In this document: in pieces, positions 1-64,000 of the stretch | Position numbering within the stretch: position 1 is the first letter of the stretch | Layout of the letters: the number at the start of each line of letters is the position of its first letter | NCBI GenBank assembly: GCA_001819495.1 | Contig: MHMW01000018.1 | Location: forward strand, 3,322 to 67,321 | Reading direction: 5' to 3' | DNA from: Candidatus Portnoybacteria bacterium RBG_19FT_COMBO_36_7 | GTDB taxonomy: Bacteria; Patescibacteriota; Minisyncoccia; Portnoybacterales; GWB1-42-6 | DNA length: 64,000 nt | Notes under the pieces: model-generated | The model's input: only the letters and a program-made list of their open reading frames with translations | What the model was told of the DNA's origin: nothing | Databases searched by the model: none | Translations under genes and position numbers: made by a program

Positions 1-1202
1 CCGACCATCAGCACCCCAAAAAGGGCCATGTTCAAAAAATCTATGCGCTTGCGCCTGAATGCCCGCCAAAGAGTCGCAAACACTGCGCCAAAGATCGCCA
101 GATAGCTTAAAAATCCGAGAATTCCGGTGGTTATCAGGGTGTCAAAAACAATGTTATGCGCCCGGTCAAACCAATTTTCAGTCGGAAATAAATTCGGGTC
201 GTAATATCTGTTAAAAACAGTGGCATAATTCTCCCAGCCCCAGCCCAATATCGGCCGCGCGGCCAAACCTTTCAAGCTCATTTTCCAGGCCAGCAACCTT
301 GTCTGAACGTCCATGCCAGAAAGCGATATTGTGGTCATGCGTGAAAGCGTCACCGAGCTTCTGATAAAATCGGTATTTCTAAGCATATAGACGGAAGCGC
401 CAAAAACAACAGACAGGATAAGCGAAATCAGCGCTATTTTTTTTATTTTCCGGCGGAATTTTGCCATAAATTCCTTTTCTTCCTGCCCTTTGGGCCAAAA
501 AGCCAACGCCAAAAAAAACAAGATTACCGAAACTGCCAAGCCGACAACAGCACCTCTGGTCTCGGTCCAGTAAAGCATCAGGATGCTGAATAAAAACGCA
601 ACGCCGTAATATATTTTCCAGTTTTTTGACTGCTTCTGGAAAAACATAAAGACAATGAAAAAAAGAACGAATAAAAGATAGGCGGCAAAATAAGCCGGGT
701 TACCAAAAGTTGAGGAAACTCTTCCCTGGCCTGCCAGAAGAAAGCTTTGAATGTTCAGTTTCTGGCCGAGGGCAAAAAAAGAAAGAAGCAGGCTGACAGC
801 GATAAAAAAATCAAAAATGAGCAGCCAGTCTTTTTTTGTCTTAAAAACCGAGGCCAAAATCAAAAAATAGGCAAAATAATGCAGAAGGGTGACAATGCCG
901 GTCATTCTTTCATAAGCGCTCCAGAAGCTTAAACCGAAATTGACGCCAAAAATTGAAGCCAAAATGACAATGAACAAAAAAAGCGAAATTGCCCAGAAGA
1001 TCCTTGAGCGCTTCGGCCGGTATTCGGGGCGGCTGATTATCAAAATGAGCCAGAGGAAAAACGCAATTTCAACCACGATCTGGAAAGCGGCGGTTTTGGG
1101 AAAAACAAAGGGAAAAATAAAATCGCTGCTGACAACCAATGGGGCAAAAAGAGAAATTATTATCAGTGCTTTAATAATTGTCGCTAAAGTTTGGCTTTTC
1201 AT
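1..1202 (-). CDS. O-antigen ligase-like (Wzy_C-type) polytopic membrane protein. The 3' end is cut by the window edge. It is a paralog of the next gene.
   Basis: Translating the minus strand from the ATG at 1202..1200 gives MKSQTLATIIKALIIISLFAPLVV...GNPAYFAAYLLF...AWKMSLKGLAARPILGWGWENY...DRAHNIVFD. This is colinear with the 662-aa neighbour. The plus-strand ORFs 747..1215 are shadow ORFs. There is a 1-nt gap to the upstream gene's stop. Confidence 0.6.
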   Translation of the reverse strand, partial: MKSQTLATIIKALIIISLFAPLVVSSDFIFPFVFPKTAAFQIVVEIAFFLWLILIISRPEYRPKRSRIFWAISLFLFIVILASIFGVNFGLSFWSAYERMTGIVTLLHYFAYFLILASVFKTKKDWLLIFDFFIAVSLLLSFFALGQKLNIQSFLLAGQGRVSSTFGNPAYFAAYLLFVLFFIVFMFFQKQSKNWKIYYGVAFLFSILMLYWTETRGAVVGLAVSVILFFLALAFWPKGQEEKEFMAKFRRKIKKIALISLILSVVFGASVYMLRNTDFIRSSVTLSRMTTISLSGMDVQTRLLAWKMSLKGLAARPILGWGWENYATVFNRYYDPNLFPTENWFDRAHNIVFDTLITTGILGFLSYLAIFGAVFATLWRAFRRKRIDFLNMALFGVLMV

Positions 1203-1203
1203 T

Positions 1204-3192
1204 TTATTGATTTAAATTATTATAATACTCTTCTATCTGCCTGCCGATTTCTTCGTCTGTCTGGCGGGCCTGCAAAATTATATTTTCGGCTTTTTCTCTC
1301 TCGTTCTTCAATGAATAAGCCGCCACCAAAATCATATAAGCTTCCTTTTTCATCGGGCTTAATTCTTTAATTTTTTCTCCCTGCTCTATCGCCGAGTCTA
1401 TTCTTTGCTGATCATTGTTTAAAAAATAAAGATTCATCCAGGCCAAAGCAATATAATTGCGCGCCTGAGAAGGCGAGCGGACTATCGTCTCGGCCAAATA
1501 TGATGTTATCAATTTATATAAATTTTCATTTTCAGTCAATTGCGGATCATCCTGGGTACCTTCAAGATACCATAACGCAGCCTGATAGACGATCTCGTCG
1601 GAAGCAAAAGTTTTCTCTTCCACCGCTTTTTCAAGGAGGGGCCCGACTTGACTGTAATTTTGCGATTCAAGAGAAAATATCTGATTGCCTGCAATACTGG
1701 CCGAGATTACCTTAATATTCAAAAAATATACCGAAAAAACAGCGATAATGGCAAAGCTGCCCAATAAAATCTTTTTGCCAAAATTCATTACGGCAGGATA
1801 AGTTCTCGGCTCGGAGGATTGCTCTCTGGCCGCCAGGTAATAAAAATTTATCAGCGCCAGAACAAAAAACAGCATCAAAAAAGAAACAAAAGTATCAAAG
1901 ACAAAAAGATTTTGGACCAAATACGCCAAGAGCAAGCCGACAAGAAAAACCGTCAAAATAAAAATTCTGAAAGTTATTGTGCCGGCCTTGTCTTTTTCTT
2001 CAGGTCTGTTTTTGGTGCCAATAACCTGATAAAAATTTCGCCGGCTGATCTTTTTAAGATAGAAAATAGCTATCGCCATGAGCGCCAGATAGCTTAATAG
2101 CCCCAGCCAGCCGCCCGCCACGCCGTAATCAAAAATAAAATTATGCGCCCGGTCATACCAGGCCTCATAGGGCAGAAGGCGCGCGTCAAAATATTTATTG
2201 ATGGCCACTTCATAATTTTCCGGCCCCCAGCCAAACACCGGCCTCTCCCGCCACGCTTTCCAGGCTTTTTGCCAGAGAATAAGCCGGTTTTGCGCAGTTA
2301 CGTCTTTTAACGATATTGAAGCAAGGCGATTCAAATCGGGATTATTTTGCACAAATGAACTATTTCTGAAAGCAAAGATCAGGCCGCCCAAAATTATAAT
2401 TGCCGCCAAAAAGGCCAAAAAATATTTTCTGAATATTTTGGCCGGGTAAAAAAGCGCAAAAAGAATCAGGTACAATATCGCGCCGGCAAAAAAACCCACA
2501 TATCCGCCTCTTGTGCCTGTCAAAAAAAGCGCGCCAAGCTGAATAAAAAAAGAGGTAACCCATAAAATTGTCTGCTTATCTTTCCAATTTCTTTTTTCTG
2601 CCCAAGAAAGAAAGATTAGATATCCCGCAAAAAATATATTGAATATTAAATAACTAGCCAAGAATGCCGGATTGCCGATAGTGCCAAAAACGCGGCCAGT
2701 CTCGGGCATTGTTGCACCAAGACTGAAAAATCTCTGCAAAATTGCCAACAGACCGACAAAAGAACTGACTGCCACAGAAATCTTAAGCAAATTAACCCAG
2801 CTTTTTTCTGTTTTGAAAATTCCGGCCAGCATCAGAAAAAATGCGCCAAAATGCAGCAGGCCAAAAAAGCCGAGCATCCGCTCAAGATTCCCCCAAAAGC
2901 TTAAATAAGAATCCACGCCAAAAAGAGATGAAAGAAACAAAACCAGCAAAAATGCGCCGACCGCGATTAAAAGCGTGGTTTTTTTTGGCCGGAAAGCCGG
3001 GTATTTCAAGGCCAGGTAAAAATAAAAAAACGCCGAAATCTCAATAAGAATGCGGAAAGAAAATGCCTTGATGGAAGTATAAGGAAAAAGAAGCGAGGCC
3101 GATACAAGAAGTGGAGTTGCCAAGCATAATACCAGCAATATTTTTACCAGCCAGAGAATGCGGTTATCTATTTTGGATAAAATTAAATTCAT
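1204..3192 (-). CDS. O-antigen ligase-like membrane protein with a C-terminal TPR-like extracytoplasmic domain
   Basis: 662 aa with about 10 predicted TM helices. It carries GNPAF, the WG(P)ENY and DRAHN motifs typical of Wzy_C/O-antigen ligase domains, and a helical-repeat C-terminus. Confidence 0.6.
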   Translation of the reverse strand: MNLILSKIDNRILWLVKILLVLCLATPLLVSASLLFPYTSIKAFSFRILIEISAFFYFYLALKYPAFRPKKTTLLIAVGAFLLVLFLSSLFGVDSYLSFWGNLERMLGFFGLLHFGAFFLMLAGIFKTEKSWVNLLKISVAVSSFVGLLAILQRFFSLGATMPETGRVFGTIGNPAFLASYLIFNIFFAGYLIFLSWAEKRNWKDKQTILWVTSFFIQLGALFLTGTRGGYVGFFAGAILYLILFALFYPAKIFRKYFLAFLAAIIILGGLIFAFRNSSFVQNNPDLNRLASISLKDVTAQNRLILWQKAWKAWRERPVFGWGPENYEVAINKYFDARLLPYEAWYDRAHNFIFDYGVAGGWLGLLSYLALMAIAIFYLKKISRRNFYQVIGTKNRPEEKDKAGTITFRIFILTVFLVGLLLAYLVQNLFVFDTFVSFLMLFFVLALINFYYLAAREQSSEPRTYPAVMNFGKKILLGSFAIIAVFSVYFLNIKVISASIAGNQIFSLESQNYSQVGPLLEKAVEEKTFASDEIVYQAALWYLEGTQDDPQLTENENLYKLITSYLAETIVRSPSQARNYIALAWMNLYFLNNDQQRIDSAIEQGEKIKELSPMKKEAYMILVAAYSLKNEREKAENIILQARQTDEEIGRQIEEYYNNLNQ

Positions 3193-3338
3193 TCAAAATT
3201 CCTAATTTCCAATTCCCGATTTCTAATAAAAATCGGAATGTCTAATGCCAAAATTTAAAAATTGAACATTTGAGAATTAGACATTTTATTGAAAATTGGT
3301 AATTGGTAATTGAAAATTTACAAAAATAATTTTTGAGA

Positions 3339-4037
3339 TTATTTTTGTTGTTTCAGCTCTTCTAAATCCTGCCTGGCGGTCTCGTTATCGGGATTTAGCT
3401 TAACTAATTTTTCATAAAACTGGATTGCCTTTTCGGTCTGATTTGTTAAACGATAATAGGATGCTAAAGAGCTAATGATATTAACATCATCTATAAATTT
3501 ATTTAAGGCTTCTAGCAGCGTCTGTTCATAAAGCGCTTCCTTGCCGGGAATTTTGTAGCGGTAAATATCGGCTAAAGAAAAATAAAAATTTATATCATTG
3601 GGATCATTTTCAATAGCTTTTTTGATATTTTCTTCCGCTTTAGCCGGCTCGTTCAAAAAGTTCGCGTAGAGATCACCTAAATTGGCGAATGGCGAGCTGC
3701 TTTTTGGCCTAATCTGTCCGGCATAGATCCAAACGTCTCTGGCTCCTTCGTAATCATTGACTGTTTTTTTTAATATCCCCAAAGTCACCCAACTGTTAAA
3801 GTCATCTGGGTTTTGCTGCAATTTTGATTTAAGATTTTCAAATTGCCCCTGAAATCTCTGGACATAATCCGCTGATAACATCGTGTCTTTGACCTCAAAA
3901 CTCAATAATTTTTCAACGGATGTCTGTTCGTTTTTTGGCCCGAACCAGTCTACCAGATAGCCTTTTTCATAAACGTAAAAGTTGCCGGCAGCAATTAATA
4001 AGATAACGAAAATGATGGCAAAAAAAATTTTAGACAT
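3339..4037 (-). CDS. membrane-anchored tetratricopeptide-repeat protein
   Basis: 232 aa with an N-terminal TM helix, followed by TPR-like repeats (LGDLYANF, LADIYRYK, AIQFYEKLVKLNPDN). Confidence 0.55.
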   Translation of the reverse strand: MSKIFFAIIFVILLIAAGNFYVYEKGYLVDWFGPKNEQTSVEKLLSFEVKDTMLSADYVQRFQGQFENLKSKLQQNPDDFNSWVTLGILKKTVNDYEGARDVWIYAGQIRPKSSSPFANLGDLYANFLNEPAKAEENIKKAIENDPNDINFYFSLADIYRYKIPGKEALYEQTLLEALNKFIDDVNIISSLASYYRLTNQTEKAIQFYEKLVKLNPDNETARQDLEELKQQK

Positions 4038-4081
4038 TTATTTAGCACCTTTATAAAAAATCAGCTTTTTTATTCTATCAC

Positions 4082-4135
4082 ATTTTTTCAAAAAATGAAA
4101 GACCCCCGCTAATCCGCCAACTGGCGGAGGCGGGG
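4082..4135. terminator. bidirectional rho-independent terminator
   Basis: A GC-rich perfect hairpin, AGACCCCCGC...GCGGGGGTCT, is flanked by A-run and T-run sequence. It lies downstream of the surface-protein gene on the minus strand. Confidence 0.7.
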
Positions 4136-4240
4136 GTCTTTTTGAATCCCTCACAACTTCCTACGTCCGTCTAAAACGAAACGTACACAAGTGGAAGCGA
4201 GGGCCCGAGTCAGAAAATTTATCCTGAGTTTGTCGAAAGA

Positions 4241-7200
4241 TTAGAAGCTCAATGTCTGAGCGGTCAAGCCGGAAGCCGGCAAGCCTGAAACCAGATAACC
4301 ATTGGTCCAGTCAGCTGTAGCAGTTGAATGAGCTGCTTTGCTGAAATCAGACCAGATAAAGTTATCGTCGACATCTGGAATAGCAGTCGCATCAACCCCC
4401 GCAGCGGTTGTCATATGCGTGCCCCAAGCTTGACGAGGACTGGTATCACCACGCAAATATGTTACCACAGTTGCGTTAGTGGTTGCGCCAGTAACTGTTC
4501 CGCGCACAACGAAATCTCTATAGGTGCCGGCCGAAACCGTCCTAGGAGTCGCTGTGCCGCCCGGAGTGCCGGGAGAAGCCATTAAGACAACATCAATATC
4601 ATTTGTGCTAACACCAGGCATAATAAGTTGAGTGCTGCTGGCATAAAGCACTGTGTTTCCTCCGCTAGTCACATCAACCAAATTAAAGTAAGTGACATTG
4701 GCAACAGTAGTTGAGATGCGGAAGGTAAATTTGTATAAATCGATATCGCCTTTGGCATCAGCCGCTACTCGGAATTTAAGCAAGTCCATATCGCTGTTAC
4801 TCAACTTGGTTGTTGATACATCAAGTTTAGACACGGTCGGAACAGACCTGTAAATATAGGCGTATGGCTGGGCCGTAACTGTGCTGTAGTTGGCGATCTT
4901 TGCGCCCGAAGACATACCAGTCGCTTCGTTTTCTGAAGTGCTGGTTGAAGGCCAGAAGTTAATTGCCAATTGATGACCGGCAATCGCTGTTGGATTACTC
5001 GTATCATCCATACTGGCAATATCAACTTTTATTCTCACCACCTTATCAGTGTTTGCAGGTAATACCAATGGCGTTGTGAAGACAATGGTTGAGCTGGCAT
5101 TAGTTGAGCCGGCTATTGCATTGCCTATTCCAAGCACACTGCCGCCTGCATTCAGCAAGGTTTCGTCTGGACCGTAGACATAGACTTTGGCAATATCATT
5201 ACAGGTTGAGCTGGCAGTCGTTACTGTGTCCCAAGACGAACTGGCTGATGTCAGAGATAAGCGAAGCTTGGTAATGTTAATCTGCTCCGAAGTTGCTCTG
5301 AAGCGCAAAGCGGTCACAATGTTGCCAGTGGTATTAGCAGCAATCAGTCTTCCGGTCGGACTGGAAGAATCCAGAGCCACGCTCCATTGACCGGCTGCCG
5401 CAATTGTCATTATAGCCCCAAATTCAGACGTAGTCGTATTAACCGTAACAGTTTGACCGGTTGAAACGCCAGTCGCTGTCACATTGGTTGTAACGCCATC
5501 TGTAAAGCCCCATCTCTGGGTATTGCCAGTGGCAGCTGTTGCAAGAATATTGCCTTTCACCGCAATTGTCTTTGAAGTCCCTTTGGTAATAACCAGAGGG
5601 TTGTCAAAGGTAACAGTGTTGGCTCCCGGATTAGCCGCAGCGGAAGGAGTGATGATGTTGGAACCCGTATTTAACGCAGTAGTGTCGTCGAATAATTGAA
5701 CGCCAAACACGTCGGTTGCTGTGGTATAAGCATTTCTCAAAACAACTTGAGTAACCCTAACGTCTTCTCCCGAAGCAGATGCATCAAATATAATATTGCT
5801 GAAAATGTAGCCTTGTGTTCCCGCAATGACTGACTGGGCAACAGGAGTACCGCCAATATGAACTGCCAGCGTACCGCCTCTAATAGTCATTATATTGCCG
5901 TAGATATTTGAGTTAGGAGTAACAGTGATGCTGTTGCCGGTGATTGCGCCGGTGGCTCCGGTTATTCTGGTTTGCGGTGTGGCGAATCCGACTGCAATTG
6001 TGTCACCTGCCACAAAATCGGTGCCCACATTACCTTTAACTAAGACCTGGGTTGTACCGACCGGCAAAGAGACAGAACCAGTGAAGGTGGCCGTGCTATC
6101 TGGATTAGCAGTAGTAGTATCTGCTCCACCATTAACAGGGCCGGCTAAAACCGTACCATCGGCTTTAGCTAAGACAATGTTGGTAATATCCGAAGAACTG
6201 CCATTACCGGTTAACGCCCCAGCCGTAATATCAATGTCCAGGATAATGCTGGTTGGTCTTACTTCTTCGCCCTGAACAACAAAATCAAAGGAACCAAGGA
6301 TTTGGCCGGTTGCGCCTCTTGTAATGTTAGCTGTTGGCGCGCCTGTGGTGCTTTTATCAACTCTTAATGCGCCACCGCCGATAGTGACATCTGAGCCGCC
6401 AAAATACGGCGAGGCATTAATATCTATAAAGGTATTGGTGTTGCCAGGAGTCCCATAATCAGTAGTCCCAAAACTTAGCACGATATAATAACCGTAGGTA
6501 TTGCCCTTGACCACAATATCGGTATTCCGATAGATATCAAAGGAAACTGTGCGGCCTGAACCGTTTATTATATCACCCGAGATGGTAAATTCCTTGTTAA
6601 GGCCTTTGGCAATGACAACCCCTGCTCCAAAAGAAGCAGTGTAGTATTTGCCATCGGATGAAACGGTTGTTGCGTAGTCAGTTGTGCCGTCTGAAACCTT
6701 AACATTAGCCAAGTCAGAAGAAGCGGCTGAACCAGATTGATTCCATCTGATTGAAGCAACTGTTACGTCTTCCACCGAACCAGCAGTGATCCTCAAACCG
6801 GAAAATTTAAAGGCTGTTGTGCCAACATTTTTATTGGCACTTGCCGTTAATGGATCTAAACTGCCAACGCTGACGGTGGCCGAGCCAATACTCAAGCTTC
6901 CGTTAATCGTCATGTAGTTGCCGGTAATCGGCAATGCGCCAGACACGCTCGAAGCAGTTGAAACCCCTACTAAGCTTAATGTAACTACCTGCCCGGCATA
7001 AGTGGAAGTTACTGAAGGCATATTGGCGGCAATCAAAATAGATTTGGTTGTGCCGGCCGGAATCGTAATTGTGTCAGGGAATATGGCTTGATGGTTTGCG
7101 TTTAATGCCTGATTAAGGCCAATTTGGCTGTTATCCGCAGTGTCAATCAACATTACAGTTGAAATAGCCGCGTCAACTGCCAAACCTGTTCGCTGAACTG

Positions 7201-7873
7201 TAATGCCGGTAATTGTCACGGCACCGGCTGAAGAAGCAGTCAGATTGACTTTTGTAAAGCCAACGCGGGCTGCACTAGCAGGAGCCATGCCGGCTACTGG
7301 TGTGTCTGAAGCCAAAGCAACAGACAAAGCGCCGGCTGGTCCGGGCGTGATGCCTTCGCCAGACAACGTGCAGGTGGTATCGTCATTGCTGGCTGCGTAA
7401 TTGTCGCGGTCAACCGCATTTATCTGGTATATTGAATCCCAGTCAAACAAGGTATTTGATAAACCGCAGGCTGTAAACGCCTCGGCTGTCATATTTACCC
7501 AGTGTTTTCCGCCAACGTCGCTGTTGGGTGTCGGAAACAGATTGTAGACTTTGGGATCGCCTTCGGCTCTCACCAAAGTAGATTCTATGAATTGATCCAA
7601 CGTTGCCTGATCAACGGTTTTGACGTTCTCCCATTTGAGATGCTGATAGCTGTTGAACACGGTCGGGCTCAAAATCAATCTTTTGAATTGTTTGGAACCG
7701 ACGTATTTTGCGATGTAGATATCAGGGCTAGTGGCGGTTTTAATCATATCGCCTTCATTAACCCCTGTAACTACCGCGCCAGCTGCCAGAGGAGCAAGCA
7801 TCGCTACTCCGCTTACCATGGCAATCGTGGTGAAACTTGTCGTGATAGAAACTAATTTTTTAAGTTTACTCAT
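4241..7873 (-). CDS. very large Thr/Ser/Gly/Ala/Val-rich cell-surface protein with an N-terminal signal peptide (putative S-layer or adhesin)
   Basis: 1210 aa with a signal-like N-terminus (MSKLKKLVSITTSFTTIAMVSGVAMLAPLAAGA). The composition is low-complexity and beta-rich, with internal repeats and no enzymatic motifs. It has a dedicated strong terminator and a long upstream leader. Confidence 0.6.
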   Translation of the reverse strand: MSKLKKLVSITTSFTTIAMVSGVAMLAPLAAGAVVTGVNEGDMIKTATSPDIYIAKYVGSKQFKRLILSPTVFNSYQHLKWENVKTVDQATLDQFIESTLVRAEGDPKVYNLFPTPNSDVGGKHWVNMTAEAFTACGLSNTLFDWDSIYQINAVDRDNYAASNDDTTCTLSGEGITPGPAGALSVALASDTPVAGMAPASAARVGFTKVNLTASSAGAVTITGITVQRTGLAVDAAISTVMLIDTADNSQIGLNQALNANHQAIFPDTITIPAGTTKSILIAANMPSVTSTYAGQVVTLSLVGVSTASSVSGALPITGNYMTINGSLSIGSATVSVGSLDPLTASANKNVGTTAFKFSGLRITAGSVEDVTVASIRWNQSGSAASSDLANVKVSDGTTDYATTVSSDGKYYTASFGAGVVIAKGLNKEFTISGDIINGSGRTVSFDIYRNTDIVVKGNTYGYYIVLSFGTTDYGTPGNTNTFIDINASPYFGGSDVTIGGGALRVDKSTTGAPTANITRGATGQILGSFDFVVQGEEVRPTSIILDIDITAGALTGNGSSSDITNIVLAKADGTVLAGPVNGGADTTTANPDSTATFTGSVSLPVGTTQVLVKGNVGTDFVAGDTIAVGFATPQTRITGATGAITGNSITVTPNSNIYGNIMTIRGGTLAVHIGGTPVAQSVIAGTQGYIFSNIIFDASASGEDVRVTQVVLRNAYTTATDVFGVQLFDDTTALNTGSNIITPSAAANPGANTVTFDNPLVITKGTSKTIAVKGNILATAATGNTQRWGFTDGVTTNVTATGVSTGQTVTVNTTTSEFGAIMTIAAAGQWSVALDSSSPTGRLIAANTTGNIVTALRFRATSEQINITKLRLSLTSASSSWDTVTTASSTCNDIAKVYVYGPDETLLNAGGSVLGIGNAIAGSTNASSTIVFTTPLVLPANTDKVVRIKVDIASMDDTSNPTAIAGHQLAINFWPSTSTSENEATGMSSGAKIANYSTVTAQPYAYIYRSVPTVSKLDVSTTKLSNSDMDLLKFRVAADAKGDIDLYKFTFRISTTVANVTYFNLVDVTSGGNTVLYASSTQLIMPGVSTNDIDVVLMASPGTPGGTATPRTVSAGTYRDFVVRGTVTGATTNATVVTYLRGDTSPRQAWGTHMTTAAGVDATAIPDVDDNFIWSDFSKAAHSTATADWTNGYLVSGLPASGLTAQTLSF

Positions 7874-7963
7874 TTTAATGTTTGTTTTTTGATTCCTCCC
7901 GGATTGATTTAAAAATCAAGCAGAGAGTTTTTATGAAGTGCAATCACCTTTCGGTTTTAGATT

Positions 7964-7983
7964 AATTGCTATCGACATAGCAA
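7964..7983. promoter_or_regulatory. perfect palindrome ATTGCTAT-CGAC-ATAGCAAT in the leader of the surface-protein gene (candidate operator)
   Basis: The arms are 8 bp perfect inverted repeats with a 4-bp spacer, about 90 nt upstream of the start at 7873. A second palindrome, TTGATTT-AA-AAATCAA, lies at 7906..7921. Confidence 0.35.
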
Positions 7984-8399
7984 TCTGTTCTCCCCGCGCT
8001 TTTATAAGCGAGGTGTCCTCGAGGTTTCATTATATTTCCACCCCCCTTATTATAATGACGGGGGTGCACTTCAATTTTTTCTTCGACTTCGCTCAAAATA
8101 TTATTAAAATCCTGAGTTTATCGAAGGATTATCTTTTTTATTTTGGCTGATTAAGGAGCTTAGCTCCTTGGGGGCAGCTAAGCTGCCTTCCAAAAAAATA
8201 GAACAAGAACAAACCGCCGGGGAATTTCACCCCGATGGCCGTCGACCTTTTCCTTATTCTTTCCAAATTTTAACGTGTTAAACACTCTAATGTCAAATAA
8301 ATTAATTGTGGATAACCGAACCCATTTTACCCTAAATAACTCATACTAAATGGGTTCGTCCTGACCCCGCTTTTGCGGGAGAAGGATCTAAAACATAGA

Positions 8400-9599
8400 C
8401 TATTCGTTATTTACGCTTGTGCCAAACACCGAAATATTCAGCCAGACAGGCGGGGTAGTCGTTTCATGGACAAAGTCTATTTCAATATCAATAATGGCAC
8501 TGGGAGTTGAAGTTGCGAAAGGCGTTGTTGCCGGCGAGGTTGTCGCGTTTTCTATCACAGGGTTTTGAACCGGGTCTTGCGTCTCTGGCAAAGAAGCCGC
8601 ATCCACCATCTGCTGGGCGCTTTTTACCATTTCAGTGGCTGTTTTTATAATCGTCAAAGCGCCGGCAAAATCGCCGTTTCTTAAACACTCTAATGCCTGC
8701 TCAATTGCCTTATCGGATTCATCAAGAATAATGGTTGCATTTATCGGCAATTTATCGGAAATTGCCGAATTGCTTACTGTTTCCGAAAGAATATTAGCTA
8801 TTTGTCTGGTTTTCTGGATCTTATCGTCAACTTTAGCCGCGATTTCCGTTTCGCTCATCCCTCCTTCACCCTGCATCTGGACCATCATTTCAAGCGCCCT
8901 TATGCTTGTTTTATCGGCTTCTTCAGTAGCTTCGGCTATTTTATCGGTTAAATTGTTCTTCATATCCGGCGATAGTGCCAATTTTGCCTGACTTAGGCTT
9001 TGTTCGGCTGAAGCAGCACTCTCGTCTATCTTTCTGGCTGCTGCAACTACTTTTTTAGCCTCGGTTTTGCTCAATTTGGGCAATTCGTCTTTTGCGCTTA
9101 AAAGATGGCGCTGCAAGTTATTTACTGCCTCTTCAATTTTGGTCTGTTTTTGTTCCATTGATCCTTCAGTGCTAATAATTTTATTCAGCTCGTCAATCCT
9201 GGCTGAAATCATATCGGTCTGAACCTGAGCTTTGCCTTCGGCAGAAGTCGTGGCAAAAAGTCTTGCTTCTTCCAGCGCGATTTTAACTGGAAAAAGCCTG
9301 TCCCCGGGCAAGCTATTTTTGGCTCCGGCAATAACAGCCAGACTGCTGCTGAACATAAAGCCGAAAATAAGAACAAAAGCCGCTACTGGTTTTAATACGG
9401 GGTGGGGATTTCTGATATAGCACCAAATTGAGACAATTGCCGAAGAAAAATTAAATGCCGGAATTGTTTCTTTTTTGCTATTTTTGGCCATTTCAAGCGT
9501 AATTTTCTCACGGCAAAAAATAACCCAATTTTCATCCGGCTTTATCTTTTTTAATTGATTTAAGCGTTCTATTAGATTGTTTTCGCTTATTTCGCTCAT
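8400..9599 (-). CDS. membrane-anchored coiled-coil protein, putative anti-sigma factor (DUF5667-like)
   Basis: It sits immediately downstream of the ECF sigma gene. The start is placed at MSEISENNLIERL (ATG 9599..9597), followed by a single TM helix and a long coiled-coil, A/E/K-rich periplasmic part. The ORF-track extension to 9734 runs through a repeat element from an internal GTG and is rejected. Confidence 0.5.
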   Translation of the reverse strand: MSEISENNLIERLNQLKKIKPDENWVIFCREKITLEMAKNSKKETIPAFNFSSAIVSIWCYIRNPHPVLKPVAAFVLIFGFMFSSSLAVIAGAKNSLPGDRLFPVKIALEEARLFATTSAEGKAQVQTDMISARIDELNKIISTEGSMEQKQTKIEEAVNNLQRHLLSAKDELPKLSKTEAKKVVAAARKIDESAASAEQSLSQAKLALSPDMKNNLTDKIAEATEEADKTSIRALEMMVQMQGEGGMSETEIAAKVDDKIQKTRQIANILSETVSNSAISDKLPINATIILDESDKAIEQALECLRNGDFAGALTIIKTATEMVKSAQQMVDAASLPETQDPVQNPVIENATTSPATTPFATSTPSAIIDIEIDFVHETTTPPVWLNISVFGTSVNNE

Positions 9600-9741
9600 C
9601 CAGGTAGTAGAAATTCGACTTGATTTTTTAATTATTGCCAGCCCCGTAGTAGAATTTTGACAAGAACGTAGCTCCAATCCCGTAATGAAAAGTCGAAATT
9701 TCACTACGGGGCCAGGCAGCAGTCGAATTTTCACTACCTGG
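9600..9741 (-). mobile_element. element copy A: a 20-bp-TIR element (CCAGGTAGTAGAAATTCGAC / GTCGAATTTTCACTACCTGG) carrying a nested second copy at 9642..9711
   Basis: The outer TIRs are at 9600..9619 and 9722..9741 and are flanked by CAT direct repeats. The inner copy (CCCCGTAGTAGAATTTTGAC...GTCGAAATTTCACTACGGGG) is flanked by CCAG direct repeats at 9638..9641 and 9712..9715. The gene-proximal end abuts the ATG of the anti-sigma-like gene. Confidence 0.7.
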
Positions 9742-9790
9742 CATTCTAATAAATATGACGCGAAAACGCCTTTTTTATTACAGTCAAATA

Positions 9791-9833
9791 GACAAGAAAA
9801 GAAAACGGCGGAGCCGATATCGGCCCTGCCGCC
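9791..9833 (-). terminator. rho-independent terminator after the ECF sigma gene
   Basis: Hairpin GGCGGAGCCGATATCGGCCCTGCCGCC (with an inner 12-nt palindrome) is followed on the minus strand by a U-rich tract. Confidence 0.55.
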
Positions 9834-9888
9834 TTAAATATACGATTTTAGCTTCCCCCTCCACACTAAGCTTGATTTGGGGGCAAAA

Positions 9889-10398
9889 TTAAGCCTCTAA
9901 GGCCTCTCTCAGAGCTTTTATAGCTCTTGATAAGGAAGTCCTGACTGTCCCCTCTGATTTACCTAAAATTTGGGCTATTTCCTCTACCTCAAAGTCGTCT
10001 ACATAATACCAGATAATAATCTCCTGATACTCCTCCCTGATAAGACGGAGATATTCCATTATCCGGTCAATTTTTAAATTTTTATCAGTTTTTTCTTCTA
10101 TGCCCGATTCGGCAATGCCCAAATGTTTTTCGGAAACCTCTTCCAAAGTTATCGGCAAATTAGGATTCTTTCGGAAATAATCGGAAATGAGGTTCCGACA
10201 AATTTGGTAAGTCATTGCCGAAAGATTTCCGATAAAATTTCCTTCTTTCAGGTACTGCCAACCTTTTAAGAACGCTTCGGAGGCAAGATCCTGGGCCACT
10301 TCCTGCGAACCAACCCTAAAATAAACATAGCGATATATCTTCGTTATGTTTTCGTCATAAAACTTAAGAAAATTCTGTTCATTTTCGACTAAACTCAT
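9889..10398 (-). CDS. ECF-type RNA polymerase sigma factor (sigma-70 family, regions 2 and 4)
   Basis: 169 aa with a region-2-like segment (YRYVYFRVGSQEVAQDLASEAFLKGW) and a region-4 HTH (IAQILGKSEGTVRTSLSRAIKALR). Confidence 0.8.
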   Translation of the reverse strand: MSLVENEQNFLKFYDENITKIYRYVYFRVGSQEVAQDLASEAFLKGWQYLKEGNFIGNLSAMTYQICRNLISDYFRKNPNLPITLEEVSEKHLGIAESGIEEKTDKNLKIDRIMEYLRLIREEYQEIIIWYYVDDFEVEEIAQILGKSEGTVRTSLSRAIKALREALEA

Positions 10399-10407
10399 TA
10401 TTATGGG

Positions 10408-11268
10408 CTACTTGCAGTTTTTGGAGATAAACGCCTTAAGGTCATCTTTCAAATCTTGACGGTCAAGAGCATATTTTAGGGTCGCTTTTAAATAATTCAG
10501 CGGATCGCCGGTGGTCAGCCACTCTCCGTCTTCCACTTTTTTAGCATAAAATATATTCCCGCGCTTAACATATGTTTTTATTGCGTCCACGATCCAGAGC
10601 TCATTTCCTTTTCCCAGCGGAGTATCTCTTAAGATATCAATTATTTCCTGGTTCAGGATCATCCGGCCAAAATCGGCATAGCGCGATGGCGCTTCTTTAA
10701 TGCTCGGTTTTTCAATTATATCTTCAATTTCCATAGTTCCCTTTTTAAGCTTTACAATTCCATACCTGACGACATCTTCTTTTGGCACCTCCTGGACGCC
10801 TATTATAGGACAACCATGCTTCTCATAGTCTTTGACCATCTGCTTGGTAAAAGAAACTTTTGACTTGACCAGATCGTCGCCCCAGACAAAAACGAAAGGT
10901 TCGTCATCAACCAGATTGGCGGCGCACAAAACCGGAGTACCGTTGCCGTAAGGACCTTTTTGTCTTATATACACGAAATTGGCCATTTCCGAGATTCTTT
11001 TTACCTGTTGCCAAAGCTTGTCTTTCCCGGCTTTTTTCAGCTCATTGGCCAAGGCCCAGTTGTGATCAAAATGATCCTCAAGGGGCTTTTTATCCCATTT
11101 GGTCACCAAAATTATATCCTCAATCCCGCCCTCAACCAATTCTTCAACAACCAGCTGAATAATCGGCTTGTCCACAATCGGCAGCATCTCTTTAGGCATT
11201 GATTTGGTCGCCGGCAAAAGGCGGGTGCCCGAACCGGCTACCGCCACTACTGCTTTTTTAATTTTCAT
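10408..11268 (-). CDS. galU: UTP--glucose-1-phosphate uridylyltransferase
   Basis: The N-terminal motif AVAGSGTRLLPATKSMPKEMLPIVDKP is present, and the protein is colinear with GalU-type nucleotidyltransferases. Confidence 0.85.
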   Translation of the reverse strand: MKIKKAVVAVAGSGTRLLPATKSMPKEMLPIVDKPIIQLVVEELVEGGIEDIILVTKWDKKPLEDHFDHNWALANELKKAGKDKLWQQVKRISEMANFVYIRQKGPYGNGTPVLCAANLVDDEPFVFVWGDDLVKSKVSFTKQMVKDYEKHGCPIIGVQEVPKEDVVRYGIVKLKKGTMEIEDIIEKPSIKEAPSRYADFGRMILNQEIIDILRDTPLGKGNELWIVDAIKTYVKRGNIFYAKKVEDGEWLTTGDPLNYLKATLKYALDRQDLKDDLKAFISKNCK

Positions 11269-11311
11269 AACTTTTTTTTAATTTCTATTCTAGCTACTGA
11301 AAAATCAATGG

Positions 11312-12001
11312 TTATGCATTTAATAAATACCTGACGCCTCTCCGTCGGCCCACTCTCCTAATAAAGTTTCTGCCCATCAGCACCGCCAAATCATTCCTGA
11401 CCGTTCTATCGCTAACCTTGCCCAAAATATTACGCAGGTCATTTACGGTGGTTTCTTTATTTTTATTGAAATATTCAACGATCTTTTCCTGGCGCAGTTG
11501 TGCTTCACCGATAATAAATCTGATCTCTTTTTCTTTTTCCTCTTTGGGCAAAGATAAGCTTATTTCCGGCGGGGGATTCATGACTGTTTTTTCTCCCCTC
11601 TCGCGGCTTTTTATTGCCCGGCCGGCCAGATCATAGAGAAGCAAAGAATAAGCGGCTATAAGTAAATCAAAGTTTAGCGGCACCAGCCACTTCTGATTTT
11701 TAGCAATTTCCAGATAAATTTTTACTTCTTCTATTTTTAAAATTGTATCACTAATCTTCCCTGTTGCTAAAAAGACCACTATCTTTGATGAGCCCTGCCG
11801 AAGCTGCGAGATAAGCGCTTCGCCAGCCGGAAATAATTTGGTTATCCGATAAATTGCCAGACAAAGTTCAAAAGCCCTCCCTTTGTAACTGTCTAAATTT
11901 TTGCCGCCGTCCTCCGGAAATTCTTGTTCGGCCATACCCGGTATATCAACTTCCAGTGACAAATGCTTTTTGCAAAAACGCTTGTATCGTGGAAGTCGCA
12001 A
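11312..12001 (-). CDS. four-helix-bundle (23S rRNA intervening-sequence protein family) domain fused to a C-terminal DeoR-like winged-helix HTH
   Basis: The middle region (FELCLAIYRITKLFPAGEALISQLRQ) resembles the four-helix-bundle family. The C-terminus (TVNDLRNILGKVSDRTVRNDLAVLM) is HTH-like. The start is uncertain: a TTG at 12001 or the ATG of MAEQEF at about 11937. Confidence 0.45.
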   Translation of the reverse strand: MRLPRYKRFCKKHLSLEVDIPGMAEQEFPEDGGKNLDSYKGRAFELCLAIYRITKLFPAGEALISQLRQGSSKIVVFLATGKISDTILKIEEVKIYLEIAKNQKWLVPLNFDLLIAAYSLLLYDLAGRAIKSRERGEKTVMNPPPEISLSLPKEEKEKEIRFIIGEAQLRQEKIVEYFNKNKETTVNDLRNILGKVSDRTVRNDLAVLMGRNFIRRVGRRRGVRYLLNA

Positions 12002-12440
12002 GCCCAGAAATTTACTTCCTTATAATTGTTTCTGAATTTGTGCTCTTCTTTTAGAAGAATACACCGGAAGTTGTATTACCGGGCATGTTTAATTCATTCT
12101 ATTTGCCAGAAAGCCAGTCTGTCAACATTATAACATTATAAGCCCTCCTTAATAAACTCTAAACAAAATTTAACGGAATAATAAAAGATATAAAAATAAA
12201 AAAAAGCGTCTGAAACAAATAGGGGAGTTCCAATATATTTTTTCGTTTTTGTTTTTTTATAATCTTTAAAACACTTTTCCGATTTTATTTATTGCCGCAA
12301 TTCCCTTTTTTTTCTGATATTATTTTATTGTGCGACATAATATTTACAGGAGAACAAAAGAACTCCCCCTTTAGTTTTTTTGACGTTCTAAATAATTTAT
12401 TTGTCGCCAATATTGTACGACATCTCTTTTCTACAGAAAT

Positions 12441-12466
12441 AAAAAAAGCCGGTTAAGGCATCCGGC
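12441..12466 (-). terminator. rho-independent terminator
   Basis: Hairpin GCCGGTTAAGGCATCCGGC is followed by a U-run on the minus strand, downstream of the gene at 12484..13239. Confidence 0.6.
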
Positions 12467-12483
12467 ATTTATGGCCAAAAAGA

Positions 12484-13239
12484 TTATTTTAATAATTGTT
12501 TTATCTCTGAAGATTTTGTTATTTTTGCCAAGCCTGCGCTGTCGGCCCAGTTCAAGCCGGCTATCTCCCCTTTCAGATTGAATATCGGACAGCCGATAAT
12601 TTCTCTGCCCGAAAAACCGATATCAAAAACAGGAGAAATCTGCCTGACAATATCAAAATCAGCAAATTTATTAAAATCTGGCGATTTTACGCCGATTAAA
12701 AAAAGCTGCTCGCCCAGCCTTGGTTCTTTCTCGGCAAAAGGCAAAACCGGCAGATTGTTTTCGTTTATTTTCAAAACGGCAATTCCGGACGCCTCGTCTG
12801 CTTTTTTAATCTCTGCCTCTATCTGTCTGCTGTTATAGACGACCAGAATTTTTTGAGCCGAATCCGGAATCAAATTTTTGGCCGTAACAATCAAACCGTC
12901 GCTGGAAGCGATAAATCCTGTCCCCTGCGCCAAAATTTCCGGCTTCTCAAGAATAATTTTTTTTCCGGCGGTTATTTTTTCAGTTACCTCCGATATTACC
13001 CCGACAACAACACCGCTGCATTTGTCAATCGCGTCTTCCAACGCTTCATTTTCCGTAATCACCACTCTTTCTGTCCGGTTTATAACGGTCGTGCCTTCGC
13101 CGGCCTGCCTGATCCAGTCAACATTTTTCAAAAATCCGATGCCGGCCAGCCAGGGAAAAAGAAATTGAGAACCCAAAATCCCCCCAACCGCCCCTAAAAC
13201 AAAAATAAGACCGAACTTAATTAATTTATCTTTTATCAT
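12484..13239 (-). CDS. membrane-anchored trypsin-like (HtrA-like) peptidase-fold protein, probably catalytically inactive
   Basis: It has an N-terminal TM helix and an HtrA protease-domain scaffold (GTGFIASSDGLIVTAKN, GIAVLKINENNLPVLPF). The catalytic His and Ser positions are substituted (GCPIF in place of GNSGGP). Confidence 0.5.
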   Translation of the reverse strand: MIKDKLIKFGLIFVLGAVGGILGSQFLFPWLAGIGFLKNVDWIRQAGEGTTVINRTERVVITENEALEDAIDKCSGVVVGVISEVTEKITAGKKIILEKPEILAQGTGFIASSDGLIVTAKNLIPDSAQKILVVYNSRQIEAEIKKADEASGIAVLKINENNLPVLPFAEKEPRLGEQLFLIGVKSPDFNKFADFDIVRQISPVFDIGFSGREIIGCPIFNLKGEIAGLNWADSAGLAKITKSSEIKQLLK

Positions 13240-13254
13240 TGTGTCTCCAATTTT

Positions 13255-15891
13255 TTAAACTTTTGAAACCCTAACTGCTTCCTGTGTCTGAATTACAATT
13301 TCGTTATTTTTCTCGTCAAAGACTATCATGCTGCCTTCTTTTATTTTTCCTTCAATTATCTGCTTGGCTGCCTGGTCCAGAATAAGCTGCTGGATTATCC
13401 TTTTTAAAGGCCGGGCCCCGAAATTCGGATCGTATCCCTTGGCCGCCAATAATCTTTTTGCCTCTTTGGTTACTTTTATTTTTATCTTTTTCTCCGCCAG
13501 TCTTCTTTGCACCTGCTCCAGCTGCAGCTCAACTATCATTGCCAGATCCGCCTGGCTCAGCGCGTCAAAAACGATTATTTCGTCAACCCGGTTCAGAAAT
13601 TCCGGCTTGAACTGCTGACGAAGAGATTCCAGAACTTTGTTTTTCATCTGCTGAGCCTCTTTTTCGGGCCGATCGGCAGTAAAACCAAGAATATATTCTT
13701 TGACTATTTCATTGCCGGCGTTTGAAGTCATAATAACAACCGAGTTCTTGAAATTGACATGGCGGCCCTTAGCGTCGGTCAGCCTGCCGTCATCCAGAAT
13801 CTGCAGCAGAATATTGAAAACTTCGGGATGGGCTTTTTCTATTTCGTCAAACAAAACAACGCTGTAAGGCCGGCGGCGGATCGCTTCGGTCAGTTGGCCT
13901 CCTTCTTCAAAACCAATGTATCCGGGAGGAGAGCCGATCATCCGGGCAACCGTGTGTTTCTCCATATATTCGGACATATCCAACCTGACGAGCGCGTTCT
14001 CGTCATTGAACATAAATTCGGCCAGCGCTTTGGCTAATTCGGTTTTGCCCACACCAGTGGGCCCAAGAAATATAAAAGAGCCGATTGGTTTTTTTTCTTC
14101 GGAAATTCCGGCGCGGGCGCGGCGCACGGCGTTGGCCACCGCTTTAATCGCCTGCTCCTGATCAATGATGCGCTCGTGCAATTCATCTTCCATGCGCGAT
14201 AATTTTTCCATTTCTCCTTCGAGCATTTTTTGCACCGGGATGCCCGTCCAGCGCGAGACAACTTTCGCAATATCCTGCTCGCCTATTTCTTCCTTGAGCA
14301 GGGGGTTGCCGCGCTGAATTTCCACTAATTTTTTCTGCAAAGATTTTATCTCTTTCTCAAAATTGGGAACTTTGCCGTAGCGGATCTCGGCCACCTTCTG
14401 CAATTCTGCTTTCCTTTCTGCAATCTCGGCTTCCTGCTTTAAAAAGTCTATCTGTTTTTTTGATTCCCTGATTTTGGCGATAATATCATGCTCGGCCCGC
14501 CACCGCAGCTCCATGCCGCGGCTTTTTTCTTTAAGCTCGCTTAGGTTTTTTTTAACTTTGCGCAGCTGCTGTTGCGTTTCTTTTGATTTTTCGCGCTTGA
14601 GCGCCTGGCCTTCGATTTCCAGTTTCATGATCTGGCGCTTGGTCTGGTCAAGCTCAACAGGCATGCTGTCAATTTCCATTCGCAAAGCCGAGGCCGCTTC
14701 ATCTATCAGGTCGACTGCTTTATCGGGCAAAAATCTGTCTGAAATATAGCGCGCCGAAAAACTGGCCGCTGCGATAATTGCCGCGTCCGTTATGCGCACA
14801 CCGTGATGAATCTCGTATTTTTCCTTGATGCCGCGCAAAATGGCGACCGTGTCCTCTATAGAAGGCTCGGAAACAAAGACCGGCTGGAATCGCCGGGCCA
14901 GCGCCGGATCTTTCTCAATGTATTTTTGATATTCCTTCAGGGTTGTTGCGCCGATAGCATGCAATTCTCCTCTGGCCAAGGCCGGCTTGAGCAGGTTTGA
15001 AGCATCAATCGCTCCCTCGGCTGCTCCGGCACCAACCAAAGTGTGAAGCTCGTCAATAAAGAGAATGAATTTTCCGGCTGAACGGTCTATCTCTTTCAAA
15101 ACCGCCTTTATTCTGTCTTCAAATTCCCCGCGGAATTTTGTTCCGGCTACCAAGCCTCCAAGATCCAAACCGATAAGCTCCCTGTCTTTTAAGCTTTCGG
15201 GCACGTCGCCGGCGACAATGCGCTGGGCCAAACCCTCAACAATCGCTGTCTTTCCGACTCCTGCCTCTCCGATAAGAACCGGATTGTTCTTTGTCCGGCG
15301 CGATAATACCTGCATAACTCTCCTGATTTCTTCATCCCGGCCAATGACCGGATCGAGTTTTTCTTTGCGGGCAAGATCAGTCAGATTTCTGGTATATTTT
15401 TCCAGAACCTGATATTTGCTCTCCGGCTCAATGTCGGTGACGTGCTGGCCGCCTCTCACATCCTCCATCACATTCAAGATCTTCTGCTTGTCAACGCTGA
15501 AAATCTGCAATATTTCCTTGACCTTTGTTGACGTCTCAAAAACAGCCAGAAGCAAATGCTCGCAGCTGATAAATTCATCCTGCAGGTTCTGCGCTTCTTT
15601 GCTGGCCTGATTGATGAGTTTCCCCAGCTCCGGGCTCAAAAATACCTGGCCAAAAGGAATTTCGCCGACCACTTTTGGCAGCTTGGTCATTTCTTTTTCC
15701 AGTTCCGATTCAAGCAAGGCCAAATTGACGCCCAGTCTCTGCAAAATGGAAACAACGATGCTTTCGGCCTGCCAAACAAGAGCCAAGACCAAATGCAAAA
15801 TGTCTATCTGCTGCTGTCCGCGTTCCGAGGCTAGATTATGCGCGTCTTTTAGCGCTTCCTGAGCTTTGATTGTGAATTTATCGATTTGCAA
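13255..15891 (-). CDS. clpB: ATP-dependent chaperone ClpB
   Basis: 878 aa with an N-domain, two AAA+ modules (GEAGVGKT and GPTGVGKT Walker A motifs) and a coiled-coil middle domain. The apparent start is a TTG. Confidence 0.95.
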
Positions 15892-15922
15892 GTTCGCTTA
15901 CGCTCAAGTTAAAAATTAAAAG

Positions 15923-15939
15923 TGACAACTTTGTTGTCA
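15923..15939. promoter_or_regulatory. inverted repeat TGACAAC-TTT-GTTGTCA in the clpB upstream region (candidate stress-regulon operator)
   Basis: The arms are 7 bp perfect inverted repeats, 32-48 nt upstream of the clpB start. It is embedded in a 180-bp palindrome-rich leader. Confidence 0.3.
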
Positions 15940-16072
15940 TCCTGAGGGCGAAGCCCGAAGGATCCTGCTGAATTTCCATAAAGTCCTCCCTTAACGCTCA
16001 GGATGGCGCCATGCGCCAGTTTTTAATTTTTAATTGTCGTTTTTATTTTTTATGTCTTACTTTTTAAATTTA

Positions 16073-17293
16073 TCACGATTTCTCTCCCAAAGTCGCCTGT
16101 ATTGTTTTTTCCTGTCCGTTTCGCAAAATTCTTAAAGTTATTTTATCTCCGACATTATGGCTCTGGATAATTTTAGCCAGAGTATTGGTCGTGTTAATCT
16201 TTGAACCGTCCACTTCCAATATTATATCATTTTCCTGCAATCCTGCATCTTGCGCCGGGCTGCCGCTCGTTACAGCCGGTTCGTTTACGCTGTTTCCCCG
16301 CAGGATCAGCGCGCCGTAATCAACTGATAAATTTTTTTCCGCTTTTATTTCTGGCGTAACAATGACATAACGGACTCCCAGGAACGGATAGGAAATTTTC
16401 CCTTCTTTTTGCACCTGCGCAATATCGCGTTTGGCCAGATTTATCGGCAGGGCGAATCCGATGCTCTGGGCGCCCTGCGCCACTGCCACATTTATTCCGA
16501 TGACTTCGCCTGACAAATTGAGCAAGGGCCCGCCCGAATTGCCTGAATTGATAGCAGCGTCGGTCTGAATGACGTCTTCCAGCTGTTCGGTTTGCGAACC
16601 AAAAATATCATTGGACACTGTAACAGAGCGGCTCAGCCCGGAGATAACGCCCACGCTAACGGTATTCCTGAATTCGCCCAAAGCATTGCCTATAGCAATC
16701 GCGGTCTGGCCGATATTCATTTCATCTGAATCACCTAATTTGACGACCGGCAAATTATTTTTATCTATTTTCAAAATAGCGATATCCTGCACCGGGTCTT
16801 TGGCAATAACCTCGGCCGGATATTTCTGTCCGTCGTTAGTCAGAACAGTAAAGCTTGCGCCTTCAGCCTCAACTACATGCTTATTGGTCAGAATCATACC
16901 ATCAGAAGATATGATAAAGCCGCTGCCGCCGCCAATCTCCTGCTCTTGACTGTCCTGTTGATTGGGATAATTTAATCCGGGAAAAAGATTTCCGAAAAAA
17001 TCATTAAGAGGATTACCGAATTGCCCGGCAGCAGATAAATTAGCAGTGGCGATAATAGAAACTACCGAAGGCGAAACAACTTTGACCACCGCCTCTACTG
17101 CTTCTTCCTGCGTTGTTACGATTTGCGTATTATTATCTGAATTATCTGGCTGCGCTAAAAGATTTGAAAGACCAGGCGTTTCTCCGGAAAGCAGGCTGAA
17201 AGACAAGAAACCGCCGCCAAAACCGGCTAAGGCAGAGATTATCACTACAATGATAATCATCCTTGTTAATTGATTTTTTTGTTCACCATTCAT
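16073..17293 (-). CDS. htrA: HtrA/DegP-family serine endopeptidase with a C-terminal PDZ domain
   Basis: It has an N-terminal TM helix, a trypsin-like domain with the GNSGGPLLN catalytic-Ser motif, and a PDZ-like C-terminus. Confidence 0.85.
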   Translation of the reverse strand: MNGEQKNQLTRMIIIVVIISALAGFGGGFLSFSLLSGETPGLSNLLAQPDNSDNNTQIVTTQEEAVEAVVKVVSPSVVSIIATANLSAAGQFGNPLNDFFGNLFPGLNYPNQQDSQEQEIGGGSGFIISSDGMILTNKHVVEAEGASFTVLTNDGQKYPAEVIAKDPVQDIAILKIDKNNLPVVKLGDSDEMNIGQTAIAIGNALGEFRNTVSVGVISGLSRSVTVSNDIFGSQTEQLEDVIQTDAAINSGNSGGPLLNLSGEVIGINVAVAQGAQSIGFALPINLAKRDIAQVQKEGKISYPFLGVRYVIVTPEIKAEKNLSVDYGALILRGNSVNEPAVTSGSPAQDAGLQENDIILEVDGSKINTTNTLAKIIQSHNVGDKITLRILRNGQEKTIQATLGEKS

Positions 17294-17299
17294 AATTCT

Positions 17300-17707
17300 T
17301 CATTTTTCATTTTTACTTTTTAATTTATTCCTATAGTCTTCTATCGCTTTATGCAAGGCCTGCGCCGCCATGTTTGAACAATGCATCTTAATCGGAGGCA
17401 ATCCGCCCAGTTCCTTAGCCACTGTTTCTCGGTTTAATTCTAAGGCTTCTCTTAAAGTTTTCCCTTTGGCCAATTCTGTAATCATTGAAGAAGTGGCAAT
17501 AGCCGCCGCACAGCCAAAACTTTCAAATTTTATATCATTAATTGTTTCTACGGTTTTTCCTTTTTCATTTTTACTTTTTACTTTTATGTAGAGCGTCATC
17601 CGGTCGCCGCAGACTATATTGCCGATTTTTCCGACTCCATCGGCATCTTTTATAGATCCCATGTTCTTGGGATGCAAAAATTGTTCAAGGACTTTTTTAG
17701 AATACAT
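17300..17707 (-). CDS. iscU: Fe-S cluster assembly scaffold protein (NifU/IscU/SufU type)
   Basis: 135 aa with the conserved Cys motifs GNIVCGDRMTL, FGCAAAIATSS and HCSNMAAQAL. Confidence 0.85.
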   Translation of the reverse strand: MYSKKVLEQFLHPKNMGSIKDADGVGKIGNIVCGDRMTLYIKVKSKNEKGKTVETINDIKFESFGCAAAIATSSMITELAKGKTLREALELNRETVAKELGGLPPIKMHCSNMAAQALHKAIEDYRNKLKSKNEK

Positions 17708-17708
17708 A

Positions 17709-17849
17709 CCAGGTTAGTAGAAATTCGACTTTAAATTTAACATTGCCTGCTAAAGGTAAAATCTTCAATTATACAATGTGCCAAATCGTGAGTTTCTTTT
17801 TGGTTCATTCCGTTAAACGGAATGAACCTGTCTAATTTTCACTACCTGG
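17709..17849 (-). mobile_element. element copy B: a 141-bp variant with the same 20-bp TIRs and a different 101-bp interior
   Basis: TIRs CCAGGTTAGTAGAAATTCGAC and GTCTAATTTTCACTACCTGG are flanked by CATA direct repeats at 17705..17708 and 17850..17853. The interior holds a 12-bp-stem hairpin (17802..17828) and a TATAAT hexamer facing iscU. The element abuts the iscU ATG. Confidence 0.65.
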
Positions 17850-17896
17850 CATATATATTTAACTTAGAAAGAATGAGAAATTAATGAAATTGATTT

Positions 17897-19138
17897 CTAA
17901 CAGCCGAAGTCATCCGGCAATTTCTTTTTGGCTTCTTGGCCCGAGCCGCTTATTTTTCTTAATTTTTCCACGACTTTTGGCAAAACTTCCAAAAATCTAT
18001 CAATTTCCTCATCGCTCGTATATTTTCCCAAGGTAACCCTGATGCTGGTATGCGATTCTTCCAGTTTAAGATCCAAAGCCATTAAAACGTGGGATGGCTG
18101 GAGGTTTTCCGAGGCGCAGGCCGAGCCGGTTGAAACGGCAATTCCCTCCATGTCCAGCGCCATCATAATTGATTCGCCTTCTGCCCCGGGAAAACTAAAA
18201 TTGCAGTTATTTTGCAGGCGTTTTTCCGGCGAGCCGTTCAATTTTGAATTCGGGACATTTTCCAAAACTCCGCTGATTAGTTTATCCCTTAATTTTTTGA
18301 CTCTATCGGCCGTCTCTTTATTTACCATTGAAATCGCTTTTCCCAAGCCGACTATCCCTGCAATATTATAAGTTCCAGCCCGCAAATCGTATTCGTGAGC
18401 TCCTCCGTCCTGAATTTTTTTGACAGGAGTGCCTTTTTTGATATATAGTGCGCCAACCCCCTTGGGTCCGTAAAACTTATGAGCTGACATAGAAAGCAAA
18501 TCAATCCCCAGATCATCAACCTTACAGTTCAAATAATTTATCGCTTGGACCGCGTCGGTGTGAAAATATATCTTCTGCTCGCGCGACTGATTAAGCTTTT
18601 TTATCAATTTTCCGATTTCCTCAATTGGCTGGACTGTCCCGATTTCGTTATTAGCATACATTATAGAAACTAAAACCGTATTCTCTTTTATGACCTTCTC
18701 TAAGCTTGAAACTTCAACTAAGCCTTCTTTGTTGACCGACAAAAACGTAACTTCCGCCAAACCTGATTCTTGCAGGCTCTTGCATGTATCTAATACGCAG
18801 TGGTGCTCAATTTGTGACGTAATTATATGCGGCAAATTTTGACCTTTGACATTTGATTTTTGAATTTTTGTTTTATATACCAATCCTTTTATCGCCAGAT
18901 TATTGCTTTCTGTCGCTCCGCTATTAAAAATAACCTCTTCATTACGGCAGCCCAAAAAATCTGCCACCTGAGCCCTGGCTTTATCAAGGGCTTGCCGAGC
19001 TTTCTGGCCAAACTGATGGGCGCTCGAAGCATTGCCAAAATCTTCGCCAAAATACGGCTTCATCGCCTCAAAAACCTCCTGGTCAAGGGGGGTTGTGGCA
19101 GCGTAATCTAAGTATATTTTTGATTTATTTTCAGTCAT
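17897..19138 (-). CDS. cysteine desulfurase (class V aminotransferase, NifS/IscS-like)
   Basis: 413 aa with IYLDYAATTP and NASSAHQFG motifs and a PLP-lysine region (SMSAHKFYGPKG). Confidence 0.85.
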   Translation of the reverse strand: MTENKSKIYLDYAATTPLDQEVFEAMKPYFGEDFGNASSAHQFGQKARQALDKARAQVADFLGCRNEEVIFNSGATESNNLAIKGLVYKTKIQKSNVKGQNLPHIITSQIEHHCVLDTCKSLQESGLAEVTFLSVNKEGLVEVSSLEKVIKENTVLVSIMYANNEIGTVQPIEEIGKLIKKLNQSREQKIYFHTDAVQAINYLNCKVDDLGIDLLSMSAHKFYGPKGVGALYIKKGTPVKKIQDGGAHEYDLRAGTYNIAGIVGLGKAISMVNKETADRVKKLRDKLISGVLENVPNSKLNGSPEKRLQNNCNFSFPGAEGESIMMALDMEGIAVSTGSACASENLQPSHVLMALDLKLEESHTSIRVTLGKYTSDEEIDRFLEVLPKVVEKLRKISGSGQEAKKKLPDDFGC

Positions 19139-19181
19139 ATACCTTGCAATTTTAACTCAAAATTTTATTAAAGTCAAACTT

Positions 19182-19217
19182 AAAAATAAGCCCTGTTTTC
19201 AATTTGAAAACAGGGCT
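19182..19217 (-). terminator. rho-independent terminator with a 12-bp perfect stem
   Basis: AGCCCTGTTTTC-AATTT-GAAAACAGGGCT is followed on the minus strand by a U-run. Confidence 0.7.
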
Positions 19218-19234
19218 GCATGCCAGAAAAAAAT

Positions 19235-19525
19235 TTAAGCTCTTGCCTTGGGCCTAACCCTGTAAATAAGGGCTTCACCTTTTCTTCCGTTGTCATCTGT
19301 GCATTTAGGACACCAAGGCATGGCAATGGCCGTGCCAAATGTTACTTCCTGGCCAGTAAATTTAGCCAGTTCTTCTTCTTTTTTTTCGCTTAGGTCAAAC
19401 TTGGCGTGGCATTTTATGCATGTCGCTATGATTTTTGTAGGATTACCACAATTGCTGCAAACTCCCTTTTTCCCGTTTTCTGAACCAACTCCACAAATTA
19501 TACATTTATTTCCATCAGCGCCCAT
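19235..19525 (-). CDS. small double zinc-ribbon protein (four CxxC pairs), function unknown
   Basis: 96 aa with CIIC, CSNC, CIKC and CPKC motifs. Confidence 0.5.
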   Translation of the reverse strand: MGADGNKCIICGVGSENGKKGVCSNCGNPTKIIATCIKCHAKFDLSEKKEEELAKFTGQEVTFGTAIAMPWCPKCTDDNGRKGEALIYRVRPKARA

Positions 19526-19576
19526 AAAAGCATCCTCCTCTCAATTTTTTTCTAAAGAACTTCCCGCATTTTTATC

Positions 19577-20194
19577 CTAAATTTTTGGCTCCCAATATTT
19601 TTTTTCTTTTATTTTATTATTTAAAATTTCAAAGCTTATTTTCCCGTAATTCTCGACAATATCGCAATATTTTTTTGAATCATAGTCATCATCAGAAGGA
19701 TCTGGCACATCTTCTTCAACCAAAAAATCAGCTTTTTTTATTTTTTCCGGATGCCTGGTTACGTCACCTGTAACTATATATTCTTTTCCGTCGTCCGCTA
19801 TAAAAGACAAGAAAAAATCAATTCCATGATGAAAGTCTGCCGGACTTTTTTCCCTGCCTGCGCATGTAAAAAATCTCAATCTTTCTAATTCCTCATCTGT
19901 TTTCAGCCCCAGAAAATCGCCAACAGATATCCTTATATCTCTGGCAAATTCCTTTTTAGGATGTGCCGGGTCTTTATCCGGCTGAAACTTTCTGGCCAGC
20001 TCAATCGCATATTCAACCGGCATATTATTATCTCCTTTAAATTTATGGCCGGATTTTCGTGCTAAATCCTGATATCTCTTTAATTCTGACTGATAATCAG
20101 GATGTTCTGTGTCAACTTTCCCTATCAGATCATATTCATAAAATTCAGCCGGATATGATTTATCAAATTTATCAAATTTTTCCCCAAATTTCAT
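19577..20194 (-). CDS. hypothetical protein
   Basis: A 205-aa acidic ORF with normal codon usage and no recognisable motif. Confidence 0.45.
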   Translation of the reverse strand: MKFGEKFDKFDKSYPAEFYEYDLIGKVDTEHPDYQSELKRYQDLARKSGHKFKGDNNMPVEYAIELARKFQPDKDPAHPKKEFARDIRISVGDFLGLKTDEELERLRFFTCAGREKSPADFHHGIDFFLSFIADDGKEYIVTGDVTRHPEKIKKADFLVEEDVPDPSDDDYDSKKYCDIVENYGKISFEILNNKIKEKKYWEPKI

Positions 20195-20266
20195 AAAAGT
20201 AAACTAATCTATTGAATTTATATATTTAAGCATAAAACATATAATAAGTCAATTTCTGGAGCGTTC

Positions 20267-21118
20267 TTATTCAAACAATAACGCCGCGCCCAGCGCGCCT
20301 CCGAATTTTCCCAGCTCGCTGAACAAAATCGGAGTTTTTTTTGCTTCGGGAGAAATAACATATTTTTCTATCGCTTCTTTGATGCCCGGCATTATAAATT
20401 CCTGCGTGCCCACAATTCCCCCGCCGATAATCACGGCTTCGGGGTCAAAAACATTGATGATATTGGCAATGCCGATTCCCAGATTTTTGCCTCTTTCTTC
20501 AAAAAAATCTTCTGCTTTTTCGTCTCCCGAACGCACCAATTGTTCTGCTTCTTTGCCCGTAACCCCCAGCATATTTTTTACAAAATTATTCGCCGTCAGG
20601 CTTTCAAAATCCTGACCGGAATTTCTTTCAATTATCATATGGCCGGCTTCGCCCGAAGCGCCGTGAGCGCCGATGAATATTTCTCTATTTATCATGAAAG
20701 CGCCGCCAACGCCCGTGCCGACCGCCAGATAAAAAACATTTTTTAGGTCTTTGGCCAGGCCAATATCTTTCTCCGCCTGCAAAAAACAATGGACATCGTG
20801 CTCTAATTTTATCGGCAACGGCGCCATTTTTTTCTCCAACATTTTTTTAATCGGCTGACCGTCCAAATATGGGATATTCGGGCTGTGAAGCATCTTTTCT
20901 CTTTCAACATCAAGCGCGCCGGCGATACTAAAACCAACGCCGCTAATTTCGCCGGCTGATAATTGAGCACATAGATCATATTTCATTTTTCCCAGCAGCA
21001 AAAGCAGGTTTTCCAAATTATCTGAGGTGTTTTCTAAGGCCTTCCTGATTATTTCTTTATTTTTTATCAAAGCAGCTTTGATGTTTGAGCCGCCGATGTC
21101 AAATCCAAGATAATACAT
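20267..21118 (-). CDS. ROK-family sugar kinase (glucokinase-like)
   Basis: It has LGFDIGGSNIK, GTGVGGA and the GEAGHM ROK signature. Confidence 0.8.
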   Translation of the reverse strand: MYYLGFDIGGSNIKAALIKNKEIIRKALENTSDNLENLLLLLGKMKYDLCAQLSAGEISGVGFSIAGALDVEREKMLHSPNIPYLDGQPIKKMLEKKMAPLPIKLEHDVHCFLQAEKDIGLAKDLKNVFYLAVGTGVGGAFMINREIFIGAHGASGEAGHMIIERNSGQDFESLTANNFVKNMLGVTGKEAEQLVRSGDEKAEDFFEERGKNLGIGIANIINVFDPEAVIIGGGIVGTQEFIMPGIKEAIEKYVISPEAKKTPILFSELGKFGGALGAALLFE

Positions 21119-21188
21119 AATTTTTTAATTTCTTAATGTTTAAAAATTAAAATATTAAGATTTATTTACAAAATTAAAAATTCAAAAA

Positions 21189-22202
21189 TTAAAAATTATT
21201 CAGTTGTTTAACATATTCCCAATATTCCGGATGTCCATTCTGTTTAAGACTCCACCACCATTCCGCACCCCACAAATAATAATCAGAGAATCCCGTTTTC
21301 TTGGCGTATTCAATCGTTTCCTTAAAATTATCAAACGGCATATTTTTCATCTGCTCTTCAGTTGATATTTCATATATCTGCAAATGCTGCCACGGCTCGC
21401 CTTGCAATTCAATGACAACAAATGGTTTTTCCTGTCCGACAAAAAGCCGGACGATTCTTTCTTTGGCCCGGAAAAATGAAGGCGGGATCGGATATTTATA
21501 AGCGCCTATCCATTTGCTCCAGACATAGCGGTACATGGTCGTGCCAAAAATATCGGCCCGCTTGGCCGCTCTCACCCAAATGCTCAATTCTCCGCTGTCG
21601 GTCACCATTATTGGCCGGCTATCCAGACTTTTCACAAGAGCGATTTCTTTATCCAAAAAGACGGCGTCAGCCTCCGGGCATTCGCCAAAATCAAGAAACG
21701 GCTCATTTTCCACTTCCCAGGCAATTATATTTGGATTATTCTTGTAGCGCTCAACAGTTACTCTGATGTAATCCATCAAATACTCTCTTTCGTTGTATGA
21801 AAGATATAAAGATGCATTCAAATCCAGTTTCAGTTTTTTTGCCCATTCTGGAGTATGGCATTCCGGCCATCTGGGCAGCTTACGCCCGACAGCCAGAATG
21901 ATTTTTGCGCCCCGAACGCTGGCCTGCTCTATCTGCCAGTCCAGATCTGAAAAATCAAAAACGCCTTTGCTCGGCTGGATCTGCGGCCAATATGCGATCA
22001 GCCGCAAATTCCTTATCTTTAAATCATCCAATATTTCAATATACGCTTTTTTCCAGTCAAGTTTCAGCTTCTGGGCAAAAAGCTGCGAGAAAGTTACTCC
22101 CCATTCGATTTTTCGATTCGGGTCGGCAGTATCTCGGCCCAGATAATATAGACTGCCGCCGATTATCGCAATAATAATTAAAAATTTAAAAAGTTTTCTC
22201 AT
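21189..22202 (-). CDS. membrane-anchored glycoside hydrolase, clan GH-A (GH5-like)
   Basis: It has an N-terminal TM helix and TIM-barrel hydrolase hallmarks, including the WEVENEP acid/base motif. Confidence 0.5.
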   Translation of the reverse strand: MRKLFKFLIIIAIIGGSLYYLGRDTADPNRKIEWGVTFSQLFAQKLKLDWKKAYIEILDDLKIRNLRLIAYWPQIQPSKGVFDFSDLDWQIEQASVRGAKIILAVGRKLPRWPECHTPEWAKKLKLDLNASLYLSYNEREYLMDYIRVTVERYKNNPNIIAWEVENEPFLDFGECPEADAVFLDKEIALVKSLDSRPIMVTDSGELSIWVRAAKRADIFGTTMYRYVWSKWIGAYKYPIPPSFFRAKERIVRLFVGQEKPFVVIELQGEPWQHLQIYEISTEEQMKNMPFDNFKETIEYAKKTGFSDYYLWGAEWWWSLKQNGHPEYWEYVKQLNNF

Positions 22203-22213
22203 TTTGAAATAAA

Positions 22214-23107
22214 TTAAAATGCCAAAATTGCCAAACCTGCGATTATTAATATTATAGCTAAAATTTTCTGCATAAGAATTCCCCGAGTGATTTTTTCCTG
22301 AATTATTTGAGGGAATTTTTTGGAAAGGAAAATCGTTAAAATCAGCAAAAAAGCGTATTGAATTCCCTGCATGGCATTAACCAAAGAAGCGCTGGCTAGA
22401 AAAATTGCATAATTAACAGCGATAGTCCCAATGCCGGCCATTGCCTTATTGGAAACAAAAAGCATGCTTAATCCTGCCGTGGCCTGCCTGCCGCCGGAAA
22501 AAATCGAACGGCGCAGCCTCGGAAAAATCAGAAAGGTTAATGCTGTTAAAAAAATCCCTATCCGAATCCAAATAAATCCGCTGACAAAATTTTGATTAAT
22601 GAAAACATATTTTGTTAAAACAAGTGAAATGGCGGTCAGCAAAATTGAAAAAACAATAAATTTAAATCTTTTTTGCTGTTTCTCTCTGGGCTCTTTTTTA
22701 AAAGAAATCAGCACTCCGCCAAGAACCAAAAGGAGAAAAGCCGCTATTTGCGCCAAGGCGAGCCTCTCGCCCAAAAATAAAAAAGAAAGTCCCAAAACCA
22801 AAATTGGCGTCAGGCCGCCAAAAGAGGGCAGAACGCGCGAAGCTGAACCGATGTCCAGCGCATGAAAAAGATACAAAAAGCCAAAAAGCGTAAATGCACC
22901 GGTCCCAAGCGCGATTAAAAATTGGGTTGTTCCGGGCCAAACCAAGCCAAAAGGGGCCAAAGCCAAGGCAAAAATGCTCAAAAGCCCGACATAAAAAGTG
23001 TAGACTGCCGGCTTGGTCACCGGCCGCTGGCCAAGCAAAAACTTATCCAACACTCCGACAACAGCTATTAAAAAATATCCGGCAATGGCAAATAAAAACC
23101 AGCTCAT
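22214..23107 (-). CDS. EamA/DMT-superfamily transporter
   Basis: 297 aa with about 10 TM helices and two EamA-like halves. Confidence 0.7.
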   Translation of the reverse strand: MSWFLFAIAGYFLIAVVGVLDKFLLGQRPVTKPAVYTFYVGLLSIFALALAPFGLVWPGTTQFLIALGTGAFTLFGFLYLFHALDIGSASRVLPSFGGLTPILVLGLSFLFLGERLALAQIAAFLLLVLGGVLISFKKEPREKQQKRFKFIVFSILLTAISLVLTKYVFINQNFVSGFIWIRIGIFLTALTFLIFPRLRRSIFSGGRQATAGLSMLFVSNKAMAGIGTIAVNYAIFLASASLVNAMQGIQYAFLLILTIFLSKKFPQIIQEKITRGILMQKILAIILIIAGLAILAF

Positions 23108-24342
23108 AAATTTATTGAATTATTTTTACAGATCTTCGCGTATTCCAAGGCACTGGGCCTAATGCGCCGCTCCATGGTTTTGTAGTTAACTTCAACCAAG
23201 CCGAAGCGCGGCCAGAAACCTTTATCCCATTCAAAATTATCCAAAAGAGACCAATGGAAATATCCCTGTATATTGACGCCGCGTTCCAAAGCTCGCGAAA
23301 CCGCTTTTAAAGTTTCTTCAATAAACCATCTTCTATATTTGTCTTCTTTGTCTGCCATGCCGCTTTCAGTTATATAGACCGGCTTATCGTATCTTTTTAA
23401 GTTCGCCAGAACATTTTCTATTCCTTCCGGGTGCGTGTCCCAGCCCACATCGGAAACAACCTCTTTTTTATTTTTATTTATTCCGTAATCTATTCTGTTG
23501 TGGAAATAAAAATTAAGACCTATAAAATCAAGCTGGTGATGAACCCTTCTCAAATATCTATGATTCCAAAATCTTTCAAAAAGAATCTTCAAAATTGCGT
23601 TGACAACTCCTTCCGAAGATTTAAAATCCGAAAGATTGCATACTCCTCCGACCATTGACAGAGGCGTTATTTTTTTGATGGCCCGGTATGCCCTTTTATG
23701 GGCTTTCATCAATGAACGCATTGAGAAATAAAAATTTAAAATCCCTTTTTTTTGAGGAGTCCATCTTCCGCGATAATATGAATTAAGAGAATAAATTTCC
23801 GGCTCGTTTATAGTCAGCCAATATTTGACATCGCGCCCTAAAACTTCAACCATCTTTTTAACGTATTTTTCAAAATATTTCGGGAAATCCGCATTCCTCA
23901 CCCCGCCTTTTTTTGCCAGCCAAATAGGCAATGTCCAATGCCACAAGGTCACAAAGGGTTCCAGTCCTCTCTCTTTTAACGCTTTTATGACCAGCTGATA
24001 GTGCTCTATTTCTCTTTCGTCAAACTTTCCTTCTTCTGGCTCTATGCGGCTCCATTCAATTGAAAAACGATGAGCGTTCTGGCCAAGCTCTTTGACAATA
24101 TCAAAATCCTGCTCAAAACGTTTGTAATGGCCGCAGGCGTGATCTGAAATATAATTTTTGGGCTCAAACATCTCCGGAAATTTTTCCTGCTGCCATTCTT
24201 GAAATTCCATTCTGGTTTCCTTTGCCAGACGATTGGCATTGGTTTTTTCCCATTCTGTCCAGTCGTTAAAATTCCAGCCCTCAACTTGATGAGCCGAGGT
24301 AGCCGCGCCCCATAAAAACCCTGAGGGAAATTTGTATTCCAT
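23104..24342 (-). CDS. glycoside hydrolase family 1 beta-glucosidase
   Basis: It has N-terminal FLWGAATSAHQVEG, TLWHWTLP and ITENG-like (YITESGMA) motifs. Confidence 0.85.
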   Translation of the reverse strand: MEYKFPSGFLWGAATSAHQVEGWNFNDWTEWEKTNANRLAKETRMEFQEWQQEKFPEMFEPKNYISDHACGHYKRFEQDFDIVKELGQNAHRFSIEWSRIEPEEGKFDEREIEHYQLVIKALKERGLEPFVTLWHWTLPIWLAKKGGVRNADFPKYFEKYVKKMVEVLGRDVKYWLTINEPEIYSLNSYYRGRWTPQKKGILNFYFSMRSLMKAHKRAYRAIKKITPLSMVGGVCNLSDFKSSEGVVNAILKILFERFWNHRYLRRVHHQLDFIGLNFYFHNRIDYGINKNKKEVVSDVGWDTHPEGIENVLANLKRYDKPVYITESGMADKEDKYRRWFIEETLKAVSRALERGVNIQGYFHWSLLDNFEWDKGFWPRFGLVEVNYKTMERRIRPSALEYAKICKNNSINL

Positions 24343-24343
24343 A

Positions 24344-24410
24344 CCGGGTAGTAGAAATTCGACAATTACTAGTATCGCTGCCGGGCAGCAGTCGAATTTT
24401 CACTACCCGG
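24344..24410 (-). mobile_element. element copy C: a 67-bp basic unit
   Basis: TIRs CCGGGTAGTAGAAATTCGAC and GTCGAATTTTCACTACCCGG differ from the other copies by a compensatory A/G-T/C change that keeps the pairing. They are flanked by CATA at 24340..24343 and 24411..24414. The left repeat holds the GH1 ATG. Confidence 0.7.
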
Positions 24411-24471
24411 CATATTTTTTATTATACCAAAAAACAGCCGGTTGGGCTGTTTTTTTATACACATCGCTGTT

Positions 24472-24687
24472 TTAGCGCTTGGCTATCGTATAAGTTCCAT
24501 CGTCATTATGAATTAACGAATAATTTTTGCCTGTCTGCGTCTCAAAATGCGCGGCGCCATGGACTTTGGCGTAACGAAAAAGCATTTCCGATTCTTCACG
24601 GTCTATTTTCCTGACTATATATACGTAGCCCGGATCATCATTATCTTCGTAAATTGTCGGATGACCGTTTATATTCATTTTTGGCAT
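24472..24687 (-). CDS. hypothetical small protein
   Basis: A 71-aa ORF with a terminator immediately downstream. Confidence 0.4.
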   Translation of the reverse strand: MPKMNINGHPTIYEDNDDPGYVYIVRKIDREESEMLFRYAKVHGAAHFETQTGKNYSLIHNDDGTYTIAKR

Positions 24688-24794
24688 GATTTTAAATTTA
24701 ATTTATTATAACGGCGGTTTGTGTATTCTTTTTTAAATCTTAACCGACAAACTCATGTTATCACAAAATCTTCTTTTCAACAATTTTTTGATAA

Positions 24795-25073
24795 TTATTT
24801 TTTTCTGATTTTTATAGCCTTGCCTCCAATCAAGGCTTCAGCGACTTTTTTACGGGCCGAAGCCAAAATCCGCTGAAGAGTGCTTTGGGAAATCTTCATT
24901 TTTATTGCCCCTTCCTCCTGTTCTAAATCTTCCAAATCGCAAAGTCGCAGCGCTTCCAGCTCATCTATGCTTAAATCTACCTCTTCCAGCATGGACAATG
25001 GCACAGCTCGCGGCTTAAAATAAACTACTTCTGGATCAAATAATATTCTTCTTGGCTTTAATGGTCTTGTCAT
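24795..25073 (-). CDS. DUF134 (UPF0251) predicted DNA-binding protein
   Basis: It has RPLKPRRILFDPEVVYFKPRAVP...LSIDELEALRLCDLEDLEQEE, the characteristic DUF134 pattern. Confidence 0.7.
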   Translation of the reverse strand: MTRPLKPRRILFDPEVVYFKPRAVPLSMLEEVDLSIDELEALRLCDLEDLEQEEGAIKMKISQSTLQRILASARKKVAEALIGGKAIKIRKK

Positions 25074-25096
25074 ATATTTATATGGAGTTTATTCGG

Positions 25097-26146
25097 TTAT
25101 TCTCTAATCAAATTGCTTTTACATTTTGGACACTCGAATTTTGAGCAAGGAGTGCCGCGTTCGTGAATAAATTTATATCCGCATTTTGGACAAACGCAAT
25201 ATCCGCCCGGTCCTCCTCCTTTAGATTCTTTTATTTCTTCTTTAAATTTGCCTCTTCTCTGCCAGCCAAAACTTCGGCCAAAAGCGGGCTTGTAATATCC
25301 AGTTGAAACTTCATGGCTTTTAATTTGAATAGCAACATAAGATAATCGCTCAACCTCTTTTATCAATTTTCCCTTTAGGTCTTCGGAGGTTTTCACTGCT
25401 TCTTCTACAGTTAGACTACTGGGTAGCTTTATTTCTAAATTAGCCGTAACGGCTGATCCCTTTTTCTGGGTTTTTAAAGAATCTATCTCTATGTTTTGCA
25501 TACTGACAATTGATTTTATTTTTTCTTCGGTTTCAGGGCTCGCTGAAATATCAAGCAAAGAATCAACTGCCTCTTTGCCCAGCGAAAACGATTCTTTGAT
25601 GATATATAAACCAATAAATAACGCCATAACCAAATCAACATAAATCCAGTATCTGGTTAAAAATAATCCCGTCAGAACAACCAATGAAGCATAAACATCA
25701 ACTCTGGAATGAATTCCGTCAGACAGCAGGCTAACTGAATTCTCCTTTTTACCATAATGAATTTTTAATCTTGCCATCACTTCGTTAACAGCAGCTGATG
25801 CCAACATAACGCCGAAAGCCAAATAGCCGATGCCAACAGGCGAAGGGTTTTTAAAGTCGCGAACCGATTCAAAAACAATAAACAGTCCTGTTAAAAATAA
25901 AATTATAGTTATAAGCAGGCCGGCCAAAACTTCAAATTTATAATGGCCGTAAGGATGTTTTTTGTCTACCGGTTTTTTTGCTATCTTTATGCCGGCAAAA
26001 CTTATTGCCGAAGACAAAATATCCATTCCCGAATGCAAACCTTCAGCAAATACAGCGCCAGAACCGGCTATAATTCCGGCTGTCAATTTGCTTCCGGCCA
26101 AAAAAATATTTGCCAATATTGAAATTGTTGCTATTTTTTCTTTCAT
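25097..26146 (-). CDS. cation diffusion facilitator (CDF) metal efflux transporter with an added C-terminal zinc-ribbon
   Basis: It has a six-TM CDF core (HPYGHYKFE) and a cytoplasmic domain, followed by CVCPKCGYKF...CPKCKSNLIRE. Confidence 0.75.
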   Translation of the reverse strand: MKEKIATISILANIFLAGSKLTAGIIAGSGAVFAEGLHSGMDILSSAISFAGIKIAKKPVDKKHPYGHYKFEVLAGLLITIILFLTGLFIVFESVRDFKNPSPVGIGYLAFGVMLASAAVNEVMARLKIHYGKKENSVSLLSDGIHSRVDVYASLVVLTGLFLTRYWIYVDLVMALFIGLYIIKESFSLGKEAVDSLLDISASPETEEKIKSIVSMQNIEIDSLKTQKKGSAVTANLEIKLPSSLTVEEAVKTSEDLKGKLIKEVERLSYVAIQIKSHEVSTGYYKPAFGRSFGWQRRGKFKEEIKESKGGGPGGYCVCPKCGYKFIHERGTPCSKFECPKCKSNLIRE

Positions 26147-26174
26147 ACAAAATTGATGTTTAATCTGTTAATAA

Positions 26175-27326
26175 CTAGTTTTTATTAACATTAATCTTCT
26201 CGGCCGTTCTTTTATAAATATAAGCTGCCAAAAATGTCGTAATCGGCACAGCCAAAGCCAATCCGATGCTGCCAACCAAAGCCCTCACTATTTCCGTAGC
26301 AATGACTTCGTTATTTATAACCCGGTTAAGCGTTTCAAAAGGAGGCTGCTTAAAGACAAACAGAAGCAAAAGCGGAAAAGATGCCCCGGCATATGCTAAA
26401 AACAAAGTATTGACCATTGAGGCAACGTGGTCAATGCCTATCTTCATCGCTCTTTTATATATTTCAAATTTGGATAGACCAGGATTGGCTTTCGTTAATT
26501 CTTCAACGGCTGAAACCTGACTGATGGTTATATCGTCCAAAACGCCCAAAGCGCCGATTATAAATCCTGCCAGCAACAAACCTTTTAGATTTAAACTGCT
26601 ACCCATTAAATTTACCAGAAATATAGTTTCCTCCTGAGCGAAGCCAGCCAGCCTGACAAGTTCAGTAAAAATAAGCGAAAGAATTCCGACAATCGTTATT
26701 CCGGCAAAAGTTCCTAAAATTGCCACGCTTGATTTTTTGTTCAGGCCATAGACTAAATAAGTAGAAACTAAGATAATAATCGCGGAAAATAACAGGCTGA
26801 CCGATAAAGGATCGGAACCGTCTAATATTTTAGGAATGACAAACTTAAAAATTATCAAAAAACTGAAACCAAGGCCCATTATTGCTCTTAAGCCCCGCCA
26901 TCGGCCGGTTAAAAGAATCACCAAACAAAAAATAGCGGCCAGCCAATATATCTTATCCAGCCGGACAAAATCAACTATATAATAATCGCTCTCCCCTTCT
27001 GCCTGCTCGCTGAAGGAAACCAAAACCTTATCGCCTTTTTGATACAGCTCATTAAAAGACGGATTAATTTCTATCCCAGAAACAATAACTTCAATATCCT
27101 CCCATCGGCCTTCAAGGCCTTCTACTTTCAATTTCTGCGAAATATATTTAGAATTATCTTCCCCGATAAATTCTTCCTGTTCTAAAACTTCTAAAACTTT
27201 TGCTTTAAAAATTTCTTCTTTGAAACTTTCGCTTGCTGATTCGGTTTCTTGTGCCAAAGAAAAACATATATTAAAGAACAAAACGCCGCAAATTATTAAA
27301 TAAGATAAAAATAATTTTTTGCTCAT
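26175..27326 (-). CDS. YibE/F-family membrane protein
   Basis: It has a signal/TM N-terminus, an extracytoplasmic domain and a polytopic core with the GVLDDITISQVSAV motif. Confidence 0.55.
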   Translation of the reverse strand: MSKKLFLSYLIICGVLFFNICFSLAQETESASESFKEEIFKAKVLEVLEQEEFIGEDNSKYISQKLKVEGLEGRWEDIEVIVSGIEINPSFNELYQKGDKVLVSFSEQAEGESDYYIVDFVRLDKIYWLAAIFCLVILLTGRWRGLRAIMGLGFSFLIIFKFVIPKILDGSDPLSVSLLFSAIIILVSTYLVYGLNKKSSVAILGTFAGITIVGILSLIFTELVRLAGFAQEETIFLVNLMGSSLNLKGLLLAGFIIGALGVLDDITISQVSAVEELTKANPGLSKFEIYKRAMKIGIDHVASMVNTLFLAYAGASFPLLLLFVFKQPPFETLNRVINNEVIATEIVRALVGSIGLALAVPITTFLAAYIYKRTAEKINVNKN

Positions 27327-27397
27327 TTTAAAATATTTTTATTTTTTTCTAATTTTGATAGCCTCGCCACAGTTTAATTTTATTATACAATAAAACT

Positions 27398-27439
27398 GGA
27401 AAAAAGCCCTGCTTCCAATTTTAAACCAGAAACAGGGCT
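27398..27439 (-). terminator. rho-independent terminator
   Basis: Hairpin AGCCCTGCTTCC...AGAAACAGGGCT is followed by a U-run on the minus strand. Its arms resemble the terminator at 19182..19217. Confidence 0.6.
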
Positions 27440-27446
27440 TTCTCTT

Positions 27447-27689
27447 TTACTGCTTCTTGAGTTCATTGAGCCTGTCTTTGAGAGCTTTCAGCTCTTCTTC
27501 TAAAATCTTTGCTTCTTCCTCCAATATCTGTTTTTCCTCTTTTTGCGGCACTTCAGAGCCAAATCTCCAGAATCTGCCAAATCCTCTTCCTAATCCTTTT
27601 CGCCAGCCCATACCAGCTCCGCAAGGCCCCATACCCCAGCCGGTGCCAGCTCCCATTCCCCAAGGACCAGTTCCGTCTCGTCTTGGCAT
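27447..27689 (-). CDS. DUF5320-family small Gly-rich protein
   Basis: It has MPRRDGTGPWGMGAGTGWGMGPCGAG, followed by a coiled-coil tail. Confidence 0.6.
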   Translation of the reverse strand: MPRRDGTGPWGMGAGTGWGMGPCGAGMGWRKGLGRGFGRFWRFGSEVPQKEEKQILEEEAKILEEELKALKDRLNELKKQ

Positions 27690-27801
27690 AGTTTTATTAA
27701 GTTATTGCTATTTAGCAGATAGCCCGACCTTTGGCAACGACTACCTATTATGAATATATACCCATAACTAATGCTTGTCAATACCCATCCCTTTTCCAAC
27801 T

Positions 27802-27828
27802 AAAAAACCGCCTTCTTGGCAAGGCGGT
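27802..27828 (-). terminator. rho-independent terminator
   Basis: Hairpin ACCGCCTTCTTGGCAAGGCGGT is followed by UUUUUU on the minus strand, downstream of tRNA-Gln. Confidence 0.65.
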
Positions 27829-27898
27829 CTTTGACACTAATTTTATTCTTCCAACATCTGCTGATCAATCAAGGGCTTGCCCTGAGCTTGTCGAAGGG

Positions 27899-27969
27899 CT
27901 GCGGGGCTTGGAATCGAACCAAGATTCCCAGATTCAGAGTCTGGTTGCCTACCTTTAGCAGACCCCGCA
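27899..27969 (-). tRNA. tRNA-Gln (anticodon CUG)
   Basis: Hand-folded cloverleaf: acceptor UGCGGGG/CCCCGCA (U1-A72), anticodon stem CCAGA/UCUGG with loop CUCUGAA, T-arm CUUGG-UUCGAUU-CCAAG, discriminator G. No CCA is encoded. Confidence 0.8.
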
Positions 27970-27982
27970 GTAAACCCCGCAA

Positions 27983-28894
27983 TTATACCCTCAAATATCG
28001 CCTAATTGCAATAAAGCTGGACAGCGAACCAAGAACCGCGCCCACGCCGACCAAAAGCATTAATATTTGTCCGATATTTACTTCAAAAAAATACAGGAGG
28101 TCAACTTCGGGCAGGAATGAAGTAATCTTGGGCGAAACAAAATAAAGCGCCGGATAAAGAATTATTAAAGTGGCCATCGCCGCCAAAATGCCGTAAATTA
28201 CGCCCTCAACCACGAACGGCCCCCTGATATACCAATTGCTCGCCCCAACCAGCCTCATCACCGAAATCTCGTCTTTCCAGTTATACATGGTTAAGCGAAC
28301 CGTATTAAATGTGATAAAAATCGCCATGAGCGCCAAAACTAAACTCGCAATAATTCCTCCGCGGCCGATATTTGAGGCCAAGTTAGAAACGCGTTCAATT
28401 ACCTCCCTGTTTTGATGATAATTTACTTTATCTACCAGAGAAGCATACTTTGACTGTTCCAAAAATCCGGCAATGGTCTCAAACTGAGCAGCCGACTGGG
28501 CTTTGATGTTGAGACTGGCCTGAAGCGGATTGTCATCAAGCTCATCCAGGCTCTGCAAAAGGGTTTGGTTGTCTTTATGCCGCTCTTTAAATTGTTTTAA
28601 CGCTTCCTCTTTTGAAACATATTCAACTGATTTGACCTCAGACAACTTTATCAGATCCTGCCTGATAGCCAGAATATCATTCTCCGGCGACTCGGAATTA
28701 AAATAAGCGCTGACGTCAACTTTATTTTCCAAATCCGCTACCACCGATTGAGTTATCACGTTCAAAAGAAGAAGGCTTGTCATTACAAACAAGGTTAGCA
28801 CAATTATGGAAATCGTGGCGGCTGAAAGCCAGCTGTTGCGCCAGAAATTCTGAAAACCGGTTTTAATAATGCGCAAAAGATTCGTTCTAATCAT
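27983..28894 (-). CDS. ftsX: cell-division ABC permease FtsX
   Basis: 303 aa with four TM helices and a large periplasmic loop, downstream of ftsE. Confidence 0.85.
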   Translation of the reverse strand: MIRTNLLRIIKTGFQNFWRNSWLSAATISIIVLTLFVMTSLLLLNVITQSVVADLENKVDVSAYFNSESPENDILAIRQDLIKLSEVKSVEYVSKEEALKQFKERHKDNQTLLQSLDELDDNPLQASLNIKAQSAAQFETIAGFLEQSKYASLVDKVNYHQNREVIERVSNLASNIGRGGIIASLVLALMAIFITFNTVRLTMYNWKDEISVMRLVGASNWYIRGPFVVEGVIYGILAAMATLIILYPALYFVSPKITSFLPEVDLLYFFEVNIGQILMLLVGVGAVLGSLSSFIAIRRYLRV

Positions 28895-28927
28895 AAGTTT
28901 TGAATTTTGACATTTGACCTTTGAACT

Positions 28928-29623
28928 TTAAAGAATATACCTCCCTTTCTGCTCATCTCTGATTAATTTTCCTTTATCCAGCGTTATTACCCGCCGGCTC
29001 AGATTGTTTATAATGTCTCTGTCGTGTGTCGCCAAAATTATCGTCGTGCCAAGTTCGTTGATTTTCAGCAGCAATTTAATGATGTCCCAGGTATTCAATA
29101 AATCAAGATTGCCTGTCGGCTCGTCGGCCAGAATAACCGAAGGCCGGTGCACCAGGGCTCTGGCAATGGCCACTCTCTGTTTTTCCCCGCCGGATAACTG
29201 ATGCGGAAAATAATCCCTTTTGTCAGCCAAGCCAACCACGTCCAAAACCTGAGGGACATCTTGTCCTATTTCTTTGTTGCTGTCGCCGGCCGCTTCCATG
29301 GCAAAAGCCACATTCTCATAAGCCGTTCGGTTGGCCAGCAATCTAAAATCCTGAAAAACCATGCCGATTTTTCTCCTGATTTCTGGCAGATGCTTTAAAC
29401 TGACAAGGTTAAGATTCTGATTATCAAGCATTACTTTGCCTTCGGTCGGCTTTTCTTCGCCAATCAGAAGCTTGAGGAGAGTCGATTTTCCCGCGCCCGA
29501 AGGCCCGGCCAGAGATATAAACTCCTGAGGGCGGATACGAAGATTAATACTGTCCAGCGCCACGCATGGATCAGAACTCCCGTTGCAATTATAGATTTTG
29601 CTTACATTTTCAAAATAAATCAT
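28928..29623 (-). CDS. ftsE: cell-division ABC ATPase FtsE
   Basis: It has Walker [10 protein letters not shown], the signature LSGGEKQR and Walker [12 protein letters not shown]. Confidence 0.9.
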
Positions 29624-29626
29624 TTT

Positions 29627-30725
29627 TTATTTCATTTTTATCTCTGCTTCTAAGAATTCATCAAGCTCTCCGTCTAGGATTTTTTCTGGCTGGCGGGATT
29701 CTGTTTCTGTTCGGTGGTCTTTGACTAATTTGTAAGGATGCAGGACGTATGAGCGGATTTGTGCGCCCCATTCGGCCGTACCTTCAGAAACTTTTTTGCC
29801 GCTTCTAATTTTCTGAGTTTCTTTTTCCTGTTTTTTGAGCTCCAGCGCAAAGAGCTTGCTGTAAAGAATGGCCATTGCCTTTTCTTTATTCATTGATTGG
29901 GAGCGTTCGCTTTGGGCCGCCACCGCGATGCCGGTCGGCTCATGAGTTATGCGCACAGCCGTTTCAACTTTATTGACATTCTGGCCGCCCGGGCCGGAAG
30001 AACGGAATGTATCAATGCGTAGGTCGTTGGGATTTATTTTTATTTCTGTTAGTTTTTCAAATTCAGGCAGGACTTCCACTAGGGCAAATGATGTATGGCG
30101 CAGATTGTTGGCGTTAAAAGGTGAAAGACGGACTAGCCGGTGCACGCCTCCTTCACCTTTCAAATATCCATACGCGTAAGGCCCGCGAATTTCCAAAGTG
30201 GCGTTTTTTATGCCTGCTTCAGCGCCTTCGTGAGTATGCAAAACTTTTGTGGCAAATCCGCGCGCTTGTCCGTATCTCTGATACATGCGCAGAAGCATTT
30301 GCGCCCAGTCCTGCGCCTCGGTTCCGCCCGCTCCTGAATAAATTGACAGAAGAGCGTTGTTTGAATCGTATTTGCCGGACAAAAAAGTTTTTAATTCTTC
30401 TTTGGCGATTATTTTTTCAAGCTCCAAATATTTTTCTTCGAGATCCTTGTTCAATTTTTCGTCTGACTCCGCAAGCTGCTGCAATTCTGCCAGCTCTGCC
30501 AGGTCTTTTTCTATTTTCTCCCATCTTTCTTTGTCTTCTTTGAGCGCGTTGACTTGCTGCGCTATTTCTTTGGCGCTTTCCTGGTCTTTCCAGAAATCAG
30601 GCTCCCCCATCATTTTCTCCAGTCCTTTGATTTTAACCTCTTTGGAAGGTAAATCAAAGATAGTCCGTGATCTTTTGGACCCGGCCTTTAAGATTTTCTA
30701 TTTGTTTTTCCAAATTCTCAATCAT
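29627..30725 (-). CDS. prfB: peptide chain release factor 2, with a programmed +1 frameshift
   Basis: The main ORF has the GGQ motif (SGPGGQNVNK) and SPF. A short upstream ORF starts at ATG 30725 (MIENLEKQIENLKGRVQKITDYL) and ends at the classic CUU UGA U shift site (30654..30659). After the shift it continues in the +1 frame into DLPSKEVKIKGLEKMMGEPDFW. Confidence 0.85.
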
Positions 30726-30753
30726 TTACTCTACTAATTATATTATGCCTGTC

Positions 30754-30799
30754 AAAAAAAAACAACAAAAGAGAGCCAGCGGTCCCGCCATTGCGGGAC
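30754..30799 (-). terminator. rho-independent terminator after tRNA-Thr
   Basis: Hairpin GUCCCGCAAUGGCGGGAC is followed by a U-rich tract of 9+ nt on the minus strand. Confidence 0.65.
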
Positions 30800-30829
30800 G
30801 ACCGGAGTTTATCCCGCACCTTTTTGCTG

Positions 30830-30901
30830 AGCCGATGGTCGGGATTGAACCGACAACCTATCGCTTACGAAGCGATTGCTCTACCATTGAGCTACATCGG
30901 C
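30830..30901 (-). tRNA. tRNA-Thr (anticodon CGU)
   Basis: Hand-folded: acceptor GCCGAUG/CAUCGGC, D-arm GCUC-AAUGGUA-GAGC, anticodon stem AUCGC/GCGAU with loop UUCGUAA, T-arm GUCGG-UUCAAUC-CCGAC, discriminator U. No CCA is encoded. Confidence 0.85.
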
Positions 30902-31016
30902 ATAAAGGTGCAGGGCTGCCGACTGAGCTACGCTGGCGATACACTTTTCAACCTATCATAAAACGTACCTCTTGTGAACTACTTGACAAGATTTTTAGAA
31001 CTGATAAACTGACCTT

Positions 31017-31041
31017 ATACCTATACCATAGGTATAGGTAT
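31017..31041. promoter_or_regulatory. candidate CsoR operator: a 10-5-10 perfect inverted repeat
   Basis: ATACCTATAC-CATAG-GTATAGGTAT overlaps a TATAAT hexamer 22 nt upstream of csoR. The TACC...GGTA arms resemble known CsoR boxes. Confidence 0.5.
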
Positions 31042-31063
31042 AATAATTTTTAATAAAACTTTT

Positions 31064-31333
31064 ATGAAAGACAAACAAGACGCTTTAGTAAATTTCAAAA
31101 AGGCCCACAGTCATCTGGCCAATCTTATCAAGATGACCGAGCAGGGCGAATACTGCATCAACATTATGCAGCAGAACCTGGCTGTCATCGGGCTTTTGAA
31201 ATCAGCCCATCAGATGCTGATGGAAAATCATTTAAACACCTGCTTCAAAACCGCGATGTCAACAAAGAACGAAAAAAGAAAGCAGGAGATGACGCAGGAA
31301 ATTTTGGGCGTCACAAGACTTTTTAATAAATAA
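31064..31333 (+). CDS. csoR: CsoR/RcnR-family metal-sensing transcriptional repressor
   Basis: 89 aa, all-helical, with conserved Cys and His ligands (EYCINI, NHLNTC). It is the first gene of a copper-handling operon. Confidence 0.75.
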   Translation: MKDKQDALVNFKKAHSHLANLIKMTEQGEYCINIMQQNLAVIGLLKSAHQMLMENHLNTCFKTAMSTKNEKRKQEMTQEILGVTRLFNK

Positions 31334-31337
31334 AAAA

Positions 31338-32726
31338 ATGGACAATAAAATAAAAGAATTTACTTATGCCGTCCGCGGCATGCACTGCGCCTCCTGCGAA
31401 ATTCTGATAGAGAAAAAACTGCTGGAGCTGCCGCAGATAAAATCGGCCGACGCCTCAAACCCAAGGGGCCGGGTGACCATAGAATACGAAAACCAGAGGC
31501 CTTCTGCCAAAGAACTTTCGGCGATGTTTGAAAAAGAAAACTACGAATTTTTTGAAACATCCCAGAAAAAAGAGGAAAATCCGCCATCAAATAATCTGGC
31601 TAAATCCTTTCTTGTGGCTCTGGTTTTAATCGCCAGCTTCCTGGCGCTCAATAAGCTCGGCCTCTCAAAATTGATTAACGTCAACTCCGCCTCTTCCCTG
31701 CCGACATTCTTTGTCTTCGGCCTGCTGGCGGGTGTATCTTCCTGCGCCGCGCTGGTTGGCGGAATAATTCTTTCTATGTCAAAGCAATGGATGGCGCTTT
31801 ATTCCGCAAATGATTCGCTTCTTGTCAAATCGCGGCCGCACGTCATGTTCAACATCGGCCGCCTATTCTCTTATTTTGTTTTGGGGGGGATGCTCGGCCT
31901 CGTCGGCCAAAAACTCCATCTATCCCTAACTTTTTCATCGGTTCTGGTCATTGCTATCTCTGTCATTATGGTGTTTTTGGCTCTACAGATGATCGGCGTC
32001 AAGTATTTCAAACAGTTCCAGTTCGCTCTGCCAAAATCGCTCACCAGATACATCGCCGACACGTCAAATTTCAAAGGCCGCTGGATGCCGACTTTATTGG
32101 GTGCCTTAACTTTTTTTCTCCCATGCGGATTCACCATCACAGCCCAGGGGCTGGCTCTGCTTTCAGGAAATTTTTTCCAGGGCGGCATGATCATGTTTTT
32201 TTTCGCTCTGGGAACGTTATTTCCCCTGCTTGCTATCGGGCTTTCAAGCGTCAAATTTTCTTCAAGCCATCATATATCAAACCAGTTTTTAAAAGTGGCC
32301 GGGCTGGTCGTCTTATTCTTTGCTGTTTTTAACATCAATTCGCAATTGAATGTTTTTGGCTTCAACGGATTTAGTGATTTGGTTTCTGGCGCCGCGCAAA
32401 AAAATCCAGTCAATCAGCAAAATGATCTGCCGCCGATAGTGGAAGGCAAACAAATCCTTAAAATGAATGCCTCATCTTCCGGATACAGCCCCAGGACCCT
32501 GAAAGTCAGAGTCGGCGTGCCTGTTCGCTGGGAAATCACCGATATTGGAACAAGCGGCTGCACCAACGCAATAATTTCACGAAATTTATTCAGCGGACAA
32601 ATCAATTTGACGCCAGGCCGGACCAGCATTAAAGAATTCACTCCGCAAAAAGTGGGACAATACAGATTTTCCTGCTGGATGGGCATGGTGACAGGCGTCA
32701 TTGAAGTTATCGACAATAATTCATAA
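31338..32726 (+). CDS. heavy-metal-associated (HMA) domain membrane protein with a CcdA/TauE-like permease core and a C-terminal cupredoxin-like domain
   Basis: It has an N-terminal MHCASCE HMA fold, six to eight TM helices with Cys in GVSSCAAL and FFLPCGF, and a C-terminal beta domain with a [16 protein letters not shown] plastocyanin-like ligand loop. Confidence 0.5.
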
Positions 32727-32740
32727 TTCAGTGCAAAATT

Positions 32741-35017
32741 ATGGCCAATAAAATTATCCTGAAAATTTCTGGCATGCACTGTGCTTCCTGCGCTGCCAAC
32801 ATCGAACGCGCCCTGACAAAAGAAAAAGGTATCGTATCGGCTAATGTCAATTATGCTAACGAAAAAGCTTATCTGGAATTTAATCCGCAACAATCCTCCA
32901 TTGAAAGAATTAAGAAAGTTATTAAAGATACCGGCTACGCGGCAAACGAAGAATCTCGCGATATGACCATAGCCGGCCACCACGACCATCAAAAAGAAGC
33001 ATCCTTGAAAGAAATGACAAGTCTTAAAAAGCGCTTCTTTTATTCGCTCGTTCTGGGCCTGCCGGTTATTTACGCGGTTATGGGCGGACTGGCCGGCCTG
33101 CCTCTGCCTGAATTTTTTGAAAAATACGGCATGCCCATCCAATTTCTGCTTTCTACTGCGGTTATTCTGACCTGTTTTAACATCTGGACTTCGGGATTTA
33201 AAAGCCTTATCAAACTACGGCCAAATATGGATTCTCTGATATTTGTCGGCACGGCGGCCGCTTATTTTTACAGCTCTGCGCTTTTCGCTCAGACACTTTT
33301 TGGTGCAAAAATCGGAATGGAAAATCTCTATTTTGAAAGCGCGATTTTTATTTTAATCTTCATTTCCCTGGGCAAATATCTGGAAGCGATAACAAAAGGA
33401 AGAACATCCGAAGCGATAAAAAAACTGATAGGCCTGGCGCCAAAAGAAGCGACGATTATAAAAAATGGGCAGGAAGCGAGAATTCCGATTGCCGAGGTTC
33501 GCGAAGGCGATATAATTTTGGTGCGGCCCGGTGAAAAAATCCCGGTTGATGGCGTTGTTGTTGAGGGCTACTCGGCCGTTGACGAAAAAACCATTACCGG
33601 CGAAAGCATCCCGGTTGAGAAAAAAGAAGGCTCGCAAGTTATCGGCGCCACCATCAATAAAACCGGCTCATTTCGATTCCGGGCAACAAAAATCGGCAGT
33701 CAAACAATGCTAGCCCAGATAATAAAAATAGTTGAAGAGGCGATGGGTTCAAAAGCATCCATTCAGCTTATGGCCGATAGAGTATCCTTATATTTTGTGC
33801 CTGCGGTTATTACGATAGCCATTTTATCTTCTGCTATCTGGCTTTTTTTTGGATACCAGTTTGCATTTGTGTTAACAATCTTTGTTTCAGTGCTCATCAT
33901 CGCCTGCCCCTGCGCGCTGGGGCTGGCCACGCCGACAGCCATTATGGTCGGCTCGGGCCTGGCAGCGCAGCGCGGCATTTTAATAAAAACTGGAGATGCC
34001 TTAGAAATAGCCCGAAAAGTGAATTTTGTAGTCTTTGACAAAACCGGCACGCTGACCAGCGGCGAGCCGTCAGTAACTGATGTTTTAGGTGAAGGACAGA
34101 ATGAAATTTTACAGCTAGCCGCTTCAATTGAAAAAAAATCAGAGCATCCTCTGGCGCAAGCGATTGTAAAAAAAGCGGAGCAGGATAATATAGCGATAAA
34201 AAATGCCACTGATTTTGAAGCTGTCCCGGGCAAAGGAGTAAAAGCGAAAATTGACGGGCAAGAAATCCTATTTGGGACCCGTAAATTAATGGCTGAAAAT
34301 AATATCAAAATCGATTCTACGGAAAACGATATGATCGCTTTAGAAGATAACGGCAAAACAGTCATGATCCTGGCGGCCGATAGCAAAATTGTCGGCTTGA
34401 TCGCGGTGGCTGATACGCTCAAAGAATATTCTCAAGAAGCGATAGATATTTTGCATAAAATGGGCAAAAAAGTCGCTATGCTAACCGGCGATAATAAACG
34501 CGTCGGCCAGGCAATCGCCAAACAAGTCGGCATAGATTATGTAATTGCAGAAGTTCTACCTCAAAATAAAGCAAAGGTTATTAAAGATTTACAGGCAGGA
34601 AATCAAATTGGAAATTGGAAATTGGAAATTGGAAATTCCCGCCAGGGGCGGGTGGTGGCTATGGTCGGCGACGGCATTAACGACGCGCCGGCTCTCGCCC
34701 AAGCTGACCTTGGCATCGCTTTGGGTTCGGGCACTGATGTGGCCATGGAAACCGGCCAGATAGTTTTGATCAAAGACGACCTCCGCGATGTGGTGACAGC
34801 AATAGACCTGAGCAAATACACTATCAAAAAAATTAAACAGAATCTTTTCTGGGCGTTCATCTATAATGTCGTGGGAATACCGATTGCCGCAGGTATCCTC
34901 TTCCCTTTCACCGGATGGCTCATGAGCCCGACAATTGCAGCCGCTGCCATGGCTTTCTCCTCAGTATCAGTCGTCTCAAATTCGCTTCTGATGCGGACAT
35001 ACAGGCCAAAAATCTAA
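32741..35017 (+). CDS. copA: copper-translocating P1B-type ATPase
   Basis: It has an N-terminal HMA ([12 protein letters not shown]), a CPC motif ([10 protein letters not shown]), DKTGTLT and GDGINDAP. It also contains an in-frame 15-aa low-complexity insert encoded by a heptamer repeat. Confidence 0.9.
34598..34639 (+). repeat. 7-bp tandem repeat (AAATTGG, four perfect copies plus imperfect flanking copies) inside copA
   Basis: The repeat is GGAAATC AAATTGG AAATTGG AAATTGG AAATTGG AAATTCC. It encodes [13 protein letters not shown] between the hinge region and the GDGINDAP motif. Confidence 0.8.
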
Positions 35018-35043
35018 TCAACCAAAAACGCCCCACAAGGGCG

Positions 35044-35072
35044 TTTTTTTATTTGACCTCGGTTCTTCCTAA
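35044..35072 (+). terminator. rho-independent terminator of the copper operon
   Basis: Hairpin AACGCCCCACAAGGGCGTT is followed by TTTTTTT. Confidence 0.75.
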
Positions 35073-35381
35073 AAGGAATACAGCAATATAAAAGTAATTA
35101 TAGTAACGATGAATAAACAGCCGACGGTGTAGGCAAGCAATGTAATCGCGTCCGATTTTTTGCCGTCCAGATAAAGCAATATCGGCCGACCAAGGATCAG
35201 CGCTCCGACAATTGTGGCCGAAATTACGAATAAAAGCAACAGCGCCACTGGCATCCAGAAACTTTCTGCCTTGCCGAAAAACTTTTCACCGTTAAACATC
35301 AGCCACGCCACGCCCGAAATATAAACGAACGCGGCCAGCGAATTAATGATGCTCCAAGATAATATTTTTGAGTTTTTCATA
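35069..35381 (-). CDS. small integral membrane protein (hypothetical)
   Basis: The start is placed at MKNSKILSWS, with three TM helices. The ORF-track N-terminal extension would overlap the tRNA-Gly gene and is rejected. Confidence 0.45.
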
Positions 35382-35402
35382 ATTTTATTATTAATGATTA
35401 TG

Positions 35403-35473
35403 AGCGGGATACGGGAATCGGACCCGTCTCTCGACCTTGGGAAGGTCGCATAATACCGATATACTAATCCCGC
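35403..35473 (-). tRNA. tRNA-Gly (anticodon CCC)
   Basis: Hand-folded: acceptor GCGGGAU/AUCCCGC, anticodon stem CGACC/GGUCG with loop UUCCCAA, T-arm ACGGG-UCCGAUU-CCCGU, discriminator U. Confidence 0.75.
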
Positions 35474-35503
35474 ACTTCGCCCCACAGACGGGCTCAGTAT
35501 AAA

Positions 35504-35926
35504 CTATCGGAAGAAAAACTTCCACCACTTTGAAAAATTAGATTCCATTTTTTTGACTGCCGAGGCCGGCAAAATATCTTTATTTTCCTCTTTTTGCGGC
35601 TGTGAATTTTGAGTAGCTAACGAATCTTTAAGCGGCTCGATTATCACCACTTCCTCCCCCGGTTTTTTCATATTTAATTTTTCCCTCGCTTCTTTTTCCA
35701 AAAAACTCTGACTGTCCAGATAATCTATCATTTCCGATATCTGCTGGTTAGATCTTTCCGCATTGCCAATCTGGGCTTTCAAATTATCGATTTCTTTGTT
35801 AATTTTATATTTCCTGTAATAGACATTGACCACGCTTAAAACCAGCCAAATAAAACCGAGCAATAGAAAAAACAGCGTTATCCGCGAACTTAATATTTTT
35901 TTTATTTTTGCGCCTTGCTCTGCCAT
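35504..35926 (-). CDS. FtsB/DivIC-like septum formation initiator (single TM plus coiled coil)
   Basis: 140 aa with an N-terminal TM helix (FFLLLGFIWLVLSVV), followed by a coiled coil with an EIDNLKAQ heptad pattern. Confidence 0.55.
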   Translation of the reverse strand: MAEQGAKIKKILSSRITLFFLLLGFIWLVLSVVNVYYRKYKINKEIDNLKAQIGNAERSNQQISEMIDYLDSQSFLEKEAREKLNMKKPGEEVVIIEPLKDSLATQNSQPQKEENKDILPASAVKKMESNFSKWWKFFFR

Positions 35927-35952
35927 AAAAATATTGATATACTCAAAATATG

Positions 35953-36020
35953 CCAGGTAGTGAAAATTCGACTGCTGCCCGGCAACAAATCCTAAATTAT
36001 GTCGAATTTCTACTACCTGG
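35953..36020 (+). mobile_element. element copy D: a 68-bp basic unit in inverse orientation
   Basis: TIRs CCAGGTAGTGAAAATTCGAC and GTCGAATTTCTACTACCTGG are flanked by TATG direct repeats at 35949..35952 and 36021..36024. The interior (TGCTGCCCGGCAACAAATCC...) is homologous to copy C. The gene-proximal end abuts the ATG of a small plus-strand ORF. Confidence 0.7.
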
Positions 36021-36021
36021 T

Positions 36022-36120
36022 ATGAAAAAGGGACAAATTTTTAAGATTGTTTGGACGCTTGTCATTGTTTTAATTGTCTTGAGCATGGTAATTCTTTTAA
36101 TCGCACCAATTTTTTATTAG
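36022..36120 (+). CDS. putative 32-aa single-TM micropeptide (MKKGQIFKIVWTLVIVLIVLSMVILLIAPIFY)
   Basis: Its ATG is in the same position relative to the element as the starts of three bona fide genes. It has a hydrophobic helix and is followed by hairpin AAATCGCGCGAGCGATTTTTT. Confidence 0.3.
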   Translation: MKKGQIFKIVWTLVIVLIVLSMVILLIAPIFY

Positions 36121-36199
36121 ATGTTCTGTTTTTACACCTGAAAATCTTGTAAGAAAATCGCGCGAGCGATTTTTTATTTTCGCCATAAAGGTAATTCCG

Positions 36200-37999
36200 T
36201 CATTTTTTCAGGATCTCCAGAAAAGCTTTCTGCGGGATTTTTAATTTGCCGATGGCTTTCATCTTCTTTTTGCCTCGCTTCTGTTTCTCCAACAACTTTT
36301 TCTTGCGCGTGTAATCGCCCCCGTACAGATACCCTGTTACATCTTTCTTCATGGCCGCGATGGTTTCTCTGGCAATAATCTTTCCGCCAATAGCCGCCTG
36401 AATGGCAACCGCAAACATCTGGCGCGGCAAAACTTCTTTCAACTTTTTGACCATCTGTCTTCCTGTTTCAAAAACTTGGTCTTTTGGAATGATGCGGGCC
36501 AGCGCCGGTACCTCTTCGCCCGCCACTAAAATATCCATTTTCACAAGATCAGCCGCCCGCCAATCAGCCAGCTCGTAACTCATCGAGGCATAGCCGGAAG
36601 TAATGGATTTTAGTCTGTCGTAAAAATCAACAATAATCTCACGCAGAGGCGCTTCGTATTTTATTATAACTCTTTCAGCGCCCAAATACTGAGTAGCTTT
36701 ATACACACCGCCCGCCCCCTGCAATAATTTCATCACCGCGCCCAGATATTCATTCGGGCAGACCACTTCTATTTTTATCCAAGGCTCTTTTATTTTTTCT
36801 ATTTTGCTCGGCTCTGGTAATTCGTGCGGAGAAAAAATTGTTTTTTCCGTGCCGGAATGTTTTTCAATAATTTGATAAGCGACGCTGGGAGTGCTCAAGA
36901 CTAATTCCAGGCCATATTCCCGCTTGAGTCTCTCACTGACGATTTCTAAATGCAACATTCCCAGAAATCCGCATTTGAATCCCCTGCCCAGTGCCTCGGA
37001 TGATTCTGGTTCAAAGGTTAGCGAAGCGTCATTTAATTTCAGTTTATTCAGCGAATCTTTCAAATGTTCGAAATTCGCTTCTTCGGAAGGATAAAAAGAA
37101 GCAAAAACCATTGGTTTTGGTTCTCGGTATCCGGAAAGCGGCTCTTTTGCCTGTTCTGTAAAAAGAGTGATTGTGTCTCCAACGCGGCACATCACCACAT
37201 CCTTTAGGCCAGTGGCAATATATCCTATTTCGCCGGCTTCCAATGAGTCTTTTTGGATCAGCGCCGGCTTAAAAACCCCGACTTCCAAAACTTCTGCCTG
37301 AGCCCGAGAACCTATTAAATATATTTTGTCGCCTCTTTTTATTTTTCCGTCAAAGACGCGGATATATGCCAAAGCGCCCTTAAAAGAATCATAGACAGAA
37401 TCAAAGATAAGCGCCCGCGCCTGCTTCTCCGCATGCCCTTTTGGCGCGGGAATCTTTTCTGTCACTGCTTCAAGGACTTTTTCGACATTTAAGCCGTCTT
37501 TGGCCGATATTTTCAAAATCTCATCGCTTGACTGAATTTCACCCATGAATATTTCTTTTATTTCGCTTTCAACTTCGGCCACTCTGGCACTGCCCAAATC
37601 AACCTTATTTATTACCGGAATAACTTTTAATTTTTGGCCAAGCGCCAAATAAAAATTTGCCAGGGTCTGGGCCTGTACTCCTTTTGTCGCGTCAACCAGC
37701 AAAATTGCGCCTTCAACCGCGGCCAGAGAGCGCGAAACTTCATAGGTAAAATCAACATGGCCTGGCGTGTCTATCAGATTAAGGATAAAATTTTCGGCAG
37801 ACGACAGCCTGAAATCCATCCTGACGGGCTGTAATTTAATGGTTATTCCCCGCTCCCGCTCCAGATCCATCTGGTCCAAAAACTGTTCCCTCATCTTTCT
37901 TTTTTCAACCGTGCCGGTCAATTCTAAAAATCTGTCCGCCAAAGTGGATTTTCCGTGATCAATGTGCGCTATAATACAAAAATTCCTGATGTTTTGCAT
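36200..37999 (-). CDS. lepA: elongation factor 4 (LepA)
   Basis: The start is placed at MQNIRNFCIIAHIDHGKSTL (G1 motif). The full GTPase domain and the LepA C-terminal domain are present. The ORF-track start at 38083 adds a non-conserved 28-aa extension. Confidence 0.9.
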   Translation of the reverse strand: MQNIRNFCIIAHIDHGKSTLADRFLELTGTVEKRKMREQFLDQMDLERERGITIKLQPVRMDFRLSSAENFILNLIDTPGHVDFTYEVSRSLAAVEGAILLVDATKGVQAQTLANFYLALGQKLKVIPVINKVDLGSARVAEVESEIKEIFMGEIQSSDEILKISAKDGLNVEKVLEAVTEKIPAPKGHAEKQARALIFDSVYDSFKGALAYIRVFDGKIKRGDKIYLIGSRAQAEVLEVGVFKPALIQKDSLEAGEIGYIATGLKDVVMCRVGDTITLFTEQAKEPLSGYREPKPMVFASFYPSEEANFEHLKDSLNKLKLNDASLTFEPESSEALGRGFKCGFLGMLHLEIVSERLKREYGLELVLSTPSVAYQIIEKHSGTEKTIFSPHELPEPSKIEKIKEPWIKIEVVCPNEYLGAVMKLLQGAGGVYKATQYLGAERVIIKYEAPLREIIVDFYDRLKSITSGYASMSYELADWRAADLVKMDILVAGEEVPALARIIPKDQVFETGRQMVKKLKEVLPRQMFAVAIQAAIGGKIIARETIAAMKKDVTGYLYGGDYTRKKKLLEKQKRGKKKMKAIGKLKIPQKAFLEILKK

Positions 38000-38201
38000 A
38001 AAATTTATCCCGAGCCCCTGCGAAGAATTATCCCATAAAACGCTGTTTTTCTCAACCCCGTTAAAAGTTTGATATTTATCCATTTATCTATCGGAAATCA
38101 TCCTTAGGCGATTCGCAAAAAATTTATATTGCCTTAATCAAACACGGCTAAATTTCCAAAGAATTCAACTTAAAAAGCAGATGTTTTCTCCATCTGCTTT
38201 T

Positions 38202-39902
38202 TTATAATTCTTCTGTCTCGCCCACTCCCACGTATTCTTCTGTTCTAAAAACTTTACGCCGGAAGGCGGCGGCCAAGTTTATCATTTCTTCCGATCTTAA
38301 AAGCAACGCTACCAGGATAAAAGCACCCCCGCCAATCATGGTGGCAAATAAAAGCTGGATCAATATTCCAATAAAGGTGTAGGTATTTAAAAACGGCTCA
38401 ATAAAATATAGACCAGCGTAGGCAGTCACTCCCGCCGCTATGCCGGCTGTTAAATATTTGATAAAGGCGACAATTATTTTTCTGCCTTCCAGGCGCCCGA
38501 AAAATCTGCGCAGCAGCACAAATAGAATGACTGTGTTAAAAAAAGAAGCGACTGAAAAACCAAAAGGCAAAGCCAGAACTCCGATATTGCCCAAACCTTC
38601 AAGTTTCAAAAAAGAAACAACTCCATTCATTACAGTAAAGTCACGCTCCAGCAGGTTTAAAAAAAGATAAGTTGAGGCGACGTTGATACCAATGGAAAAA
38701 AGACTGGAAAATAATGGGATCAACGAATTTTTTAAGGCAAAAAATGAACGGGCCAGCAGAGGCGAGATGCCCTGAAAAATAAAACTAAAAGCAAAAATTG
38801 CCAGGGCACCGGCCGCCAGCCTCGTCTCGTCCCAGGATAAGTTTTGCGTTCCAATAATAAGCCTGATTATCTGCGCCCGGAAAATGAAGGTCAGGATGGC
38901 TAAAGGAATGAGAAAAAAGAGGATTTGCCGGGCAGTATAGGAAAAATCCTGCCTGAATTTTTCCCGTTCGGCTCTGGCAATATGGTGGCTCAGCGAAGGA
39001 AAAACAGAAACCACAAAAGAGATGGCAAAAATACCCACCGGCACGGCCTCAATATTGTAGACCAGATTAAAGATCGAAACACTGCCGGCCACGAGAGTTG
39101 AGGCAATAATGGTACCGACCAGCTGGCTGATATGGGAAATATCGAGTGTGAGCAGGCGGGGCAGAATGAGCTTTAAAATTTCTTTCACTCCCCTGATTTT
39201 CAAATCAATAACTGCTTGCCAGGAAAAGCCAAATTTTATGACGCCGGGAACCTGAATGAGGATATGCATGAGCGCCCCGAAAATTACGCCGGCCACTGCG
39301 CCATAAATCCCCCAAATTGGCGCCAGGAACAAAATTCCAAAAATTATTCCCAGATTATAAAGCAGAGGTGCGATAGCCACCAGAGTAAAACTTCTGAAAG
39401 AATTCAAAATGCTGGAAAAAACGGAGCTGATGGAGAAAAGCCATGGCGATAAAACCAGGATTCTCGTCAAGTTGACTGTCAGACGATATTTTTCTCCGGA
39501 AAACCCCGGGCTAACAAGCTTAACTAATTCTGGCGCCAGAAAGAAAAGAGCGATAGACAAAATTCCGATAGCAATAAACACTAGATTTAAAATGGAATTG
39601 GCGATGCGCCAGGCCTCTGTTTTATCTCGGTTCAAGTATTCACAAAAAACAGGAATAAAAGCAACCGAAAGAGTAGCCAGAATCAGAAGGTTATAGGCAA
39701 AGTCTGGCACCTGAAAAGCGGCAAAATATGCGTCTAACGTGTCAGAAGCGCCAAATGAGCCGACTAAAAGCCTCTGCCTGATCATGCCCAGCACCCGGCT
39801 AGCTAAAGAAGCCGCCCCTATTAAGATGGCGGCTGAAGTGATGGTCTGCGTTTTGTTGTTAAAAATCCTTTCCAGGATTTTCTGTTTTATTTTATTTAAC
39901 AT
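38202..39902 (-). CDS. murJ: lipid II flippase MurJ (MviN)
   Basis: 566 aa with 14 TM helices and an N-terminus (ILIGAASLASRVLGMIRQRLLVGSFGASDTLDAYFAAFQVP) typical of MurJ. Confidence 0.85.
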   Translation of the reverse strand: MLNKIKQKILERIFNNKTQTITSAAILIGAASLASRVLGMIRQRLLVGSFGASDTLDAYFAAFQVPDFAYNLLILATLSVAFIPVFCEYLNRDKTEAWRIANSILNLVFIAIGILSIALFFLAPELVKLVSPGFSGEKYRLTVNLTRILVLSPWLFSISSVFSSILNSFRSFTLVAIAPLLYNLGIIFGILFLAPIWGIYGAVAGVIFGALMHILIQVPGVIKFGFSWQAVIDLKIRGVKEILKLILPRLLTLDISHISQLVGTIIASTLVAGSVSIFNLVYNIEAVPVGIFAISFVVSVFPSLSHHIARAEREKFRQDFSYTARQILFFLIPLAILTFIFRAQIIRLIIGTQNLSWDETRLAAGALAIFAFSFIFQGISPLLARSFFALKNSLIPLFSSLFSIGINVASTYLFLNLLERDFTVMNGVVSFLKLEGLGNIGVLALPFGFSVASFFNTVILFVLLRRFFGRLEGRKIIVAFIKYLTAGIAAGVTAYAGLYFIEPFLNTYTFIGILIQLLFATMIGGGAFILVALLLRSEEMINLAAAFRRKVFRTEEYVGVGETEEL

Positions 39903-42555
39903 CTGAAAATGTCAAATTAATTAACCTGTCCACGCTCAAATCACTCTGCAATGCTGTCTGATTACCTGAAATACTTAATGATGCGTCATCAGTGGCTACC
40001 TGCCAAGAAACCGGCCATCTGACACCTAATATAAGTTTGTTGCTCAGACTCCCCGACTGCTTCTGCGCCAACAAAGAATAAATAGAATTTTTTCCATACA
40101 CATCAACTTTGAACGGCAGCTGATACTGATAAGTTATAATAACCGTCTCGCCGGGACTGACATAGACCCAGTTGCCAAAAACCGTTTTGCCAGATTCTTC
40201 AAAAATGTCGGTGCCAGAAACAGGATCTTTTTTCAATCCCTGCTTTTGCGCCAAAACATCCTCGTCCGTTAAAAATCCAGCTTGTTCGTAATCTATCGGC
40301 GGATTAACCTCTTCTTTGGTCTGGCCGGAGACCGAAATGAGATTACTGCCCTTGGGAACATAAACTCTCATATAATCAGAATTAACCTTATTGTACCAAT
40401 CATATTGGGAATTACCTCCTTGATGATGCCTGGTAATTTTAAGCGTGTCAACGATAGAACCATTTGCTTTGATCTGGCTTGTGTGTTCTATTTTTTCATC
40501 AATTACTTTATCGGTCTTGTAACCGTTAATATTAGTGTTAATCACTGAAAAATAATCATGCTGAGCTTCTTTAATCTCGCCCGCCCATCCTTGTTTTATA
40601 ATAAATTCTTGAAGTGTCGGCTCACTGAAATATACCAAGATGTGTTTTTCTTTCAGCAGCTGATTAATGATTTTTATAACTTCAATGTTGTTCTTGCTCA
40701 ATTGCTCACTGACCTTATCGATAAATTTTGGCGCAAAATCAGCCAATATCTTTTTAGGCTGATTAATTTCTTTGTCGTAATCAACTTCAACTTTATACTG
40801 GGTTATTTCCGCAAAATTTTGAGAATTTAGAGAAATACCGTATTCGGACATGTCTATCGGACCGGTTAGGACAAGTAATCGTTCAATCACTGTTGGTGTT
40901 AGGCTGATGACGCCGTCCGGTGTCGGCCCACCCGTCTTTTCATAGAACCACATTATTTTCTTGGCCGAAGTCGGGAAATCCGCAAACCAATTGGCGTCGT
41001 GCATTGACCAGGCGGTTGAAATTTTCTGAATCGGTTCGGGCGGCACGACATTTTCCCTCAGCTGGCCGTCGGCGTTGAATATGCCGTCAATAAAAATTTT
41101 CTTCACTTGTCCCTGATCAAGATCTAACAGGCCGTAAGTGCCGATGAATCCGCCCGTGGCGCGCATCTCGGCGTTATTTTGAAAAACAAGAAGATATTTT
41201 TTGGCGCTTTGCTGGCCTAAAATTGCGAGAAAATTATCGGTCCAATCAATCGCCAGCGCGGCCGTTTGTATCATCTGCGGCATTTTTTCTGAAAGCTGAA
41301 CTAGCTGCGGCCGCATTGATTCTGGCAAAGCGGAAACCTTAATGCCTTCTATGTTCTGCTTGGCCGAAACCAAAAAGACGAGGCCGGCTTCCAGATGATT
41401 CTTCCCCTGCGCGATAATTTCTGAAAAAGGAGCCTGATTGTCTCTGGAAGAATCCTCGTATCCTTTTTGCAAAAGAGTTATCATGGCAGAAAACTCTTCG
41501 CCTGCTTTGCTCATATCTTGACCGGCTTCAATCAATTTTAGGCGCGAAGACAGATAAGAAAACCCCGGTAGCTTAGCCAGAAGAGGAATCAGCCAGCCGC
41601 CCGTATCTTTAATTTGGGAATCAGCGGCGGCAAAATAATTATAAGCATTACTGAAATCTTTTCCGGCCTGCCCAAAATCAGCGTTTTCCAAAGAATCTTT
41701 TGCCTGCATCAAAGATTGATAAGCGGCAAACCCGAAATTTAAAGCTTCTTCTTTGGCTATCAAAGCTCCTCTTGCCCAGCTAAACAAAGAAATAGATGAA
41801 AAAATAAGAAAAGCCGCGGTCAAAAAAATAACGATTGGTTTTTTTATGGCACGCCAGCCCAAAAATTCTCCGGCTGCGTGTCTGCCCAATAAAAATTCCG
41901 GGGTCAAAAACTCGTTTCCCGGAACAAATTCTGTCTGGGCTTGCGCTTGAGGCCGATTCCAGAATGTCAGATCGGGTTCCCGGCCATAAGAATATTCGCT
42001 ATTAAAATTAAAAACCGGCTCCGATTCCGCTATCTGCGCCGCTGCCTGAATTTCGGGGAAAACAAGTTCTGGCTCGGTTGTCTGGATTTGCGGTTGTTCA
42101 ATTTCCAATACTGGATCTTCCAGCGACGCAACTTCCAATACCGGTTCTTCCTGTTTTTCCACAAAAATATTTCTGACGGGGATATTATGGGCAATCTCTC
42201 TTTCCTGTGTTTTTTTTAAAAGTTCATCAGTCGCCTCAATGATATCAAAAACCGAAAGGATATCTGATTCTTCGGGAAGATTACCATCATAAAGCCGGGA
42301 TAGAAAATCGATGTTTTTTTCGGATGTTTTTGTGCCAGAGGAAAATAATGTTCCGCCTGGCGGCGTCTCACCTGTGCAACACAAATTTACCCGTTTCGGC
42401 CTCAAATTAATGGTTCTTGTACCTGGTATCTCTGCTTCCTCAATCCTCAAATTCAAAAATTCCTCTAGTTTTGCCATTTTTTCCAAATCCAAATCGCCGA
42501 GAGTTGTCCTCGGACGTACATCAAACATTTGGCTAAAGATAAAACGATAGCCCAT
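39892..42555 (-). CDS. large extracytoplasmic protein with one TM helix, DUF4012-like (cell-envelope associated)
   Basis: 887 aa with an acidic N-terminus, a TM helix near aa 245, and a conserved core containing FQNNAEMRATGGFIGTYG. Confidence 0.45.
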   Translation of the reverse strand: MGYRFIFSQMFDVRPRTTLGDLDLEKMAKLEEFLNLRIEEAEIPGTRTINLRPKRVNLCCTGETPPGGTLFSSGTKTSEKNIDFLSRLYDGNLPEESDILSVFDIIEATDELLKKTQEREIAHNIPVRNIFVEKQEEPVLEVASLEDPVLEIEQPQIQTTEPELVFPEIQAAAQIAESEPVFNFNSEYSYGREPDLTFWNRPQAQAQTEFVPGNEFLTPEFLLGRHAAGEFLGWRAIKKPIVIFLTAAFLIFSSISLFSWARGALIAKEEALNFGFAAYQSLMQAKDSLENADFGQAGKDFSNAYNYFAAADSQIKDTGGWLIPLLAKLPGFSYLSSRLKLIEAGQDMSKAGEEFSAMITLLQKGYEDSSRDNQAPFSEIIAQGKNHLEAGLVFLVSAKQNIEGIKVSALPESMRPQLVQLSEKMPQMIQTAALAIDWTDNFLAILGQQSAKKYLLVFQNNAEMRATGGFIGTYGLLDLDQGQVKKIFIDGIFNADGQLRENVVPPEPIQKISTAWSMHDANWFADFPTSAKKIMWFYEKTGGPTPDGVISLTPTVIERLLVLTGPIDMSEYGISLNSQNFAEITQYKVEVDYDKEINQPKKILADFAPKFIDKVSEQLSKNNIEVIKIINQLLKEKHILVYFSEPTLQEFIIKQGWAGEIKEAQHDYFSVINTNINGYKTDKVIDEKIEHTSQIKANGSIVDTLKITRHHQGGNSQYDWYNKVNSDYMRVYVPKGSNLISVSGQTKEEVNPPIDYEQAGFLTDEDVLAQKQGLKKDPVSGTDIFEESGKTVFGNWVYVSPGETVIITYQYQLPFKVDVYGKNSIYSLLAQKQSGSLSNKLILGVRWPVSWQVATDDASLSISGNQTALQSDLSVDRLINLTFSDVK

Positions 42556-42601
42556 CTTAAGTGAATTATACCATAATTAAAAATTTCTTTAATCCACAAA
42601 T

Positions 42602-42628
42602 AAAAAAGGCGGAAAATTTTTTCCGCCT
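42602..42628. terminator. bidirectional rho-independent terminator
   Basis: Hairpin AGGCGGAAAATTTTTTCCGCCT is flanked by A-run and T-run sequence. Confidence 0.65.
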
Positions 42629-42643
42629 AAGAACGAACTGTTT

Positions 42644-42967
42644 TTACCTTGGAGGATCATAAATACCACCAGCGTGCTCCATTTCCCGCCTTATTTGATC
42701 AATTACCGGCACGGGTTTCAAATATTTTTGCTTTTTCCTTGGGCGCCTCGGTTTATTGTACTTGGCCGCCAGCTTATGGGATTTGTAACCCCATAAATAC
42801 TGGTTTAAGTCATTAACCTCTTTTTTAATTCTCACTAATCTTTTTGATGTCGGCAGAAGCTTTGGTATATCCATGGTTCTGGCCAAATAAACTTGCTTCC
42901 GTTTCCTTTCCAGAAATCTCAATATTTCATCAAATTTTTTAATGTCTCTCTCTAGTTTAATTTTCAT
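42644..42967 (-). CDS. hypothetical basic protein
   Basis: 107 aa, Lys/Arg-rich, with a strong SD (AAAGGAGGGTAAAAATG). Confidence 0.5.
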   Translation of the reverse strand: MKIKLERDIKKFDEILRFLERKRKQVYLARTMDIPKLLPTSKRLVRIKKEVNDLNQYLWGYKSHKLAAKYNKPRRPRKKQKYLKPVPVIDQIRREMEHAGGIYDPPR

Positions 42968-43149
42968 TTTTACCCTCCTTTTATCACCTAGTTTCTGGAT
43001 ACTACTTCACCGATTTGCCAAAAAGAAATATTCCTTGCTTCCCCCGCATCATTTTTCCTGCAGTATATACATTCCCCACTCATTTCTTTCCTCTTTTATT
43101 AAATTATTTAAGAGCTAATAAATTATACTCCCATAAATCATATTAAAAA

Positions 43150-44292
43150 TCAAGTTTTTTCAATATATATTTTTAATGTTTCTTCCGCCATTTTTTGCCA
43201 GGAATATTTTTTTATTTGCCTATAACCGGTTTCTCTTGTTTTCTCAGCCAGATTATTATTGGTTAAAATATTGTTTATTTTTTCCGCTATATCTTGTGGG
43301 TTCCCCGCGTCAAAATAAACTGCCGCGTCACCCAAAATTTCGGGCAGGCAGGTTGATTTTGACGAAACAACTGGAACGCCACGAAAAATTGCTTCAAGCG
43401 GCGGCAGGCCGAATCCCTCGCATAACGAAGGAAAAACATAAAGTTTTGCCCCGCTATACAATTCGTTTAAGCTCTCGTCGCTTATAAAACCGGTAAAAAT
43501 AATCTGATTAAAGATTCCGGAACCATGAAGCATGGTATTTGTTTCCGCCTTTAATCTCCTAAAAAAATAATCTTCTTCTCCTACCAAGACCAGCTGCAAA
43601 TCTTGATTAAATTTTTCAATTAAAATTTTAAATGCCACGATTAAATTTTCAAGATTTTTATGCGGATAAGCATTACCTACATAAAGAAGATATGGCCTGT
43701 TAATTTTGTATTTTTCAAAAATATATTTTTGATTTTTGATTTTTGATTTTTGATTTAAATATGGCGCTCCTTCATAAGTGACAACGATTTTTCCATCTTT
43801 CACACCAAAATTATTTAAAATATCGTTTCTTACATAATTTGAAGGAACAATGATTTTTCTGGTTCTTTTTATTGCCAGCCATATAACTATTCTATATGCT
43901 AAATTTTTCAACCAATACTTTATCGGTCCCATGGCTGAGGCACGGCGGGTCGGAAAATGCCGCAATATAAGATCGTGAATGGTCACCACAAAAGGCCTTA
44001 AATAAAAAATTGGCACGTTAAAATGCGGAAAGTGCATCAAATCGATTTTTTCCCGATAAATTTTGGCTGGCAACCGAATTTGTTCGGCCAAAGAATACCA
44101 GCGATAATCGGCCAAGACTTTTTTAAAACGCGGCGAACTTGGTTCATATTCCCCCCAGTTTTCCCGACGCAGAAAAATTACGTATTGATTCTCCGAATCA
44201 ATTTTTTCAAGATTTTCAATCAATTTTTCCGTGTAGCGGCCAAGGCCCTTGCCTTTCGGCCCTAAAAAACGCGCGTCAATTCCGATTCGCAT
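43150..44292 (-). CDS. glycosyltransferase family 4
   Basis: It has a GT-B fold and a C-terminal EGFGLPPLEA motif. It contains an in-frame heptamer repeat. Confidence 0.8.
   Translation of the reverse strand: MRIGIDARFLGPKGKGLGRYTEKLIENLEKIDSENQYVIFLRRENWGEYEPSSPRFKKVLADYRWYSLAEQIRLPAKIYREKIDLMHFPHFNVPIFYLRPFVVTIHDLILRHFPTRRASAMGPIKYWLKNLAYRIVIWLAIKRTRKIIVPSNYVRNDILNNFGVKDGKIVVTYEGAPYLNQKSKIKNQKYIFEKYKINRPYLLYVGNAYPHKNLENLIVAFKILIEKFNQDLQLVLVGEEDYFFRRLKAETNTMLHGSGIFNQIIFTGFISDESLNELYSGAKLYVFPSLCEGFGLPPLEAIFRGVPVVSSKSTCLPEILGDAAVYFDAGNPQDIAEKINNILTNNNLAEKTRETGYRQIKKYSWQKMAEETLKIYIEKT
43726..43756 (-). repeat. 7-bp tandem repeat (TTTTTGA x4) inside the GT4 gene
   Basis: Four perfect copies encode NQKSKIKNQK in the GT4 protein. 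Confidence 0.8.
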
Positions 44293-44298
44293 AATGAA

Positions 44299-45444
44299 TT
44301 ATGACGTTAAAAAATCAAGGGTTTCCTTTGCGCATTTGTCCCAAGAGAATATTTTTGCTCTCTCAAGGCTCCTTTTGCTCATTTCCTTGCTTAAGCTGCT
44401 GTCAGACAAGATTTTTTCCATGGCCCAGGCCAGTTCCTCAATATCATACGGGTCTATCATTATAGCCGCTTCGCCGGCGATCTCGGGCAAAGAAGAGGTA
44501 TTGGAAGTGATAGTGGGCACTCCGCAGGCCATCGCTTCCAGCGGCGGGAAGCCAAATCCTTCAAAAAAGCTCGGGTAGACGAAAAGTTCGGCCAAATTAT
44601 AGAGATAAACTTTGTCTTCTGGGCTGACAAAACCAGTAAAGATTATCTGTTTGGCATATTTGGATTTTTCCGCCGCCTCAAATATTTCTTTGAACAACCA
44701 TCCTCTTCCGCCCCCAATGACAAGACTGACATTCTTGAAATCCTTGTTTTTTTCTTTCAGAAGCTCAAATGCCTTTATCAATCCGAAAATATTTTTTCGC
44801 GGCTCAATCGTCCCAAAGTATAGAATATATCTTTTTGGCAGATGATATTTTTGGGCAATATTGGACATCCTGCATTCAAAATCTGACATTTTTATGAATT
44901 CTTCCCCGACTCCTGAATAAATTACTTTTATTTTTTCCGGATCGATCTTATACAGATCTACCAGGTCCTGTTTTGTTGATTCTGAAACAGCAATAATCTT
45001 GTCAGAGCTTCTGGCTTCTTTTTTCGCATTCATCAGGAATCTCTGCCAGGCACGCTTTCGCCAGGAAAAAAGTTCCGGATGCAGCTTGAAAGAAAGATCA
45101 TGAAAGGTCATAACTTTTTTGGCTTTTTTGCTAATCGGAGCGCTGAAAAAATGCGGATTGAAAAAGATATCCGCTCCGCCCAACAACCTGTCGATCTTGG
45201 GAAAATTAAAGTATCTGGCGCTGATAAATAAAAAACGGTTGGGAATCCTGAATTCTCTCAATTTGACGTTGTGCAGACCGGCCCAATCATAATTTATTTT
45301 TGTTTTATTAAAAGCGTTGAAAAAAAGCTTAAAATTGATATTTTGATTCAATCTTAAAAGCCGGGATAAGAGGTTAATTGTATATTCCTCTACCCCGGTC
45401 CTGGTCCCCCGAGTTAAAACTCTGATGTCAATTCCAATTGTCAT
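44299..45444 (-). CDS. glycosyltransferase family 4
   Basis: It has a GT-B fold and an EGFGFPPLEAMACGVP motif. Confidence 0.8.
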   Translation of the reverse strand: MTIGIDIRVLTRGTRTGVEEYTINLLSRLLRLNQNINFKLFFNAFNKTKINYDWAGLHNVKLREFRIPNRFLFISARYFNFPKIDRLLGGADIFFNPHFFSAPISKKAKKVMTFHDLSFKLHPELFSWRKRAWQRFLMNAKKEARSSDKIIAVSESTKQDLVDLYKIDPEKIKVIYSGVGEEFIKMSDFECRMSNIAQKYHLPKRYILYFGTIEPRKNIFGLIKAFELLKEKNKDFKNVSLVIGGGRGWLFKEIFEAAEKSKYAKQIIFTGFVSPEDKVYLYNLAELFVYPSFFEGFGFPPLEAMACGVPTITSNTSSLPEIAGEAAIMIDPYDIEELAWAMEKILSDSSLSKEMSKRSLERAKIFSWDKCAKETLDFLTS

Positions 45445-46027
45445 CTTCTTTTAACAATACAAAAAGAATTCCCAAAATCACTCCGCCCAGCAAAGCTAAT
45501 AGCCCGTCAAGAATAAAATTTGCCTGATTTTTGGTGACCTGCGGCTCTCCTCCCAAAATCGTAAAAACAACGTTGCCGGAATTCTTGCTCGCCAAATCGG
45601 CTTTCTCCTGTAAAACAGAAACTAAAGCTTGCCCTATTTTGCCGCCGTCGCCGGGACTTTTAACCATAAATTCCGCTGCCACATACTGGGGAGCCATTTT
45701 TTGCGCTTTCAGTGGCCTGCCAAGCAAAGATTTTACGGGCGCAACTTGCGCTTTCTGATAGACCGCGTTGACAACTTCCGGGCTGCTCACCCATTGCGAA
45801 ACTGTATTGGAAAATTCATCAGCCGCCTTAACGCTCCAGTATCCGTCATATTGATAATCCTGCGTTGGCTGGCTGATTTTAGAATATACCGAAATCGCCA
45901 GCGAAACATCATATCCCCTGCTCTGCCATACAAAAAATGCTTCAACTAAAATAACCACTACGCCGGTAAAAATTAAAAGGAATCTTAAATTTTTTTTGAT
46001 AATGAGATAAAGTTTTTTAAAATCCAT
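45428..46027 (-). CDS. Wzz/polysaccharide co-polymerase-like protein (two TM helices flanking a periplasmic domain)
   Basis: 199 aa with TM helices at both termini. It sits within the glycosyltransferase cluster and overlaps the downstream GT4 gene. Confidence 0.5.
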   Translation of the reverse strand: MDFKKLYLIIKKNLRFLLIFTGVVVILVEAFFVWQSRGYDVSLAISVYSKISQPTQDYQYDGYWSVKAADEFSNTVSQWVSSPEVVNAVYQKAQVAPVKSLLGRPLKAQKMAPQYVAAEFMVKSPGDGGKIGQALVSVLQEKADLASKNSGNVVFTILGGEPQVTKNQANFILDGLLALLGGVILGILFVLLKEDDNWN

Positions 46028-46077
46028 GGTAATTAATATTAATTAAGTCTGTAATTTTTTTCTTATTTTTTCTATTT

Positions 46078-46689
46078 CTAATAAACTAGTTCGCCTTCTT
46101 TATATGTTTTATCTAAGATTTTATTAAAAAACAAAAAATCATCTTCTTTATAATATTCTTTCAGCATCTCCGCTATTTCCTGCCTTGTTTTGCCCTGATT
46201 TTTCAAATATTCAAATTGCTGTGAAAAAGCATATTCTTCTACTTTGTTATTTGGATATGTGTATTCTGATTTTATATTATTAAAAGCAAAAGTTTGATTG
46301 TCTTTTTTGTATGCTTCTGAAGATTCCGAATCCAAAAATCGTTTGCAATGCGCAAGCTCATGGAGCATCCAAGCAATTTCATCAGGTTTTTCAATATTCT
46401 TAAAATAGCTCTCCTTAAAAGAGACTAATTGTTTGTCGGCGGCAGATTCGGAAGGTTGACTTTTTTGCCATACATCGTCCGGGACAACTAATATTTTCAC
46501 GTTTTCTAACTTTTTATCGTTTAATGCTTCGTATTGTCTTTTATAGTGTTCAGAAAGACTCTCTGCTTCAAATAGTTCGATTTTTTCAGCTTCTTCATCA
46601 TCAATTTCAAAACGTTCTTTTACATATTGTTTATAATCAATCTCATCTTTCTTTTCAATCGATGATAAAACTGGCTTTTCATCTTTCAT
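46078..46689 (-). CDS. hypothetical protein with an HExxH motif (possible zinc metallopeptidase-like)
   Basis: 203 aa, acidic, with an MLHELAHCKRF motif. Confidence 0.4.
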   Translation of the reverse strand: MKDEKPVLSSIEKKDEIDYKQYVKERFEIDDEEAEKIELFEAESLSEHYKRQYEALNDKKLENVKILVVPDDVWQKSQPSESAADKQLVSFKESYFKNIEKPDEIAWMLHELAHCKRFLDSESSEAYKKDNQTFAFNNIKSEYTYPNNKVEEYAFSQQFEYLKNQGKTRQEIAEMLKEYYKEDDFLFFNKILDKTYKEGELVY

Positions 46690-46692
46690 GAT

Positions 46693-47814
46693 TTATTTTT
46701 TAATTTTTTTATGTTCTTCCCAGCAATTTTGGACAAAATCTTTTATTTTTTGCTTAAAAATTTCTTTATCAAATTGCATTGCCTGTTCTCTGATTACCTG
46801 CGGATTAAAATCGCTGGCGACAAATTGTTTAAGAGACGAAATCAAAGATTCAACTGTCTGTTCTTTGAAAAATAAGCCACTCACTCCATGCTTTATCGTT
46901 TCCAAGGCGCCACCAGCCTGGTAGGCTATCACCGGCCGGCCCGAAGCCATTGCTTCAAGAGCAGTTATACCAAAGTCCTCTTCTTGTGGAAAAATAAAAG
47001 CCTGACATTTGGCATAAAGTTCGCGGAGTTTAAAATCAGCAACTAGGCCCAAAAATTCAATATTGGGACCGGCCAGACGCCGCAGCTTCACCGAATCAGG
47101 TCCGTCACCGACGATTTTGAGCGGCAGGCCCAGCCGATTAAAAGCTCCAATGGCTATATCAAGGCGTTTATATGAAAGGAGCCTGGCCACTATCAAAAAG
47201 AATCTGTCGATCTGGGGCGAAACATAAAAAAGTTTTGCGTTGACTGGCGGATGGATGACAACGGCTTTTTTTTGATAGTATTTTTGAATCCGCGAAGCGA
47301 CAAATTCGGAATTGGCAATAAATTTATCCGGCCGCTCTGCCGCCGCCTGATCCCAGACACGCAAATAGTTCATAAAAATCGGGATGACGCTTCTGACAAA
47401 AGAAGGATAACCAAATTCTCTGATATATTTATGGCTGTCATCCCAGGCATAGCGGGTCGGCGTGTGACAATAGCAAATATGGAGAGTGCTCGGACGCGTA
47501 ATGATGCCCTTGGCAAAGCTGGCTGAGTCCGAAATAACCAAATCATATTTTGAAAAGTCAAAAGATTCAATCGCCAGGGGCATCAGCATCAAAAAAGGCC
47601 GGTGATGCGATCTGACAAACGGAATTTTCTGCAGAAAAGAAGTTTTTATCCGCCGGCCGTCAAAGGCCTGGCCGGTTCTTGCCCGATCATAAATCAGAGT
47701 AAAGATCGGCGCATCCGGCCAGATCTCGCAAAATGCTTCCAAGACACGCTCGGCGCCGCCATATTGGTTCAAATAGTCGTGAACTAAAGCCACTCTCATA
47801 AATGACAAATGCAC
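46693..47814 (-). CDS. glycosyltransferase family 4
   Basis: It has VALVHDYLNQYGGAERV at the N-terminus and a GT-B C-terminus. Confidence 0.8.
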   Translation of the reverse strand: MHLSFMRVALVHDYLNQYGGAERVLEAFCEIWPDAPIFTLIYDRARTGQAFDGRRIKTSFLQKIPFVRSHHRPFLMLMPLAIESFDFSKYDLVISDSASFAKGIITRPSTLHICYCHTPTRYAWDDSHKYIREFGYPSFVRSVIPIFMNYLRVWDQAAAERPDKFIANSEFVASRIQKYYQKKAVVIHPPVNAKLFYVSPQIDRFFLIVARLLSYKRLDIAIGAFNRLGLPLKIVGDGPDSVKLRRLAGPNIEFLGLVADFKLRELYAKCQAFIFPQEEDFGITALEAMASGRPVIAYQAGGALETIKHGVSGLFFKEQTVESLISSLKQFVASDFNPQVIREQAMQFDKEIFKQKIKDFVQNCWEEHKKIKK

Positions 47815-47832
47815 CCCTCCAGAACAAAAATT

Positions 47833-49296
47833 TTAAACTTTTGATTTTCTGAATAAAACCGCCAAGGGCGTTTTTAACAAAATCTTAAAATCAAGACCTA
47901 AAGACCAATTCTCAATATAATAGGTGTCAATTTTTGCCTCTTCATCAAAATCAATTTCTGAACGGCCGGAAATCTGCGCCAAGCCGGTGACTCCCGGCTT
48001 GATATTGAAAACTTTTTTATGCCATCGCTCGTATTTTGCCACTTCTTTTGGCTGATGAGGCCGCGGCCCGACCAGGCTCATGTTACCAACGAGGACATTA
48101 AAAAATTGTGGCAGCTCGTCCAAGCTGGTTTTTTCCAAAAAGCCACCCAAACGCGTGCGGCGCGGGTCATTGGCTATTTTGTAAACCGGACCGCTTCGGA
48201 TGCTCTGCTTTTCTATCAGTTTGTTTTCCAGAGTGTCAGCCGCGCCGGTTTTATCATACTGGCCGCCGGTACAATATTCAATCTTCATTGAACGAAATTT
48301 ATAAGTATCAAAGTTATTTCTGGGGCCGACGCGTAAGTTTTTATAAATCACCGGCCCCGGCGAATCAAGTTTAATCAAAATGGCAACCGTTGCCATCACC
48401 GGCGAAAAAATTATTATTGCAAAAAGCGAGCCAACCATATCAATTATCCGCTTAATAATTTTGCCCCATCCGTCAAGCGCTGTGCGTTTGAGCTCAATCA
48501 GAGGAACGGCTGCTAAAGTATCAAAATCAACATTCGTTGTCAGAGTCTGAAAAAGATTCGGAACAAATTTAAAGTTTATTTTTTTGTCTTCACAAAATGC
48601 AATAAGCTCCAAAACCTTTCCGCGCGGAAAATTGGGATTAGCCAGAATTATATCGTCAACAAAAAAAACATTTGCTGTTTCTTTGATTGTCTCTATTTCA
48701 AGGTCTCTAAAATATTTTATCAGGCGATACCCCAGCGAAGGCCTCTCTTTTATTTCCTGGATTATTTCCTCTGAAATACCGTCTCCGCCCACCACCACGA
48801 CATTGTGCGAGCCAAAATGATATCTGCCAACGAGGTATCGCTGAAGAGCCCTCACCGCCAAACGACCCCAGCTGACAAAAAAGACAGCCAGAACCCAGGC
48901 CCCAAGGATCAAAAACCGCGAATCAAAGAATTCGCGTTTGATAAAAATATAGATAATGACAACCATTAGGCCCGCAGACGTGGCGATTACAATCCTGAAA
49001 AATTCCTCAAGCAGCTTATTATTTCTTTTCATTGAATAAAGCCCGATAATCGCAAAAACTCCCAGCCATATCAAAGAAACCAAAAACACCAAACCAAGAT
49101 ACCGTTTAAACGGCAGATTTAAAGAAAAAAGCACTGGCCGCCAATTAGCGATTAAGCTGCTGGTTCGTAAGAAATAAGCGGCTATACCGGCTAAAACCAG
49201 CATCAAAAAATCAACCGGAACCAAAATTGCTGTAAAAATAAGCTCGGAACGTTTCATATTTATAATAATCTTAATCTTTTTAAACAAAAATTGCAA
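47833..49296 (-). CDS. polyprenyl-phosphate hexose-1-phosphate transferase (WbaP/bacterial sugar transferase family), the initiating enzyme
   Basis: It has an N-terminal four- to five-TM region and a C-terminal sugar-transferase domain ([28 protein letters not shown]). Confidence 0.8.
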
Positions 49297-49319
49297 CTGT
49301 GCGGAAAATATACAAAATA

Positions 49320-49348
49320 TTGACAGATTTTATATTTTGATTTACTAT
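49320..49348 (+). promoter_or_regulatory. sigma-70-type promoter (TTGACA-17-TACTAT) for the AlkP-family gene
   Basis: A consensus -35, a 17-nt spacer and a near-consensus -10 are followed by the strong SD AAAAAGGAGGAAAAACAGATG. Confidence 0.5.
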
Positions 49349-49481
49349 AGTCAATATTCAAATTTAGCCGGTGAAGGTTAATTTTTTGTTCTTTAAAATT
49401 AATTAAAATTTATTTTGCGAAAGGGGGTGAAATTTTTTCGGGCAGAAGGAAAAAAGAAAAATAAAAAAGGAGGAAAAACAG

Positions 49482-50378
49482 ATGAAAAAGACGAAAGTGT
49501 TTATTTTGTTATTGGTGGCTTTATTGATTTTTCCGGCAATCTCAGCGGCAAAAAGCCTTGTTGTAATAGGCTGGGACGGAGCGGGCAGCAGAAACGTCAT
49601 CCCGATGCTCCAGGCCGGCAAGTTACCAGGTCTTCAGTCAATTTTGGATGCGGGAGGGGTGTTTTGTGACATTGAGACAATTAATAAGACGGTGACCGTG
49701 CCGACGTGGACACTGATGTTCACAAGTTTAGATTCATCCCAGACTGGTGTAACCACCAATAGAAACACCAGGCAAAAAATTCCTATTGAGGACATAATAA
49801 CAAACCCAATAAGGAATTCGGGATACCTTATTGGGTGGTTTGTGGCCAAGGATTTTTTGTGGAATAACAGCCCCTTGAAAAAAATTATGTCTAATGTTGA
49901 CGCGGGCGGATTATTTACGGCGGTAGATAACGCCGGCGCCTGTCTTGATAATTCGGTAACTGATATAAACCAAAGAGCTGTTCAGTTTATAATGGACAAC
50001 AGAGGAAAAGATTTTTTCCTTTTTGTCCACATCGGCCCGGACTGCTACGGGCACGGGCACGGGGAGAACAGCGAAAGATATCTGTACGAATTCGTCCGTT
50101 CGGACGAGGTAGTACAGAATATCTTGGCTGTGATAGACTTTGACACCCGGATCATGGTTGTGAATGACCACGGATTTGATGAAGGCGCGAGTGACCACCA
50201 GTCTGCGCCAGACCTGTGGATGGTTACAGATCTCCTTATAAAGGAAATTTATCACAACGGGGAGACGAGGGGAACGGTAAGGGATATTCCTCTTACAATC
50301 TGGGATTTCTTCGGAGTTTACGGTTGGCGTGATAATCCTTCCAAGTATCGGGGGAAGAGCATGTTAATTATTGAATAA
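49482..50378 (+). CDS. secreted alkaline-phosphatase-superfamily metalloenzyme (nucleotide pyrophosphatase/phosphodiesterase-like)
   Basis: It has a signal peptide. Metal-ligand and nucleophile motifs are VVIGWDGAG, TVPTWTLMFTS, HIGPDCYGHGHG and VNDHGFDEG. Confidence 0.6.
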   Translation: MKKTKVFILLLVALLIFPAISAAKSLVVIGWDGAGSRNVIPMLQAGKLPGLQSILDAGGVFCDIETINKTVTVPTWTLMFTSLDSSQTGVTTNRNTRQKIPIEDIITNPIRNSGYLIGWFVAKDFLWNNSPLKKIMSNVDAGGLFTAVDNAGACLDNSVTDINQRAVQFIMDNRGKDFFLFVHIGPDCYGHGHGENSERYLYEFVRSDEVVQNILAVIDFDTRIMVVNDHGFDEGASDHQSAPDLWMVTDLLIKEIYHNGETRGTVRDIPLTIWDFFGVYGWRDNPSKYRGKSMLIIE

Positions 50379-50387
50379 AAACACATC

Positions 50388-50427
50388 GGGCTTTGCCTTA
50401 TTTCAGGCAAAGCCCTTTCTTTTTTAC
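50388..50427 (+). terminator. rho-independent terminator
   Basis: A 10-bp stem, GGGCTTTGCC...GGCAAAGCCC, is followed by TTTCTTTTTT. Confidence 0.75.
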
Positions 50428-50471
50428 ATCATCAAATTAAAAAGTAAAAAACAGAAACAATTTTACTTGTC

Positions 50472-50500
50472 TTGACAGATGGAAAAATAAGCATTAAAAT
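50472..50500 (+). promoter_or_regulatory. consensus sigma-70 promoter for rnpB (TTGACA-17-TAAAAT)
   Basis: It has a perfect -35 and a 17-nt spacer. The -10 lies 7-10 nt before the first nucleotide of the P1 helix. Confidence 0.6.
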
Positions 50501-50506
50501 ATGAAT

Positions 50507-50880
50507 ATCCAAGCAAGCTGGGTAATTGCCCTGCACTTTTAATAAAGGTCCAGGGAGGAAAGTCCGAACTCCATCGTTCACTAAAAAGTGAAGGTAAAAA
50601 AGTAGCGGCTAACCGCCGTCCATCGTAAGATGCGAGGTGCGAACAGAGACGCCTGAAACCGAAAGGAATCGGGTATCCTTAATGGATAATTCTTAATGGC
50701 AACATTAAGACTGAAACGGCCAAATCCTTACTGGGAGCAAGATCAAACCTATGAGGCGACAAGCTTGATCTCATAGAGAAAAGTAGATCGCCAGAGCCCT
50801 TGAGCAATCAAAGGCCAAGACAGATAATTATCGCCCCGCAATTGCGGGGTACAGAATTCGGCTTATAGGCTTGCTTGGAT
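50507..50880 (+). ncRNA. rnpB: RNase P RNA (bacterial type A)
   Basis: The P1 helix CCAAGCAAGC/GCTTGCTTGG closes the molecule. Conserved GGAGGAAAGTCCGAACTCC and ACAGAATTCGGCTTATAG (P4 strands) are present. It has its own terminator. Confidence 0.85.
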
Positions 50881-50887
50881 AAATAAA

Positions 50888-50918
50888 AATCCGCTTCTAA
50901 AAAGCGGATTTTTATTTA
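50888..50918 (+). terminator. rho-independent terminator of rnpB
   Basis: Hairpin AATCCGCTTCTAAAAAGCGGATT is followed by TTTATTT. Confidence 0.75.
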
Positions 50919-50941
50919 TCTGAGTTATTGCCAAAACGTTA

Positions 50942-50974
50942 TAAAAAAGGGAAGTCATAAATATGACTTCCCTT
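50942..50974 (-). terminator. rho-independent terminator (minus strand)
   Basis: A 10-bp stem, AAGGGAAGTCATATTTATGACTTCCCTT, is followed by UUUUUUAU on the minus strand. Confidence 0.7.
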
Positions 50975-51354
50975 ACAAATTAACTGCCAGAGAACAAATG
51001 AACTAATAAGCAGTTTTGCGTCATGCTCGGGACAAAATACATGATCCGCAACACGAACAGTGGGTCGCGTGAGGAAATAACCAGCGCATCTTGCATCACC
51101 TCCTTTCTAGCCGGGGATGGAAATCTTTGTGCCATACTTCATTATAGCCTGTCAAAATTAAGGCTAATTGATATGTAGACATCAGGAACATGTTTTCCAC
51201 CCCCTCATTATTAAAGGGATGAGAGTGGATATCAGCTCTTCGTTGCAATATCTCAGCGTCCCAATCAAGGATTTTGAGTCCCCTGCTCTCACCTATAGAT
51301 CTGCCTTGATATCAATCTAGAAGATACACCCCTATCATCTCATCCCCGCCTTTC

Positions 51355-51825
51355 TTAAAACATTTTTTCCTGTTTTTTGTCCAGCGCCTCATTAACCAAT
51401 CTATCTGCTTCTTTGTTTTCTTCTCTGGAAATAGCTTTGAATTTGATTGTACCAAAATCCAGCATTAAGTTCCAGACTTTCAAAAACAACTTCTGGATGT
51501 TTGGCTCTTCGATTTTGTATTCGTGGTTAAGTTGATTGGCGACGAGCTCCGAATCAAGGCGAATTTCGATATTAGATTTTTTTGCCTCTTCTTTGCCAAA
51601 AAGCGCCTTAAATTTTTTGAGCGCAAAAATCACCGCCTGATATTCGGCTTCGTTATTGGTTGCCTCGCCAATGGCTTCGGAATATTTTTTTATCGGCTCG
51701 CTTGCCTCGCCGAAGCCCTCAGTAGCGGACGAAGGCGGGCCTTTTTCGTTAATAATAACTACTCCGATTGCTGAAGGCCCAGGGTTGCCCCTGGAACCAC
51801 CATCTGTGTAAATTATATGCTTCAT
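51355..51825 (-). CDS. rnhA: ribonuclease HI
   Basis: It has the RNase H type-1 motif YTDGGSRGNPGPSAIGVV and a catalytic TNNEAEYQA segment. Confidence 0.8.
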   Translation of the reverse strand: MKHIIYTDGGSRGNPGPSAIGVVIINEKGPPSSATEGFGEASEPIKKYSEAIGEATNNEAEYQAVIFALKKFKALFGKEEAKKSNIEIRLDSELVANQLNHEYKIEEPNIQKLFLKVWNLMLDFGTIKFKAISREENKEADRLVNEALDKKQEKMF

Positions 51826-53579
51826 AGTTTTTTTATATCAGTTATTTTTAACTGCAATTCCCTGCTCCCGTTCCATTCGTCTATTATCAACTCAAACACT
51901 ATATCAATTTTATCGCCGATTTTCAAATCCTGATTGCCATTTTTGGCTAATCTAAAACCAATAGCTTTGAATATTTTATTAGAAAGTTTATCGCTTTTTA
52001 ATTCTAATTTTAAATGCTGGGAACCGTTGCCAACCTGACGCAGATTAACAATTTCAAGCTGTTTTATTAAAAAATTCGGCCGCGGATTGGTTTCTCTGTC
52101 GTATGGTTCAAAACAGGCCATCTCGTCAAAAAATTCCCAGACGATATTTTCCGGCTCAATTTCGGCGTCTATTTCTATAAAAGGCACCAGATCTTCATCC
52201 TTTAATTTTTTTCTGGCAATCTGATTGATTTTTTCCTTAAAATCACCGAATTTATTATTTTTCAGCGCCAAACCGGCTGCGCCAGGATGACCGCCAAATT
52301 CTTTCATCAATTGGCCGCACTGCCCAATTGCTTCAATGATATTAAAACACGGAATACTGCGGGCTGAACCGCGAACTTCTCCTTCGTTTTCTTTAAAAAT
52401 AATGGTCGGCCGGTGATAACGGTCGCAAATTTTACCAGCCACCAAACCAATTACGCCCGGCGACCATTTTTTGTCGCTTTCAATAATGATAGGGTCTAAT
52501 TTATTTTCAATATTCGGTTTTATTCTCGTTTCAATTTCCCGAACTATTTCATCTGTTAATTTTTGGCGCAGTTTATTTTGATCATTTATTTTTTCTGCCA
52601 AAGACCTGGCTTCGTCTCTCGTCTTGGCTAACAAAAGCTCCATCGCCAAACTCGCATGCTTCATTCTTCCTGCCGCATTTAAGCGCGGCGCCAAAATAAA
52701 ACCGAGCGAATAAGTATCAAGGTTGGTCGTCATTGTGTCGGTTTCAAAAACGGGATTCAGTTTAGCGATTTTCATTAATTCCTGCAGGCCAATTCTTTTT
52801 GTTTGAGCAAGCACGATTAAACCATATTTTACCAAAGTCCGATTTTCACCAAGCAAAGGCACACAGTCGGCCACCGTGGCTATCGCCACCAAATCCAACA
52901 GCCATTTTTCCCAGCCTTCTGGAATTGACGATTTGCGATTTGTGATTTGCGATTTGCTAAGCAGTGCTTGCGCTAATTTAAATGCCACTCCGGCGCCGGC
53001 TAATTCCTTAAAAGGGTACCTGTCTTTTTTTTGCCAGGGATCAATAATGATTTTAGACGGAGGCATTTTTTTTCCAATCTGATGATGATCCACAACTATT
53101 ACCTCAACCCCCAGCAAATTGGCTAATTCAATTTCCTTTATATCAGAAATACCACAATCGACTGTCAAAATCAGCATGACTTTCTGTTCGGCTATTTTTT
53201 TAATTGCCTCGGTGTTTAATCCATAGCCTTCAATGATTCTGTCCGGAATATAGACCCCGCCGGATAAATCAGCGCCCAGTTCTTCCAAAATGCTTTTTAA
53301 AATTATTGCTCCGCAGACACCATCGGCATCGTAATCACCAAAAATCGCAATTTTTTCCTTTTTTTCAATTGCTTCATAAATTCTTTTAACCGCTTCTTTG
53401 ACTCCCAACATTAAAAAAGGATCGTGCAGATCCTCTCCATAATCCGGATTAAAAAATTCATCAATCACCTTTTGGGTCTTTAACCCCCGGTTATACAAAA
53501 GCTGTAAAATCAAAGGGCTGTATTCTGGAAATTTTTTAATGAATTCATCCGGCACTTTATCCTTGATCTTCCAAATCAT
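51822..53579 (-). CDS. recJ: single-stranded-DNA-specific exonuclease RecJ
   Basis: 585 aa with DHH (GDYDADGV, VVDHH) and DHHA1 (GGHPGAAG) motifs. It contains an in-frame heptamer repeat. Confidence 0.85.
   Translation of the reverse strand: MIWKIKDKVPDEFIKKFPEYSPLILQLLYNRGLKTQKVIDEFFNPDYGEDLHDPFLMLGVKEAVKRIYEAIEKKEKIAIFGDYDADGVCGAIILKSILEELGADLSGGVYIPDRIIEGYGLNTEAIKKIAEQKVMLILTVDCGISDIKEIELANLLGVEVIVVDHHQIGKKMPPSKIIIDPWQKKDRYPFKELAGAGVAFKLAQALLSKSQITNRKSSIPEGWEKWLLDLVAIATVADCVPLLGENRTLVKYGLIVLAQTKRIGLQELMKIAKLNPVFETDTMTTNLDTYSLGFILAPRLNAAGRMKHASLAMELLLAKTRDEARSLAEKINDQNKLRQKLTDEIVREIETRIKPNIENKLDPIIIESDKKWSPGVIGLVAGKICDRYHRPTIIFKENEGEVRGSARSIPCFNIIEAIGQCGQLMKEFGGHPGAAGLALKNNKFGDFKEKINQIARKKLKDEDLVPFIEIDAEIEPENIVWEFFDEMACFEPYDRETNPRPNFLIKQLEIVNLRQVGNGSQHLKLELKSDKLSNKIFKAIGFRLAKNGNQDLKIGDKIDIVFELIIDEWNGSRELQLKITDIKKL
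52930..52957 (-). repeat. 7-bp tandem repeat (GATTTGC/GATTTGT x4) inside recJ
   Basis: Four copies encode KSQITNRKSS in the recJ protein. Confidence 0.8.
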
Positions 53580-53665
53580 ATAAGTTCAAAATGTAAATCT
53601 CAAAATGAAAACTTAAAATTATTTAAATCCCGCGGGGCGGGATACCTAAATTTTACATTTTTAAA

Positions 53666-54832
53666 CTAATTAAGGGCTTCTATTCCCGGCAATTTATCTC
53701 CTGCCAGAAATTCCAGCATGGCACCTCCCCCCGTGCTAACATGCGAAAAATTATCAATTAGACCGAATTTTTCAACAAAACAAGTCGTTTCACCCCCTCC
53801 GATAATCGAAAAACAGGTAGGGCAATTTGAAATCGAATGAGCCATTGCTTCAGTTCCGTGGCTAAACTTATCAACTTCAAAATATCCCATCGGACCGTTC
53901 CAGATAACCATTTTCGAAGCCCGAATCACCGAATCAAAAACCTTTTCAGTTTCCGGCCCGATATCCAGAATTAGTTCGCCCTCGCCGGTTCTGCCAACCG
54001 GATCGATTTTAATTTCGGCTTGGCCGGTCTTGTCTGCACTCGCCACCACATCAACAGGAATATGCAATTTAGTATCTGTCAGCTTTAATTTTTTTAAATC
54101 CGGAATTACTTCTTCTTCTATTAAAGACTTTCCAACGGCAATTCCCTGAGCGTGAAGAACGGTATTGGCCAGCGCTCCCCCAAGAATTATATGGTCTGCC
54201 TTTTTTAAATATTCCTCAATCAGCTTCATCTTGGTTGAAATTTTTGCGCCGCCGATGACGACTGTCAGGGGCCGCTCCGGATTTTCCAAAACCTTTGAAA
54301 GAGCCTCAAATTCTTTTTGTAAAAGCAACCCTGCAAATGACGGTAAATATCTTGTTACGCTGACAATTGAAGCATGGACTCTGTGCGAAGCGCCGAATGC
54401 ATCATTGACATAGACTTCTGCGAGTCCTGATAATTTTTTGGCGAAATCATCGCTATTTGCTTCTTCTTCGGGATGGAATCGTAAATTTTCCAGCAATAAA
54501 ATTTCATCGTTTTTCAGCTGATTGACTAATTTTTCTACTTCCGGACCGATACAATCCGGGGCCATTTTTATCTCTATGCCAAGCAGTTCACCCAGTCTTT
54601 TCTGCACCGGTGACAACCGCATTTCTCCAACCACTTTTCCTTCGGGCCGGGCGAAATGCGAGGACAAAATAATCTTTGTTTTCTGTTCCAATAAATATTT
54701 TATCGTCGGGAGGCTCGCCCGAATCCTATAATCATCCAGAATTTTGCCGCTGTCATCAATCGTGATATTGAAATCATTCCTAACCAGAACTTTTTTACCT
54801 GCTAAATTGCCTGCTTCGCTAATTGTTCTCAT
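53666..54832 (-). CDS. pgk: phosphoglycerate kinase
   Basis: It has RNDFNITIDD and GGGA-type motifs, and the full length is colinear with Pgk. Confidence 0.9.
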   Translation of the reverse strand: MRTISEAGNLAGKKVLVRNDFNITIDDSGKILDDYRIRASLPTIKYLLEQKTKIILSSHFARPEGKVVGEMRLSPVQKRLGELLGIEIKMAPDCIGPEVEKLVNQLKNDEILLLENLRFHPEEEANSDDFAKKLSGLAEVYVNDAFGASHRVHASIVSVTRYLPSFAGLLLQKEFEALSKVLENPERPLTVVIGGAKISTKMKLIEEYLKKADHIILGGALANTVLHAQGIAVGKSLIEEEVIPDLKKLKLTDTKLHIPVDVVASADKTGQAEIKIDPVGRTGEGELILDIGPETEKVFDSVIRASKMVIWNGPMGYFEVDKFSHGTEAMAHSISNCPTCFSIIGGGETTCFVEKFGLIDNFSHVSTGGGAMLEFLAGDKLPGIEALN

Positions 54833-55581
54833 GTTAAATCATTTAAACTATTGGCTATTTTTGAAAATTCTTGACCGTCTAAACTGGCACCGCCCACAAG
54901 CACCCCCTGTAAGCGCGCTTCCTTGACGTAGCTGGCCGCGTTTTGGGCGTCAACACTGCCGCCATAAAGAATACGGATTTTTTCCGCCAAAAAGCGGCTA
55001 TAGAGAACAGAAAGGGTTTTTTTAACAAAAAGACTGGCGCTCAACGCGTCATCAGGCAAACACGGCTTACCAGAACCAACTATTCCTGAACTTATAGCCC
55101 AAACCGGCTCATAAACCAGAATAATATCTTCTATCTGGTTCTTGGCGACATCCTTCAGGCATTTTTCCAGCTGAGCGGAAAGAACATGGCCCATTTCTTC
55201 GCCCTCTCGCTCGCCTAAGCAAAGAATCGGTGTCAAGCCGCATTTCAAAGCCATTTTTAATTTGCCGTTAATTATTTCATCTGATTCGCCTGCGTACTCC
55301 CGGAGTTCCGAATGACCTAAAATAACATAATCACAGCCGAGGTCTTTTAACATTTTTCCGGAAACTTGGCCGGTATAAGGCCCCTGCGCTTCCCAAAACA
55401 TATTCTGACCGCCAAGCTTAATACTTTTTGGCGAGCCAAATACTGAAAGAAAAGGAAAAGGCGGACAGATTATTGTCTCAACGTTCTTTAACCTGCCCAA
55501 ATCAACAATCATGTCAAATAAATGCCTGGCCTCCCGCGAGGTCTGCGGATTCATCTTCCAGTTAGCGACAAGAAATGTCAT
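54829..55581 (-). CDS. tpiA: triosephosphate isomerase
   Basis: It has LVANWKMN, the catalytic segment ILGHSELRE and GGS. Its stop overlaps the pgk start. Confidence 0.9.
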   Translation of the reverse strand: MTFLVANWKMNPQTSREARHLFDMIVDLGRLKNVETIICPPFPFLSVFGSPKSIKLGGQNMFWEAQGPYTGQVSGKMLKDLGCDYVILGHSELREYAGESDEIINGKLKMALKCGLTPILCLGEREGEEMGHVLSAQLEKCLKDVAKNQIEDIILVYEPVWAISSGIVGSGKPCLPDDALSASLFVKKTLSVLYSRFLAEKIRILYGGSVDAQNAASYVKEARLQGVLVGGASLDGQEFSKIANSLNDLT

Positions 55582-55620
55582 GAATTATTTTGTGCTGATA
55601 AGATTATATTTGAATAAATA

Positions 55621-56109
55621 TTACATAAAAGGCAATTTAAGCACTCCTAATGTTATAGCACCGACAATCAGCCCAGCTATCAAAACGCCGACAATAATTG
55701 AAGGAATGGCTTGTTTTGGGGGAATTCCAAAAACAAAAGCTGCTACTGCGCCCGACCAGGCGCCGGTCAGCGGCAAAGGAATCGCCACAAATATTGCCAA
55801 TGCCAATGGACCCCAGATCTCAAAATGTCTAGAATGGCGATTTCTTGTTCTCTCGAAAAGCCAGGCAAAAAAACGATTAAACCAGTAATTGCGGTGACTA
55901 AGATATTGGGTGATTTTGTCCAGAAAAAAAACAAAAAAGATAGGCGGTATAAGGTTCCCGATGAATGACCATAAAAAAGCTGGCCAAAAAGACAAACCAA
56001 AATTCGTCAGAGCAATCGGCAGCGCCCCCCTAATCTCAAAGACGGGAAGCATTGCGATAAAGAATGTTTTAATTTCGGCAATGCTTATTTTTAAAAGGAG
56101 AACTTGCAT
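55621..56109 (-). CDS. small membrane protein of the putative small multidrug export family (Sm_multidrug_ex-like)
   Basis: 162 aa with four TM helices and an FEIRGALPIAL motif. Confidence 0.45.
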   Translation of the reverse strand: MQVLLLKISIAEIKTFFIAMLPVFEIRGALPIALTNFGLSFWPAFLWSFIGNLIPPIFFVFFLDKITQYLSHRNYWFNRFFAWLFERTRNRHSRHFEIWGPLALAIFVAIPLPLTGAWSGAVAAFVFGIPPKQAIPSIIVGVLIAGLIVGAITLGVLKLPFM

Positions 56110-57120
56110 TTATTCAATTCTTCTTAAGTATTCGGCTGCTTTCTCCGGCTCAATAGTTGAAATTTGGATACCTGTTCCCAGCTCAAACCCCGCCCAGACA
56201 GAAGTTTTTGGCAGAATTTCAAAATGCCAATGATAATGATCGTAGTTCTTCCCGTCGCAGGGAGAAGTGTGAATAAAAAAATTATAAGCAGGATCAACTA
56301 ATCCTTTGCAAATCTTATTTAACGCCACCTGCAGGGCTTCTGCCAGTTTTTCTTTCTCGTCTTCCTTTATTCTTTCAAAATAAGCTTTGTGTTCTTTTGG
56401 ATAAATTCTAGTTTCAAAAGCAACTTTTGCCGCAAAGGGCGAGACGACCACAAACTTATCATTTTCAAAAATAATCCTTATTTTCTCTTCCAATTCCCAC
56501 TCAAGCATGGCGCAATGGACGCAGGAGCCATGGTTTTCAAAAAAAATGCGCGAGCCGTCAAGACTACGCCGTAAATCCGGATCTATCACAGGCATCGCAA
56601 TAATCTGGGAGTGAGGATGAACCATCGAGGCGCCCGCTTCTTTGCCGTTGTTATGAAAAATTGAGACATAATTAATATGTTTTTCATTCATCATTTCAAG
56701 GTATCTTTCCTGATAGGCATCTATAACTAGCTTAACTTTTTGGGCCGAAAATTGCGCCATATTCTGGCGGTGATCGCGCGTCACCACCACTTCATGGAAG
56801 CCGAGCCCATCCATTACCTGATAAGGCCCGACAGCCCGTTCATGAAGCTGATTGCCTTCGGAGAATGCCGGATATTTATTAGGGAAAACCACCACCTCCC
56901 ATTTTTCTTTATCGTCAGGATAAATATAAACCGGCGGCGCTTGAGTTTCTATATGACAGAAAGGGCAATCTTTTTCTAAACCTTCTTCTTTGGCGCGGCC
57001 GTTATTTTTGAAAGTTTCCGGCTTTCTCGCCCGGCCCGTGGCAATGACCACCCAGTCTTTGGAAACCAAATCAAATCTCAGCTCCGAAGATGGTTTTTTA
57101 TTATTCTGATTATTCTCCAT
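56110..57120 (-). CDS. galT: galactose-1-phosphate uridylyltransferase (HIT superfamily)
   Basis: It has a zinc motif CPFCHIE and an active-site HPHSQI motif. Confidence 0.8.
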   Translation of the reverse strand: MENNQNNKKPSSELRFDLVSKDWVVIATGRARKPETFKNNGRAKEEGLEKDCPFCHIETQAPPVYIYPDDKEKWEVVVFPNKYPAFSEGNQLHERAVGPYQVMDGLGFHEVVVTRDHRQNMAQFSAQKVKLVIDAYQERYLEMMNEKHINYVSIFHNNGKEAGASMVHPHSQIIAMPVIDPDLRRSLDGSRIFFENHGSCVHCAMLEWELEEKIRIIFENDKFVVVSPFAAKVAFETRIYPKEHKAYFERIKEDEKEKLAEALQVALNKICKGLVDPAYNFFIHTSPCDGKNYDHYHWHFEILPKTSVWAGFELGTGIQISTIEPEKAAEYLRRIE

Positions 57121-57122
57121 AA

Positions 57123-57920
57123 TTAAACAATTTTTTTATTTTGATGCTGCTCAACTTTGGGTTCATTTGATTCAGCGGATTTGGGCGATCTTAAATGATA
57201 TTTATCCGTCAGCAAATTCATCTTAATCTGAAAAAGTTCAACAAATGTTTTAAGATAGCTTTTTAAATTGACCGTGCTGCTCGAGTCATTTATCCAATAA
57301 ATCGGAATCTTGGCGATCTTATAACCAAGACGTTTAGCCACGGCCAAAACTTCAATATCAAAACCGAAACGATCGATCAAGCCCCGCGAAAAAATTTCTT
57401 TGGCCGCTTTGGCTGAAAAAGCCTTAAAGCCGCATTGGGTGTCCCAAATACCCCAAACAGCGAGAATCTGAATTAAAATATTGCCAATATCGCCCAATGC
57501 CCTTTTAAGAAATGACTGCGGAACTGCTTGTTTGGCATCTTTGTGGTCTCTTGAATCCCGCGTCCCTATCACAACGTCATACCCTTCTTTAAAATATGGC
57601 CAGGCTTTTTCTATGTGATCAATGGTCGTCGCATTATCGTCGTCCATAAAAACCCTGTAATCTCCCTGGGCTTCCAGCATTCCCTTCCGCACCACCCAGC
57701 CCTTGCCGTGATTCTCTTTGTTGTCGATCAGACGCAGATTATGGATCATTTGCTCAAAACTAGCGACCACTTCCGCTGTTTTGTCCGGAGAGCCATCGTT
57801 GACAACCAGGATCTCGTAATCATAATGCTGTTTTGTTAAATAATGATCAACTGCCAAAAGAGTCTTTGAAATTCTTTTTTCTCCCTTATAAGAAGGGATG
57901 ATAACTGATAAATAAAGCAT
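57123..57920 (-). CDS. glycosyltransferase family 2 (polyprenyl-phosphate glycosyltransferase-like)
   Basis: It has LSVIIPSYKGEKRI, VVNDGSPDKT and a DDD-type motif (FMDDDNAT). Confidence 0.8.
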   Translation of the reverse strand: MLYLSVIIPSYKGEKRISKTLLAVDHYLTKQHYDYEILVVNDGSPDKTAEVVASFEQMIHNLRLIDNKENHGKGWVVRKGMLEAQGDYRVFMDDDNATTIDHIEKAWPYFKEGYDVVIGTRDSRDHKDAKQAVPQSFLKRALGDIGNILIQILAVWGIWDTQCGFKAFSAKAAKEIFSRGLIDRFGFDIEVLAVAKRLGYKIAKIPIYWINDSSSTVNLKSYLKTFVELFQIKMNLLTDKYHLRSPKSAESNEPKVEQHQNKKIV

Positions 57921-57954
57921 GACTTAAAATTTTCAATTACCAATTTCCAATAAA

Positions 57955-57973
57955 CGCCTGCCTCTGGCAGGCG
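57955..57973. repeat. GC hairpin CGCCTGCC-TCT-GGCAGGCG (a minimal form of the secY-flanking stem motif)
   Basis: It is an 8-bp perfect stem next to a 7-bp-periodic AT tract (57922..57950), upstream of the GT2 gene. Confidence 0.6.
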
Positions 57974-58145
57974 AGGATATAAAAAATCAGCAATCTAAAA
58001 TTGGTTATAGCTCTATAATATCACACTTCTCTTTACTTTCCCAACAAAAAAATCCACAGGCAGCCCTCTTTGACAATTGAAGACTTTGCTAATTTATGTT
58101 ATTTTTAATAGTAGTTTTTTAAAAACTTAGAAAGGGGTGATTCTT

Positions 58146-58448
58146 ATGAACATAGCCGTTGTTTTTATTTCGCCGGATGAAAAAGATTATTATGAATATC
58201 TTAAGAGCTTTGAAATTAACAATCTGATAATATTGCAAATTGGTTTATCTCAAATTTTTAAGGAACTCGGCACGGCTTACAGTATCGTTGATAAGATTAG
58301 CGGCGCTTTTGTCGCCAGGCAATTTTTTGACGATACCCAAAGAATAGAAAATTTAATCATCTGCGGCCCGCTTAAATTATTGAATGATTGCAAAAAACTT
58401 TTTTTTGGCATGGCGGGTAAAACTCATTTTTTCCCCGAAAAAAAATAG
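58146..58448 (+). CDS. hypothetical protein
   Basis: 100 aa from the ATG at 58146, preceded by the strong SD AAAGGGGTGATTCTT. The N-terminus (NIAVVFISPDEKDYYEYL) is faintly reminiscent of TIR-like/nucleoside-binding folds. It has a bidirectional terminator downstream. Confidence 0.4.
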   Translation: MNIAVVFISPDEKDYYEYLKSFEINNLIILQIGLSQIFKELGTAYSIVDKISGAFVARQFFDDTQRIENLIICGPLKLLNDCKKLFFGMAGKTHFFPEKK

Positions 58449-58535
58449 CCCATCCGGATAAAAATCCGATTGGGCTTTTAATTTAAAAGTTAACTACAGT
58501 ATTTAGAAATTCAATACTTTAACTCTATAATATAA

Positions 58536-59336
58536 TTAAGTTTTTGTTAAAACATCGCACCCTTCTTTCGTCACCGCCACTGTATGTTCAAAATGAGCGG
58601 ACAGCGATTTATCGCTGGTCTCATAGGCAAAACCATCTTTACTTTGTTTTATTTTATAACCGCCGGCTGCTATCATCGGTTCGATTGCCAGAGTCATGCC
58701 TTCTTTTAAAATAGGGCCTTGACCCGGACGGCCGAAATTTGGCACTTCAGGGTCTTCGTGCAATTTTTCTCCCACGCCGTGGCCGACCAGATCTCTGATA
58801 ACCGAAAATCTCTGGCTTTCAACATATTTTTGGACGGTAAAACTGACATCTCCAAGATGCACACCAGGTTTTATTTTTCCAATTGCGATTTCCAGTGATT
58901 TTTTTGCCGTTTCAATCAATTTTTTGGCTTGCGGCGAAACTTTACCGACTGCCACCGTCAGGGCCGCGTCAGTAAAAAATGGTTTGTTTTCCGGATTACA
59001 AGTGCCTCCCATTGGACAAGAATGGCATTTTCCGACCGGATACAGAATTCCCAGATCCAAACCGATAATATCACTCTCTTTCAGTTTTCTGCCCGATGGC
59101 GCGCCGTGTACTACCTCTTCATTGATTGAAGTACACAGCGCCGCGGGAAACCCCTGATATCCCAAAAACGCGGGCTTGGCGCCGCAAGAAAAAACAAGGT
59201 CTTGCGCGACCTTGTCCAGCTCTATGGTTGTGGCGCCTGGCTTAACTCTTTTTGCTACTTCTTCAAGAATTTTTGCCAGCAGCCAGCCGCCTTCTTTCAT
59301 TATTTGGATTTCCTGAGGCGTTTTTATTATAATCAT
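58536..59336 (-). CDS. map: type I methionine aminopeptidase
   Basis: It has the metal-ligand pattern (D..D..H..E..E) and is colinear with MAP1. Confidence 0.9.
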   Translation of the reverse strand: MIIIKTPQEIQIMKEGGWLLAKILEEVAKRVKPGATTIELDKVAQDLVFSCGAKPAFLGYQGFPAALCTSINEEVVHGAPSGRKLKESDIIGLDLGILYPVGKCHSCPMGGTCNPENKPFFTDAALTVAVGKVSPQAKKLIETAKKSLEIAIGKIKPGVHLGDVSFTVQKYVESQRFSVIRDLVGHGVGEKLHEDPEVPNFGRPGQGPILKEGMTLAIEPMIAAGGYKIKQSKDGFAYETSDKSLSAHFEHTVAVTKEGCDVLTKT

Positions 59337-59341
59337 TTATT

Positions 59342-60010
59342 TTATTTCAAAATTCTCAGTATATTCTCATGCACTTCTTCGATCGGCCTGTTGCCGTCAA
59401 TTTTTATCAATAATCCGTTTTTCTCATAATGATCAATCACCAGCTGAATTTCCGTCTCAAAAACATCAAGCCGATGGCGGACAACTTCAGGATCATCATC
59501 AGCTCTTTTTACCAGAGTACCGCCACATTTATTACATTCGGTCATCTGTTTAAAATATCCAAAATAAGGAATTATCTGGCCGCATTTTTCACACATCCGC
59601 CGCTGGGTTAATCTGGCATAAGATTCTTCAGCCGAAATATCAATCAGAATAACTTTTGTAAATTCCAGCAAGTCGTACCATGCCAAAGCATCCTCCATCA
59701 AGCGCGCTTCAAGAATTTTTCTGGGATTTCCGTCAAAAACTGCACCTTTAAAATCCGGCTTATTTTTCATTACGTCAATCTTGTCAAGCCATAATTTAAA
59801 AATCAAAAAAGTCGGCACTAAATCTCCTCTGTCTAAAATTGCTTTCAGTTTAGAAGAACTGAAATCGTGATTCTCTTTCGCCATCTCGCGCAGCAAATCA
59901 CCGCTGCCGATATATTCCAAGCCAAATTTTTCCCTCAACAATTTTGCCTGAGTTCCTTTGCCGCAACCGGGCCGGCCTAAAATTATGGTGACAAGTGGAT
60001 TCTGGTTCAA
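59342..60010 (-). CDS. adk: adenylate kinase (zinc-lid type)
   Basis: It has the P-loop GRPGCGKGTQA and a lid CEKCGQ...CNKCGG. Confidence 0.9.
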   Translation of the reverse strand: MNQNPLVTIILGRPGCGKGTQAKLLREKFGLEYIGSGDLLREMAKENHDFSSSKLKAILDRGDLVPTFLIFKLWLDKIDVMKNKPDFKGAVFDGNPRKILEARLMEDALAWYDLLEFTKVILIDISAEESYARLTQRRMCEKCGQIIPYFGYFKQMTECNKCGGTLVKRADDDPEVVRHRLDVFETEIQLVIDHYEKNGLLIKIDGNRPIEEVHENILRILK

Positions 60011-60027
60011 TTTCTAATTTCTAATTT

Positions 60028-60136
60028 CCCCGCCTGCCAAAGCCAATAGAAATTACTTGATATTGTCAATCGAAGACGGTTAAATTTATTAAATTATTTA
60101 ATTTGTATCTGCTCGCTTTGGCTATTGGCGGGCAGG
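60028..60136. repeat. R1: a GC-clamped long stem-loop element (arms CCCGCCTGCCAAAGCCAATAG / CTTTGGCTATTGGCGGGCAGG) between adk and secY
   Basis: Stems GCCAATAG/CTATTGGC and CCTGCC/GGCAGG enclose about 67 nt of AT-rich sequence. It is the inverse-orientation partner of R2. Confidence 0.6.
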
Positions 60137-60198
60137 TAATTTCTAATCCAGTGCCACAAAACGGCACTTTATTGAAAATTGAAAATTGAAAATTTTAT

Positions 60199-61473
60199 TT
60201 AAAGACCTTCATACTCTCGCATCGTCAATTGAGAATCGACCTGCCTGATAGTTTCCAAAACCACTGCTACGACGATAAGGATAGAAGTACCGCCGACCGT
60301 AAAAGTAGTCACTCCTGTTGCGCCCTGAACGATATTTGGCGCAATGGCAATCAAGCCCAAAAATATAGCGCCGACCAGCAAGACTCTGTTCAAAATAAAA
60401 TTAAGAAAATCTGAAGTTGGCTTGCCGGGCCGGATACCCGGAATAAAACCGCCCATTTTTTGCAGATTTTCGGCGATATTTTTTGGATCAAAAGTGACGG
60501 CTGTATAAAAATATGTAAAAAGCAGAACCAGAACAAAATAAATAACGCTGTAGATAATCTGGCCTTGCTCGAATATATCTCGCAAAAATGTGGCAGCGTT
60601 GGCGATCCAGGGAGTAGAAGAATTGGCAAAAAAATTGCCGATCATACCCGGAAAAAGCATTATCGATAAAGCAAAGATAATCGGGATAACTCCTGCCGGA
60701 TTAACATTCATGGGCAGATAAGTTGAAACTCCGCCGTACATACGATTGCCACGAATTCTTTTGGCGTAAGATACGGGGATATTGCGCCGGCCTTCGGTTA
60801 TAATAACCACACCCACAATTACCAAAAGGCTAATCGCGATAAATCCAAGATAAGCAGGAATTTTGGTCGGGTCCCAGGTGGTCAGAGTCTGCCTGAAAGA
60901 AGTCGGAAATCCCGCCACGATGCCGGCAAAAATCAGCAATGATACTCCGTTACCAATCCCTTTCTCGGAAATTAACTCGCCTATCCACATCAAAAATATT
61001 GTTCCCGCAGTAATAACAGTTATTGTCGTCACTAATTGATAAGTGCTTAAAAATCCAATGACCTGCTGGTTACGCAAAATGCCGATCATGGCGTAAGCCT
61101 GCAATGCGGCCAGAGGAATAGTGAGCAATCTGGCATACTGATTGAATTTCTGCCGGCCGGCCTCGCCTTCTTCTTTGTACATCTGTTCCAGCCGCGGGAA
61201 GATCATCGTCAGAAGCTGCATAATGATAAGGCCGGTGATGTATGGACCTAATCCCAGCATCGCCACTGAAAAATTGCTCATTGCCCCGCCGGTAAAAAGA
61301 TTAAGCAGACCAAACAGCTGATTGCCCTCAAAAAAAGCACGAAGTTTTGTTAAATCAATTCCGGGCACAGGAATATTAGCTATAATCCGGAAAACGACAA
61401 AAGCACCAAGGACAAATAATATTTTGTTTCGTAGCTCTGGGACTTTAAAAATCTGAATTATCTTATTCCACAT
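60199..61473 (-). CDS. secY: preprotein translocase subunit SecY
   Basis: 424 aa with 10 TM helices and N-terminal FRIIANIPVPGID. Confidence 0.95.
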   Translation of the reverse strand: MWNKIIQIFKVPELRNKILFVLGAFVVFRIIANIPVPGIDLTKLRAFFEGNQLFGLLNLFTGGAMSNFSVAMLGLGPYITGLIIMQLLTMIFPRLEQMYKEEGEAGRQKFNQYARLLTIPLAALQAYAMIGILRNQQVIGFLSTYQLVTTITVITAGTIFLMWIGELISEKGIGNGVSLLIFAGIVAGFPTSFRQTLTTWDPTKIPAYLGFIAISLLVIVGVVIITEGRRNIPVSYAKRIRGNRMYGGVSTYLPMNVNPAGVIPIIFALSIMLFPGMIGNFFANSSTPWIANAATFLRDIFEQGQIIYSVIYFVLVLLFTYFYTAVTFDPKNIAENLQKMGGFIPGIRPGKPTSDFLNFILNRVLLVGAIFLGLIAIAPNIVQGATGVTTFTVGGTSILIVVAVVLETIRQVDSQLTMREYEGL

Positions 61474-61588
61474 ATATCCTATTAAAATTTAAATTGTAAA
61501 AATCAAAATTCAAAACTACAGTTCAAAATTAAAAATTTAAATTTTGCATTGCTCGCCTCGCTGTAGCTTTGGCGAAGCGGGTCATTTT

Positions 61589-61699
61589 GCCTGCCCGCCA
61601 ATTGCCAAAAAGAATAAATCACTCAAAGAATTTTTATTTGCTTTGACTAATTGTCGCTGTCAGTTAAGAATAATCACAATTGGCTCTGGCAGGCGGGCA
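61589..61699. repeat. R2: a GC-clamped long stem-loop element between secY and rplO, inverted relative to R1
   Basis: The ends are GCCTGCCCGCCAATTGCC ... CAATTGGCTCTGGCAGGCGGGCA. The reverse complement of R1 matches both ends (CCTGCCCGCCAAT.GCCAAA and ATTGGCT.TGGCAGGCGGG). Confidence 0.6.
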
Positions 61700-61701
61700 T
61701 T

Positions 61702-62160
61702 TTAATATTTGATTTTTGAATTTATGGTGCCGCCAACTTTCTTTATCTTCTTTATCGCGCTTGCAGAAAATTTAAATTCTTTAAAAACAAGTTTCTTTGT
61801 GACTTCTCCCTCTCCTAAAATCTTAATGTTTGGCATCGCCCCTTTTATTCTACTAATTAATTTCTTCTTAAGCAATGAGGCGACTGAAACGATTTCCCCT
61901 TCTTTGAATGCCTTGTTTAAAATATCCAAGTTCATGATGATAAACTTCCGCGCCACTGGTTTAAATTTATAGCCTCTTTTTTTGGGAATTTGTTTTATCA
62001 AATCCCGCCAGGCCGGCCTGATTTTAGCACCGGCTCTTGACTTCTGCCCCTTGACGCCGCGGCCCGAAAAAGTGCCGTGAGCGCCGCCCCGGCCAACACG
62101 TTTTTTTGATTTTTGTTTTTGTTTTGGTGAAATTTGATGAAACTGCATAATCGTAATCAA
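61702..62160 (-). CDS. rplO: 50S ribosomal protein L15
   Basis: It has a Gly/Arg-rich N-terminus (GRGGAHGTFSGRGVKGQKSR). Confidence 0.9.
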   Translation of the reverse strand: MITIMQFHQISPKQKQKSKKRVGRGGAHGTFSGRGVKGQKSRAGAKIRPAWRDLIKQIPKKRGYKFKPVARKFIIMNLDILNKAFKEGEIVSVASLLKKKLISRIKGAMPNIKILGEGEVTKKLVFKEFKFSASAIKKIKKVGGTINSKIKY

Positions 62161-62163
62161 AAA

Positions 62164-62643
62164 TTATTTCTTCATCCTTATTTTTTCAAACGCAGCCAAA
62201 GTGGCTCTGGCATTATTAATTTTATTGGTAGTGCGGCTGACCACTTTTGCGGAAATATTCTGAATTCCTACCAAATCACAGATAACTCTGACCACGCCGC
62301 CTGCCACCAAACCTCTGCCTTTTTTAGCTGGCTTTAAAATAACTTTTGCGGCGCCGAATTTTGCCGTTACTTCATGCGGAATAGTGGCGTCTTTTATTGG
62401 CACGATCAACAAATTTTTCTTGGCGCTGGCGACCGCCTTTTCAACCGCCGTGGTTACATCCTGGGCCTTGGCAATTCCCAAAGCCACTTTTCCAGCTCTG
62501 TTGCCAATAACAACAGCTGTCCGGAAACGGAAACGCCGGCCGCCGGCCACGACTCTGGTGACCCTGGCCACATCCAAAACTTTCTGATCATATTCAGATT
62601 TTTCTCTTTCTCTTCCTCTAAATTTTCTCATTGGTTCTGCCAT
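62164..62643 (-). CDS. rpsE: 30S ribosomal protein S5
   Basis: It has S5 dsRBD and C-domain motifs (VTRVVAGGRRFRFRTAVVIGN). It lies directly adjacent to rplO with no rpmD between. Confidence 0.9.
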   Translation of the reverse strand: MAEPMRKFRGREREKSEYDQKVLDVARVTRVVAGGRRFRFRTAVVIGNRAGKVALGIAKAQDVTTAVEKAVASAKKNLLIVPIKDATIPHEVTAKFGAAKVILKPAKKGRGLVAGGVVRVICDLVGIQNISAKVVSRTTNKINNARATLAAFEKIRMKK

Positions 62644-62707
62644 AATTGTCTAAATTTATGAACGGAGCGCATTGCGTAATAAAATAAATTTAGCTACAAC
62701 AATGAGC

Positions 62708-62773
62708 ACCGAGCACATAATTTATTCTTTGTGCTCTGAGTATATCTGATGAAGAATAAATTATGTGCTCGGT
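62708..62773. repeat. 22-bp perfect inverted repeat (ACCGAGCACATAATTTATTCTT / AAGAATAAATTATGTGCTCGGT) with a 22-nt loop in the rplR-rpsE spacer
   Basis: It sits within a 188-bp intergenic region of an otherwise tightly packed ribosomal operon. Extra GAGCAC/GTGCTC motifs allow an alternative fold. Confidence 0.7.
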
Positions 62774-62831
62774 AAAGGTTTTGTTACAGAAAACTGTTCG
62801 TCTTTTCGACTCCAGATTTCTGACAAAGCCC

Positions 62832-63191
62832 TTAAAATTTTAATCCTCCTTCTTTCGCTCCTTGCGCCAGCTCCCTTATCCGTCCATGGAATTTACAGCC
62901 GCGCCTGTCAAAAACGACCTCTTTTATCTTCAGATCTGCCGCTTTTTTTGCCAGAAGCTTTCCTACTTCTTTGGCCAATTCAATCTTTTTCATTTTTCTT
63001 GATTTTATTTCCGAATCTTTGGCGCTGACTAAAGTTTTTGATTTTTCGTCGTCTATCAACTGACTATAAATGTGCTGATGACTGCGAAAAACCAAAAGTC
63101 GCGGCCGTTTGCTTGTCCCTTTTATCTTTCCCCTGATGCGCCGGTGCCGCATCGCAAGTTTTTGTCTTTTTATCTTAAGATTATCTTTCAT
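62832..63191 (-). CDS. rplR: 50S ribosomal protein L18
   Basis: 119 aa, basic, with a C-terminal [23 protein letters not shown] motif. Confidence 0.9.
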
Positions 63192-63194
63192 ATT

Positions 63195-63749
63195 TTATAA
63201 CTCTGCAGATACAGCTTTCTTGCCCGCTTTAATTTTTATCGTCTCACCCTGATATCTGATACCCTTGCCTTTATAAGGCTCTGGTTTTTTACGCGCACGG
63301 ATATTGGCGGCTGTTTGACCAACCATCTCTTTATCAGCACCACTGACAATAATCACATTTTTTTCAACTTTGAATTCTATCCCCGGCGGCGCCTCGATTT
63401 CCACGGGATGCGAAAAACCAATATTTAGCACCAGTTTATTCCCTTGAACTATGAAACGATAACCGACACCTTCAACTTCTAATCTTTTTTCATAACCGTC
63501 TTTTGCTCCTTTGACTAAATTTGCCAACAAAGCACGGCTTAACCCCCAAAGCGCCATTATTTTTTTATCGGCGGTGTTCTCTAAAATAGGAAAAACAACG
63601 ATATTATTATCTTCAATTTTTGCACTAATGCCGTCTGGCAACTGGCGCCTAAGCTCCCCTTTTGGCCCCTTGGCAATAACAAAATTACTTTCGATCTTGA
63701 CTTCGACTTTTTCCGGAATCGGGATTGGCTGTTTGCCTATGCGACTCAT
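63195..63749 (-). CDS. rplF: 50S ribosomal protein L6
   Basis: 184 aa with MSRIGKQPIPIPEKV and a two-domain L6 pattern. Confidence 0.9.
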   Translation of the reverse strand: MSRIGKQPIPIPEKVEVKIESNFVIAKGPKGELRRQLPDGISAKIEDNNIVVFPILENTADKKIMALWGLSRALLANLVKGAKDGYEKRLEVEGVGYRFIVQGNKLVLNIGFSHPVEIEAPPGIEFKVEKNVIIVSGADKEMVGQTAANIRARKKPEPYKGKGIRYQGETIKIKAGKKAVSAEL

Positions 63750-63755
63750 AAAAAT

Positions 63756-64000
63756 TTAATAAATTTCGCAGATTAATTCTCCGCCCAAACCTGCTTTTTT
63801 AGCTTCGCTGCCGGACATCAGCCCCTTTGATGTTGAAATTATCAGTCTGCCAAAACCCTGCCTGGTTGTCTGAATTTCCTTCTTTCCGATATAGATACGG
63901 CGGCTCGGCTTGCTCTTTCTGATTATATTCTCTATGGCGGGCTGCCCCTCTTCATATCTTAGACTAATTATTATTTTTCTGGCTGCCTTTTTACCTTTTT
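63756..64000 (-). CDS. rpsH: 30S ribosomal protein S8 (C-terminal part). The N-terminus lies beyond the window edge.
   Basis: The reverse-strand frame ends in AGLGGELICEIY* (stop at 63756..63758), matching the conserved S8 C-terminus. Confidence 0.8.
   Translation of the reverse strand, partial: KGKKAARKIIISLRYEEGQPAIENIIRKSKPSRRIYIGKKEIQTTRQGFGRLIISTSKGLMSGSEAKKAGLGGELICEIY

Follow-up and report, generated by a model that had tools for sequence, protein, structure and literature searches.

Paired copies of a dispersed hairpin-ended element family bracket secY in a Candidatus Portnoybacteria ribosomal operon

The DNA analysed here, a 64-kb stretch called the window, belongs to a Candidatus Portnoybacteria (CPR) genome and contains part of a ribosomal operon encoded on the minus strand. 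This part includes rplO (ribosomal protein L15; 61702..62160, Pfam Ribosomal_L27A), secY (60199..61473; Pfam SecY, E = 1.2e-104, 100% identical to a Candidatus Portnoybacteria protein) and adk (adenylate kinase; 59342..60010, Pfam ADK, with a TTG start codon). As noted in the original prediction, the rplO-secY and secY-adk spacers are unusually large (228 and 188 nt, with rpsE-rplO at 3 nt). The two GC-clamped stem-loops that it described on either side of secY are real: R1 occupies 60029..60136 on the plus strand, in the secY-adk spacer, and R2 occupies 61590..61697 on the minus strand, beginning 4 nt past the rplO stop codon. Each is 108 nt long, and the two have end modules in common. Both read CCCGCCTGCC...GGCGGGCAGG on their respective strands, confirming R2 as the reverse-complement arrangement of R1.

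R1 and R2 share 21–22 nt at each end, in opposite orientations around secY. Read on R1(+) and R2(−), the 5′ end is CCCGCCTGCCA(A/G)AGCCAAT(A/T)G and the 3′ end TTTGGC(T/A)ATTGGCGGGCAGG; shuffles of the window give 0.00–0.02 expected matches to the end 20–21-mers. Each copy carries both 10-nt tips exactly, and these tips are imperfect inverted repeats with 8 of 10 positions matching. Within the ends CCCGCCTGCCAAAGCCAATAG and CTTTGGCTATTGGCGGGCAGG there are direct GCC/GCCAA repeats, and neither an internal palindrome nor a GTAG/CGTC tag. The interiors can be aligned without gaps, at an identity that stays at background level, and the window holds no third copy even at 2–3 mismatches. Folding as RNA supports the two-part terminal stem originally described, which forms on both strands with energies of −30.6 to −37.6 kcal/mol (z = −3.2 to −3.8). 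As single-stranded DNA, R1 also folds well (z = −3.4 and −3.6), less exceptionally overall than as RNA, and R2 folds no better than shuffles (z = −1.5 and −1.6).

Several ordinary identities do not fit the two copies. Neither matches an Rfam 15 family at the gathering threshold or at E up to 10, no tRNA model matches the interiors at E up to 10, and the RYYYAAC...GTTRRRY core sites of integron attC are absent from their sequence. They are not rho-independent terminators: no U-run follows either on the mRNA strand, where CAAAAUGACC comes after R2 and GAAAUUAG after R1, and a terminator scan lists neither. The antisense promoters once proposed for the interiors occur at chance level (14 sites in the region against 11.7 expected). 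The interiors do not appear to be copied from flanking DNA (z = 0.2–1.8), flank copying holding only for the tRNA cargos described below, and searched as spacer-like sequences they gave only short AT-rich chance matches to other DNA. Candidate target-site duplications at R1 (GAAATTA) and R2 (CATTTT/ATTTT) were likewise rejected, as other family members have no duplications. The apparent 7-nt direct repeat flanking R1 results from tandem GAAATTA 7-mer repeats at that place, and the 6–7-nt repeats beside both copies sit in AT-rich sequence and are not a family trait.

The spacers contain further hairpins of other kinds. The native part of the secY-adk spacer (60137..60198, minus strand) consists of an AT-rich arm of 7-mer repeats and a small hairpin, GTGCC-N7-GGCAC; together with 60006–60028 it makes up an AT-rich palindrome of inverted repeats, within which R1 is inserted. 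Adjoining R2 is a small GC-rich hairpin, GCTCGCCTCGC-N10-GCGAAGCGGGTC (61551..61583), which belongs to a different repeat family but has an R1/R2-like mismatch geometry, with non-Watson–Crick pairs at stem positions 3 and 7. A very similar version, with the same arms and three loop differences, lies at about 1300–1345 of locus L195. The sequence CTCGCCTCGC is present in the secY-adk spacers of the related loci L001 and L003. Farther away, the hairpin CGCCTGCC-AGA-GGCAGGCG (57955..57973, minus strand) stands in a glycosyltransferase leader. Upstream of it is a promoter-like block that relatives conserve, and a U-rich tract follows. The hairpin had been taken for a minimal copy of the R1/R2 motif; it exists and lies outside the family, since the corresponding leader position in relatives is occupied by hairpins with other sequences (GTCCCG-TTTG-GCGGGAC in L001, TCCGTC-TGC-GGCGGA in L003).

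Comparison with related secY loci places R2 in DNA that is extra to this lineage, because relatives with 91% identical SecY (L001–L005) have rplO-secY spacers of only 4–13 nt in place of 228 nt. The element is absent from relatives with 77–92% identical SecY, whose spacers range from 4 to 303 nt and contain unrelated hairpins, and this argues against the attenuator or secY stoichiometry device suggested earlier. Even the closest relatives are diverged by about 8% in SecY; their spacers cannot be aligned and provide no exact empty site for either copy. The secY-adk spacer is structured in seven of the eight distinct related loci, the exception being the compact L266 (spacers of 31 and 34 nt); in L006, long hairpins of sequence unrelated to R1 and R2 lie on either side of secY. 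An unrelated hairpin repeat family of about 200 nt occupies different operon spacers in different relatives' genomes.

Two inverted copies with identical 21-nt ends around a single gene also raise the question of recombination, and the original prediction included inversion of secY. That the copies act as substrates by which the gene is inverted or mobilised, like an invertible segment or a composite element, is highly improbable. The order rplO-secY-adk is collinear on one strand in all ten related loci (eight distinct, L003–L005 having the same SecY), no recombinase gene lies nearby, and the identity between R1 and R2, about 21 nt per end with differing interiors, is too short for homologous recombination. 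Moreover, secY is essential and reliant on operon transcription.

R1 and R2 belong to a dispersed family. Other samples contain three further members of the R1/R2 subfamily (L195, L219 and L114; 105–108 nt), which share 21 nt at the 5′ end and 19–22 nt at the 3′ end with at most two substitutions, L195 and L219 being identical to R1 over these stretches, and have unrelated interiors. At least 120 stretches, counting one genome per species, match the two 10-nt tips, which alone formed the query of the family scan, the inner conserved positions lying outside it. Among the matches listed, those at loci below 56% G+C have A at +11 in 69%, GCC at +14 to +16 in 73–78%, GGC at −16 to −14 in 62–85% and T at −11 in 78%, whereas those at loci of at least 62% G+C show none of these unsearched conserved positions and are chance matches. 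R1 and R2 have the A at +11, the GCC at +14 to +16 and the GGC followed by T ahead of the 3′ tip, with a 3′ linker of 4 nt compared with 3 nt in the family consensus. Hosts among the matches listed are Saccharibacteria, Uhr-, Kerfeld-, Nomura-, Morani-, Shapiro-, Doudna-, Buchanan-, Woyke- and Amesbacteria, Paceibacterota and Desulfobacterales. A metagenome scan with a 15-nt pattern gave 2 real members among the 120 matches listed, the others being mostly chance. A phage origin was considered and rejected: a scan of viral contigs returned 17 matches, nearly all high-G+C chance matches, with only L251 and L259 plausible.

Family members share an imperfect, GC-rich terminal stem of 11 bp, in which CCCGCCTGCCA pairs with TGGCGGGCAGG, always with a C·A mismatch at position 3 and a T/U·G pair at position 7. 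Past this stem come a short internal loop and a second stem starting with GCC/GGC, and inside the two stems lies a freely variable cargo of roughly constant length. Beyond the GCC/GGC pairs, pairing in fixed register is only weakly above slid controls, and we therefore make no claim of covariation for the inner stem. An origin of the constant length in decayed tRNAs is not supported, as T-loop-like motifs are found in 2 of 37 non-tRNA interiors versus 10 of 13 tRNA interiors. The family, which has no name and is defined here by its tips, its extended consensus and a length of about 99–116 nt, includes R1 and R2 on all three counts. At 16 other member loci Rfam gave no match save ordinary tRNAs, and a literature search on motif strings, tRNA-in-tRNA and CPR hairpin repeats found no description of the family.

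The distribution of the copies bears out the 'REP-like element' of the original prediction: close relatives differ in whether they have a copy, copies are found in many genomes and in either orientation, and they are nested, with Russian-doll arrays containing minimal units of 32–33 nt in L025 and three abutting copies in L020. Some Desulfobacterales copies interrupt reading frames. Flanking direct repeats or target-site duplications were not seen across the family. Many members lie in translation operons or tRNA genes; members adjoin fusA, tyrS, infB/rpsA and greA or lie around tRNAs, and only housekeeping and translation genes recur among the proteins encoded near family copies.

Considering this family membership, the spacer DNA that is extra in comparison with close relatives, the lack of duplications, the nesting and the variable cargo, we favour, with some reserve, the view that R1 and R2 were acquired independently of each other and are copies of a small, non-autonomous, REPIN-like, hairpin-ended mobile element. 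They would have inserted into the already hairpin-rich spacers of the rplO-secY-adk operon. In the mechanism that we envisage, an enzyme whose gene lies elsewhere in the genome would recognise the folded single strand and perform both cutting and joining precisely at the terminal-stem foot. This enzyme would most likely be a single-strand (HUH/Y1) transposase resembling IS200/RAYT, or else a structure-specific recombinase. Such single-strand cut-and-join would leave no target-site duplication on insertion and, on exact removal, would restore the interrupted sequence; it would also account for new copies landing in hairpin loops, in DNA under heavy transcription and in copies already present. 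The element could be linked to no transposase or recombinase, and the 52 ORFs scanned in the window encode neither. The sole Y1 transposase gene among the loci examined is in L118 (Y1_Tnp, 31.7 bits), where it is flanked by other hairpins.

REPINs offer the closest parallel for this reading. Between their conserved inverted ends lies a spacer of lower conservation, for which length and the potential to form a hairpin are important; they insert into or beside existing copies, and they are mobilised by RAYT or IS200-like Y1 transposases (Bertels and Rainey 2011, PMC3116915). The R1/R2 family resembles them in its units of about 100 nt, inverted conserved ends, variable spacer of kept length, hairpin and extragenic position (PMC3116915), and also in clustering through insertion into or next to existing copies and in the lack of target duplication, none being expected for this transposase class. 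Each REPIN end is a REP, itself a short imperfect palindrome, and REPs are typically tagged GTAG or CGTC (PMC3733652 for the tag). However, the ends of the R1/R2 family are not palindromic REPs and have no such tag, so that mobilisation by a RAYT stays an analogy; the conserved hairpin forms between the ends, no RAYT gene flanked by family ends was found in the window or the loci examined, the ends are shared across many phylum-level CPR lineages and Desulfobacterales, and the interior can be a complete tRNA gene.

A different reading holds that the stems are selected RNA elements of the rplO-secY-adk transcript, serving as RNase III-type processing sites, as blocks to 3′ exonucleases, or as partial attenuators through which the secY mRNA level is set apart from that of the ribosomal-protein genes. 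The family, mobile as it looks, would then just supply ready-made stems. The only two copies in 64 kb both lie beside secY, which could instead reflect selection at this site, and the abundance of members in translation operons and tRNA genes, including those near fusA, tyrS, infB/rpsA, greA and tRNAs, would be predicted by an RNA-level function as well. The RNA folds are stable (z about −3.5), the long hairpins of L006 and the structured secY-adk spacers in most distinct loci agree with such a function, and the near two-fold symmetry of the terminal stem would let a dimeric double-strand RNase act on it in both orientations. We nevertheless regard selected function as unlikely, though deserving of weight: the element is missing in the relatives with 77–92% identical SecY, the L266 spacers are compact, no U-run follows either stem, R1 and R2 are oppositely oriented, and neither an Rfam family nor conservation beyond the ends was found. 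If R1 and R2 are mobile copies, as we favour, they are probably co-transcribed and form stable stems in the mRNA; any effect on the processing or stability of the secY message would then be a by-product rather than a conserved regulatory design.

The tRNA-carrying copies add a further trait. In 22 copies among the matches listed, the interior is a complete tRNA, and all 22 interrupt a tRNA gene whose anticodon is the same. In 14 of the 22, cutting the element out exactly recreates the outer tRNA; the junctions of these computationally placed copies fall in the D-loop or the anticodon loop. The other eight outer tRNAs are not restored, two of them being at contig ends and some being degenerate or carrying further insertions (L027, L090, L096, L107, L020). 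The host genomes span different CPR phyla, and orientation relative to transcription is divided 15 to 7. As a test of origin from reverse-transcribed mature tRNA, CCA was found in some cargos whose outer gene is without CCA, and the converse was also seen.

These copies bear on whether the element might be spliced out of RNA in the manner of an intron, with a host endonuclease cutting at the base of the terminal stem and the flanks then being rejoined by a ligase, so that interrupted tRNAs would stay functional and insertions would be harmless. The 14 intact cognate tRNAs, the D-loop and anticodon-loop junctions, the juxtaposition of the two junctions by the stem, and the several outer tRNAs that are still perfect cloverleaves despite about 30% difference between lineages all agree with this idea. 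Yet eight outer tRNAs are not restored and some are degenerate, a decay expected of dead genes. The junctions do not have bulge-helix-bulge geometry (two 3-nt bulges and a 4-bp helix), the stem foot being a continuous 11 bp with single mismatches only. We know of no bacterial splicing endonuclease, which also weighs against removal from RNA, and splicing would be purposeless for the intergenic R1 and R2. We judge this explanation improbable. Tentatively, and with doubt prevailing, the family may be a previously unrecognised kind of mobile element, directed to the loops of genes that are structured and strongly transcribed, and able to carry a complete tRNA gene. As tRNA-cargo copies are found only in tRNA genes of the same anticodon, such an element would destroy an essential tRNA gene yet supply its replacement. 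Within this tentative reading, the alternative would be a novel bacterial form of tRNA intron in which another tRNA is encoded.

Other known systems match in part. Correia/NEMIS elements of Neisseria and ERIC elements of enterobacteria are imperfect palindromes of 100–150 nt in operon spacers, present or absent between strains, whose stem-loop transcripts are cleavable by RNase III and can alter mRNA stability; their internal sequence is fixed, and their insertion duplicates a defined target (TA for Correia). Terminal inverted repeats are common to R1, R2 and classical MITEs, which derive from insertion sequences with a DDE transposase, but the R1/R2 family has no fixed-length target-site duplication and its interiors are unrelated between copies. 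The small dispersed repeats of cyanobacteria, reportedly treated by Elhai and colleagues in 2008, are said to be very small palindromic units, apparently mobile and mutually nested. The 32–33-nt units and Russian-doll arrays of Desulfobacterales loci resemble them, whereas sequences and host groups differ, and we know of no report of tRNA cargo in them. Integron attC sites are recognised as folded single strands and have conserved paired ends in which some bases must stay unpaired, an internal loop, and 50–140 nt of variable sequence at the centre; in contrast, the R1/R2 family has no attC core sites and no integrase context, and its cargo lies inside the hairpin, not between sites. Hairpin-shaped inserts in the loops of structured RNAs are also known from bacterial rRNA intervening sequences and from archaeal bulge-helix-bulge introns and split tRNAs, the archaeal examples including non-canonical tRNA positions. 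Unlike these, the R1/R2-type element has no bulge-helix-bulge motif, occurs in bacteria, carries a second cognate tRNA, and is also found in mRNA spacers and within coding regions.

The large secY spacers are most simply explained by hairpin-repeat invasion, which removes a tempting regulatory story; such invasion is common across the Portnoybacteria ribosomal operon and has a fast turnover. The end motif defines a family of tiny elements common to many CPR lineages and Desulfobacterales, with the unusual traits of exact, scar-free insertion, an interior constrained in length and free in sequence, nesting into hairpin loops and tRNA-carrying copies lodged in the matching tRNA gene. If the loop-targeting reading is true, these copies would represent a natural 'disrupt-and-rescue' selfish arrangement, and R1 and R2, located in a ribosomal operon, would belong to the same system as variants with other cargo. 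Should the tRNA-in-tRNA pattern reflect targeting or splicing rather than survivorship, it would amount to a hitherto unknown way of replacing tRNA genes, or to a new type of bacterial intron, and would be a practical concern for the annotation of CPR tRNAs, in which interrupted outer genes would go undetected.

The two hairpin-ended elements R1 (60029-60136, read on the plus strand) and R2 (61590-61697, read on the minus strand), each 108 nt long, flank secY in opposite orientation, confirming the original observation of two inverted stem-loop copies that bracket this gene. They share a common start, CCCGCCTGCCA(A/G)AGCCAAT(A/T)G, and a common end, TTTGGC(T/A)ATTGGCGGGCAGG, and gapless alignment of their interiors gives identity at background level only. 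The 20-21-mer ends have no further occurrence in the 64-kb window with up to three mismatches allowed (shuffles expect 0.00-0.02 matches). The terminal stem, which takes in the two 10-nt tips, is an imperfect inverted repeat: CCCGCCTGCC pairs with GGCGGGCAGG except for a C.A mismatch at position 3, position 7 holds a T/U.G pair, and on the other strand these sites are mirrored. RNA folds of both strands of both elements (4/4) pair the ends in stable stems (-30.6 to -37.6 kcal/mol, z = -3.2 to -3.8), and with DNA parameters R1 is exceptional (z ~ -3.5) but R2 is not (z ~ -1.5). R1 and R2 are probably transcribed and, if so, the models predict that they will form stable stems in the mRNA. The promoter-like sequence reported inside them is not borne out, such hexamers occurring at 14 sites in the region, those within R1 and R2 included, against 11.7 expected. 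Across the whole window, the heptamer GCCTGCC is present 21 times (7.35 expected), mostly on the plus strand, antisense to most genes; the sites inspected, other than those of R1, R2 and a small hairpin at 57955, lie within reading frames, and the excess is probably a codon or composition effect.

All genes around the elements are carried by the minus strand: rpsE (62164-62643), rplO (61702-62160), secY (60199-61473), adk (59342-60010) and map (58536-59336). The SecY sequence has a 100% identical counterpart, encoded on an 86.8-kb contig, in a Candidatus Portnoybacteria MAG from a lineage of the candidate phyla radiation (CPR). The spacers around secY are indeed large, with 228 nt between rplO and secY and 188 nt between secY and adk, as compared with 3 nt between rpsE and rplO (62161-62163), a gap from which the L30 gene is absent, as is usual for CPR genomes.

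Comparison with ten related loci (eight distinct sequences, SecY 77-92% identical) reveals the element tips in none of them. In relatives with 91% identical SecY, the rplO-secY gap measures 4 nt (L001, L002) or 13 nt (L003-L005), so that R2, a small hairpin (61551-61583) and an AT-rich stretch constitute extra DNA in this lineage. This small hairpin belongs to a second GC-rich family, GCTCGCCTCGC...GCGAAGCGGG, also present in L195 (~1300-1345), a locus from another genome, and in the secY-adk spacers of L001 and L003; in its 11-bp stem, positions 3 and 7 are occupied by non-Watson-Crick pairs, the geometry of the R1/R2 tips. The R1 site is a native AT-rich palindromic spacer of 7-mer repeats around a small GTGCC/GGCAC hairpin, which accounts for the apparent 7-nt direct repeat flanking R1. 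Among the related genomes, spacers from rpsE to map range from 4 to 303 nt, the longer ones being occupied by long hairpins of unrelated sequence (z = -3 to -9), and L266 is compact (31 and 34 nt). Large rpsE-rplO spacers filled with hairpins also occur in several relatives, among them L265 (134 nt) and L267 (303 nt). A hairpin family of about 200 nt is common to the secY-adk spacers of L001 (5276-5498) and L265 (3776-3967; 71% over 195 nt) and to the rpsE-rplO spacer of L267 (1621-1923; 80% over 84 nt), which points to a further family of mobile repeats in this operon. Such hairpin-filled, size-variable spacers indicate that the ribosomal operon of this clade has been repeatedly invaded by several hairpin repeat families.

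The explanation we favour, and consider rather likely, is that a REPIN-like, non-autonomous hairpin element inserted independently at two repeat-attracting spacers, giving R1 and R2. Of the earlier proposals, a REP-like element is supported and a regulatory device for secY is not: close relatives lack the element, and its orientation is opposite at the two sites. A selected processing or stability role is a less likely rival, supported by the position of both copies beside secY and by one relative that independently has hairpins on both sides of this gene. Inversion of secY between R1 and R2 is likewise unsupported, gene order around secY being unchanged in every related locus.

The hairpin at 57955-57973, described as a minimal version of the R1/R2 motif, was considered as a solo element copy and rejected. 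About 45 nt upstream of it lies a promoter-like block, CCTGTGGATTTTTTTGTTGGGA...TGTGATATTAT, with an extended -10 (58015-58044, minus strand); L001, L003 and L006 share this conserved block ahead of their glycosyltransferase gene. At the same leader position L001 and L003 carry small GC hairpins of other sequence (GTCCCG/CGGGAC and TCCGTC/GGCGGA), which identifies the 57955-57973 structure as a leader hairpin conserved in position and not in sequence. Together with the U-rich tract that follows (57921-57975 for the two, minus strand), it may constitute an attenuator ahead of the glycosyltransferase operon. Between map and the glycosyltransferase gene, a 103-aa ORF without Pfam match occupies the opposite strand (58137-58448, plus) and falls within ~400 nt missing from L001.

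A wider family is defined by the tip pair. A scan of one genome per species, for which the query was just the two 10-nt tips separated by 73-103 nt, returned at least 120 stretches. High-G+C matches (Streptomyces and others) are as numerous as chance predicts and show no further conservation. In loci below 56% G+C, positions that were not part of the query are conserved among the matches listed: A at +11 (69%), T at -11 (78%), GCC at +14 to +16 (73-78%) and GGC at -16 to -14 (62-85%). R1 and R2 fit this consensus, except that their 3' linker is 4 nt instead of 3 nt. Hosts among the matches listed comprise many CPR groups and Desulfobacterales. Three close subfamily members from other environments (L195, L219 and L114; 105-108 nt) have R1-like ends and unrelated interiors. 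The L195 and L219 copies reproduce R1 exactly in their first 21 nt (5' end) and last 22 nt (3' end), and that of L114 has one 5'-end difference and a 3' match over 19 nt. Where the interior is not a tRNA, member lengths cluster at 99-108 nt; in CPR genomes the frequent neighbours of these members are translation genes (both sides of fusA, upstream of tyrS-like genes, the infB/rpsA divergent spacer and a greA-lysS-like spacer), and member orientation relative to the transcribed strand varies. The family is without an Rfam model, none matching R1, R2 or 16 other member loci, and no description of the motif or of such elements in CPR was found in the literature searched.

In Desulfobacterales MAGs, copies with the same tips are nested Russian-doll fashion down to minimal units of 32-33 nt (L025 1850-1882 and 3100-3420; also L012, L023, L053, L068 and L121), one such unit residing in the loop of a tRNA terminator hairpin. 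L020 contains three copies abutting head to tail, and a reading frame split by a copy in L121 (possibly also in L077) is continuous once the copy is removed. No target-site duplications were seen among the family copies examined, tRNA-carrying ones included. Published REPINs have conserved inverted ends and a spacer whose length and foldability alone are constrained (PMC3116915), which the present family matches in architecture and behaviour. It differs in that its ends are not palindromic REPs and that no cognate RAYT, the Y1 transposase that moves REPINs, was found in the window or the fetched loci. All fetched loci together contain a single Y1 transposase gene (L118, Pfam Y1_Tnp, 31.7 bits), and the hairpins on either side of it are its own and differ from those of the family. 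This RAYT/IS200-like gene (6580-7281) of a Patescibacteria MAG has flanking REP-like hairpins GGTTCAAAGC-N4-GCTTTGAACC and apparent additional in-frame hairpin repeats in its coding region. The 52 ORFs scanned in the window include no transposase, recombinase or reverse transcriptase; large ORFs without Pfam match (E up to 1e-5) lie at 4241-7873 (1210 aa) and 8400-9734 (444 aa), both on the minus strand. The bacterial class A RNase P RNA gene of the window (50510-50881, plus strand, 127.5 bits) and its three tRNA genes (27899-27969, 30830-30901 and 35403-35473, minus strand) are uninterrupted.

A complete tRNA detected by ARAGORN forms the interior, or cargo, of 22 of the 134 tip-pair matches listed, and all 22 copies reside inside another tRNA gene of the same anticodon on the same strand. 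In 14 cases, an intact outer tRNA, the interrupted host gene, reappears when the element is deleted exactly (L008, L019, L026, L035, L046, L054, L064, L081, L087, L097, L104, L109, L112 and L113); the junctions map to D-loop positions 20-23 or anticodon-loop positions 31-38. For the remaining eight (L013, L027, L048, L078, L090, L096, L107 and L125), outer halves are visible but located at contig ends, degenerate or accompanied by further small hairpins or elements. ARAGORN finds the interrupted genes only after the insert has been taken out. The tRNA species concerned are Thr(CGU), Thr(GGU), Arg(CCU, CCG, UCU, UCG), Pro(GGG), Trp, Gly(CCC, UCC), Val(UAC, CAC) and Cys. Among themselves, the Thr(CGU) cargos of Saccharibacteria, Paceibacterota and Moraniibacteriota show 82-85% identity, but with the outer tRNA around them they share only 62-72%; for L081 and L026 the identity of cargo to outer tRNA is 85-90%. 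None of the matches listed places an element lacking tRNA cargo inside an intact tRNA. On the simplest reading, the element would prefer hairpin loops of heavily transcribed genes, and insertion into an essential tRNA gene would survive only if the element carried a working copy of that tRNA. That no tRNA-carrying copy lies outside a tRNA gene (0/22) may instead reflect cargo-linked targeting or RNA-level excision. These tRNA-in-tRNA members are the most interesting lead to emerge from the family.
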